DNA of 64,000 bases, from positions 139,934,001 to 139,998,000 of the forward strand of contig OX597818.1 in assembly GCA_951406725.2 (NCBI GenBank). The letters are read 5' to 3'. The stretch comes from Octopus vulgaris. Its lineage: Eukaryota. Each line of letters begins with the position of its first letter. Position 1 is the stretch's first letter. The position numbers and the translations under genes are program-made. Under the pieces are notes generated by a model. It was not told the DNA's origin. It ran no database searches and worked only from the letters and a program-made list of their open reading frames with translations. Shown here piece by piece: positions 1-64,000 of the stretch.

Positions 1-265
1 ACTAAAGCCATGTCAATGTTTTTCTTTCGATATATGTGTAAGACCCGAGTCTCATTTGCCTTATTTTAGATATTGGTTCTCGGTAGAAAACTATTTCCTA
101 AGCATACCTTTAGCCATTAAATTTCCTTGAGTGTGTTCATTACGTATCTGGTGTATATTATGTTTTTATGTTTTGGTATTATTCCATTTTGTATAAGGTA
201 TAGGTAGAATTCCGAAAAGAGGGCCTGCGTGGTGGGAATCGATGCCATACCACCTGTGTTTTTTT
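1..265 (-). mobile_element. Penelope-like element (PLE) reverse transcriptase fragment, degenerate
   Basis: Minus strand reads GMASIPTTQALFSEFYLYLIQNGIIPKHKNIIYTRYV and then, after a frameshift, LHIYRKKNID. This resembles RT motifs B' (G.AMGSP.S..FAE.YL) and C (Y.RYVDD) and the PLE 'IYRKPT' motif. Confidence 0.55.
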
Positions 266-323
266 AATAAATGACACGCACACACACACACACACACTCA
301 AACATATATATATATGAAACAAG

Positions 324-369
<46 letters not shown>

Positions 370-374
<5 letters not shown>

Positions 375-630
375 GCCGGTGGCTTCTATGAAACCATCAC
401 GGTGGTTGAGACCAATATAAAAGAATATGTCGCCGCCAGCACCACGTGACTATACGTCGCTTGAACCAACGGTCGGAGAGCTGCTTACACCAACAGTTGG
501 AGAGTGGCTCATACTGCTGCTAACATAACGTCGAGAGGTCTGAGTAAGGTAACATAATTGGTGTAACTAGACATTTCCTAGACTGCTTCCTTCTGAGGAA
601 GGGCCTTTGCGCTTGAAATATAAAGGTTTC
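370..630 (+). mobile_element. Probable PLE pseudo-LTR fragment next to (TA)n, ending in a minimal hammerhead-like motif
   Basis: Starts directly after (TA)n. Contains a GAAAC-hairpin-GUU half motif (~390-410) and CCTT-CTGAGGA-stemII-GAAA-TATA-AAGG at 589-626. Confidence 0.5.
589..626 (+). ncRNA. Minimal type I hammerhead ribozyme-like motif (imperfect stem II)
   Basis: Stem I CCTT/AAGG, core CUGAGGA, stem II agggc..gctt with a mismatch, GAAA, palindromic AUAU stem III, triplet AUA. Confidence 0.5.
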
Positions 631-1498
631 GTAAAGCTTTCTGCAGTGACAGAAGCTAATCTATATTTGTGTGCAAACTTGGAGTTATGTATCTTTATGT
701 GAAAAGATGTAACATACCCATTAAATAAATATAATTTCAGACTGGGACCAATAATGACGTCGATACAGTTAATAAGAACAATGAAAAGTGATATCCTGAA
801 ATTGTCACCCGTTGTGTTGCAACTTGTAAATAAACCACCGTACCTAAAACCAGTCATCGTTTATATAACACTAAAATAAGTGATAAAGCAAAAGTTAGTT
901 ATATCAGCTTTGACTTAATTTGAGCAAATACTGTAGATTCGTGTAGTTAGTTGAAATTTGATTGAATTGCAATTCAATGGCCTCCTTTAATACTGCGTAT
1001 TTGAATACTGAATAATAATCCGATAAGAATTCATTAAATGCAAAAACCAGATGACAATAACTTATCTATTTAGTTGAAAGCAGTATTATTTTATTGTTCT
1101 GTTTTGTTTCTACATAAACGTTAAAAGTTCAGTTGTCAAACTGCCTGATTTATGCAGATTTATACGGATAGTATAGATGCTGGAGTGAGAACAATGCATA
1201 TATATAAATAATATATGTTTGCAGGTTAAAATGACGTGTTTATTCAAATGTCACATTTTATGCCGTTATAGGAAAAAGAATAACAAGATGACTGCTGTAT
1301 AGAAAAAAGATAAGCTAACAGAAATGAAAGCATCGAAACAGTGATGAATTCTGGTTTAGAAGTAAGTTATTTCACAGATATGGATGAAGGTATAAATGTC
1401 AAATCATTTCCTAAACCATGGAAACATGAAGTTATATGAGGTCTGAATAAAAAAATATCCTTTATGTTCATACCCATATATATATATATGTACATACA

Positions 1499-1566
<68 letters not shown>

Positions 1567-1914
1567 AGTGTGTATGTATATATAAATATATATATATATA
1601 TATAAACATATATGTATGCATACATATATACATGCAAAAATTAATATATATATATATATATATATATACTAGTGTAATCATATGTAAATATGTGTATGTA
1701 TATGGATATGTGTACATATAAGTACATATACATGTATATATGTATGCATATATATACATATATATATATATGTGTGTGTGCGTGTGTTTGAGTGTGTGTG
1801 CGTGCGTGCGTGTGTACATATACACTTTTTTACTAGGCGTACAATTTACAAAATTATATGGTTTCATGCGAATATCTTGAATTAGGTGGTTTATTTCCCT
1901 CTATTTATGAGTAA

Positions 1915-2130
1915 AAGCGTGTGGGTTAGAGGTTAGATTATTCGGCTCACGATTGCACGATCATGAGGTCGAATTCCGGCGCAGCGATGTGTCCTTCTGC
2001 ACTAGTCCACTCAGCAAGCAAAAATGTGTAGTGTCTGAGTATGAAGGAGACTAGCTTTGTCACATTCTATGTCAAGTACATTCTACGTTAATGTACGCGT
2101 GTCTGTGTATTGCTCAGTTACTGGCATTTG
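1915..2130 (+). mobile_element. Diverged tRNA-derived CORE-type SINE (group C)
   Basis: Head ggttagattattcggctcacgat...gaggtcgaattccggc and 'agtccactcagc' core, matching the copies at 31226 and 63682 (reverse strand). Confidence 0.6.
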
Positions 2131-2214
2131 TTTCTCTTATCTATGTTTATGTATTTTTGTATCTGCCTACTAAATTATATCTGGCTCTGTTTATTTGACA
2201 CATACATATATACG

Positions 2215-2315
<101 letters not shown>

Positions 2316-2440
2316 TCAACTAATAAGGGTGAGAGAATTAGATACTAATTTAATAGTATGTCCATTTAACACCAAGTGGCTTAGTGCATAAAAACCCGGA
2401 ATTCAAAAAATTTTATACATAGTGGTTACTCTCTTATATT

Positions 2441-2500
<60 letters not shown>

Positions 2501-2621
2501 CACAAGCAAACATATATCAATAGTATTAATACGCTAACTTTTTGTTTTTGTACGTACCTAATGTGTGCGTCACACTTATTTCAAAGAAGCGGTAAAGCGA
2601 GAAGAGGAGGTCAGAGAGGAA

Positions 2622-2656
<35 letters not shown>

Positions 2657-2676
2657 AGAGAAATTGAGAAAATGAC

Positions 2677-2718
<42 letters not shown>

Positions 2719-3237
2719 AGAGACCGTGAGTGGTGACGGCGTTCGTTTTGTGTTTTTATCAGATCGCAAGAGAAGTGGATACATTGATATATATACACAT
2801 TGTTAAATCAAAAGCGGGAGAGAAGTTGGCCACAAAGGAAGTGAAAGAGAGTAAGTGAGAGAGACTGTAGATACATACAACCAAAGAAAATTTCATACAT
2901 AGATACATACACACAGCAAATATTGGATCTGAATTTCGCTTTCCATTGCCACACGAAGATAAAATTAACTCACAAGTGGCTGAGTACTCCACATACATAT
3001 ATAACATTAATGTAGTTCTCAGGGAGATGTGTGTATGTGTGTGTGTAAAAGGTTGAAAAGGAACGCACGAGTTGATATGTTGAAAAAGTCGAAAAGCTGA
3101 AACCGGTACTAAAATGTGTTTCATAATAAAATTATTTTCGCCTATTCTACCATGTCTTACTTTCCTTCTATATACATATACGCACACACACACACACACA
3201 CACGCACACACACACACGCACGCACACACACACAAAC

Positions 3238-3268
<31 letters not shown>

Positions 3269-3651
3269 TAATGTATATGCATAATGATAATCAACTACTT
3301 AAGAAATTAGAATTAAAGTATCAAACAAACATGGAAAACCCACAATCAGTACTCTGAGTTTCCTTGCAAGATGCTAGTATGAAGTTCTTCGAGTCTAAAA
3401 ACGTACACAGTTCTTACGACACCGTTCATTATATATACGCTGAAGAAATATCAAGTAAATTTGCTACTATCAACAAATTTAACTACAACATTTAACGACA
3501 ACATTTAAACATCCAAAATGTACAACTGATCTTGACTCAATTCTTAGATATGTGCCAGCAGATATGGATGCACATACGCTGGATACACGCATGGAGCATG
3601 GATACTTAAGCTTTATAAACGTAACATTCATGCATAATTACACTTATATAT

Positions 3652-3789
3652 ATCTCCTTTGTTTCCGACGAAGAGCTCCGCTCGAAACGTTAAGCCCTCC
3701 TTCTTTCCTTCTTTCCTGAGCGTCCAATAATACTTTATTTGTTCCACGTCCTCGCGTTGCTGTGTTTTTTTGTGTTTTCTTGTTTGGAT

Positions 3790-3793
<4 letters not shown>
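3652..3793 (+). mobile_element. Short PLE-LTR-like repeat with variant hammerhead motif; 3' end abuts (TA)n
   Basis: Nearly identical to the reverse complement of 36211-36350. Contains gttt-CCGACGA-a-GAGC-tcc-GCTC-GAAAC-GTT-aagc. Confidence 0.7.
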
Positions 3794-3846
<53 letters not shown>

Positions 3847-4458
3847 TGTGTACTTATTTTGTTGTACGAAATACGTAAAATTACTTAAACTGTTTCTATG
3901 CTTAAAATATGTTGAGACTTATATGTCTAACTTCCGTGAAATGAAGAGGAATTATACACCGAACAACAGTGTCGCTCGTTCGGTGGAGTGTACAGGAGCG
4001 AAACCGTCGGTTTATACATCCAGCTTTTAGATATTAAATTACAACAAAAACAGAAACAACAACCAGTTTATACTTGTATACATTCATAAATACGCATATA
4101 TACTGACACAGACACGTATATATACATGCATATAATGTAAAGCAAAATTTTTAAATGCATACAGGATTTAGTTTTTTTAAAGTGTTCACTTACATTTTAA
4201 AGTAAATTCTAATTTAAGCTATGCAGTAAAATATAGCAACTCATTGTGTTGCAGTTATTGATATTACATTATACTCTATAATACATTATTGCATTATATT
4301 GTATAATAATCCAGTGGTTTTGTCTTTAATATTTTGTATTGTCTGTTTTATAATCGTTAAATCAATAATCTAAAGAATCTCTTTCATTAGTTTAATGCAT
4401 TTAACTCTTTTTTTTCTGTTTTGCATCCGCCTCAATTCAAGAACTCTCTCTGTCTCCC

Positions 4459-4514
<56 letters not shown>

Positions 4515-4832
4515 TATATACATATATATTTATATATATGTTTATGTATATATATGTATATATATAATATATAATATATAGTATAATATATATATATATA
4601 TGTATGTATATATGTATGTATGTATATATGTATGTATATATACCTGTGTGTGTCAGTTTGTCTGTTTTCGCGCGTGCGTCGTCTCGAGTAAAACAGAAAG
4701 TGGCAGAGTGAAATAAATAAATGCAATGAAATATACACGTTCTTTGACGTATAGTTGCCAACATATAACACCTACTCAAACAGAACATACATAGAGGTAC
4801 GAATACACACACGCAGATATACATAATGCATA

Positions 4833-4959
<127 letters not shown>

Positions 4960-5222
4960 CCATATGTGTATGCATGTATATGCATAGAGAGAGACGGACA
5001 GACACATGCAGGGAGAGATCGATTAAAAGTAACTTTGTAAACTTCTAGAAGTCTGGATTTATATTTCTCGTAATGCTTCGTCTATATGTATAGGTATACA
5101 GGCATGCATAGTCCATTCTGTGCTTGTGTATGTTTGCGTATGTACAGGTAAATGTTTTTGTGTGTGGGTATATATAAATATATATATATACACATACGAA
5201 AATATACATACATTTAAATATA

Positions 5223-5440
5223 GGAAGGCGTGCTGAAAACTTTCTGCGTTTGTGTCAAAGAAAAAATACAGGAGAATCAGTTAATTGTGATTTTATCCAT
5301 CATGTACCCCTCTCGGATTCATCCACTTATTGTAATGGTCCTTCAATTTTTCTAAGCCCTGTAAAAGAACTGGAAAATTTAGGCTTCCAACCAGGCCTTT
5401 CGCGATACCCTCAAAGCCAGAAACTTTTCAGTACCCACAT
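5223..5440 (-). mobile_element. Mariner-derived MITE (same family as 18490-18704)
   Basis: Terminal inverted repeats gtgctgaaaactttctg / cagaaacttttcagtac. The interior is the reverse complement of 18490-18704. Confidence 0.65.
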
Positions 5441-5447
5441 ATGTATG

Positions 5448-5501
<54 letters not shown>

Positions 5502-5779
5502 CACGAAACCATGAATTATGTCTGTGCATACGCATATGTATACGACGGATTACATGGAACACTTTGGCATGCAATGGTAATTATAACAATATTGTTTTAC
5601 TTGTTCCATATACGTAGAGGCATTTTCATTTATGAAAATCTTTAATACACTTAATATCCCATCCAGTTTATATTGTTTCTTTTCTTTTTCATCTTCTTAA
5701 ATCGATTTTCATATTTCATTAAATTCAATTGATCTATGTCTTTTCATATATCTATTCCTCTCTCAAATTTTCTCTCTCT

Positions 5780-5842
<63 letters not shown>

Positions 5843-7237
5843 CATACATACACACACACACATGCACACATATATATTCATTTATAACCACGTTCTTATG
5901 GATACTTTGAAAGATGTCTCTCTGCAGTGGTAAGAATACAAATGTGTATTGTAAGATACTCGGCTCAGACACGCAATGCACATACAGACTACACACATAC
6001 ACATATGCAAATAGTAGCACACATTCACAACAAAAAAATCGATATAATTTTCGAATATTAGATATTAAATGCATGCATGTCTATTATACGTGCATTTCTA
6101 TACACGCGCACCAAGGGACACGCACAAATCTAGATACACACATATACACGCATAGAAATGCACACATGTATATATACGATGTGTTTACACACACGTCTAG
6201 GTACACATGTGGTTACACACACACACAAGCGCGCGAACACAAACATATACTGAGATACAGACATATACACTCATCTGTGTTCATCTGCGCCCATGTATAC
6301 GCGCGCCAGTGTTTGTGTGTTCAGATGATGTCAGACAGCTCCCAGTATTTTTTGCTGATATCGAATGGATGCACATTGGATTTTACAAACTTGATAAAAA
6401 CTTTGCCGAAAAAGATTAGTGTACGTAATTACTTTCCTAGTTTTTAAAACATCCACTTTAAGTAAACTGATTCAAAGCAGTGTTTGCGTCGTTCACATCT
6501 CTCTGTCCTTCTTCCCTCTCTTCACACTATCTCCCTCTCTTTCCGCTTTCTTCTAATTTAGTTCCCTTCGTATTTTCGTGTTTTGGGGGTCGATATCACT
6601 GTGCGCTACTTTGGCGCAAGTATTTTATGCCATCGGTTTAGTTCGTTTAATACCATCAAATGTCTAGATGGACCGTGTCCTGTTTATGGGTAGTAGACTT
6701 AATCGGTCACATTATCTTGCAAGTATTCAAGCCAGTTCTTGAAAATCTCCAAGGGCATGGCTGTTATTTAACTTCTGACTAATCCACAAGAGAAACGTTA
6801 AGATTAATTAGTTGAAGAGGATATTTCCATATCGATAGAGCTACATGTTTCCTGTTAAACAGTTCATGTAATTTTCCCCGCCAAAAATCATTTTCTTCTT
6901 CTGAAATCATGTAGGTTTTTGATTTAGCCTTATAGATTAATAAATAATATTTAGTTGATTCTTATTGTTATTCTTTTATTCAATCTGACGTCTAACCTAA
7001 TCAAAGAAAATTAGTCTTGATCATCCCCTTTTTGTTTTGTATGTCTGGCAATAAATTGTAAGACTACATGGTTTTATTTAAGGGAAATTTGACTAGAAAT
7101 ACTTTTAAGACCACCGACGTGTTTATTCTTTGTTGATCACCAATTGTTTGTAGTAAAAAAAAAAACATACAGAAATGGATTTTTATTTATTTTTATATAT
7201 TCATATATTTTTATTTATGCTTTATATCCAGAAATTA

Positions 7238-7450
7238 GGGCGGCGAGCAAGCAGGATCGTTAGCACGCCAGACAAAATGCTTCATGGCATTTCGTCAGTT
7301 TTTACCTTCAGAGTTTAAATTCCACTGAGGTCTACTTTGCCTTTCATCCAATCGGGGTCAATGAAATAAGTACCTTTGAGGAGTCGATGTGATCGATTTA
7401 CACACTTCCACGAAAGTATTGGTCGTGTGCGCCAAAATTTGAAAACAATG
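7238..7450 (+). mobile_element. SINE group B (Deu/Nin-like central domain), diverged
   Basis: ggcggcgag..gcag..cgttagcacgcc head and gcctttcatcc..cggggtc.at.aaataagtacc domain. Confidence 0.75.
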
Positions 7451-7759
7451 CATCCAGAAATTGCAAAGTCTTAGAAAATTAAGTTGTTTAATTTATATCA
7501 ACTGTGAGTAAATCTTGAGGCATTTCTTATAAAATTATGGAATGCTCTCAATAGGAATGTTCTCAGTCTTAGACATGATAACCGTGATATTAAGTTGTTC
7601 GCTTATTCTACCTGATTTAATCTCACATAATCGACATCTACGCCTTTAAGCATAATAATCAGGTACACAGCTGCTTTGTGAGAGGAATTTGTTACATTGA
7701 AGCTGTGTATATGTGCGTATTATGTAAGATATAGAGACACGCGTATATTTGTGTATGCA

Positions 7760-7795
<36 letters not shown>

Positions 7796-7894
7796 CATAC
7801 ATAGTTGCATATATACGAATACACGTATAGGCACACACAGACATATACGTGTATATGCACATATACATAATATGTATATATATATGTATGTATG

Positions 7895-7967
<73 letters not shown>

Positions 7968-8287
7968 TCTTTTACTGATTTATTCGTTTCAGCGATATGA
8001 CTGCGGTCATGTTGGAGCAGAACACAACAGAAGATATACTGGATGTTGTGGTGTATATATTAAGAGAATAACATCTCTCTTCTAGACAACAACATGTTCA
8101 AAATACTCGTCTTATTGGCCCACGGTAACCTGGGACACCGGTGTTTCGATACGTTATGTGTCAGCAACATGAATCAGCTGGACCTTTGAATGTAACCAAA
8201 GCCGTTGTCTTTGTTTATGGATTCAGCGGCAAGAATTGATATTCAGATAGGTTCTCATAACATCCACGCAAAAAAATAAATAATACC

Positions 8288-8520
8288 TATTTCTTTATTA
8301 CCCACAAGGGGCTAAACATAGAGGGGACAAACAAAGACAGACATAGGTATTAAGTCGATTAGATCGACCCCAGTGCGTAACTGGTACTTAATTTATCGAC
8401 CCCGAAAGGATGAAAGGCAAAGTCGACCGCGGCGGAATTTGAACTCAGAACGTAGCGGCAGACGAAATACCGCTCAGCATTTCGTCCGGCATGCTAACGA
8501 TTCTGCCAGCTCGCCGCTTT
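8288..8520 (-). mobile_element. SINE group B, full length, with 14-bp target-site duplication
   Basis: Reverse complement of the ggcgagctggcagaatcgttagc...gcctttcatcctttcggggtcgataaattaagtaccag...ccccttgtgggtaataaagaaata element. TSD aataaataatacct on both sides. Confidence 0.9.
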
Positions 8521-9015
8521 AATAAATAATACCTTCGTTGCATCGTCTAGAGTGGGATTAGGAATGGAACTTTGCATACTTCTCCATAACACGTCTAGGC
8601 AGCTTCTGACACAGCATATGCTGGGTTCAACACATTGTTGTCAAAGATGGATAATTATTCTCATGCGCCATTCACTATAGCACCCAGCATATCTGGGGGT
8701 TTAGTTCACAGTTGATCTAAACGATTAGGTACGCTAGGTAAGTGCTGTAACGGATTACTAAGGCTCCAAGGTTAAAGCCGAGACGATAGTTATGGAGCCA
8801 TTTCAGGTTTCCGATGCAGCGGATATATAATTGTTAAAGAGGACAACAAACATTAAGGCATGGCAAGCATCTCAAGTTGTATACAATAATAATATTTTAT
8901 ACGACTTGAGATGTTTGCCTCGCCTTAATGTTTGTTGTCCTCTTTAACAATTGTATATATTTGTGTGTGTGTGTGTGTGTGTGCATGTCTGTATGTAAGT
9001 ATGTATGTACATAGA

Positions 9016-9345
9016 GTGGATGTGTGGTAAGAAAGCGGGGAACTGGCACAAACGTTAGCACGTCGCCGAAGTCGACTTTACCTTTCATCCTTTCGGGGTT
9101 GATAAATTAAGTACCATTTACACCCTGGAGTCGATGTAATTGACTTTATCCGTTTGTCTGTTCTTGTTTGTCCTCCCTACGCCCAGCCCCTTGTGGGCAA
9201 TAAAGAAATAAGAAGCTTCCTTTCCAGTCACATGGCGCCGAGTTCAGTCCCACAGCATAGCATCTTAGGCAAGTGTCTTCCACTATAGACTCGGGCCAAC
9301 CAATGCTTTGTGAGAGGATTAGCTGGAGCTGGAAATGTGTGTATT

Positions 9346-9379
<34 letters not shown>

Positions 9380-9600
9380 TGTGTGTGTGCGTGCGTGTGT
9401 GCGCATATGTCAGTGTTTGACCCCCCTCCCACCGGCACTTGACTAGCACTATTGATGTTTTTACGTCCACGTAATTTAGCGACTGGGCAGAAGAACCATT
9501 GAAAAGTACGAGGCACAATCGACGAAATTTCTCCAGGACGGTGCCCCTGCATGGCCGCAGTCTAATGACTGAAACAAGTAAAAGAATAGCAAAATAAAAA
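9016..9600 (+). mobile_element. SINE group A interrupted by a nested group B SINE (9041-9211)
   Basis: The group A head gtgg.tgtgtggtaagaag is split by a group B copy, with taagaa(a)g repeated at both junctions. The element continues to the gcatggccgcagtc..atgactgaaacaagtaaaaga tail. Confidence 0.8.
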
Positions 9601-9609
9601 AAGTATATA

Positions 9610-9915
9610 TTCTTTCATTCTTTTATTTGTTTCAGTCATTTGACTGCGGCCATACCACAACCATGCTGGATCACCGCCTTTAGTCGAACAAATCGCGCCA
9701 AGGACTTATCCTTTGAAAGCCTACTACTTATTCTATCGGTCGCTTTTGCCAAATTTACGGAACGTAAACACACCAGCATCGGTTGTCAAGTGAGGGTGGG
9801 GGGATAAACACAGACACACAAATATACATACATACATACATACACACATACATACATACATGCTTGCATACATACATACATACATATATAAATACATACT
9901 TACATACACACATAC

Positions 9916-9989
<74 letters not shown>

Positions 9990-10412
9990 AATATTAGGGA
10001 ATAAATCCAAACTTACAGAGTAAAATCAGATTTAGGATTGAATCCAATTTTATAGTAAAATATAATATTATATTAAATTAGAGACAAAACCACTATTAGG
10101 CAAATCAAACAATGAAAAACTTAATCCAATACATAATATTATTTAATTTATATTATTTAAATATATAACAAAATTATTAAAAAAAAAAAATTAATATTGT
10201 TTGATTTGCCTAATAGTGGTTTTGTCTCTAATTTAATATAATATATATATATATATAAACGACGGGCCCCTTTCTGTTTCCGTCTACCAAATCCACTAAG
10301 CAGGCTTTGGTCGGCCCGAAGCTATAGTAGAAGACACTTGCCAAATATGCCATGTAGTGGGACTAAACCCGGAGCCATGTGGTTGGTAAGCAATCTACTT
10401 ACCACACAGCCA
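9610..10412 (-). mobile_element. SINE group A with expanded internal microsatellite and inserted PLE-like piece
   Basis: 3' half at 9610-9820 and 5' half at 10255-10412, separated by (CATA)n/(TA)n and an AT-rich insert carrying an inverted repeat. Confidence 0.8.
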
Positions 10413-10615
10413 AAATATATAATACACCCCCACACACACACATATTGCAGATGCCATACAACAGTTATTAAACTTTCGAGAAAACGTGAACTAATTCTTC
10501 TAGGTAATATCGTGAAGCAAGCTCTCAGAGCTCTGTAAATGCATACATACATACATACATACATACATACATACATACATACATACATACATACATACAT
10601 ACATACATAGATACA

Positions 10616-10780
10616 GGTGCAGGAGTGGCTGTGTGGTAAGTAGCTTGTTTACCAACCACATGGTTCCGGGTTCAGTCCCACTGCGTGGCATCTTGGGCAA
10701 GTGTCTTCTGCTATAGCCCCGGGCCGACCAATGCCTTGTGCGTGGATTTGGTAGACGAAAACTGAAAGAAGCCTGCCGTA

Positions 10781-10826
<46 letters not shown>

Positions 10827-11045
10827 AGTGTTTGTGTGTCTGTGTTTGTCCCCCTAGCATTACTTGACAACCGATGCTGGTGTGTTTACGTCCCCGCCAC
10901 TTAGCGGTTCGGCAAAAAGAGACCGATAGAATAAGTACTGGGCTTACAAAGAATAAGTCCCGGGGTCGATTTGCTCGACTAAAGGCGGTGCTCCAGCATG
11001 GCCGCAGTCAAATGACTGAAACAAGTAAAAGAAAAAGAATAAAAG
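10616..11045 (+). mobile_element. SINE group A, full length
   Basis: tRNA-like head (ggctgtgtggtaag...gggttcagtccc), central (TA)/(TG) microsatellite, tail ggcggtgctccagcatggccgcagtcaaatgactgaaacaagtaaaaga. Multiple near-identical copies in the window. Confidence 0.92.
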
Positions 11046-11080
11046 ACATACATACATATATACATACATACATACATACA

Positions 11081-11116
<36 letters not shown>

Positions 11117-11409
11117 TATATGCATACATACATATCCGCCTGCATGCACATGTTTGAGTATAGCTTTAAGGTTAGGCTAAGTATAATTGATTAATCTGAA
11201 CGTTTCACCGAAGACTCTTATATCTTTTCTACCCCAGTTGTAACACAAATCTCTTTCAATCTTATAATCGTAAAGGAAGTGTAACAAACCAGTGCTTCCT
11301 CTGTTTTGTACCCTCAACCAAAAGGCTATTGTTTACAAATGTGTTCGTACATCGTTCAGGAAAACCAAGCCTGTGGTAAAACTCAGAATACATTGCCAGC
11401 TTTGATATC

Positions 11410-11870
<461 letters not shown>

Positions 11871-12732
11871 TAACAAGTTTATATGATGCTTCTTTCGAAT
11901 ATATAATGTTACATAGGACAGTTAACGCTAAATTTTATTCGATGCTGTACAACAAAACAATCGCTAGAATATAATTACGAAGTGTCTAAGTGCGAATTAG
12001 TAGTTAGTACCTATAGATAAGATGTCTCGAAGCTATTTAGTTACGAGTAGAAGTATTAAGCGTACCAAAGCTATTAGTGCTTGTCAGTGTACACCGTAGT
12101 ATAAATTGTAAAAACAAAAACAAAAACAAAAACAAAAAACTAGCGTCTTGTCATATCGAATTTTATCAACATTTGATTTCCAATTAATCATTACCGGTAC
12201 CTATATCTAATGATTTTACTCCAATCTGACTAGCGCACGAATGTTCTTCACTATTTTCTTGATTCTGTCAGTTCTTGTCGACAATGAATGGCGCTAATTA
12301 CATGACAGCAACAGATAATTCTCCGGTAATATCTCAAGTCTTGCTTGGCAGTACAGTGTCGAGTTGCCTTGCAGTCGTCTTCTGATCTATTGTGTCTGGT
12401 ATTCTATCACTTGTTTTAATAGCATTGATTCCAAGAAACTGCTCCATCTAAGCAGCACGAGCAAACATGTTAGATGGGAATCGGCACTCAAAGGAAATTG
12501 AATTCAACGGCAAAAAAATGAAGTAAGCTGGAACAGCGGCTGATAGCAATTAATAGTGAAATTTAAGACTATGTGTGAACCACGCTCCATTCGTAATACT
12601 ACAACTTTATAACAGTGATTAGTAAGATGTTGCTGTTGTTGTTGTTGTTGTTGTTATTTAGCCCCAGGTCTTTTTGGGTCAAAGTGTTCTACACATGATC
12701 ACCCTGTCTGTTTATTTGACATAATGAATATA

Positions 12733-12965
12733 TATTTCTTTACTGCCCACAAGTGGCTAAACATAGAGGGGACAAACAAGGACAGACAAAGGGATTAAGA
12801 CGATTACATCGGCCCCAATGCGAAACTGGTACTTATTTAATCGACCCCGAAAGGATGAAAGGCAAAGTCGACCTCGGCGGAATTGGAACTCAGAACGTAA
12901 CGACAGTCGAAACACCGCTAAGCATTTCACCCAGCGCGCTAACGTTTTTGCCAGCTCGCCGCCTT
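12733..12965 (-). mobile_element. SINE group B, full length
   Basis: Same family as 8288-8520. TSD aatgaatata on both sides. Confidence 0.9.
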
Positions 12966-13304
12966 AAATGAATATAGGACCAGATTATCTGAGAGAATGA
13001 ATTTAACTTCCTGTGATAAAAGACAGGTGAGCATGAAGAAGGACAATGTGGCAAAAAGTAAAAGAAAACAAACCAAGAAGAGAAAGGAGTAAAGAGTGAG
13101 ATTTTGAAATAAATTACTGAAGGAATGCAAGCGTCAGTGCATTCCCTATTGGGAATCTTCGTTGTTAGAATTTTCTTGTTAATTGTTATTGTTCTTCATT
13201 GTATTCTCGTCATTTTTCAACACATCACTTATCCCTTGTATTGTATTGTCCTTATTTGTTTTGTTTTAGGTCATTGTGGCCAATAAGCAATTATTGTTAT
13301 TATA

Positions 13305-13340
<36 letters not shown>

Positions 13341-13368
13341 GTTATTATTATTACTATTATTATTATTA

Positions 13369-13420
<52 letters not shown>

Positions 13421-13484
13421 GATGATGATGATGATGATAAAAACTGTTTAATATTTGGTAGATTGAAGCAAATTTCTACTGAAT

Positions 13485-14319
13485 TACCTGCTACACCGTG
13501 TTGCTGGTGTGCATCGAAGGTCAGCTAGCCGCTCTTTTCCGGTAAGGATGGATAATTTCCAAAAATCTCTAGCTTGGCAGTGCTACCAGGGAGATTTGCC
13601 TGTTCGTGGTAAACTTTGCAGGCACGAAAGTACTGTCAGCCAGTATGTCCAAGATGTGCGCAGTACGATGTGACGGTCCTGCATGTACTCATCCAGTGCC
13701 CGAGCATTGCTGATGTGTGGGTTTATGTTGAACAACTGGTGTCACGTGTAGGACGGATCCGGCTATCAAATGAATCTATCGTGATCGCCCTACCGCCTTC
13801 CTTTATTAAGGAAAGGCTGTGTTCATATGCCTCATGGCCATGGTAAAAGTTGTATGGTGGACGAAATTGAAGAGGCTGAAGACAAACACTTTTCTCTTTG
13901 GCCAATTCCTGATCAACTTATTCAAGTTTCACTTGAAAAGGAAAACAAGGGTAGAGAGGGAAGATGTTGACTTTGAGCCAGCTTGCTGAAAGGTGGATAA
14001 AAGTAGCGACAATGGTGCGAGTGAACGGGCCTAACCTGATCATACGTGTGTAGTTCAAAAAAAAAAAAAAAAGTAAAGGAACAGAGGCACCTGCGCCTAA
14101 AGTCAGGGTGGCCATGGTCTTTATGTTGTCTTTCCATGAGCAGCCTTCGAACGTCTCCTCCCCATTGAGAAGTACGCATTGTTGACATTTTAAAAATTTT
14201 GTTAGTCTTGTTTACACAAAAATCCCTCACAACACGCATTCACACACACATTCTTTCTTTTGTCTGGTATTTTCCATAATGTTTTTCTTAATGTAAACCC
14301 GTGTGGTTAATAAAGAAAT
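13485..14319 (+). mobile_element. Tx1/L1-clade LINE 3' fragment (ORF2 C-terminal CCHC zinc knuckle plus 3' UTR)
   Basis: MDNFQKSLAWQCYQGDLPVRGKL, then a frameshift to CPRCAQYDVTVLHVLIQCPSIADVW (C-x2-C...H-x4-C-x6-W, zf-RVT type). Ends aataaagaaat before (ATC)n. Confidence 0.8.
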
Positions 14320-14342
14320 CATCATCTTCATCATTATCATCA

Positions 14343-14468
<126 letters not shown>

Positions 14469-14934
14469 TTTGCTTTGCATTTGTTATACATACACAGTTT
14501 GCTAACACTACGTCTATAAAAAAAAATGTCATCTGCATGAATAATTTATAAAATTTATTAGAAATATTCTTTTAGTGTTTTATTTTACCAATTGTGATGT
14601 ATTTTCCCCCTGTCCTTTTTTTTCTTTCTTTCTATCTAACTTGGCTTCATGAAAGACTTTCCACGAAGAAAAATTGATTATTCGTAAGAACCCACGCGTG
14701 AGTAAATCTTACTGTATCTTAACAATATAAATTTATGAAACCATAGCTCCACAAGGCTTTATTTCATTTTATTGTTTTATAATCATGGCAATCATGAGCT
14801 GTCCACCTCGGCTCATCACGTGACATTGTTGACTACTACTACTATTACAACTACAAACAGTACCACTAATACAACTTCTACATTTATTATTATTATTATT
14901 ATTATTGTTTTTGTTGTTGTTGTTGTTGTTGTTG

Positions 14935-15535
14935 TCTTCGAACAGCTTCTAACGCTGGAGATGAACCACAGTGCTAGCTGTTCACTACCAGTGAGCTAAG
15001 GTAACACCCCTTATTTTCGAGCACCATCCGGAGTATTCGAACTGTTCCAAGCAGTGCTGTTTTCTGCAAGTTCTCTACCCGTATTGCAGCCCCTATTTGT
15101 TCCAAGATACATCTGAATATTTTTACTCACTGTTGTCAGGGCTCCGACAATTATTGGTTCTACTACCACCTTTTTCAGTGACCACAACTGCTTAACCCCC
15201 CAAGCTATCTTCTTATATCTATCGACTTTTATTTCTTCCTTATCGCATAACTTGCTGTCAACTGGGCATGCTATACCTATATCCAGCATAGTTTGCTTTC
15301 TTTCTCAATAAACACTATGTCTGGTTTCCTATTGTCTCTCATGGTCGCGCTGAATCATAAAATCCCATAGGATCTTTGCATTATCATTTTCGATGATGCC
15401 TTCGGGTTTATGTTCGTACCGCTTTTTTCTTTGTCAAGTCCATACTTATTGCATAGTGTCCAATGGAAAATTATTGCTATATTGTCATGACGCCTTATAT
15501 TCTTTCTGGGCTAGTAGGGTACATTTGCAGCTATT
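14935..15535 (-). mobile_element. R4/Dong-clade LINE 3' fragment (restriction-like endonuclease)
   Basis: LAQKEY.RHDNIAIIFHWTLCNKYGL..YEHKPEGIIENDNAKILWDFMIQ..NRKPDIVFI..IACPVD...KEEIKVDRY...PIIVGAL. Flanked by (TAA)/(CAA) repeats. Confidence 0.85.
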
Positions 15536-15579
15536 CGTGCATGACATTCACTAAATCTTTTGATCTATTATTATTATTA

Positions 15580-15810
15580 TTACTTTTTTTCTTCTTTCAA
15601 ATTTGCTTCCATTTCTTGCCGAGGGTCTTCCCGACTCCTAGGGCAAAGAAACTCATAGTATACATTGGTAGGCCATTAAACCAAACTCAATAGTTCGTTC
15701 ATTTTTTTTTTTAAGTTAAATTAAAATACATGAGCAGCAACAGTTCTCATATCGACAATGCTCTTCTCAATACGTGTGATGTACCAGTTAAGACAATCTT
15801 TTGCACTTCT
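15580..15810 (-). mobile_element. R4/Dong-like LINE extreme 3' end (second subfamily)
   Basis: EVQKIVLTGTSHVLRRALSI* plus 3' UTR, lying between (TAA)n tracts. Confidence 0.7.
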
Positions 15811-15819
15811 TCTTCTTGC

Positions 15820-15885
<66 letters not shown>

Positions 15886-15941
15886 CGTCATCATCATCAT
15901 AATCATCATCATCATCATCATCATCATCATTATAATTATTA

Positions 15942-16018
<77 letters not shown>

Positions 16019-16540
16019 TATTGCTGATGTTTTTGTTGTGGATGTTGTCGTCGTCGTTACTGTTGTTATAGTTGTTAGTTATTATTTGTATTCGTTCATT
16101 CATTTATTCATTATTCAAAACCGTATAGTGATGTTTTGAGCAAGCCGCTATAACCTGAGGTGCTCGTGGTTGGAACGCCACGAACAAGAACAACATCAAC
16201 TACGGCAAATTTTATCAAGGATGTTGATCAACCATACCGGTAGCACATCATCATCATCAGCAGCAGCAGTACTTACAGTAGTAGTTAGTACAAACTGGGG
16301 GTGTGTGTGCAGTTTACTGAGATTGCAGTGGTCGTAGTTGTGCGTTTGTAGTGTTGCTTTACCATTTGCAGTGCAGAAGAAAGAATTTTGTCGATGTTAA
16401 ATAAAAGTGCTTAATACTCGTTGCAAAACAAGAATATTGAAATCGCACTAAAAATTTTGCATTAATATAAGAAACACAGTTGGTGGTTAAAATAATCACA
16501 AGGTATCTTTCTTCATAACCACAAGGTATCTTTCTTCTTA

Positions 16541-16706
16541 GGGCGGCGAGCTGGCAGAATCGTTAGACCGACTTTGCCTTTCATCCTTTCGGGGTCGATT
16601 AAATAAGTACCAGTTACGCACTGGGGTCGATATAATCGACTTAATCCGTTTGTCTGTCCTTCTTTGTCCCCTCCGTGTTTAGCCCCTTGTGGGTAGTAAA
16701 GAAATA
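16541..16706 (+). mobile_element. SINE group B, internally deleted
   Basis: Head joined directly to the central domain. Flanking duplication aggtatctttcttc. Confidence 0.85.
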
Positions 16707-17397
16707 GGTATCTTTCTTCATAAAAAAAAAAGCATGTGTTAAGTGAATTCTAAATAACTCCAGTTAACTAAATTCAGTAATAAAGAAACGTTCATTAACA
16801 GAATAATTAGCAGATAATGTGTCATTCGGTTAATAAATTTGGCAGCGTAAAGATTATTTTCTGTATGTCGTTCAGCTGGATTCTTTCCTTGTTGAGGTTC
16901 TGTACTCGATGAAATTTTCACATTGGCATGTAAGATGATGGAAGCATTCCTGAAATATAGAGGAATAGAAGTTTATTCAACGTCACAAGGGCGGCTGTGC
17001 TGGGGGGAAGAATCGGTTGTGTACTGTTTTTAGTTAAGGCTCTTCATTTTCGTGGGTTATGTTGATATATGATCTTCACATCTCCGGGTTAAATGAAATA
17101 AAGTACTAGTCGAATACTAAGGCTCATATAATCAATTATTTTTTAATTCTTATTCTTTCCTTTACTAGTTTCAGGCATTGGACAGTGGCCATGCTAAGGC
17201 ACTGAGCTTAAATGGATTCTGGATGATCGTAAAATATTTGCTTCAATCGTGTGCATAACCTAAGGATTTCTATTTATTGAGAGATTCTGCCTAGCTGTTT
17301 GTTTAGGATTGTGTGTGTGTGTGTGTGTGTATCTGTGTGTGTGCACTTGTGTATACGCATATATATACATATATACATGTGTATATATGTACATGTT

Positions 17398-17430
<33 letters not shown>

Positions 17431-18489
17431 ATTATGTGTGTGTAAATATGTTTATGTGTATATGTCATGAACATGTACAGCACATACGAAATACACACAT
17501 ACACACGCGCATATATCCTCATTATTTTTTCGATGTGGAAGCGTTAATTTATGCTTCTCATTATTATAATGAGTGCCTTGATAATAATAGCCTTTCCGAA
17601 AAGTTCAATACCGAACCTGCACTTATGTGCCCATACTCAAACATACACCTACAAGTATTTTATGGCATGTTCTAGCATTTAATTTAAATCTCCTTACATA
17701 TATTACAAGAGGCTTCATAAAATTCATGTCGTAAAAATTTCCAATGATTCGTAGTGCAAGTTATCTGTTATGAAACATTTGAAAACTCCATTAACCTTTT
17801 TAATTCTATAAGCTTTCCAAAAATAATCATTTGGTAATTCGTTCTAAATGTACCCGAATGACTCCTAAAAATTACCACTGACTTTAAGAGTAACAATTTT
17901 TAGAAGGTTCTGAATATACTGTGCGACATCAGAGTTGTCAATTTATACATTTTAGAAAGCGGGGAAAAAATCTCGAGGCCTTTCTTAACGTCTTTCATTT
18001 TTATAAGAAGGAAGATCGGTGACGTTTAAAATCCAATAATCGACTACGATAGCTCATTCAATATGTCCATACATACTTCTTTATAATTTACACGGTATTT
18101 ACAGCGTTGTTGTCTTCTGAAAAACCCAGGTGAAATGAACGATTAGATATATCTACCTATTGCAGAGAAATTTTGATGCACATGGGAGCAGTTTATATTC
18201 TTAAACAGTTGTTAAATGAAATAGAAATATGTATTTAAAAAATATGAAAATTCAAATAATCTACAATTGTATAACACTTTTATCGATAAAAAATTAAACA
18301 CATTTACGTATCTCAAATTTCTTTGCTTGCACTGGTAGTACTTATAAAGAAGCGAAATTCGTAAGTATATAAGTATCAACTATTGCTTCCCTACCTTTCA
18401 AACAATAGTTATATTATTAACTTATATGATTCAGTAATTACATGTATTCTAACAATTATTTCCTACGTCTTTCACATAGTTTCATTATA

Positions 18490-18704
18490 CAATGTGGTGC
18501 TGAAAAGTTCGTCACTTTAAAGATTTCGCGAAAGGCCTGGTTGAAGACCAACCTTCAGGGTTCCGTTAAAGCGCTTACAAAAACTGGTGTTCCACTGCAA
18601 TAAGAGTCTCAATCTGAGACGGAAATATGTTGGAAGAAATCATAATTAACAGATCCTACTGTATTTTCTTTACCCAAAGCCAGGGACTTTTTAGCACAAC
18701 CTTA
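18490..18704 (+). mobile_element. Mariner-derived MITE
   Basis: TIRs gtgctgaaaagttc..cttt / aaagccagggactttttagcac flanked by TA. The interior resembles a mariner transposase C-terminal end (KL..RCNKC.NL.G.YVE-like). Second copy at 5223. Confidence 0.7.
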
Positions 18705-18854
18705 TATATTTACAAAATATAATTTTCATGTTGCAATTTTCAAATCGTTAGAAGTTCGTCAGCGAGAAACACGGATGGGCTTTCACGGGCAGAATTGGTT
18801 TTGTGATAGATATATCTACTCAGACACTTGCACGAGTAGCGCAAACACACATAT

Positions 18855-18939
<85 letters not shown>

Positions 18940-19839
18940 TATATATGTGTGTGTGTCTGTGTGTGTGTAAATGTATAGATAGATATAGATACACATCTAT
19001 AAATTACATATAGATACCTACATTTTATTTACACACATATATATATATTTGCATACATAAATACGTACATACATACTGACATACAAACATATACGTGTAT
19101 GCGTGCACGCGCGTGTGCATATAGACTCACAAATCAATACACACGCACAGGAAAAACACAGAGACCGTGACAGCGAAACAGAGAAATTGATAGATTGATG
19201 GATGGATACAAAACTGAGCGATTGCTATCTAGATTTATTGAAGAAGTCACGTGTAAAATATAAAATTATCTATAATGAATTAAAATAAAATATAAGATGA
19301 ATACTAAAACTAAACAATATAGAATGAACAAAAGCAAGACGATAACAAATAAAAACATAAACATTATAAAACTGATTTCCGTTATCGCAAATATATTTGG
19401 AGAAACCGCTGAATTTTTCTTATGCCAACCTTATTTCTAATTCCGATTTCGATTTCGCTTTCTGTTTTCTTTTTTACTCTTCGATTGTGTGTTATCTTCA
19501 AAATATATAAGAAAGAATGAATAAATGAAAATGAACGGCAATAATAACAATAATAATAATAGTTGTGGTGATGAGGATGATGATGATGATGATGATGATA
19601 ACAACAACAACATCGACAACAATAATAATACACAGCAAAAATAAAGCCTAGCACTACTGACAATGACTATAGAAAAATATGAAAGAAAGAAATAAAAAGA
19701 ATTATTGCAAACTTCACAAAGGCATACACGAAAACGCATAAACGCACTCAAACACGCACATATATATACACACAATATTCATTATGAAGCATCTCCGATA
19801 AATTGAAAGCCAATTTCATACTGTAATGATAATAAATAA

Positions 19840-19995
19840 TCATTTCTACTAAAGGCACAAAGCCTGAGGTTTGGAGGGAGGGGACTTGTCGATAACATCG
19901 ACCCCAGTGTTTCACTGGTACTTCGTTTATTGACCCTGACAAGATGAAAGGTAAAGTCGAGCTCGGTGGAACGATTCAACAACCTCGCCACATTA
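19840..19995 (-). mobile_element. SINE group B-related fragment
   Basis: atcgaccccagtg..ctggtactt..ttattgaccc..aagatgaaaggtaaagtcga. Confidence 0.7.
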
Positions 19996-20019
19996 AAAAA
20001 AAATTTTAATAATAATATT

Positions 20020-20298
20020 ACGGAGATGTACTCGCATAGCAAGTGATTTGATCTGAGATCGTGTGCTGGAACGAAAACAATTCTAGCGTGGAAGGTGTTT
20101 GTAAGCCATTTAAGAAACACTCAAAAGCCGTTCGATTCACTTCAACATTTAAGTTTAATTTGTCAAAATATTTTCGTCGCTAAAATGCAGCACGGATTTT
20201 GTCAGTGAACAGGTCGCGGATTTTAGCGACGAAAATATTTTGACAAATTAAACTTAAATGTTGAAGTGAATCGAACGGCTTTTGTGTGTTTCTTAAAT
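20020..20298. mobile_element. Element with a ~79-bp near-perfect inverted repeat (arms 20108-20186 and 20220-20298), probably a PLE pseudo-LTR plus its inverted copy
   Basis: The arms are reverse complements with one mismatch. Spacer plus right arm form a hammerhead-shaped fold. Confidence 0.65.
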
Positions 20299-20329
20299 AA
20301 TAATAATAGTTGCAGAATGTCCTGAGGTG

Positions 20330-20790
20330 TCACAGGGAGAATATAAGAAATGAAGACAGGACCAAGTTGTAAAAGTTTTATACTGGAAGCTCTGTCAGAA
20401 ACGGGGATTACGAATTGATCCATCATGACCATTTGATTACAGGATTTTAAAGAAAAAGGATGGAAAAATATATATTCCCTTAAAATTTCAAATTGCAATA
20501 ATTTGGCGTATGAAAACTACGAACGTTGTACCTGTAAAAATGTGTGCATTTGGACGTGTTTGTAAAGATACAGACTTAGATTGAAGGAGATTCGAATAGA
20601 ATGTCCTGTTGAGCTTCTACAGAAGGTGTGCCTCTTAGGGACAGGAAAGATTATCAGGAGGGTGTTAAGCACTTGAAGGACTATAAAAAGTTTTTGGATA
20701 CCTAAGATTACAGGTAGTAACCCGCTGCCTACATAAATTCTATCTGAACGAAGAACAAGCCTGAGTCAAATCAATAATAATAATAATAAC
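20330..20790 (+). mobile_element. R4/Dong-clade LINE 3' fragment
   Basis: QGEYKK*RQDQVVKVLYWKLCQK and ECPVELLQKVCLLGTGKIIRRVLST*. 3' UTR similar to that at 14940-15010, followed by (AAT)n/(AAC)n. Confidence 0.8.
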
Positions 20791-20826
20791 AACAACAACA
20801 GCAGCAACAGAAACAACAACAACAAC

Positions 20827-20859
<33 letters not shown>

Positions 20860-20863
<4 letters not shown>

Positions 20864-21310
20864 TAGTTCCTACTGATAAAAGTAATCTCATAGCAGAAAA
20901 CAGAGGTGATATCGCTAATAAACCGCAGGAAAGGAACAGTGATAGCTTGCTCGATGAGAGCAAATTATGAAATTCTGAAATACATCAGAACAAAAAACAT
21001 CACATAAACAAAAATTTTGATCAACGCAGCAAGTATTGTTGTAGCAAAAAACGTGGGTGTTGATGTCAAGAAAAAGAAATATAGTGGAAGTGACAAAAGA
21101 AATCTATGGTGGAACAGAAAAATACAGGCGGGTTTAGATCTACTCTCGAAAGGACATTTCTGTGTTAGACCGAAAAGAAAAGGGGGAGCTTAAAAGCGAA
21201 CAAAAATACAGGGCGCTGAACAGTAAGTATAATATTGAAAGAAAGGGCCTGAAAGTGGTAATCGAAGAAGTCAAACAGCGCCCCTTTGCAAAGAAAGCAA
21301 ATATAGTAAT
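20860..21310 (+). mobile_element. R4/Dong-like LINE pre-RT ORF fragment
   Basis: INAASIVVAKNVG...WWNRKIQ...DISVLDR...LNSKYNI....VIEEVKQR..AK, similar to the region upstream of RT in R4/Dong ORFs. Confidence 0.6.
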
Positions 21311-21314
21311 ATAT

Positions 21315-21945
21315 GATTGCTTCGAAACCTCCAGCTTCTATATCCAGACCATGAATTCATATTCATACCAATAATAACTGGAGCACTAGGTTTTTTTAGT
21401 AAATGCTTAAAGGAGAATTTGGATAGACCGGGATTTTCAGAAAGAGAAATCGACCTGTTAATTCGTAAATTACAAGTGCAATCAGTGAGTGGAACAGTAA
21501 AAATATGCAAGACTTTTCTCAAGTTCCAAATGTGAATTTGTTGGTATTAACTACATCCCAAAGATGGAGCCTTGTATCTTTATTGGAAACTGGCTCCCTC
21601 CTCAGTGGAAGATTTATAATACATACATACAAACATGAAGAAGATAACTAGGGACAACTGTTTCGAAACCTCCAACTTACAAGTTTATATTTATACCAAT
21701 AATAATTGGAGCACTTGCTTTTCTAAATAAATGCTTGTCAGTCTGGATAAGCTTGAACTTTCAGAAAAAAAACAAATCCATCAACTAATTCAGACATCAC
21801 ATATACAATCTGTAAGCGGAACAGTAAATATATGCAGGGCTTTTCTAAGGTTTAAAATGTGACCTTGTTTTCTTTATCTACATTCCAATGATGGAGCTTT
21901 GTATACTTGTTACAAACCAGTTCCTTCTTCAGAGGAAGAATTTAA
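21315..21945 (+). mobile_element. Two tandem diverged 3' ends of a second RLE-type LINE family
   Basis: LLRNLQLLYPDHEFIFIPIITGALG...LIRKLQVQSVSGTVKICKTFLKF (21317-21535) and a degenerate copy (~21640-21945). Each has a 3' UTR followed by (ACAT)n. Confidence 0.75.
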
Positions 21946-22814
21946 ATGATTAAATACAGAAAATACATACATACATTCATACGTACATATATAGGTATGT
22001 ATGACTGTATTTTTGTATACACACATCTCTACACATTTTGTGGCAGATTGTTTCATATTATATTTATGAACCTCGTGAGCAATGCATTAACTGTTGCTAA
22101 CGCTACTATTGTTGTTGCTGTTGTTATTGTTGCTGCCATTGTTGTTGTGGCTGTTGCTTATTCTGTTTTCATTTCCCCTCTATCAATCTTCTTTCTTCTG
22201 ACTGTACTTTATCTCCTTGGTCTTCATATCACTTTTATCTGTTTTGTCATTATTATTATAGTTAATTCAGTTTCTGTATACTGCTGCTCTCGAAAATCAG
22301 AGAAAAAATAAAATACAAGCAGAAAGACTAACCAAAACAAGATAAGAACAGAAAGAGAAGAGAGAAGGGAAAACAATTTCACAAGAAAGATGATCGAAAA
22401 GAATGAGCTGAAATAAAGAATATAAAGAAAACAAAAACGTTATATACTAAAACACAGGAAAAAAAACGAAAAATACAAAACATGACAAAATGTGAATAAA
22501 ATATAAATCAAAGTTCGTAATTAAAAGTTTATCAGAGGAATAATAAGAAAACGAAAATTTTGAAGATAACCGTAGTACTGCGGTTGACAGTATAAATAGT
22601 TATTATCTATAATTTATGTTACAATACATGCTAAGTTGAAGGGAGCGGTTTAGTCGACCGCAATGACCTCAGTATTTTAGTAACACTTTACGAAACGATG
22701 ACACGCAATGATAACGTGTGTGCAATTTGATCTAAGAATGTAAACAGCAATAATTGTAAGGAAATTTTTGCTCGACGCTCTAACGATTCAGTCAAGCCAC
22801 AGAACTTCTAATAT

Positions 22815-23298
22815 ATTTCTTTACTACCCACAAGGGGACAAACAAGGACAAACAAACGGATTAAGTCGAATATATCGACCCAATGCGTATCTGGTACTTA
22901 ATTTATCGACCCCGAAAGGATGAAAGGCAAAGTCGACCTCGGCAGGAGGATGACGTGAGTAATAATAACAATAATAATAATACTTAGGAGGGTCCTTGGC
23001 ATCTAAGATTACTGGTTGTAGCCCGATGCTAGGAATTTTCTTTCTTTTCTAGCAGTATAATGAGTTGTGTGTATCAAAATAATCCTTTCTACTATAGGAA
23101 CAAGTCCTGAAATTTTGTAGGAGGGGGTTAGTCGATTACATCTACCCCAATGTTTCACTTCTACTTAACTTATCAACCCCGAAGTGAAGTGAAATCAAAG
23201 TCGGCAACGGTGGTATTTGAACTCAGAACTTTAACTCGGACGAAATGCTGCTAAGCATTCTCTCTGGCTGCTAACGATTCTGCAAGCTTGCCGTCTTA
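22815..23298 (-). mobile_element. Cluster of SINE group B fragments (22815-22945, 23080-23298) around a Dong-like 3' end remnant on + (22978-23080, ILRRVLGI*)
   Basis: Matches to other copies in the window. Confidence 0.75.
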
Positions 23299-23984
23299 AC
23301 AACAACAACAAAAATAACGACGACGATGACGATGTCGATGATGATGAAAACAATAAAAATGTCAATTTTTTGAAGTTTTGGGCGATGGTCAACAATTTTA
23401 GGGAGAAGTGTTTGGTCGAAATATTTCACTGTAATTTTATTTTATGAACCCCAGAAACGACAACAAACAAGGCAAAGTCGATTTCGGGAAGATTTGTACG
23501 CAGAACATAAGTATCGGAAAATAAACCTTAATGTTACCGTTAGAATTTCCACTGCTCATTGTTTCTCTACTATTGGCCATGCAGGATTTTTGTCGCTGTA
23601 GTTCCATCATGTATTTCTGTACACCCTAAAACCTAAACTTAAATGTTTAGATTTTAGGTGTTTCCCAATCTCTTTTGTTTCCTCAGTTTCTTCGTAGATA
23701 TCTGTTATAGCAATCACTTGAATTAGATATAAATGTTCTCTATTTGTCTTTGCTTCGTGACTATTTGCTTTAAAATTTCTTGATATTGTAGTAGATATTT
23801 TAATAGTACTACAGTGAACACACTAGTAATTTTCTAGTTGAAAAAGGCCCCTACCACTCTGCATTCGGGGAAGATATAGTGTTTCAAAGTCAAAATTTAC
23901 ATGGTGTATTCTAAAAGCTGACATTTTTTTTTCATGTTTTCCTATCTAATTAGTTTAGTTGCCAATTGAAAATGTTGCTTTTAA

Positions 23985-24148
23985 ATGTTGGCACAAACCC
24001 AGCCGTTTTGGGGAAGAGGCTGAGTCGATTAAATCGATCCTGGTGCTCAACTGATACTTATTTTATCGACCTGAAAATATTAAGACATACGAAACGCCGC
24101 CAGGGATTTTGCCTGGAGTGCTAACGATTCTGCCAGCTCGCAGCCTTA
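23985..24148 (-). mobile_element. SINE group B-related copy, diverged
   Basis: gctaacgattctgccagctcgc head and central domain on the minus strand. Confidence 0.7.
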
Positions 24149-24551
24149 AGCCAACAGAAAATACTAAACTCTACCTTATTACTAGAACAGCTGGTGTATT
24201 GATGCCTTCTACATTATTTATTTCTGTATTTGGCATTCAGACGTTTCAAATATTAATATCATGCGCTTATAATATTCTTTCTTAATCAATTATTTCATGT
24301 GTGTGTTCTGCTCATTGTCCAATTCAACAGTATGTGTTTGCTCCAATTCTCTTACCTAACTATCTTTATCTCATATAATATTAGTGTTCTTAGTTTCCCT
24401 CTATTTAAAGTCACTTTAGCGCTTTCTTTCTCTGCTGAATCTCATATTTATTGCTTTGGTAAATCTGTGTATTATCAGCAGTAATATTTCATGTTGTTTT
24501 CATTTGTAGTATATAACTTTAGATCATTCATATATGTTGCAGCATAATAGA

Positions 24552-25000
24552 GGTGCAGGCATGGCTGTGTGGTAAGAAGCTTGCTTCCTGTCACATTGTT
24601 CCGGGTTCAGTCCCACTGCGTGGCAAATTTGCCATGTGTCTTCTACTATAGCCCCGGGCCGACCAATTGCTTTGTGAGTGGAGTTGGTAGACGGAAACTG
24701 AAAGAAGTCCATCGTATACAGACATACATATATACATACACACACACACACACACACACATATGTATATTAATGCGTGTGTCTTTTTGTCTGTGTTTGTT
24801 CGTCCCCCACCATCATATGACAACCGATGTTGGTGTGTTTACGTACCCGTAACTTAGCGGTTCGGCTAAAGAGACCGATAGAATAAGTACTACACTTACA
24901 AAGAGTAAGTCCTGGGGTCGATTTCTTCGACTGAAACCCTTTGAGGCGGTGCTCTAGCATGGCCGCACTCAGACGACTGAAACGAATAAAAGAATAAAAG
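24552..25000 (+). mobile_element. SINE group A, full length
   Basis: Colinear with 10616-11045. Confidence 0.92.
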
Positions 25001-26396
25001 AGTTGACATTGGCATCTAGTTTCGTTTAGGATGTTGGTCAATGGCTTCAATCGCAGACAGAACAGGTGTTGTGAGAGGGAAGAGAGGTAAATGATTACAT
25101 CAAGTACCCCGCGCTTAACTGGCACATTATTCTATCATCACGGGAAGGATGTGAATAAAATTGACCCAGGCAGAATTTAACTCAAAATGAAAAGAGTCAG
25201 AATATTACCCCCACACAAGACATTTCTTTCGGAGATCTAACAATTACACCATAAATGATTCTACTAAAGCAAAATTACGAAAGTTAAATGGAAAATTTGA
25301 AGAACTATTGCGATAAAATGTTTCTTTTGTTGCATAAATAATTTTTAATTGATATGCAGTCTTTCGTTTGAAATAACGTTTTATTATTTCTATGACTCTC
25401 TCTCTCTTTGTCTTACTCTCTCCCCACTATCTCTCTCGGTGTCGATCCCTGTCTGTCTGTCTGTCTGTGTGTCTTTCTCTCTGTCTCTCTCTCCCCTCTC
25501 TCTCTCTTTGCTATCATTTTTATTTTTACTTTGTCGCAACCAAAGTTTAATTTCCCTCGTGTTTCTTTTGCATTTTCCTTTGTTGTGTTTCCGTTTCTGA
25601 TGAAAGAAAAATCTAGACTGATCAATGATTAAACAGAAAGTACGTAGCAACTATGCCACGTACTTAAATGACACTAACGCACAGTGAGAGGAACATAAAG
25701 AAATCAATTGATAGATTCATAGATTAAATGCATAGATTTAGAGATGAACATCTAGACAAACATATAAATAGCTTGCTACGTAGATAACGAGATAAACTGA
25801 TATAAAGCTCGATAGATCAACAGACAGATTGACATGTAAATATATTTATATATGTATGTATATATATATTTATATATGTATATATATATGCGCGCGCGTG
25901 TATGTACAAATATTTATACATACGTATATATACCTATATTTATGCATACACAAAGGCGCATACATGTACATATCTTGGCATTACATAGAAGTTAAACGGG
26001 TCTTTGAAATTATTCACTTCCTCCCCCATAAATCATTATGAGTAATGCCTACATTTTCAAATTCTGATGTTGAAACGATTTGTTTTCAATTGTTACTCGA
26101 TAAAATCTTCTTCACAGAATCTGCACAAATACAGCGGTGACAGTCCCTGACGAAGAAGTCCTTGGCAGACTCTAATCTTACACGTGGTTGTCCATTCTTC
26201 ATCGTGCTACCTTCCAACAATATTTGCTACCCCGCATGCACCATTCTGATTCCGACCCTCCTTTTCCGCATGTACCCCTCCGAATTCGGACGTTATTACT
26301 TGTTATCTTCCCAATACTCAGTAACATCTCATTGTCTTATTCATCGAAATAGACAGTCCTTTCTAAGGTGCAACTCTTGAATAATTTTTTCTGCCT

Positions 26397-27225
26397 TTAA
26401 CCCTCTAGCGCGGAGTATAGGCCACTTATAATTGAATTCCATGTCGCATAATTTTTCGCTTCTGTACTTATACTCTGCCATGAATGTCTCCTTTTCTCTA
26501 GTTCCTTTTGTGTTGACCTACGCCACGAGTTCTTAGGCCTACATTTCTTTCTATATCCATCCGGATTCCACTGTAAAGCACTTTTCACTACATTTACTGT
26601 GTCTTTTCTAATTGTGCTACCAATCCACTTCCACTTTTTCTGAAATATTTGCTCCCTAATCGAAACTTGATATGTTCTTTGCCATAGCTCCATATTGTTC
26701 AGGCCATCTAATTTTAAGTACACTACGCAAGCATCTGTTGATGAATGATTGTAGTTGCTTATTTGACTTAACTGTTGTTCACCATGTCTCAGCCCTATAC
26801 AATAACACCGCTTTTACGTAAGCGTTAAAAATTCTCATTTTGTTCTTTATTGAAATTACACTTGCGCTCCATCCGTTTTTTAACAAGTGAAAAGCAGTCC
26901 TTGCCTTACTTACTCTCCTCTTAATATCTTCGTCGGTGCCGCCTGGAAACCTTATCTTACTACCTAAATACGTAAACTCGGCTACATCCTCTAGTTCACC
27001 GGTTTCTACTTTAATACGTTCGCTGTTGTCTTCATTAATACACATAATTTTTGATTCGTCGCGGTTGACTTTCAATCCTAGTTTGGCAGCCATTGCTTCT
27101 AATTTTCACGTTTTATTTTGCATTTGGTTATATGTTTGTGAAAGCAGCGCTATATCATTTGCAAAGTCGAAATCTTCTAGAACTTCTGCATCCGTCAATC
27201 CAATGCCTGCTTGGCTTTCTTGAAT
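26397..27225 (-). mobile_element. RTE-clade LINE, RT C-terminal half, 5'-truncated pseudogene
   Basis: LEDFDFANDIALLS...GLKVN..SKIM...EDVAEFTYLGS...GGTDEDIKRRVSKARTAF...VKAVLLYRAETW...KWKWIG...ALQWNPDGYRKKCRPKNSWRR, with stops and frameshifts. Confidence 0.92.
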
Positions 27226-27794
27226 AATGGCCATGTATAAAATCAAACATAGGATCTGTTTGCGTATTCATGGACTCGGTTACAAATTTACATGACTTGA
27301 CGATTGGAATAGATATTTTTCAACCATCGCATAGATAATTATGGCTTTTCAATCTGCCAATACCTTACTAGTTGTACGGATCTCAATTCTAAAGTCAGGC
27401 TCATTCTCATTTAAAATACGTATTTGACGTTTGTATGTTCAAGAAACACAATTATGAATTAGTGAAGAGTGCGCAACGTTCTGATATATAACGACTTTTA
27501 GAAACAGTTCTCAAATGTATTATACAACACGAACTCTAAGATTCTCTGGGTGGATGATATCATCGGTAGACTGAATTGCTGTCAGGCGAAACCTAAAGAA
27601 CTATTTAACAGGGTTTTCGTAAAATATCTGGCTCTTCTCTAGCTATTTAGGGCCACCCGAACAGTAAAAATTTTGTTTTTTCTCAAAATGGCTTCAAAAT
27701 TTTAACATCAACTCAGCTCAAAAGACCACGCACGTCCGCATTTGCGCGCACATATTTACAAGTATATAAATGCATATGCAACTAAATGCATATA

Positions 27795-28255
<461 letters not shown>

Positions 28256-28257
28256 TG

Positions 28258-28350
28258 TATTTTTTTTTTTTTTACTTGTTTCAGTCATTTGACTGCGGCC
28301 ATGCTGGTGCACCGCCTTTAGTCGAGCAACTCGACCCCGGGACTTATTCT
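28258..28350 (-). mobile_element. SINE group A 3' fragment
   Basis: tacttgtttcagtcatttgactgcggccatgctgg..caccgccttta. Confidence 0.85.
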
Positions 28351-28359
28351 ATATATATT

Positions 28360-28423
<64 letters not shown>

Positions 28424-28556
28424 CATGCATACATACATGCAAATATATATATATATATATACACACACATATACAAGCACACTTATGTGTGTGTGTGTTT
28501 ATGTATATATGCATATAAGGACTCGATACAATGAACAATAGAATACACACCAATAT

Positions 28557-28602
<46 letters not shown>

Positions 28603-29149
28603 TGCATACATATATACATATATATATACATGCATACATACATATTCAAATAGCGGTGCTCTGTGTGTATAGAAGTATATTTTGTAATTGTACGTCCAAC
28701 TAGGTTTGATTTTCAGGTTTATCAATATCGCTTCATTAACGTCACTGAAATTTATGAATATAAAAATTCTTAAATGCCCCAAACTGTGAAATACAAGTAT
28801 GCAGTAGTTGAAACAGTATGGCGGTCAATTCTTGCCTACCGTTCGTTTAATAGTTACAATAGAATTAGTAAACTATTGTTCTATATCCCTGATTAACTAT
28901 ATTCATGCGTTTCAATATTCAACTCCATTTATTTCGGCGGTATTCGAACTTAATAATTAAATATTAAATAGTAGATAATTAGAAGTCTTGATGAAGAAGA
29001 GAATGGTGATGTTAATGATTATTGTTTAGCCGCGGGTCAGCCCTGATGGCAGAGACCTATGATCAAATGATCAAAAGGAAATTTTCTGTGTTCCCTTCCG
29101 CCTTCGTTGCTTTCGTCGCTTTGTTGTTGATGTTGTTGTTATTGTTGTT

Positions 29150-29366
29150 GTTTCTTCTTCTTCTTCTTCTTCTTCTTCTTCTTCTTCTTCTTCTTCTTCT
29201 TCGTCTTCTTCTTCTTCTTCTTCTTCCTTCTCCTCCTACTCTCCCCTCTTTCCTTCTCCGTCTTATTTCCTACTTTTCTTCCTTCCTACTCCTCTCCTTC
29301 TCCTCCTCTCTTTCTTTCCTACTCTTCCTCTCCTCCCTCTCCTTCTCCTTCTCCTCGTCTTCGTCG

Positions 29367-29401
<35 letters not shown>

Positions 29402-30185
29402 CTTCTTCTTCTTCTTCTTCTTCTTCTTCTTTTTCTTCTTCTTCTTCTTCTTCCTTCTTCTTCTTCATTCTCCTCCTACTCTCCCCTCTTTCCTTCTCCG
29501 TCTTATTTCATACTTTTCTTCCTTCCTACTCCTCTCCTTCTCCTCCACTCTTTCTTTCCTACACTTCCTCCCCTCCCTTCTCCTCCTCCTCCTCCTCGTC
29601 TTCGTCGTCGTCGTCGTTCTTGTTGTTGTTGTTGTTGTTCTTCTTCTTCTTCTTCTTCTTCTTCTTCTTCTTCCTTCTTCTTCTTCATTCTCCTCCTACT
29701 CTCTCCTCTTTCCTTCTCCGTCTTATTTCATACTTTTCTTCCTTCCTACTCCTCTCCTTCTCCTCCACTCTTTCTTTCCTACACTTCCTCCCCTCCCTTC
29801 TCCTCCTCCTCCTCCTCCTCCTCGTCTTCGTCGTCGTCGTCGTTGTTGTTGTTGTTGTTGTTGTTCTTCTTCTTCTTCTTCTTCTTCTTCTTCTTCTTCT
29901 TCTTCATTCTCCTCCTACTCTCCCCTCTTTCCTTCTCCGTCTTATTTCATACTTTTCTTCCTTCCTACTCCTCTCCTTCTCCTCCACTCTTTCTTTCCTA
30001 CACTTCCTCCTCCCTTCTCCTCCTCCTCCTCCTCCTCCTCGTCTTCGTCGTCGTCGTCGTTGTTGTTGTTGTTGTTGTTCTTCTTCTTCTTCGTCTTCTT
30101 CTTCTTCTTCTTCCTTCTTCTTCTTCTTTTTCTTCTTCTTCTTCTTCTTATTCTTATTCTTCTTCTTCTTCTTCTTCTTCTTTTT

Positions 30186-30216
<31 letters not shown>

Positions 30217-30262
30217 TTCTTCTTCTTCTTCTTTCTTCTTCTAGTTCTTTTTCTTCTTCCTT
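29150..30262. repeat. Polypyrimidine higher-order tandem repeat: four ~220-240-bp units, each a CT-rich block plus (CTC)(GTC)(GTT)(CTT) microsatellites
   Basis: The block tctcctcctactctcccctctttccttctccgtcttatttc recurs at ~29229, 29469, 29689 and 29908. Confidence 0.92.
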
Positions 30263-31091
30263 TTAATAACTACATGTTCAACAATTCCTTTTCATTTTGA
30301 AAGTGTAGTGCATAACTCACGGCAAATTTGGCTGCTATTTCTAAGCCGTTCGAGTCATATCAGAGTGACTCCAAAGAATGATGCGTAGACATCGACGTAG
30401 ATGAATAGCGCAAAAGATAATCAACAGTGAAGTGTCAACATTTACTGGTCGAATCTCACCTGTTAATGAATGGCACACATTTAAAAGAAAGCCTTAATTT
30501 CAGTTTGCCTTTCACCTCTTCATTATGTAAGGTTCATAGTTGATTACTGAATTTTAGTGTAATTTCAGATCTGTTTCATTAATAGCTGCGAGCCTTTGTG
30601 GATTGATTCCTCCCTCTGTTCTAATTTAAAATACTCTGACCCCCAAACCGCAATTTCTCCTCATAATTCTTTTCCGCGTTTCATCCTGATCGCCATCACC
30701 ACTATCATTAATACAAGCAACATAACAATCATTATCGTCTTCTTCTTGTTCTTCTTCTTGTTCTTGTTGTTGTTGTTGTTCTTCTTCTTCTTCTTCTTCT
30801 TCTTCGTCTTCTTCTTCTTCGTCTTCTTCTTCTTCTTCTTTTCTTCTTCTTCTTCTTCTTCTTCTTCTTCTTCTTCTTCTTCTTCTCCTCCTCCTCCTTC
30901 TTCTTTTGTTCAGTACATGTTGGTTTTGTTTCACCGCCAGATACTATGTTCCCAGAAACATTAAAGCTAATGTGTATATCAATTAACTTCATACAACTAA
31001 TAGCCTTTATTGTAACACCTCGCTACTCATTATCACAGCCACCACCATTATAACTGAGACCCTCTTTGTCGTAAAGTCAGTTATCATGCAT

Positions 31092-31134
<43 letters not shown>

Positions 31135-31221
31135 CTGTCTTCCTTTTCTGGCACTTTTGTACTGCTATACTTAAGGAAGATAGATACAAAGATTATTTTA
31201 ATGGTCTTCTTCTTTCCCGCC

Positions 31222-31463
31222 CCTTTAAAAGCCTAGCCAGGTTCATGGGCCCGGTTTCCCGGTTTCTATGGCTCATGTGTACTCCAGGTTGATGGGACGC
31301 CAGTCCATCGCAGCGTTACTCATTTTTGCCAGCTGAGTGGACTGGAGCAACGTGAAATGAAGTGTTTTGCTCAAGAACACAACGCGTTGCCCGGTCCAGG
31401 AATCGAAACCACAATCTAACGATCATGCTGCTGACGCCCTAACCACTAAGCCGCGCGCTTCCA
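31222..31463 (-). mobile_element. tRNA-derived CORE-type SINE (group C, tail variant 1)
   Basis: Reverse strand shows a gcgcggcttagtggttagggcg..ggtttcgattcc head and a gtgttcttgagcaaaacacttcatttcacgttgctccagtccactcagctggc core. Confidence 0.85.
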
Positions 31464-32794
31464 CCTTTATAATCTTACAGTATATATTTTATAATAAACC
31501 ACTAGTGTATTTTAAGTGTAGATTTATATTTTCTTTTCCTAACTAGACCTGCTAATTCCTTAAACTTCTTGTTGAGAATATAACAATTTCTTATTACTAG
31601 AACAATTACATATTTATGCCTCTTACCTCAGGAGTTTCCGTTTATATTTTGTTTTAAGTGTTAATACAATATTCTAATACCAATCATTCTTCATGATTTC
31701 TTTTATTTATGCATGCTGTAGACTAGTTTATTTCTAAATATTTGTAAATATATAACTGTAGTTATTAAACTTTTTCCCGGTGCTATTCTTGTACTTTTAT
31801 CTGACATTAAATTGGTAATATATCTTTATCCAGGACTTAGCTGGTAAATTGCTTAAAACTGAACTTCAATTTATCAAATAAGTCCATAGACTATCAGTTG
31901 TAGTGTTTCCAGTTATTTATCCTCCGTTGCGTAGAGCACGGGATAATACGCAATACAAACGATGGTCCGTTGCCCATCCATACCGTTTGTATCAGAGTTT
32001 TATCTGCTTCAAGATGCTGGTTAAAAGTTTTAGCATCAAGTAAGGTAGAGGTCGGAACAAGGAGTTATCTTGCACGAATCATATTCCAGTATGAATAAAA
32101 TTCGCTTGTTTGTACATGAAGCCTACAGTATATTTTTTTGTATATATTTACGAGATATACCTACTTATTAATGGTGCTAATGTACACATTCTAAATATTT
32201 TCAGAGCCCATTGATAGGAACATTTTACATCCCAATTAATTTCATTTCTAGATTATATTTTATTTTGAAGTTAATATTAAAATATTCAAAGCCGTAGTTC
32301 GATGCATACTATGATTTCAGAAAAATCTCATTTGCTGCAATTATGTAATTAAACAAGAAAGGATTACCACTTGTAGCTCACATAAATTCCAGTTTTCTTG
32401 ATATAATGTGAGTTACAAGTGAGTTGTAGCCAGTTTTCTGGTTATCTTATTGTGACGATGCATTTACAAGCATGGTGATGTTGTTAGCTAATGATATTGG
32501 GAAATACTCTGGTACTCTGCATTAAAAATGCACATAAATGGTGAAAGGATTACTAAATCGATTCGACTCTTTTTTTGCCACGATAATAATGTATCATCAG
32601 ACTTATAGGATAACCTTCAAATATCATAAGCAAACACATAAACAGAAAAGATAAGATTCGCAAACCAAGAAAGCGCAAGGAATTTGAAATGGAAAGAGGT
32701 GGATGTGGTGTGCGAAAATATAAATGTAACACCATTGACGATTGTGAGTGATAAAAATGTATCAAAATAATAAAGAGTATATCTAAAGCATATA

Positions 32795-33174
32795 GGAGCA
32801 CTCCGTCGGTTACGACGTTGAGGGTCCCAGCTGATACGATCAACGGAACAGCCTGCTCGTGGAATTAACGTGCAAGTGGCTGAGCACTCCACAGACACGT
32901 GTACCCTTAACGTATATCTCGAGGAGATTCAGCGTGACACAGAGAGTGACAAGGCTGGCCATTTGAAATACAGGTACAACAGAAACAGGAAGAAAGAGTG
33001 AGAGAAAGTTGTGGTGAAAGAGTACAGCAGGGTTCACCCCCCCCCCTGCAGGGACCTCGTGAAGCTTTAGGTGTTTTCGCTCAATAAACACTCACAATGC
33101 CCGGTCTGGGAATCGAAACCGCGATCCTACGACCGCGAGTCCGCTGCCCTAACCACTGGGTCATTGCGCCTCCA
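32795..33174 (-). mobile_element. tRNA-derived SINE (group C relative) with 14-bp TSD
   Basis: Head ggaggcgcaatgacccagtggttagggcagcgg...ggtttcgattccc and tail acgtcgtaaccgacggagtgc. TSD atatctaaagcata at 32779 and 33176. Confidence 0.9.
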
Positions 33175-33544
33175 CATATCTAAAGCATACTAATAGGCTT
33201 ACAATGAAGACGAGGTTGCCTTACTTGGAAAAGCATTATTCTAATACTCGTGCATGTTACTGGAAATTAAAATATCCAAACATCACTGGAAGCATTTTCG
33301 GTAGCCATCTGCTAATACTTCGGAAGTACTTAAAAACCACCGAATCGCAGGAAGAAAACAAAACCAAGAAATAAGAACAATAAACCTTGCAAACATAGCA
33401 ATTAGATGCAATACAAATATCTCCATACCTGCCTTCAATCAATGCTGCGTACACGTCGGGCACACAGGAATACTCATGATGATTCGGTATAAAGCCCGCT
33501 TCAAAATATTAACAAACACAACAGTAATAAAGATCAATAACAAT

Positions 33545-34395
<851 letters not shown>

Positions 34396-34869
34396 ACCCT
34401 CTTCTAACTGTCGAAATTGTGCTTGTTAACATTACAGCTGTCACCTGCTGATATCATTCTCATTGTCATGATATCCAATTAAGAAGCAATAACCGATGAC
34501 ACAGCTGTCACATTTCTGTCAAAATAATTTTAATGAATGTATTAAGTGTGATAATAGAAATATCAGTTTATCATTTTATACATGCTTGTCTTATAATATC
34601 CTATTGCTGTTGATTTTAGTTGTCTTTATATACTTATTTCCTTTTCTCAAATATGAAGAGAGTTCAATCCCTCGTCTTCTCTCGTTGATGAGGAAAGTAC
34701 ATGGGTAACTGTCATTTCTCTTATATCTCACAAGCGAAGTCGTGTAACCGAAGGGTTAACGTGTTAGGCCAGCGAGAATAATGTCGTGGACTGAAGCACT
34801 GAGTAGCGTAGAGTCCAAAAACGACTTTTCATTTCATACTACTTTCCGTCCACGCAATTGTAAAATACT

Positions 34870-35056
34870 TATTTCTTTACTACCCACAAGGGGCTAAACA
34901 CAGAGAGGACAAACAAGGACAGATACACGGATTAAGTCGATTATATCGATCCCAGTGCTCAACTGGTACTTATTTAATTGACCCCGAAAGGATGAAAGGT
35001 AAAGTCAACCTCGGCGGGATTTGAACTCAGAACGTAACGGCAGACAAAATACGGCT
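34870..35056 (-). mobile_element. SINE group B, 5'-truncated, with 18-bp TSD
   Basis: TSD acgcaattgtaaaatact at 34852-34869 and 35057-35074. Confidence 0.9.
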
Positions 35057-35349
35057 ACGCAATTGTAAAATACTACCTGTCCATTGTATCATGAACGTGC
35101 AACTAGATCAATGTGGAAGGTATCGAGAGGGATCTATGCCTGGCCACAACTATACAGGTTCCTAAAACAATTAGCAGAACATGGCAGGTATTGTCAAATC
35201 ACATGCACACGTTAGCAGTACTTGGCGATATTTGTATTTCCTATCAATCAAGGATATGTCGAATTGCACGGGAGACATGTTTTCATTTATAGACTTCCGA
35301 CATGTATATGGTATTCGTAGGTTTATTGAAACCTCATACATCCTGTATC

Positions 35350-35724
35350 TTTTATCTTTTACTAGTTTCAGTCTTTTGACTGCGACCATATTTGGGCACT
35401 GCCTTGAAGAGATTTCAGTCGAACGAATCGACTCCTGTACCTTTTATAAGTTTGGCACTTATTGAATTGGGTTTATTTGCCAAACCTACGGAGACCTAAA
35501 CAAATCAATACTGGTTGTCAAGCGGTTGCGGGCGATAAACACTGACACACAGACACAAGCGCACACGCACACACACAAACACACGTGCGCGCACACCACA
35601 TATATGCACAAACACCACACACATGATGGGCTTTCAGTCCCCGTCTACAAAATCCACACTCAGTGGGACTGAACCCTAAACCATGTGGTTGAGAAGTAAG
35701 CTTCAACCACACACCCTACGCCTA
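35350..35724 (-). mobile_element. SINE group A, diverged
   Basis: Colinear with other group A copies, with deletions. Confidence 0.75.
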
Positions 35725-36145
35725 TATAACTCTTTTATTCTTAGTAACACCATTTGTGACTTCAGAATAAAAATGTATCTGTAAATATTAAGTACAAGGT
35801 ACTTGTGTACATACATGGGAGCAATATGCTATATTAATAGCGCCAATATGAATAGATCTGGAATTTGAGAACTGACACCCTGTCTTATATCTGTGTGTGT
35901 ATATATATATATATATAAATTTAACAATTAAGGATAAAATCTTAATAAGAAATCTTAACAAGAAATTATCAGGTGTTAGCGTGAAAAATCTCATAAGAGA
36001 AAAAATCTGAAAATTTTTTCACTTGAAAATTCTTTTTCTAAATGTCTTGCTTCGAGAGCTGTACGATTCGTTTATTTTTGGTAGTAATGACTTTGTAAGT
36101 CCCTCCTAGCGTGTGGCATTTATGTGTAATAATGCCCTCTATATA

Positions 36146-36210
<65 letters not shown>

Positions 36211-36214
<4 letters not shown>

Positions 36215-36392
36215 ATCCAAACAAGAAAACACAAAAAACACAACAATGCGAGGACGTGGAACAAATATAGTATTATTGGACGCTCAGGAAAGAAGGAAAG
36301 AAGGAGGGTTTAACGTTTTGAGGGGAGCTCTTCGTCGGAAATATAGGAGAAGGAAAGATCCAGAGAAGGGAAGACAGAGGAAAAAAATCGCC
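36211..36392 (-). mobile_element. Second copy of the CCGACGA-motif PLE-LTR-like repeat; 3' end abuts (TA)n
   Basis: Reverse complement of 3652-3793. GAAA is mutated to AAAA in this copy. Confidence 0.7.
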
Positions 36393-36623
36393 ATATATAT
36401 GTGCGTGTGTGTGTGTGTGTGTGTGCGTGTTTGCATGTATACACACACACACACATACACACACACATATATATGTATATAAATATTGTATTGTCCTGTG
36501 ATAGACACATATATACACATATATATATTGTACTGTTCTGTGAGAGACAGATGAACAGAAAAAGTATTCCATCTCGAGAGAGATAAATATCATTTAATTC
36601 AAGGACTTAATACATGTCTTTAA

Positions 36624-36678
36624 GTGTTACAAATAGTTTCATATGCTGAGAAATATCTCAAACATATTCATCAGGCAC
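36624..36678 (-). ncRNA. Type I hammerhead ribozyme motif with intact core
   Basis: Minus strand: gtgc-CTGATGA-ATATG tt TGAGA tatt TCTCA g CATAT-GAAAC-tattt-GTA-acac. Stem I has a mismatch at its first pair. Confidence 0.65.
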
Positions 36679-36767
36679 AAACCTGCACCTAGGAAATTGC
36701 TAATGATAATATATATAAATATATGTGTGCGTGTGTGTGTGTGTGTGTGTGTATGTGTGTATATATA

Positions 36768-37220
36768 GAAACAGATATATACTATAAGCCCACGGACTCC
36801 AAGCCATATCTACCGTTCAACTCATGCCACCCCAGACACATGAAAATGAATATCTTCTTCAACCTAGCAAAAATGGTATGTACTATAGTTTCTAATGCAA
36901 GCTCCAGGGACACACGACTACATGAACTAAAGGATACACTCATCACCAGGAACTACCAACCTTCACTAAATGACATATGCTTTCAACGAGCCCTACAACT
37001 CAGCATCCTCGAACTCAGATATCCCAAATTAAAGTAGGATTTACAACCAAAAGATCTATCATATATCTCCACATACAACCCTTTTAACAATGAAGCCTTC
37101 AACACCATCCTTCAAAACATTCCCCTGCTAAAAAGGGACTACAGAATGAACTTAATCCCCCAAGCACTCACCATCATAAAAAGCATGAGACAGCTCCAAT
37201 ATATAAAAAGTCTTCTAGTT
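36768..37220 (+). mobile_element. Penelope-like element RT thumb/linker fragment
   Basis: ETDIYYKPTDSKPYLPFNSCHPRHMKMNIFFNLAKMVCTIVSN...LHELKDTLITRNY...ISTYNP...RQLQYIKSLLV fits the PLE consensus TDIYRKPT..YL.F.S.HP.H.K..IP. Confidence 0.88.
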
Positions 37221-37995
37221 CCTTCTGTCCATCTCTCTTACTGCAGAGGAACAATGGTTAGTTTCTCTTAGTTTGAGTCCTACAGGTAGATAGATTTTTA
37301 AAACGTGTCCCAGAGACTCGATTCATTGATTCCTATAACTGTGGTCAACATTTGTCATTGAGTCTATGTTTATACATCCATGTCTTTTTCACCTGTACGT
37401 GTTTATAGGACCTATCTATGAGTGAAAGCAACTTCTAAAAATATTATCTCTCTTACACACACTCTCTCTCTCTCTCTCTCTCTCTTTGCTATATAATCTA
37501 ATATTTATATCAGTATATATATTATTTTGAGTATTGAATGTATACCTTCATCTCTAAATCGCAAGAAAAAACATCTTTTATGATTTTGCATTCTGTTAAT
37601 AAATGAAAGCAACACTCCATGATTATTTATTAATAACAAAGTTATAAATAATTCATTACATTGACGCGTAGGTATGGGAAATTGAGCGTATCAACACCTT
37701 CCTTTACGTCTAAATCATATGGCGAGGAAAAAAACCAGCGCCTGGCTATATGTCTGCCTACTACATAGACATACTTTTTCTTATGTGAGTCGTTTTCGCG
37801 TCACACAAATGGTTTCATATAAACGAATAAGGTATATTCCCACCCTTCTTCTCACTGATGAAGATACATGAGTAGTTTCTATATAATTTACGTTATTTCT
37901 CACTTTAGTTCTTATGTGTGTATAATGTATATATATTTATGGAATTTAACGCATATACACATAACAAACCCGCATATAATCATACATACACACGC

Positions 37996-38124
<129 letters not shown>

Positions 38125-38175
38125 GTGTGTGTGTGTGAATATATATGCGTATACGAATATATACATATATACACG

Positions 38176-38206
<31 letters not shown>

Positions 38207-38238
38207 CAATACACACACATATATACAAACATATATTT

Positions 38239-38339
<101 letters not shown>

Positions 38340-38539
38340 TATATGTATATATGCGTGTATAATTGGAAGTGATTACACATATATGTGGATAGATGTGTGT
38401 GTATGTGTGTGTGTGTGGTACAAAAGTAAAGAGCAGAATGGGAAAATAGTTTTCAGTTTCAAAGAGTTTGTGCTCTTCATTACCGGCACCACTTAACTGC
38501 TTATTCGAATTCCACGTTTCCCATCATTAGAAACGACAT

Positions 38540-38990
38540 GTATTGCGTAATCGATGATATCTTCTCATGAAGTGGATAATATCTCATGACGTGTGCTCGA
38601 GCTCAATGATATCTCGGTAAAAATGAACACCAGATGTTTGGAACCGAGTTAAAAGCTAAAGTGTTGAAAATTAGTGAAAGAGAAAGAATCGCAGACGCAG
38701 TATAACTCAGTAGTAAGAATACTGTCAAAAGCTGTTAAGATGGATCATTTAGGAAACCATAGAATTGCAGAGGAGAGAACAAAAAATGCATCGCAAAGGC
38801 CAATAGATGATTTGATTATGGATTTGTATAGCGGAATAAACAGTTTTGCCTTGTCCGGGGTAGTCATCTCTGAGGAGAACAAACCAGGTGGAAATATCCT
38901 GTCTGGCGATTCACTGGCTTTCTGAGCAAAGGCTTGTCTATTCAACAAGAAAGTCTGTTTGAGAAATTTCTCTGGGGCAAAATATTGAAG
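38540..38990 (+). mobile_element. Possible highly degenerate LINE RT fragment
   Basis: VIDDI-like motif followed by KAKVLKI and ..DHLGN.. at roughly RT-like spacing; weak. Confidence 0.3.
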
Positions 38991-39009
38991 CTAGTGCTAG
39001 ACTATTCTC

Positions 39010-39425
39010 TCTTTTTTACTCTTTTACTCTTTTGTTTCAGTCATTTGACTGCGGCCATGCTGGAGCACCGCCTTTAATCGAGCAAATCGACCCCGGGACT
39101 TATTCTTTCGTAAGCCCAGTACTTATTCTATCGGTCTCTTTTGCCGAACCGCTAAGTAACTGGGACATAAACACACCAGCATCGGTTGTCAAACAATGCT
39201 AGGGGGACAAACACAGACACACAAACACACACACGCATATATATATATATATATACATATATACGACGGGCTTCTTTCAGTTTCCATCTACCAAATCCAC
39301 TCACAAGGCTTTGGTCGGCCCGAGGCTATAGTTGAAGACACTTGCCCAAGGTGCCACGCAGTGGGCCTGAACCCGGAACCATGTGGTTGGTAAACAAGCT
39401 ACTTACCACACAGCCACTCCTGCGC
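39010..39425 (-). mobile_element. SINE group A, full length
   Basis: Reverse complement of 10616-11045. Confidence 0.92.
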
Positions 39426-39622
39426 TCTATATTTGTAAACATATAAATTTTATAGACGACGGTATGATAATAAACAATTTAATGAAAGTACGTCATGTAT
39501 CTTACTGAGATCGGTGGACCTGGTGTTCGCTAACAACACCATGACTATCAGGATGAAAATTTCTAAATTGCAGTTTTAGGTTACCAAGTTCCCCGATTCC
39601 AGATCTGTGTCTTTGTGTATAT

Positions 39623-39946
39623 AAAAGACCCCCTTCGGTCATGAATGACCATGGGATTGCACCTAGAAAGTTACCCTCCTAGACACAAGTCTGGGCAAGG
39701 TTGTTTTTATGGAAGGCCAGCAGTCGCCCATGCATACCAGCCTCCCCTCTCCACGCCACCAGTGTTATCCAAGGGAAAGACAAAGGTCGATACAGCTTGG
39801 CACCAGTGACGTCGCAACTCATTTCTACAGCTGAGTGAACTGGAGCAACGTGAAATAAAGTGCCTTGCTCAAGAACACAACACGCAGCCCGGTCCGGGAT
39901 TCGAGCTCACAACCTCACGATCGTAAGCTCGACGCTCTAACCACTG
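39623..39946 (-). mobile_element. CORE-type SINE (group C, tail variant 2)
   Basis: Same head and core as 31222-31463 but a different 3' half (..gggcgactgctggccttccataaa..aaccttgccc..catggtcattcatgacc). Flanked by tgtatataa. Confidence 0.85.
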
Positions 39947-40340
39947 TATATAACATTTGTGTATATAACATTGCATTTATATGGCTAAATCAAGGCTTGA
40001 ACATGTGAAAACTTACAAATAAACATGCCTTAATTACAGCTCTAACACTTGGTTATTTGATATCCGTACTTTTTCCTGTAAACGAAACCACCAAAGATAT
40101 TTGTAGGAGGGAAATTTATCAACATTGAATTATGATGTGAATTGTTCTGCAAGTCGAATTCCATGTCGCTGCGAAACTGAACTCTCTGTGTGTCTGCCTG
40201 TCTGTCTTTTTCTCTTTGCCTTCTCTCTCTTCCTCCCTCTCTCTCTCTCACTCTCTCTCTATTTCTTTCTCATGTACACTCTGTATGTCCCTGTTATATA
40301 TGTGTGTGTGTGTTTGTGTGTGTTTGTATATATATGTATG

Positions 40341-40399
<59 letters not shown>

Positions 40400-40763
40400 C
40401 ATAATACATAGGGTAATAATAAATTATTATTACCAGTGGCCTAACAAAAAAACGAATTAGTCATTAGACTATATATTATTCATATAGAAATACAATAAGA
40501 GGCTTCCAAATAGGAAAGCGTTGTGCCTCTTATTGTATATATATATATAGAGATAGATAGATAGATAGATAGATAGATACACACAGGCATATACTTATGT
40601 ATGTGTGTGTGTATACGTATGCATGCATTTATGTATTCATGGATGTATAGATGCATGTGTAAACAGCCGTCTGTTACTGTATCTATGTATATATATATAT
40701 ATATATATATATCAAAGTAATGTCCATTTTATAACTATTTATGACATAAATAAATAATACGTG

Positions 40764-40805
<42 letters not shown>

Positions 40806-40841
40806 CATGCACACCCGTACAAACATACTTATACAGAAGTC

Positions 40842-41690
40842 AGGGTCTAGCAGCCAATGGACACCTCTTCAAGGAAGCATTGATAGTGTGTGGACTCACT
40901 AAAGGAACTGTTTTGGTGCTGCTGGATTGTTGTGACGTCCCACTCAGATGTCCCATCAAGCAGGCAATCTTCCTAGCTATACCGACGACACCAAAAGAAC
41001 ACAAGCAGTCAAGTGTCTTCTCGATGCTAAAATTCTATTGAGAGACATAAATGCCATATTCAAATGCACCGAAGAAATTAATATGCACTGTGTTGCAGGT
41101 AAATTCCAAGCCGTCCACCATTAGACAATAGGTGCTAAGACAACGTAAGAAAGATACTTTGAACTAACAGGAGCAACAATGCTTGTGATTAAAGGCAGTG
41201 CGTGACCTAGGAATTCATATAAGTAACAATGTTTCGTTTCATGTATATATCACCAAAATGATGGTGATGTGTAGACGAACGGTCGGATTGATTTTGAGAA
41301 CTTTTAAAACAAGGGATAAAGAAACAATGCTGGTACAATGGATGACATTTTCCCGCAGCCATCTAGACTTCATTTAACTATGGTCACCCAAATGCATCAG
41401 TTTTATGGCAAAACTCAAGGAGTTTCAGTAGCGCTACACAAAGAAGAATGCATGAGAGAAACACATGAGTAACTGAAACAGACTGAAGGAATTACCGTCC
41501 TACTCCTTGGAGCGAATACAGAAGAGATATGCTGAGATATACATACGGATGGCTGGAGAGGAGCTGGCACCAAATTGTAACATCGAGAGTTATACTAGCA
41601 CGCCACTGCATTTCATCAAAGGTCTCACCTATTCTGGATCAGGTACTGCGATAGCTTGGTCTTCAAAGGCTCACAGCTTTTGATGTCTTA
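40842..41690 (+). mobile_element. CR1/L2-group LINE RT fragment, degenerate
   Basis: GLTKGTVL (GVPQGTVL-like), YTDDTK, AVRDLGIHISNNVSFHVYI, GLILRTFKTRDKETML, LYSLER..RY. Confidence 0.85.
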
Positions 41691-41852
41691 CAAAAAAAAA
41701 AAACAAAAAAAAAAACAAAGTGCGAGAGATGTACATGTACTGGGTGGGATGTAGATATTTCAAAGAAGCATCACACACACGCGCATATATATATGTACAT
41801 GCACACATACACACGTATATATATATATATAGATATATATACATACACACGT

Positions 41853-41886
<34 letters not shown>

Positions 41887-43259
41887 GTGTGTGCGTGCGT
41901 GGTGTGTGTTTGTGTGTCTGTCTCTGTGTGTGTACTATGATGCACATAGAAAACAGTAGTTTCAAATTAGTTTACTTTTATGTTCAAACTTGTTATTCTT
42001 TTAAGGGCTGTAAAATTATTTTACTGTGGTCGCGTAAACCATTTAGTATTCTAGAATTATCTGTACCTGTTTACCATTATTATATTCTGTTACAAGAGAC
42101 ATATTTTCAAAACCTTACTAGGTGTGACCACTACGTATATCCCGAACTCAATTTATTACTCTGTCCTTTGTCCTTTCGTTTTGAAAATAAGAGAGAGTGA
42201 TTTCAAAGACAGAAATGACTACTATTTCTAACAAGACCTGCAACAACAGAGAGACTCCACCATTTTTTTTTTGAGGATATTAATGTTAGCGACGATCCTG
42301 ATCGAGTTAGGTATCTAATCCAAGACAATCCGATCATAACTGTCTCCTCTTGTATGAAATGTACTTTATGCATGAATAACTTATCTAATATAAAATTGCG
42401 CTTTTGGAGGTAACTCGAGGAAATGTAGATCTTATTTGTAGTAAGTTGATTGATAGAATACAGGTACTATCCGTGGAATGCTTGTTAGCTCTATATTATA
42501 ATAGAAGTGTAGAATGGTGCAAGTCATTTGTCATATAATAGTTATATGTTACTGACTTGAAATATATTCCAAATCTACATGCTTTCGAATTTGATCGAAG
42601 AAAGGATCACTCAAATACTAGGATGTATTCAATCGGCTATACTTCTTCACAAATTTATATTCTTATGCCAGTTTTAGAAATCAATATTGAATTTAGGAGC
42701 AATGTGAAGAGTGCTGGGGAAGAAATATGAGCTGTGTATTAAGAAGACACTTTGGTTACCAGGTTTGTGGATTTCGAAATTGTGAATGACAGCAATGAAT
42801 GCTGTCTGTGTAACTTTCCCTGCTGAAATAACATGCTTAATACACCCCCATTCAATATATCAATAACGCGGAAATTTATGACAGGTAGGTGGAGGGGAGG
42901 TCAGTGGCGAGGTGGCCATTGAAACAGCATGGATAATATGTATGTGTGTGTGTATACTTATATATATAGATAGATGTATAGACACACACACACATATATA
43001 TATACAAATTATATATGTTTATTACATATATACATGGGTGTGTGTGTGTGTGCATGTGTATATATAACTACTAGTACTGCTGCTGCTCTACTACTACTAC
43101 TAATAATAATAATACTACTACAACTATTATAAACTACTACTACTATTCTCATCATCACTGTTAATCCACTTCATCACATCATCATCATCATCATCATCAC
43201 CATACTTTATACTAAGTCCATTATATCGAAGCTGTAAAAAATAAGAGCAACAACTAAAA

Positions 43260-44050
43260 GGAGAGGTAGCATGAAAAGGAGAAGAAGATGGGAGAGAAGG
43301 GGAGGCGAAGAAGAAGAAGAAGAAGAAGAAGAAGAAGAAGAAGAAGAAGAAGAAGAAGAAGAAGAAGAAGAAGAAGAAGAAGAAGAAGAAGAAGAAGAAG
43401 AAGAAGAAGAAGAAGAAGAAGAAGAAGAAGAAGAAGAAGAAGAAGAATGTGAGGAGTGAGAGGGCTGCAAGAAAAAATATAAAAGAAGCAGAGAGGAAAT
43501 TAACTGTGTATGTCGAGGTATTAAGTTTATAAAGAGAATCTTAAAGGAAATCTAAGGTAAGGAGAGAAATTCAGTTGCCAGAAGAGAAAGAAAAAGAGAG
43601 AGAAACAGTGTGAGAGAAATGTGAAAGAGTATATGTGAGAAAGGAAAAATGAAAATCTTCTAGGAAGGTAACGAGAGAAAGAAAGGAATTGAATTTAAGA
43701 GGAGAAGGAAGAGGTGACAGGAGAGAAATGAAGGCTGCTAATAATGAGATGAGAGGGGAAATGAAGAGAGTGAGAGAGAGAAAGAGAAATGTAGAAGGAT
43801 TGAACCTTTAGATTCATTTGTTTAAAGCTAATGAGAAAGAAACAGTGATAGGAGGACTAAAGAAAGTGTAAATGAAGGTAGGAAGATAGAGAGGTAAGAC
43901 GTAATAAGGTTGCAGTCAATTTAAAAATAGTGAAACAAAAATAGAAATTAAGAAATAAGAGAAAGAATTAAAGATAAAGTTAGAAAATGGAAAGAGGAAA
44001 AAATCTGAAAAAGTAAAACGAAAGAAAAAACCAACAAAAAAAAACAAACT
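43260..44050. repeat. (GAA)n run and long purine-rich low-complexity tract
   Basis: Directly visible. Confidence 0.85.
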
Positions 44051-44500
44051 AATGGATGCAAAATGTCCACCCCCACCCCTTTAATAAAAATTACCACAAT
44101 AAAAGCAGAAAAACAAACATAAATAAGAAATGCAACAATTACAAAAGCAATATTAATAATAATTTCTGTTTAACAAAAATCAAATCTCAAATGAGAAATT
44201 AAGTGATAACACACGTTCACATTCGAGTGTCTGAATGTATTTTAGAGATGATGGTGGTAGTTGGCCATGATGATGATGATGATGATGAGGAGGAGGAGGA
44301 GGAGGAGGAGAAGGAGGTAGTGGGGGAGGGAGGGGAGGAGAAGGAGTAAGAAGGCCGTAGGAGAATCGTTATTTCAATGAGGGTTTGAGGAACAATGAAG
44401 ACAGTAATAGTAGTAACTTTAGTAGCAGCAGTAATAGTAGTAGCTAGTATTAGCGATAAATAGTAGTGATAATAGTAGTTGTAGTAGTAGCAGCAGCAGC

Positions 44501-44565
<65 letters not shown>

Positions 44566-45221
44566 AAGTAGAAGAAGTAGTAGTAGTAGAAGAAGAAGAA
44601 GAAGAAGAAGAAGAAGAAGAAGAAGAAGAAGAAGAAGAAGAAGAAGAAGAAGAAGAAGAAGAAGAAGAAGAAGAAGAAGAAGAAGAAGAAGAGTAACAAA
44701 CTAATCAGAAAAGAACAAGAAATAGCAAGAAGAAATAAGGAAACGAAAACGAAGGAAACTAGAAAATACAGAGGAGGTAGTGGAAATACTGATGATGATG
44801 ATTTCAATTTTTGGCACAAGGCCAGCAATTTCGGAAAGGGGTGTAAGTCGATTGCATCGACCCCAGTACTCAACTGGAAGAAGAAGAAGAAAAAGAAGAT
44901 AATAGTGAGTTCAATGTCATCAACATGGGTGGGGGTGTTGAGGAAGGAGGTTGAGGGGAGGAAAAACGGAAGTTGAGAGATATTCATCTTCAATTAACAT
45001 AAATCTTTTAATTTCAAATTAAAAGTATACTTTTCTTAGGTTTAAATGAAATGATAGAAAAATGTATGAGGAATTCAGAACCGCTAGTTGCACTGAACAA
45101 AAATTCGTAGAAAAGAGGTTTTGAGGTAAAATGTTACGAAACTTCATGTCAGTAAGTAAGGGAGTAACGCTTCAGCAATAAAAACAACGAATGTATTTCT
45201 AAAATGAATGTTTTGCTTTGT

Positions 45222-45620
45222 AAGGTGGTGAGCTGGCAGAAAAGTTAGTGCTCCGGGCGAAATGCTTAACTGTATTTCGTCTTTCTTAACATTTTGAATT
45301 CAAATTTCGCCGAGGTCGACTTTGACGTCCAGATTTTTCGATTAATTTTTTTTTAACTTAACACTTACAAACTTCCGATACTGGTAGAATATGTCACGTA
45401 GAACGTTTTTGACAACATTTTGAATTTCGTCTGTCTTCACGTTCTGACTTCAAATTCAGCCGAGGTCGATTTTGCCTTTCATCCATTTCGGATCTATTCA
45501 ATTAGACGTACAGACTATTTAACTAATTTCTTTAAACTAAACACTTTCAAACTTCCGATACTGGTAGAATGGGTCGCATAGAATAGGGTTTACTGTTAGC
45601 GTTTTTGACAAAATTTTGTA
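45222..45620 (+). repeat. SINE group B head fragments alternating with a duplicated unknown segment
   Basis: aacact..caaacttccgatactggtagaat occurs at ~45361 and ~45540, each after a group B fragment. Confidence 0.7.
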
Positions 45621-45841
45621 TTTTAGAAGTTATTCCGTCAGAAGTTACAGAGTGACAATGGACAAATTCGTGTTTGATAAGTGCCAATACACGAAACTCT
45701 CAGCTTTTGACTTACTCTCTAATTTCAGCCGATGATATGCATACATATCACATATATGTGTAAAAAATATCTGATCACGTAATCGAACCAAGAGCCTCTA
45801 CCTTTGATTTTTTGCGTGGAATCAAGTACCCTGACCTAATA

Positions 45842-47350
45842 TGCTGCAAATCCCCTATTTCGTTCGGGAAAAATGAGGTAGGGGGTTCCCCCCAATTCTG
45901 GTATCATTGGAAATTTTTCTTTTTCGTTGAATGAATTTCTGTGACCTCCTAATATTGAAAACTTAGGTTACTTAAGGTGAGCCTGGTAACTGATGGTTTT
46001 GGGATCTTGTTTGCAACATTTGGCGAGCCATGGTGCAACCAACAACATGGAAAAATCCCTGCCATTAATTTCTTGTGGATGAGTAATATCAAATAATTCA
46101 GTCACAAATATTGCATCTAAAATTAAAATTTGAATAGACTAATTTACTACCTTAAGTACAGAAAATAGTGACAAATTAGACAAACTTACAAATTAGCTGA
46201 ACAGTTTTGTACAATAAATTTTAAAAATGAGAACTGAAAGAGTGATAAATTAGAAGAACTAGCCTTCTTTGCTGCAATATTTCAAGTACTTTACTTTAGT
46301 AGAAATAATAACTTGTCCTATACTTTTACAGGTGTAATAACTTGTCCTGTACTTTCCAATGTTTATAATCTTAAGAATATTACTTTTTATGCTCGCATTT
46401 TTCTATGCAATGAATTTATGGCGTCAATGTGGTAACGAAGAAATGCTTGTGACGGCATGTTGTTTTTGTAGTATTACGGTGAAGTTTGTAAGTACACTAA
46501 GTACGTCGAAGAAAGGTGCGGACAGGTAGTTTTTACGGATGTTGCAAAATGTTTTTATTGTTTCTGTGTAGTTGGTATAGTTGTAAAATATTGTGGTGTT
46601 ACGTTGTTGTTATGGGAATGGAGGAAGAAATCTAAACCTAACTTTTCTTCATTAAAATTTTACTAGAGAAATGAACTCTTGAAAGAAAATAATAAGGTGC
46701 AAAGGAAAATATGAACTTACAGTACAAACTGCTGCAAAACATTATAAGAATGAACTTCAAAAAGAACTAGCGTAATGGAATTTTCAACTGCACTAAATGA
46801 AGATTTATAGAAAAGGAATATGGTAATGTACTTAAAGAAAATGGAAACGGAATATACAGAATGCTCCCCAAGAAGATGAACGGAAAAGAATGCACTGAAA
46901 GAAGAACAGTAAAGGGATAAGGGAATGCCTCGAAGGAAGACGTACAGAAGAAACAAAGAATATGGGAATGCACTTAGAAAAGAAGAACGGCAAAAGGAAT
47001 ATGGGAATGCATTGTAATGAGATCTTTAGCAATGGAATGTAAGAATGCCAAAGTGTTATAAAAATGTACAACATGAAGAACTACGGCAATAAAATATGGA
47101 AATGCACTACAAGAAGAGTTACAAGTTAAACAGCAACTATTTCAAAAAATTATAATCATAACAAAAAAGTCAGAAAATGGAAATTCAAATTACTATGATG
47201 AACAATGACGATGAAATAGGATTAACTGAGGGAACCTCTACGGGACCATAATTAGAGATGGAATTACTATGCTTCCTATTCAATATATTCACCAAATCTC
47301 CCTCAATTTAAATCCGACTATTTTTAATGGAAATCAAAACATAGGTAACG
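45842..47350 (+). mobile_element. Candidate LTR retrotransposon 5' end: LTR 45842-46018, tRNA-Arg-like PBS 46021-46030, decayed gag-like region
   Basis: TG...CA termini with inverted ends tgctgcaaa/tttgcaaca, then TT-TGGCGAGCCA. Downstream is a decayed coiled-coil repeat and LNPTIFNGNQN. No 3' LTR or pol seen. Confidence 0.45.
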
Positions 47351-47846
47351 TTTTCTTAGACATGTTTCTACTAAATACAGCAGGGTCTGAGTTGGTAATA
47401 TATTTGATCATACATTTCCTGTAACAGTACTGAACTGGATTTCAACCACAAAAAAGGACGGATAATTATGATGCAATCAGCATCACCACCGCCATTAATC
47501 GGGTTCTGTTATCTGAAGAAAGGATAGGATGATAGAACACTTTGATCAAAAACAATATCAATCGCACTTCAATACTCACGTCAGTAGTGGGTACCTGATA
47601 ACGTGATCAGTTAATTAGAGAGGCAATTTTATATGGTGTGTGAAGTAATATTGAAATATCAAGAGACAGAATGACATATATGTCTTCGATACTAGTGTGG
47701 TGATTATAAATTATAAAAACACGTACACACACGCACCTGAATATGCTAGTATATATGATATATGTTTACATTAATACATATAAAACACACACACACACAC
47801 GAGTGTGTGTATATGTATATATATATATATATATATATACATATGT

Positions 47847-47877
<31 letters not shown>

Positions 47878-48075
47878 TATATATATCTGTGTGTGTGTGT
47901 GTGTGTGTGTATATTTAAAGGGCTAAAATACCACTAAGTGGTCACCCGTATGCTAGAAGTAGATCACCAACGATCAAACTACAAAGAAAAGAATATTCTC
48001 TAGAGAAAAAGTCAGCGGACATCAGAACAATATGCGGGCAAGACAGATGAAAATTATATAAAAAACTAGAATTAC

Positions 48076-48151
48076 TCGCTGAACGGCGGTTTCGCCTATT
48101 AACTAATGAATCACCTACGTAATCCCCCGTTCCGTAGGCTCGTCAGTGCGA
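48076..48151 (-). ncRNA. Type I hammerhead ribozyme motif, copy 1
   Basis: Minus strand: tcgca-CTGACGA-GCCTA-(~36 nt)-TAGGC-GAAAC-cgccg-TTC-agcga. Confidence 0.65.
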
Positions 48152-48623
48152 TCGTTCTACAGGTAATATAATTTATAAAACTAACCACCAGTTTTCTGTA
48201 TAAAATCAGACACGTGCTTAGTTTCACCGATTACATTGGGGTTAATTTCAAATGTCTGAGTTCTGGCACGCTAAAAGCCCGGAAACAAAATCTGCAGTAA
48301 ATAATTTATTGCAGTTAATGCTGCCTATTAGAGAACATATATATTTTAACATTTAAATAATGAGGGAGATAAATTGAATATTAATTTAATTAATATCAGT
48401 TTAAAACCAGTAGCCTAGCATACAAAAATCTGAAAAATCAGAGAAAATTCTAATACATGTGTATATTTAAAGGTCTAAAAAACCCTAAGTGGTCAGTCGT
48501 ATGCTAGAAATAGATCGCCTACGATCAAACTACAAAGAAAGGAATGTTCTCTAGAGAAAAATTCAGCGGACACCAGAACAATATGCAGGCAGATGAAAAT
48601 TATATTAAAAAAAATAGAATTAC

Positions 48624-48698
48624 TCGTAGACCGGCGGTTTCGCCTATTAACTAATGAATCACTTACGTAATCCCTCGTCCGTAGGCTCGTCAGTGGTT
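48624..48698 (-). ncRNA. Type I hammerhead ribozyme motif, copy 2 (stem I disrupted)
   Basis: Minus strand: CTGACGA-GCCTA-(~35 nt)-TAGGC-GAAACC-gcc-GGTC-tacga. Confidence 0.6.
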
Positions 48699-49092
48699 TC
48701 ATTGGTATGCATGTATCGGCACTTCCCGCTGATGAAGTCCAGTACACCGAAATCAAGTAATACAGGAATTTTTGTGCCCAGACAGACGATTCTCATCTGC
48801 TATCATATACGAATGTGCGTCGACATGAGAGGACCTTTCAAAGTTAGTAACACATTATTCGATGTTCTAAAAGTTTTCTATTTTATGTTGATTAGTCAGT
48901 ATTTCTCAACGAATCTTTACCAAAATGTCACAGAAATATAACTATTAAAACACAGATTAATGGCCGAAAAGGAACACGAATTATCTGAACCGGAGTTCCC
49001 ATTGAGTAAAACAGTGATGAGCGAAAAAGAGGGGGAGATTAAGCGAGCCAATATGAGATATAAGATCGTTGCTAGTTTCTCACGTCAAACAG

Positions 49093-49356
<264 letters not shown>

Positions 49357-50178
49357 GGTTAGTGGAGATTTGTATATTTGTCCAAAAGAAGATAAAATCT
49401 TTGCTAATTTTCCATCTTACCACAGTGCATCCCAGACAATTATCGTTTTATTCATAGTCTATTAGATCTACACACTTTTTTGATTGCTGATAAGTAGATT
49501 TAGGTTTAAATTTGGTAAAATGCTATGTTTCGCATATAGACTTGGCGCAGAAGTTTGTAGTACATGCTTAATTTTGTTAACTTTTCATCTGGAAAAATGT
49601 ATTAATTCAAAAACGTAGAAAGATGCACGCATACATTGACGCAAAGGCACAAATATACATATGCAGATATCCAGCATCACATATACAAAAACCCACATGC
49701 ATACATATAATCAACAATGGCACTTATACAGTTAGGCACATATTTACACTCACACATACTAAGGAACGTTTGCACACGCAAACTATCCCATATATAGATG
49801 CGTACAAATCATTATAAGCGCGCGCACACAAACACACACATACATACATTCTGATTGATATTTCCATAAATTTTATCGACATGTCATTAATTAAAAATAA
49901 GAATTTTAATTGCAAAATTGACAGAGCGATTGACCAAATCTTTTATGGTAATTAATTAGCATCATTAAATTTCTGGATTCATATCTAACCAAATTCAAAT
50001 TTTCTTTCTTCGTCAAGGGTCAGCCAAATAAATACTAGTAAACTACTAGTTGCTGTGGTGCTCGATGCACTCCCAATAATGTGTCACCTTGTGCATTTCT
50101 CATAAACGGATAATTAAGTGTAATGATCACAATATTAGTATTAAACACTGAGCATCTTCACTGCTTGAGTTATATATA

Positions 50179-50407
50179 CTCTTTTACTCGTTTACTCTTT
50201 TACTTGTTTCAGTAATTTGACTGCGGCCATGCTGGAGCACCGCCTTTAATCGAGCAACTCGACCCCGGGACTTATTCTTTTGTAAGCCCAGTACTTATTC
50301 TATCGGTCTCTTTTGCCGAACCGCTAAGTAACGGAGACATAAAAACACCAGCATCGGTTGTCAAGCAATGCTAGCGGGACAAACACAGACACACAAACAC
50401 ACACACA

Positions 50408-50445
<38 letters not shown>

Positions 50446-50610
50446 TACGACGGGCTTCTTTCAGTTTCCGTCTACCAAATCCACTCACAAGGCATTGGCC
50501 GGCTCGAGGCTATAGCAGAAGACACTAGCCCAAGGTGCCACGCAGTGGGACTGAACGCGGAACCATGTGGTTGGTAAACAAGCTACTTACCACACATCCA
50601 CTTATGCGCC
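50179..50610 (-). mobile_element. SINE group A, full length
   Basis: Near-identical to 39010-39425. Confidence 0.92.
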
Positions 50611-51399
50611 TATATATATTTCTTTCGCTTCTAAAATGTTGTATTGGCTGAACGATTAGATTGTCGGATGAATTCCTTCTCGCCCTCCAAGTTCAAATCT
50701 CACCAAGGACAGCTTTGTCTTTTATTTCTCAGGATCGATTTATAAAGTGCTAGGTGTGTGCTGAAGATTGTTTCTTTATTTCTTTCTTTCGTTTTGTCTT
50801 TCACTCTCTGAAGAAAGTTTCATCTGCTGTCAAACCTGGAGAAGGCATGTATGCGACAGTTTTGAAACGCCTAAGACACACCATATGTATAAAAGAAAGC
50901 TATTATATTTCCATCAGCTGCTGAGAACTCATGCAAAGATAAGATATTTTCTTGTGGTTGTATTAATGGTGATGATGGTTATGATGATGATGAACATGAT
51001 CATGGTCATGTGGAAACGAATGGCCATTACAACCATGTGATTATACGTACGGTATCATTCTGGGATACATTGGGCAAGGCTCTCCTAGTGTAGCTTTGTG
51101 AATATTTTTTAGATGGAAAGTATGTAAATATTGTATATGTGTATATATATAGGCATGTATGTATATAAAAATTTCTATGCGCACGCGTGTGGTAAAATAG
51201 GGTTATTCCATTTAACATGTTTGGGAATAACTACGGAACATCTAAGAGTGGTGTAATTCTATACTAAGAGTCTAAGTTATTGTGAAGATCAAGTAGGTAG
51301 CGATTTCACACTATAATATATTGACTTAGTGAGTAGGTTATTCAGCCTACGATCGAAAGGTCGCGAGTTTGATTCACAGCGGCAAGTTGGGACCATCCT

Positions 51400-53250
51400 T
51401 GTTCTAACTGTAAAGAGTCAGTCCGCTCCTGCATCTTTTTAAACTTTTCCTTTCCTCCGTAGCCTGCATAAATTTCTTCAGTTAATAATTCCTGAAGTCG
51501 CTTTTTGGATGTTGTCTAATTGTTCTGCAGAGAACAGACTACAGAAGGTGATCTTTCATGTTCCTCTTCATCGTTTTCCACTTCTCTAGCATTTTTACGT
51601 CTTCTTCGAGATTCTTCCATCAGGCTCTTGCTGGCTTGCAGTTTTTGTTTTTTGTATGCAGCTTTTATTTTCCTGTACAAACAAATTGTGTGTCCTCATC
51701 GAACTCTTCTAGTTGATTCGAAATTTCCTTGTCGATAGTTTTTCTGTAAATGTATCACACGAGAGATCTTGATGCATTGAATTTTCATTGAGATATGCAG
51801 AGCCTTTTTCTCTCTGATTTTATTGAACACGGTTTTTGCTCGCATCAAATGTTGGTCACTACCTGTCTTCAATGGCGCTACTACTGAGACATCCATGATG
51901 TAGTCAATTTCATTTTTGTGTTAAGCGTTTGGGGCTTTCTACATCCATCTTATTCCAGGTTACTTCCTCCATTGGCTGTTCCAGAGGCAAAATTTTCTTG
52001 TCTCTACCATGGTAACCGAACGTTTTGTTTCTCGTTCCTGATCCAAACTTACCGACATATTTCTTTCTTTCTTTCTTTCTTTCTTTTTCCTTGTTTCAGT
52101 TATTTTGACTGCGGCCATGCTGGAGCACCGCCTTTAATCGAGCAACTCGACCCCGGGACTTATTCTTTTGTAAGTCCAGTACTTATTCTATCGGTCGCTT
52201 TTGCCGAACCGCTAAGTGACGGGGACATAAACACACCAGCATCGGTTGTCAAACAATGCTAGGGGGACAAACACAGACACACAAACATACACACACACAT
52301 ATATATACATATATACGACGGGCTTCTTTCAGTTTCCGTCTACCAAATCCACTCACAAGGCATTGGTCGGCCCGAGGCTATAGTAGAAGACACTTGCCCA
52401 AGATGCCACGCAGTGGGACTGAACCTGGAACCATGTGGTTGGTAAGCAAGCTACTTACCACACAGCCACTCCTGTGCCTTGTACTTTCAGAAACTTTACA
52501 TTGAAATCTTCCATCAGTATGCTGTAAGTGGATTTGTACGCCTGCGCTTTCTTTTACCCTTGATAGAATACGTTCTCTTCGTCGTCTTCGTTCGTATTTG
52601 TCGGAGCATAGGTCTGATTATCAATTCAGTTTGACATTTCTTGAGAGACGAATTTTTAGTCAGTCCGATACGCGAGGAAGGAATTTGGCACGAAATACTT
52701 TTCGAAGCCCATTTTTGCTTATAAAAAATCCTATCCATCTTTTGCTCTCATACTTTCTGCTTTGCTCAGTCTCATGAGACTTGCATCTGTCCATCTCTCA
52801 TTTATCTATTTCCTTCGAAGTGTTTCGCAGAGTCCTTGCACACCACTTTCAATTTTCTCTTTCTCTTTCATTAGATGGGTCATTCTAGTTCTCCCTGTCA
52901 AAAAAGTGCAGTTGTAGTAACATATAGCAAGAGTTGTTATTCAATTTCTTGGCGGCCTATTGTTATTTGAGATCCATAGCAGTCTCTAGTCGCTCTAATT
53001 TCGCTCAGCTGCCATGGAGCGGTCCGATTAACCTGCAGTATACTGAGGGTCATATTCTCGCATTGCTTTAGCTTGTAAACTGAAGCCACCCCACTGGCTA
53101 GAAGAGCAGCCCATTTTCTTACCTCTTCGCTTTAGCTAGCTTCCCACCATTAACGAACGGACTACATGATCGCTTCCGCGAGATAAATCTTTTGGAGCGT
53201 CAGAAGACCGATACTTTTGTAGCTTGATTGCACTTGCTCAACTACCGTTC
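51400..53250 (-). mobile_element. RTE-clade LINE 5' portion (AP-like endonuclease), degenerate, interrupted by a SINE
   Basis: Frameshifted G.GF.I.K.W..., YAPT, GDFN.KV, then the SINE, then GKFGSGTRN, WTW.SPN-like, EIDYIM-like and DVSVV....GSDQHLMRAK. Confidence 0.75.
52061..52478 (-). mobile_element. SINE group A, full length, inserted in the RTE endonuclease
   Basis: Near-identical to the 39010 and 50179 copies. Confidence 0.92.
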
Positions 53251-53323
53251 GTATGAGACTACTATTGCTGTTACTGCTGTCCCACTATGGGGTACTGAAG
53301 TAGTATTTCGCAATAAATCTCAA

Positions 53324-53382
<59 letters not shown>

Positions 53383-53411
53383 ATATATATATCTTCCTTC
53401 ATATGTGTGTG

Positions 53412-53498
<87 letters not shown>

Positions 53499-53499
<1 letters not shown>

Positions 53500-53729
53500 T
53501 GGGCTGCTGCATAGTTATTGCGGCTTTTTTCTCCAAAAATTTTATTCAACAAAAAACAGTAACGATATTTAACAAAAACATCTTTAACTGACGGTTTGAC
53601 CGTGCGCCAAGCAAATGGGAAGCAGTAATTGAAGTAGATGGTGAATAAGCTCCGGAATAATCCTTTAGAGATGTTTTTGTTGAATAAAATTTGTTGAAAA
53701 AATGCCGCAATAATTATGCACCAACCCAA
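53499..53729. mobile_element. Mariner-type MITE (Hsmar1/MADE1-like TIR), TA-flanked
   Basis: TA-ttgggctgctgcatagttattgcggc...gccgcaataattatgcaccaacccaa-TA. The inverted similarity extends about 60 bp. Confidence 0.88.
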
Positions 53730-53875
53730 TATATCATATTATATTATTATTATTATATTATTCTATATTCAAACTAATATTAGGGATAAAAGCTAAGGCA
53801 TCCTCTCTCGCTCTCTATATATCTTTACCGCGTTATACGTCTCTTGCTTGCTATCTTATTGCCTATGCATTTCGC

Positions 53876-53922
<47 letters not shown>

Positions 53923-54910
53923 ACACACACATATACACTTACCTGTTAGGTGCGCGCATGCTTGCAGGCACACACACATGATACATGTATAAATATAAAC
54001 TTGTTTGTCTGGGAACCAAGTTTTTGCGATCTTTCCTCTACGGCGAAATACAAGAAGCCAACGATTGATCATAATGGAAACCTTTAACCAACTCTTCCGC
54101 TGTTTTTCATCAATTGGCATATAATAATAGAATCGTTTTTCGACATTCCGTCCTGCAGACTAACTATAACTGCGGAAAGTGGAACGAACTAGATGAAGAG
54201 AACGCAATAATTTTATACGAAGCTGTTATAGTTTTCTTTAAGTCTACGCGCTAACACTCTACGGATTACAAAATATGTGGATTTTATTCCTTTCCTAATT
54301 AGTACATACATCGATGTAAATAAACTTCAGCTGGGAATTGAAACCTAAATCCTGACTCCCTTAGGATATAGTTTATTGTTTGCAGTACACCGCTTACCAA
54401 TAAGCAATGCATTATAAAAATCTCTTTAAGGCAATTTATTTTACTGCTATTAAATATCTCCTCGATGATTTCTTCCTCTCTGTTTCCCCTCTCTTATTTA
54501 ACAAGCTATTGCCAATGAGATTTGTTAATGGCGAGATATGAAGAATTCTGAATATACACACATACATTTTTTTTCTTTTTATTTTCCTGGATGTTGATAT
54601 CGATAGTTTTGTTAATGTCACAATTAGCAATTATTTCATTTTCTGTAATAGAGGCTTTGGCCGACAAAAATAAAAGCGAAAATAAATGAAGAAATACATT
54701 TAGAATAAGATAGTGAAAATAAAAGTCGAGGATTAAAACGAGAGGAAATAAACGAAAATTAGCGCAATAATCTATCATTCTTTACATTTACACATCCATC
54801 TTTCCGTTCGACCATCCATATCTACACCCGTTGATATATATACGTACATATAAAAATAAACGTACGTATACATGAGTATGTATGTATGTATGTGAATATA
54901 CATATACATA

Positions 54911-55025
<115 letters not shown>

Positions 55026-55106
55026 ATGGATATATGCATGTATATACGCACATGAATATATACATACATATATATATGCGTGTTTCTGTGTGTGTGCTCA
55101 TCCGTG

Positions 55107-55141
<35 letters not shown>

Positions 55142-55216
55142 CATACATATATATATGTATGTATGTATGGATGTATATATATATATATATATATATATAC
55201 ATACATACATACATAC

Positions 55217-55254
<38 letters not shown>

Positions 55255-55365
55255 ATTCATTCATTTATCCTTTCATTCAAAGATACGCACATGCATACAG
55301 ATAAGCTTCCGGTCTTACTTCCATCAATGTATCCATCAGTACGCTGACAAACACGCGATCATACA

Positions 55366-55397
<32 letters not shown>

Positions 55398-55864
55398 CAC
55401 ACACAAACACACGTACACGCACACACACACACACGTACGTATATTGGATATGGAAGAATCGGCCATTATTTTCATTAGTCTTATTTCTGTGTAACCAAAT
55501 TTCTATTACCGTTCCCACATTAACGTTAACTGTGATACTTCGTTATGTTTGTTCAATACTTCAATGCTTCTCGCTGACTTCATGACAATTACACTACCTC
55601 AATTGGCAGAATCAATAAAGTGTCAGACAAAATACCTTGTGATACTAAGTTGGGTCACTTTTGATATTCAGTTATGCTGAGACAATCTTTGCTTTTCATC
55701 TTTTCATCTAATATAATTCGAGTACCAATTCTGTTATTGATATAACCAACTGTACCCCTTTCCAAAATATATGTGGTCTTGAGAAGCATCTTTCTAGAAT
55801 ATGAGTAAAACATCAACAGCCACAGCAAGAACAACAGAAAAATATAATCCAAAATACACGGGTA

Positions 55865-56345
55865 ACAATCAGACCTCGTTTTCTCTCTCTAACTCATCGC
55901 CAAATAACGAAGAGAAGTAGAGGAACCCGAGGCGCGGTAAGTGGTCGCTGGCAGGACAAATCAAAACAAGACAAAACGAAACAAACCAAAACAAAACAAT
56001 AAACGAGAGGGTATGTCTGTGCACAAATGAAATACAATGTGAAAAATGACAACAAAAACAAAAAAACCCTGCCACACACGCAAACTAGTCACCCATCCTT
56101 TACCGAAGAGAGAATGTTTTTCAATAGGGCCGACCATCGGTACGTGGCAGTAGTCGTAAAAGCAGACAAGTTCTGCTGCGTTTTCAAGTGTTTGATCGCA
56201 GTACTGCAGTAACACATGCTCGGTTGTTAACGGCGACTTCTCCGAACTACTTGGTCTTTAGCAATGTTCCTCTCTCTTGTCTCTCTTATTCGTGGTGGCT
56301 TTTAAATTATTGCTGCGGACGCAAAGGCTCTTTCGCGTAATGAAA
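55865..56345 (+). promoter_or_regulatory. Non-repetitive CpG-enriched segment with a strong 5' splice donor; possible first exon or regulatory region
   Basis: gaggcgcg|GTAAGT at 55937. Local CpG enrichment relative to the flanks and no TE similarity noticed. Confidence 0.25.
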
Positions 56346-56370
56346 GAAGGCATTTGGGTTTGACTTAAGG

Positions 56371-56765
56371 TCATTTATAACTCATGCTTCTTTGTCTGCT
56401 TTCTCCCTCACATAGGATTGTTTCAGCCTTTTTTCGATCTATATCAGTGTTGTTTTTAGGCGGGACGTTTCGCTGCTTTTTAGGATGTTGGTTGAGTCGA
56501 TTTGCAACCTTCGTCCGTCGTCTCATGAGGATCTTACTATCTCTTGGAATCTTGCTCCTATTTGTTTTGGCTTTGTGCTCTGGGACATATTTCTGGCATA
56601 TGGCTTGCACAGAAGACATGAAACATTCTAGTTTCATGTCAATGTCTGGTGTGGAGAGACATTTCGGCCAGTCCTCTCTGAGGATCTCGTTTTGGATCGA
56701 TTTCCAATCTGCTTTGTGGAAGTTCAGACTGGAGAGATTTCGGGTACTTCCTTTAGGCTCTAGTA
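56371..56765 (-). mobile_element. CR1-group LINE fragment (endonuclease-RT linker)
   Basis: LNFHKADWKSIQNEILREDW...F....QAICQKYVP. Confidence 0.8.
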
Positions 56766-57680
56766 ATTGTAGCTGTTGTTGTTTGAACCCAGTAGTAGTG
56801 GTTCTGCAGAAAACAGTGGGGAAGTTGTTGTTTTGCCAAAATGACACAAAGGAGAGAAGAATGAATACAATTCTGATATCACACAGAAACAATCACGCCC
56901 CTCACAAAACAAACAAAAAGCCATTTCATTCATGAGATACTATGCGTCGTTTTTAAAATGAAACAATGTCGTAGGCATCGTTATAATGATAGTCTTTCGG
57001 ATCCTGTCTAAAATAAAAACATTCACCATTGTCTTAGATTAGTTTCGCAGTGTGTGTTGGTTTGATAGTTTCTCAATAATAGAAACAATTTTTGCATATT
57101 ATGTTGTGGAATTTTTCTTCCAGAGCAATATACGGATGCCACCTATTTTTATAACTCGGATTCGTCTGCCATCTTTAAATTTCATGTGATCACAGTGTTG
57201 TATATAAATGTTTTGAATTTAAAGCTTTCAGGAGAAAAGAAAATTGCTGATACATCAGATGTTTCTTCCTATTGTGGTATTTGAAAGCTGAAATTTTGGT
57301 TCACACTTTTCCAAGAATTAAGAAAACGTTTCTTTCGTTTTGGAAATAAGATAAAGGTTTTTTTCGTATTCTATTCCATGTATAAACAAATACCGCTCAG
57401 AAAATTATCAAATAGAATTACGGCGTCATAGTAAAACGGAAATTTTCTGTTGAAGATGTGTCAGTGTTTGTATTTTTATAGAAAATCTTTTCTTATAAGT
57501 GGGAAACATCAGTTCTATATTTTCTATCTTTTTACCTTTTATTTGTTTCTGTCATTGTTTCGCGATGTTGATGTGGCAGTTCTTTGAAATGTTTTAGTGG
57601 GAAGAATGCACCCCAGTAATTATATAGATATATATACCTACACAGTCTTGTTTTTTTTTTTTTATCTTATTACGCAAAAA

Positions 57681-57721
<41 letters not shown>

Positions 57722-58114
57722 TATTAAACCTCGTACATAATCTATTAGTCTGTTATTCCGAACCACTAAAATACAGGACCATAAGCAAAACGGCGGTATA
57801 TCAAACAGAAACAGTGAGAGAACAAATACAAGTTCCCAAATGCACACACAAAATCAGGTGCACACCTGTACAGGCAGGCACACAGACACACACACGCACG
57901 ACTTGGTGAGCATTAAACATTCAAGTTGTAAGTTGTACATGAGAAAATGTTGGCTAACTAGAAGCCATCTGCATTTTGGAAGAGACTTGCCTGGATCATG
58001 ATGATTAGTACCGGCTGTCAAAATGTCGATATCATGAACTCTGCTCAATGGTCTGTGAACACTGTAAAGGCTATAACACGTAACATGGAGCTCATGAAAA
58101 CGTTGTTTTTTTTA

Positions 58115-58678
58115 TTACGTCTCCAGTGTGAGTGACGTCTCGCTGCCCCGCAACATTTAACAAGGCCTTTGACATAAATTCAGACGGCTATGTAAAGCTG
58201 ATGGTGACTGGATAGAGTTGCTGGTGGAAGGCTGTTGCTGCTGGAAGGCATCAAGTTTCGGCTACTTGTCATACTTCCGGAAAGTGACAGAGGTGGTTGT
58301 CACAGAATTTCTACAGCTTCACCAGCTTCAATTTCTAGCCTCTTAATTCTCCCGATTGTAATCCCATGGATTACTATGTGTAGGATGCAGTTCAGAATGA
58401 CATCAACCGCTCTGCCTGTAACACTAAAACTGAGTTGTTGGCCAAGATCAAGGAGGTGTTCGAAGACCTTCCCAGGGACATAGTGAAGAACGCATACTCC
58501 AGGTTCGGGAGCCACTTTAAGACCATGGTGGAAGCTGGAAGCAGCTAATTTGAGTAAACTGTTATTTCCCAGCTATAATGTAGTTGATACGTTTTCATTT
58601 TTTAAAACATACTTGTATCATTAGATTATGTTTTCTTTTCGTTTTATATAAACTGTCAAATTTAGACCGACCACCCTG
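58115..58678 (+). mobile_element. Tc1/mariner (DD37D/maT-like) transposase 3' remnant with right TIR
   Basis: HTS.K.QRWLSQNF...F*PLNSPDCNPMDYYV*...NTKTELLAKIKEVFEDLPRDIVKNAYSRF...VEAG. Terminus caccctg-TA. Confidence 0.85.
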
Positions 58679-58681
58679 TAT

Positions 58682-58850
58682 ACATACGACGGGCATGTTT
58701 TAGGTTTCGTGTATCCATCAACTAACAAGGCTTTGGTCGATAACTAGAAGCTATAGCAGAAGAAACTTAATACAAGTTTCACATAGTGGGACTGACACCG
58801 GAACCATGTATATGTGAAGCATACTTCTTACCACCCTGCCACGCCTGGGC
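58682..58850 (-). mobile_element. SINE group A 5' half, diverged
   Basis: tacgacgggc...aaggctttggtcg..gctatag.agaaga..agtgggactga.accggaaccatgt. Confidence 0.75.
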
Positions 58851-59647
58851 CCATAAGCCACGTATCGCTGTTTGGAGGCACCAACCTGCATGAGAATCTA
58901 TATTCACGCAGGTTGCACATTCTAGGAAACTTTTCAAAACCAAAACGGCTGATCATTATTAGAATACCGAAATATTATTAGCATCAAGATATTTAACACT
59001 CAATATTAAGGAGCTTTTGAGCAACAGACAGCATCGAGTTTCACATTAACTGTTAATATTACAGTTATACAATTTTCTTTTTTTATTGTACTTCATTTAA
59101 CACCATTAAATGCAGCATGTTCATACAGTTTATGTATGAAAGAAGATTTGTATCTTTTCAATACAGTCAAAATATGCCCTGAATGAAATAAATTATCACT
59201 AAATTGAATTCTTTGATTACTAACTAGAATCCTTCACTAAGCAAAATTATTTCTGGCATGTGTCATTCATTGATTTGATTAAAGCTATCATTGGTTGCAT
59301 TTAAATCGATAATCCCCTATTGCAAATATTTTCCGTGGAATTTACCCATTAATACTTTATCTACCCTGAGATGCACGAAAAAGGAAAAAAACAAAACAAA
59401 ACAAATTACTAAATCCTATTCCAAACAATCAAAACCAAATTATATACGAGAGAACCCAATTCACCTAATATTTGAGAATGTATTAGTTGTAAGTTGCTCT
59501 TGTTAGACTGCAGCCCCAGCGCAGCTTTGAGCGAGAGGTGCTAATAGATAAGATATTCCAACCAAGACAGCCCGCTATTTTGGGGGAATATCAAAGAACC
59601 TAATCCACTTAGCCGTTGCTTGAAAGGTTTGGTACCGATATCTATAG

Positions 59648-59725
<78 letters not shown>

Positions 59726-60064
59726 TAAATATTTCATCGGGAAGACAAAGTGTACTGTAAGCTCTATTTAGCACGACGATCGATCCGTGTTACTGATCCT
59801 TCGTGAGTGGGGAACGACATAATGGAATGGAATGCACTCCACAGTGCAGAAGGAATCTCATCAGGTTACATAATACGTTATAGTGTTATAATTTGTACAT
59901 TTCAGTACTGTGTTAGGTAGGATGGTTTTGGTATGATGCATGCATTTATAGTAGTTCACAAATCCATCAGTGAGGATGGTGTATATTCGGGGAGTGGTTG
60001 GTAAAGAATGTAAAGAAACAAATAAAAAGAATAAATGGCAAAGGTCAGAATGGTTTTGAATGTG

Positions 60065-60102
<38 letters not shown>

Positions 60103-60110
<8 letters not shown>

Positions 60111-60435
60111 TAACAATAATTAAGGGTTTAGCAACAAGTTGCTTCACCACATACCGAAAATTTAGAAATAGCAGCCAAAAGACCGTTATTTCTTTACACC
60201 ACAAAATATGACTCCACAGTTAACACTACCTTTAACTCACATAGGTAAAAAGAATGGAAATAATGAAATCAAACAGTCTTCGATTAATAATGGACCCTTA
60301 ATTATTGTTATAATTATATATAAAACTTCTTGTATAAATTTTTACCGAATATGGTTCTTTTCCATACTGAAACTACTTGGTAAGATTTATTAATTAAAAT
60401 TATTAATTTTTTACCCTATGTCTATAATGATTATA
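60103..60435. mobile_element. PLE-LTR-end-like insert inside (TA)n with an internal inverted repeat
   Basis: ataattataacaataattaaggg (~60103-60126) is inverted at ~60295-60318. The right end resembles the reverse complement of 40397-40440. (TA)n on both sides. Confidence 0.5.
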
Positions 60436-60437
60436 TA

Positions 60438-60487
<50 letters not shown>

Positions 60488-62602
60488 TGAGCTGCGTAAA
60501 CTATTATAAAGTGATGATCGTATTGCATCCTCTAAATTCACTGGTTTACTTAGAAATCGTTCAAATAAGTTAGCAGATTGACAACAGATTCCCGCGGTGT
60601 CGATATGATCGACTAAAACTCTTGAAAGAAGGGTTGCAGCGTTACCCAAGTTCAAAGACCAAACATACAAAATAATAAATAATGCCAGAGTAAATAGATG
60701 AATTATTATGTCAAATAGAGTATGCAGCAAATACCTCCCAGATTCACCATGATAAACGATTCAACAACGACGCATAGTGTGCACTAGTGTTTAAACAGTG
60801 ATTAAATAATTATCCATGTGAAGACACGTTTACCACTTGCCTATCTTCATTAGCAGTAGTGTGCGGCAGTAAAATCTGTGGGATTTATTTTTCTGCTATA
60901 ACCACAATATTATGTTCTGAGAAAATTAACTTCGAAAGTTTGAAGTTTGAACTTTTTGTAAGCGCGAAGTAAAAGTATTCCCTACTGGTTCAGTGTATAG
61001 CAATTAGAATAAAATTGTACTTTCGATTAATTAAGACAAGTTATTAAAACTCAATCTGTTGAAGCTTACTGAATGAATATTTATTCTATGTGCCGAACGC
61101 ATTATATCGTATCTGCACAATTAACTCAACAATCGTTCAATATGTTTTATTTTGTTCGTCTCCTACTTTTCGTAATTTTCTAACGACAGTTCAAAATTAT
61201 TTTATAATTATGTGACATCCAAGGTGCAGCAAAGGCTTCCCAGATTCAAATTGACAAACAACTAAACAGCGAGCGCAAAGCGTACGTTGTTGCTGAAAGA
61301 ACGGTGAAACATTAGCCACATGATGGTAATTTTCAAGACAACTTTAAGCATATAGAAACAGGTTAAAATTGAAATCCAGAACTGAAACCGTGTTGGATGC
61401 AAACTCAGTTGAAAGAGTGTTTATGATCCACATTTTGCTAATCAAATAAACATTAGGTAAGACTGAAAATCGATTTGAATATAAAACACTGGAGACTATA
61501 ATTAATTGCTTTATTTAATGAAGAAATATAATTGAGGATATTTCAGGTCTTCTCACTGGTAGTATTGAAGAACAACGAGGGTTTGTGTTTACACAAGCAC
61601 AAATTAGTGGAAGTTTGCGATATTTATTGGTTCTTCAGCAATTACAAAGACTGGTACTAAGCAAGTCGCGGTTACTGCCTTTATTTATATCGATTATTGA
61701 ACAAGTTGTCCACACACACACGCTCACACAGGCATATACACACACACACACATACGCGCACACATACACACACATGTATATGTATGTATGCATATAAATA
61801 TAAGATCCAGAGATCAAAGTGTAGGAAGAAATTTAGCTTCGAGTAATCCTAGTAAATATGAAAATTAACTTTCAGGAACAATAGTAGTTTATTGACTCAG
61901 AAGGTTGCAGATTATTTTTCGTTATCGAAGAACGATGAGCAGGAAAGAACGTACTTTTTATATCCTAAGGTAGGTGACCAGGGTTGCCGAGTGTGCGACA
62001 AAGAATACAAGAGTTACAGAATGGAGTAGGAAAAATCCGGGCTACATATGTTTCATAGCGAGGGGAACACCAGGAGTGGTAAAATCCAAGTGAGGTGTAT
62101 AATGCCAAGGATATCTTGATTAGATTAAAGGCTACATTGTAGCGAGGAGGTTCATGTTGGCACAAAAAGGATTCAATCAGAATGCGTGGGTATATAAATA
62201 TGCATTAGATGAAGGGGACAAAGAAGAGAAACAAAAAATAAAGGAGTAAATAAAACAAAATAATCTATAGAGGAGTGAAAGGAATGAGGATTTGATCAGG
62301 TCAATAATAGATGATATAGCAGTTTCTTCTTTCATCTGTCAATTTTGCAGATGGTCCTTACAGTTTCGAGCAGGTACACTTCAGATTGTACAAATCTGGT
62401 TGGCTCCAAAAGGCAAGCTATATCAGATTCGTTCCCGTTTTTCAGTTACCCTTATAGTTTAGATCTGTTGGATCATGCAAATGAATATGTACATCCTGTG
62501 ATCCTCGAATATCTTTTCAGGCAAACTGTATATAAGACTACACTATATTATAAGAACTATATATACAATTACATTCACACAGACACACGCATTTATATTT
62601 GG

Positions 62603-62651
<49 letters not shown>

Positions 62652-62789
62652 ACTCTTACAAATAGTACAATTAATAACAACAATTGTAATAATAAAACTG
62701 ATGGTGGTGATAACGTTAATAATATGAAGAATCTAGACTTTTCTACACCATTTTTTAACCTCTCTTCTGACAATATTACCTCTTCCATT

Positions 62790-63240
62790 CCTGAACACAA
62801 TCCCCAGAATTCGCCTAATTGTAACTACCGTCCTGGAACCATCTGCCCGTTACAAACCCATGCAGAAGATATAATGTAATTTACAAATGCACTGTTCTTA
62901 ATCTATTACACAACAGCATTATACATAGGATCAACCAAAAATTTTTAAACAACGATATGCCGCACACCTCCATTCTTTTAGATACCATAAACATAGTAAA
63001 TCTACAACACCCGCTAACCACATACATCATCTCAAAAATACAAATCTACCCTATATTTTATCATGGTCCATACTGGATTCGGGGCTTCCTTACCGAGGCC
63101 AAGGCTCAACCTGCAAACCTTGCCCGAGGGAGGCGCTTCACATATTGAAGCACAAATCTCCAACACTGCTAAATAAACATAATGACGCACTAAGCACATG
63201 TAACCACCGCTTTTTTGTACCACAAATCCAAATGCCTAAA
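62790..63240 (+). mobile_element. Penelope-like element GIY-YIG endonuclease fragment
   Basis: CNYRPGTICPL...NVIYKCTV...LYIGSTK.FKQRYAAHLHSFR....STT.ANHIHHLK...Y.LSWSIL....Y......CKPC.REALHIL...LLNK....STCNHR, with frameshifts. Confidence 0.88.
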
Positions 63241-63681
63241 TGACCATACAGGATATTTCCACAATACCCTTTAGGTAATCCGAATAAACTGCCCTCTCCT
63301 TCACTGATGTAAATCACCCTCTCACTACCTTTCCCTCAGACTAATACTTTTTACAGCCTTCTCATTTTATCATAATATTCACCCAACGCCCCTGAGGGAC
63401 ACATTATTGATATTTATTGAAATCCAATAAGCCGATTATTGAACTGGATATTAGTGTAACATGTGTGCAAAGTTTCATGAATATTGGTTCGCTGGTTTAG
63501 ACACTAACATGGTAGCAGACAGATAGACAACTCTCTGCCAGCTTCACAATCCATATGTCACTTTATATAAATCAGTATGTTTTTCGAAATGTATTGCATT
63601 ATACCTCTCTTTCTCAATCATGGATTCAGCCAATGAATGTGGCTCTTTAGCAATAAAATCTCGACATTATTGTATATATAT

Positions 63682-64000
63682 AGCACTCCATCGGTTACGA
63701 TGACGAGGGTTCCAGTTGATCCTATCAACAGAACAGCCTGCTTGTGAAATTAATGTGCATGTGGTTGAGCACTCTACAGATACGTACACGTGTGCCCTTA
63801 GCGTATTTCTCAGAGAGATTCACCATGACACAGAGAGTGACAACGCTAACCCTTTTAAATACGGTTACTACTTATTTTTTCCAGCTGAGTGGATTGGATT
63901 AACGCGAAATAAAGTGTCTTGCTCAAGGACACAACGCGTCGCCGGGAATTGAACTCACGACCTTACAATAGTGAGCCGAATATCTTAACTGCTAAGCCGC
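63682..64000 (-). mobile_element. CORE-type SINE (group C) sharing its 3' half with 32795-33174; cut by the window end
   Basis: Tail agcactcc.tcggttacga.g..gaggg, core ccagctgagtgga..tgctcaaggacacaacgc, tRNA-like head. Confidence 0.88.

Follow-up and report, generated by a model that had tools for sequence, protein, structure and literature searches.

Introduction

Minimal hammerhead ribozymes are known from the pLTRs of Penelope-like elements (PLEs), where pairs on opposite strands lie 100-700 bp apart (PMC4209133). They have the type I topology, with an extra nucleotide inserted after position 9 and before 10.1, a G10.1-C11.1 pair, a palindromic 15.1-16.1 segment and, frequently, U17. The octopus motif described here resembles them in all these respects, but its stem I measures 7 bp, compared with 4-5 bp in the published motifs. 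Among the 56 representative motifs of Fig. S3 in that paper, positions 3 and 8 read C3-G8 in 53, U3-A8 in three, and G3-C8 in none (hand count).

Compensatory changes of the core do occur in nature, as the U3-A8, A6C, and U15.1-A16.1 variants of Perreault et al. 2011 (PMC3088659) demonstrate; U3-A8 and U15.1-A16.1 are also present in relatives of the octopus family. The natural covariation named in the available text of that paper is U3-A8 and not G3-C8. Minimal hammerheads in pLTRs, their opposite-strand pairs, and U3-A8 are thus already known (PMC4209133; PMC3088659). For G3-C8, the literature searched gives engineered uses only, and we found no natural example in the accessible portions of PMC6765202, PMC6155905, PMC10085705, and PMC11014351; a prior mention is possible.

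The swap itself has been made in the laboratory. The C3G/G8C mutant of the Poseidon-Ac hammerhead is partly active (Frangieh et al. 2024, PMC11167929), whereas in the octopus family the same swap is natural and fixed. The anole PLE hammerhead of that paper requires protein to cut, and C3G/G8C partly rescues its cleavage. Poseidon-Ac further resembles the octopus family in having two RT start sites that give a tail, in the insertion of uncut RNA, and in its AT-rich targets. It differs in being cut 26 nt inside the ORF, while the predicted cut of the octopus family lies 57 nt before the ATG, with a tail of about 58 nt. At the protein level the closest described elements are the C-terminal EN+ PLEs Nematis and Neptune (Craig et al. 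2021, PMC8557442), which share with the octopus family an RT, a Cys-rich linker, and a GIY-YIG at the C-terminus, as well as pLTRs, inverted 5'-truncated copies, a tail, and a preference for (TA)n. By linker comparison only, the octopus family, with its short linker, is like Nematis and unlike Neptune.

The insertion

The window is the whole 64,000-nucleotide stretch of Octopus vulgaris DNA that was analysed. It contains an insertion from ~20017 to 20298, with 11-bp duplications on both sides, which is a hairpin-shaped pLTR (end-piece) of a Penelope-like retroelement. The initial annotation had placed it at 20020-20298; the right end stands, and the left end must be moved to about 20017 on the evidence of the 11-bp duplication. 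Its parts are as follows.

20007-20017, no strand: target-site duplication, left copy, 11 bp, AT-rich
20017-20186, minus strand: long inverted pLTR arm, which begins at loop II of the hammerhead, takes in the 5' UTR and ORF start, and extends to the distal "tail" end
20017-20109, minus strand: start of the PLE ORF, first ~31 codons, ATG at 20109, by frame homology
20185-20298, plus strand: short sense pLTR arm, from 56 nt before the predicted cut to the ORF start
20108-20186 and 20220-20298, no strand: arms of a 79-bp inverted repeat
20298-20308, no strand: target-site duplication, right copy, 11 bp

The long inverted arm aligns with positions of about -22 to +148, counted from the cut, of a full element (L116), and the short sense arm is 97% identical to the same element. 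As originally described, the 79-bp arms differ at a single base, located at 20285. The ORF start is interrupted by a stop at codon 9 in the window copy; the same frame runs on into the full ORF in L116, L204, and L205, and is homologous to the N-terminus of a sister family and of a related locus, L293. In a read-through transcript, pairing of the 79-bp arm is predicted to cover half of the motif, namely the 3' side of stem II, GAAA, stem III, and the 3' side of stem I, and in the window copy the hammerhead fold is predicted to be sequestered or silenced by its own inverted arm. The copy carries loop II of the youngest subfamily, congruent with the young insertion first proposed. Taken by itself, this locus is an unremarkable transposon fragment.

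The hammerhead motif

A 50-mer with hammerhead-like stems had been reported at 20198-20247, and this position was confirmed. All of its elements are on the plus strand.

20198-20247: minimal type I hammerhead motif; its core is G3-C8, an extra G follows A9, stem III is palindromic, and position 17 is U
20198-20204 and 20241-20247: stem I, 7 bp
20205-20212: variant core GTGAACAG, with G3 at 20205, C8 at 20210, A9 at 20211, and the extra G at 20212
20213-20217 and 20226-20230: stem II, 5 bp
20231-20234: GAAA
20234-20239: palindrome AATATT
20240: U17, the predicted cut lying between 20240 and 20241

For a 55-nt piece, stems I and II are the predicted fold (-15.4 kcal/mol; z = -3.47), a stability equalled by one of 200 shuffles, and the motif occurs once in the window where 0.02 occurrences are expected. 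Both stems are likewise predicted, with a probability of 0.7-1.0, for the 5' RNA of a full copy. Stem III is a six-base A/U palindrome, the homoduplex of which is very weak (-0.2 kcal/mol); an unconstrained dimer fold makes no use of it. U4, G5, A6, A9, G12-A13-A14, A15.1-U16.1, and H17 (here U) are all present, and each is at least 95% conserved in 192-231 arms. The consensus core C3-U4-G5-A6-N7-G8-A9 is not matched, the motif having G3 and C8 instead, which form a G-C Watson-Crick pair. Searches against Rfam, with the whole window at the gathering score and with 20000-20320 at E <= 10, returned no hammerhead; the E-value hits at the hairpin were mostly to miRNA-precursor models, all under the gathering score.

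Copies of the family

A search of the 2.8-Gb genome with the 279-bp query gave 1,369 candidates, 40 of which were scored; the best 30 loci all possess the same unequal hairpin. When the exact flanks were fixed and the eight core bases left free, 6,792 sites were found (reversed control, 2), and 5,534 of these (81.5%) read GTGAACAG. The swap is therefore the consensus of the family and not a product of decay, as had been surmised from the window copy alone. In the first 100 of the 173 non-G3 sites, C3 was present in 11, and C3 together with G8, the canonical arrangement, in none (hand count). Among the first 100 of the 356 non-C8 sites, about 40 read G8 (hand count). Copies with G3·G8 number roughly 140, compared with roughly 19 for the reciprocal G3-to-C change, a difference of roughly sevenfold.

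The copies fall into three subfamilies (old, mid, and young) distinguished mainly by loop II, with mean distances from their own majority line of 4.9, 3.1, and 2.0%. Over the three, columns in which at least 10% of the arms carry a variant amount to 0 of 42 in the core and stems versus 11 of 72 in the flank, loop, and UTR (Fisher p = 0.007); this test used 265 of 325 arms, leaving out arms selected on the motif, and its outcome depends on the threshold and on arms that are non-independent. Just under the threshold are a C8-to-G change (15/205; 7%) and, in stem I, a change compatible with G·U pairing (22/232; 9%). Loop II has thus been altered repeatedly while the 42 core and stem columns are without a common variant.

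The G3·G8 allele is present in the old, mid, and young subfamilies, from which it follows that copies with an unpaired core were amplified or were spread by recombination; a purely ancestral class does not fit this distribution. These copies, one step from the canonical core, may represent the intermediate of the swap. Among the G3·G8 loci (L105, L106, L132, L211, L212, L273, and L274), some have long pieces of the ORF, and an upstream haplotype common to several subfamilies hints at recombination.

The parent element and its protein

Copies that extend upstream (587 sites) contain a microsatellite-rich 3' UTR followed by an ORF, which in L114 is a frame of 1,025 codons. L116 has the order motif (+4942), ORF, 3' UTR, motif (+9203), and on its 5' side lies a truncated copy in inverted orientation (-1153); this is the PLE layout drawn in PMC8557442. 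Inverted pLTR pairs are also found in L094-L098, L114, and L117-L119. The inverted arm of the window copy had been interpreted as an inverted partial pLTR of a PLE, which L116 and other long copies bear out. An association with PLE RT and GIY-YIG had also been envisaged, and both are encoded by the ORF of the longer copies.

The C-terminal GIY-YIG matches PF01541 (E 1.6e-5; 25.6 bits, cut-off 22.6) over residues 880-970 of 990. The RT was recognized by comparison with the RVT_1-positive, PLE-type ORF of L092 (hhalign 99.2%, E 8.9e-20, 451 columns); Pfam RVT_1 gave no match to the family protein itself, and a PDB sequence search with it gave weak RT matches only (E 0.007 and 0.33). Its best named relative is an Octopus vulgaris hypothetical protein (58%). 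By these homologies the parent is identified as a PLE with RT and C-terminal GIY-YIG (EN+, C-terminal). The ATG of the ORF is located 57 nt downstream of the predicted cut, and the 3' part of the short copies therefore corresponds to the first ~30 codons.

The EN linker is short, with a CX2-5CxxC before the GIY-YIG, and is of the Nematis type (by eye against Fig. S2 of PMC8557442); by linker comparison alone, the family resembles Nematis. Placement in the Neptune clade is disfavoured by the linker, which shows a 17-residue gap against a Neptune-type ORF where Neptune has a long (about 25 aa) spacer after CxxC. The interval between RT3 and RT4 is 132 aa in both this family (L114:2971-5940, minus strand) and the sister family (L121:2942-6877, plus strand), compared with 63 aa in a Neptune-type RT of the same genome, and the long insertion occupies the position of the telomerase insertion-in-fingers domain. 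In PMC8557442 that domain is a feature of PLEs with an N-terminal EN rather than of canonical PLEs. PLEs with the RT3-RT4 insertion may constitute an undescribed subclade; relatives number more than 140.

Relatives and covariation

The sister family in the same genome has an ORF of up to 1,312 aa with 53% protein identity, and carries a C3-G8 motif at the same place, with a stem II that is homologous, and a compensatory change. It is represented by 3,945 sites, the first 100 of which read CTGATGCG (A9C) in 81 cases and the canonical core in four. Many copies have C at position 17; in the long intact ones it is U. The sister family drifted from the canonical core to A9C and U17 yet still multiplied. 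Nine further related loci were obtained from metagenome contigs, four of them with a motif directly behind the ORF; L293 and L299 have C3-G8, and the remaining hammerheads are listed here with those of the sister family.

L121:7385-7435 and L234-L263: sister-family hammerhead, mostly A9C, minority canonical
L294, 2491-2537: hammerhead with U3-A8 plus C9
L295, 4965-5020: hammerhead with C3-G8 and swapped U15.1-A16.1

No convincing motif was seen in L296, L297, L298, L300, and L301, several of which are without a 3' end, and these loci were left outside the covariation set.

That set consists of nine motifs from six families (three from this family, two from the sister family, and four others); it is small, and its members are related and were picked for having a motif. 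The 3:8 pair is CG in four, GC in three, and UA in one, with one gap, so that the pair forms in all eight motifs in which both letters are present. Overall, 93.7% of cells are paired, a value reached by none of 500 shuffles, and slid controls did not exceed 51%. With C3-G8 or U3-A8 found in relatives at the corresponding place, the pair covaries three ways, and the earlier reading of G3-C8 as a compensatory swap is borne out. Fixation, three-way covariation, and conservation of core and stems together identify the motif, at the sequence level, as a real homologue of the minimal type I hammerhead with a natural, compensatory G3-C8 swap.

Ends of the copies

Ends were examined in 76 arms from 70 loci, taken from among the first listed of 7,981 sites and all on contig C1. 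The 3' ends form two classes relative to the ATG, +29 to +37 (37/76) and +83 to +95 (39/76). In the anole PLE the tail marks two RT start sites (PMC11167929), and the two classes seen here are the PLE tail. A large number of copies form almost perfect hairpins, about 300-330 bp long, with unequal arms that are variably truncated at the centre. Fifteen of 30 hairpin loci scored as (TA)n; among the remaining 15, a duplication of at least 8 nt is present in 14, compared with 23 of 210 mismatched end pairs sharing at least 8 nt in the control. The duplications at hairpin targets measure 11-14 bp.

By anchored extension, none of the 76 arms has its 5' end at the predicted cut and 64 cross the site, while 29 of the 76 end at -62 to -50 and five at +6 to +9. 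Among BLAST ends, one of 100 copies and none of 61 hairpin arms coincide with the cut. Most inserted copies, we conclude, derive from uncut RNA. In the C3-G8 sister family, 0 of 30 ends fall at its own cut; as the sister family has no ends at its cut and the canonical anole motif leaves no reads there, the missing peak is not specific to the swap. An end peak at -43 was set aside, being partly an artefact of a subfamily indel in the reference and of six duplicated loci that are nearly identical.

Beyond -58 the short copies have no constant upstream sequence except for one frequent extra G (13 of 29 arms). The lack of a common upstream sequence together with the frequent G leads us to prefer a transcription start, with a cap-derived G, over a spliced first exon as the origin of the shared 5' end. 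The sequence before this end (L116:4895-4925 and L061-L090) resembles a branch point with a 3' splice site, and also an initiator.

Possible function of the motif

The explanation we favour, and consider moderately probable, is that a minimal hammerhead with a fixed swap resides in the pLTR of this PLE and cuts slowly, only as a dimer or with the help of a protein of the element. The RNA would start about 58 nt ahead of the cut. Priming by RT at either of two sites, ~30-35 or 91-94 nt from the start of the ORF, would be followed by copying back over the uncut motif, and priming on both nicked strands would generate the hairpin. Cutting would strip the mRNA of its 5' end and, at the downstream pLTR, of the priming tail. 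Since the cut would be costly in both ways, selection would keep a core that is competent but weak, which a slow ribozyme gated by dimerization or protein fits. Crystals of minimal hammerheads in the ground state do not show the C3-G8 pair, which is visible in the active structure with tertiary stabilisation (PMC3884650). As the pair forms in the active conformation, its preserved complementarity is the best argument for selection on catalysis, and sequence comparison makes it likely that the swap was kept by selection. It is also conceivable, though doubtful, that the clade as a whole tunes the ribozyme down through C3-G8, U3-A8, G3-C8, U15.1-A16.1, and A9C, the ~140 G3·G8 copies being the surviving one-step intermediate and the element being active and slow by design. 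If true, a compensatory change in a ribozyme active site would be traceable in the genomic fossil record.

A descendant of a hammerhead that has lost the ability to cut, and whose shape or sequence is kept for another task in the 5' UTR (protein binding, an internal promoter, or translation), would account for the lack of a 5' end peak at the cut, for the amplification of G3·G8 copies, and for the fixation of A9C in the sister family. It would also agree with the further departures in L294 (U3-A8 with C9) and L295 (U15.1-A16.1), and with insertion in vitro being unaffected by catalytic mutants (PMC11167929). We nevertheless think it rather unlikely. A purely structural role leaves the Watson-Crick pair at 3:8 in eight of eight motifs unexplained, the C3-G8 sister family is equally devoid of ends at the cut, and the canonical hammerhead of the anole PLE has no RNA-seq ends at its cut site yet cuts in vitro with protein (PMC11167929). 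The opposite proposal, an efficient ribozyme whose cut RNA (uncapped and degraded) is never reverse-transcribed, so that the genome samples an uncut minority, draws on the strong predicted fold in the native 5' context and on covariation and conservation of core and stems. We judge it improbable: the monomer has no stable stem III, the rate drops 10^5-fold with G8C and recovers only in part when C3G is added (PMC8495972), and the minimal PLE hammerheads of metazoans show poor cutting even in dimeric form (PMC4209133).

The three subfamilies are only a few percent apart and all copies stem from few masters, so fixation alone shows nothing, and a chance founder change in a dead, neutrally drifting motif could have been carried to all of them. 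This is very improbable given that two changes occurred exactly at 3 and 8 with pairing restored, and that the 42 constrained columns have no common variant while loop II changed repeatedly; by simple arithmetic, if two of the 11 core bases change at random, positions 3 and 8 are both hit and left paired in about 1 case in 165. The initial annotation had itself named a TIR DNA transposon as an alternative, and the many near-perfect hairpins of about 300-330 bp do recall such an element, or a MITE, with an accidental likeness to a hammerhead. That reading is refuted by the unequal arms, the variable truncation at the centre, the duplications varying from 11 to 14 bp, and the long copies running into an ORF with RT and GIY-YIG, and we give it practically no credence.

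With G3-C8 fixed in more than 5,500 copies, searches based on CUGANGA, and Rfam, miss whole families. Lunse et al. 2017 reportedly describe about 150,000 PLE-associated variants. The G3-C8, G3·G8, and canonical plus A9C sister forms in one genome make a side-by-side test set for whether PLE hammerheads must cut.

Neighbouring sequences

A separate Neptune-type PLE ORF of 764 aa is located at L092:6550-8841 (minus strand), with RVT_1 above the cut-off and GIY-YIG below it; inspection by eye of the 400 nt behind it revealed no hammerhead. The motif also occurs in tandem arrays without the family ORF, with three copies about 3.4 kb apart in L091/L092 and three about 2.6 kb apart in L093, which are probably larger tandem duplications. 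A 239-aa frame resembling, by eye, a Tc1/mariner transposase adjoins a long copy (L096:7240-7956, minus strand).

Within the window, positions 19855-19990 hold a piece of a common SINE-like repeat, which we take to resemble the octopus OK SINE. On the other side of the insertion, 20310-20730 and 21000-21960 contain decayed pieces with the look, by eye, of a LINE of the restriction-enzyme-like endonuclease type, and we presume them to be a LINE of that kind. These pieces include a diverged direct repeat with a spacing of about 327 bp.
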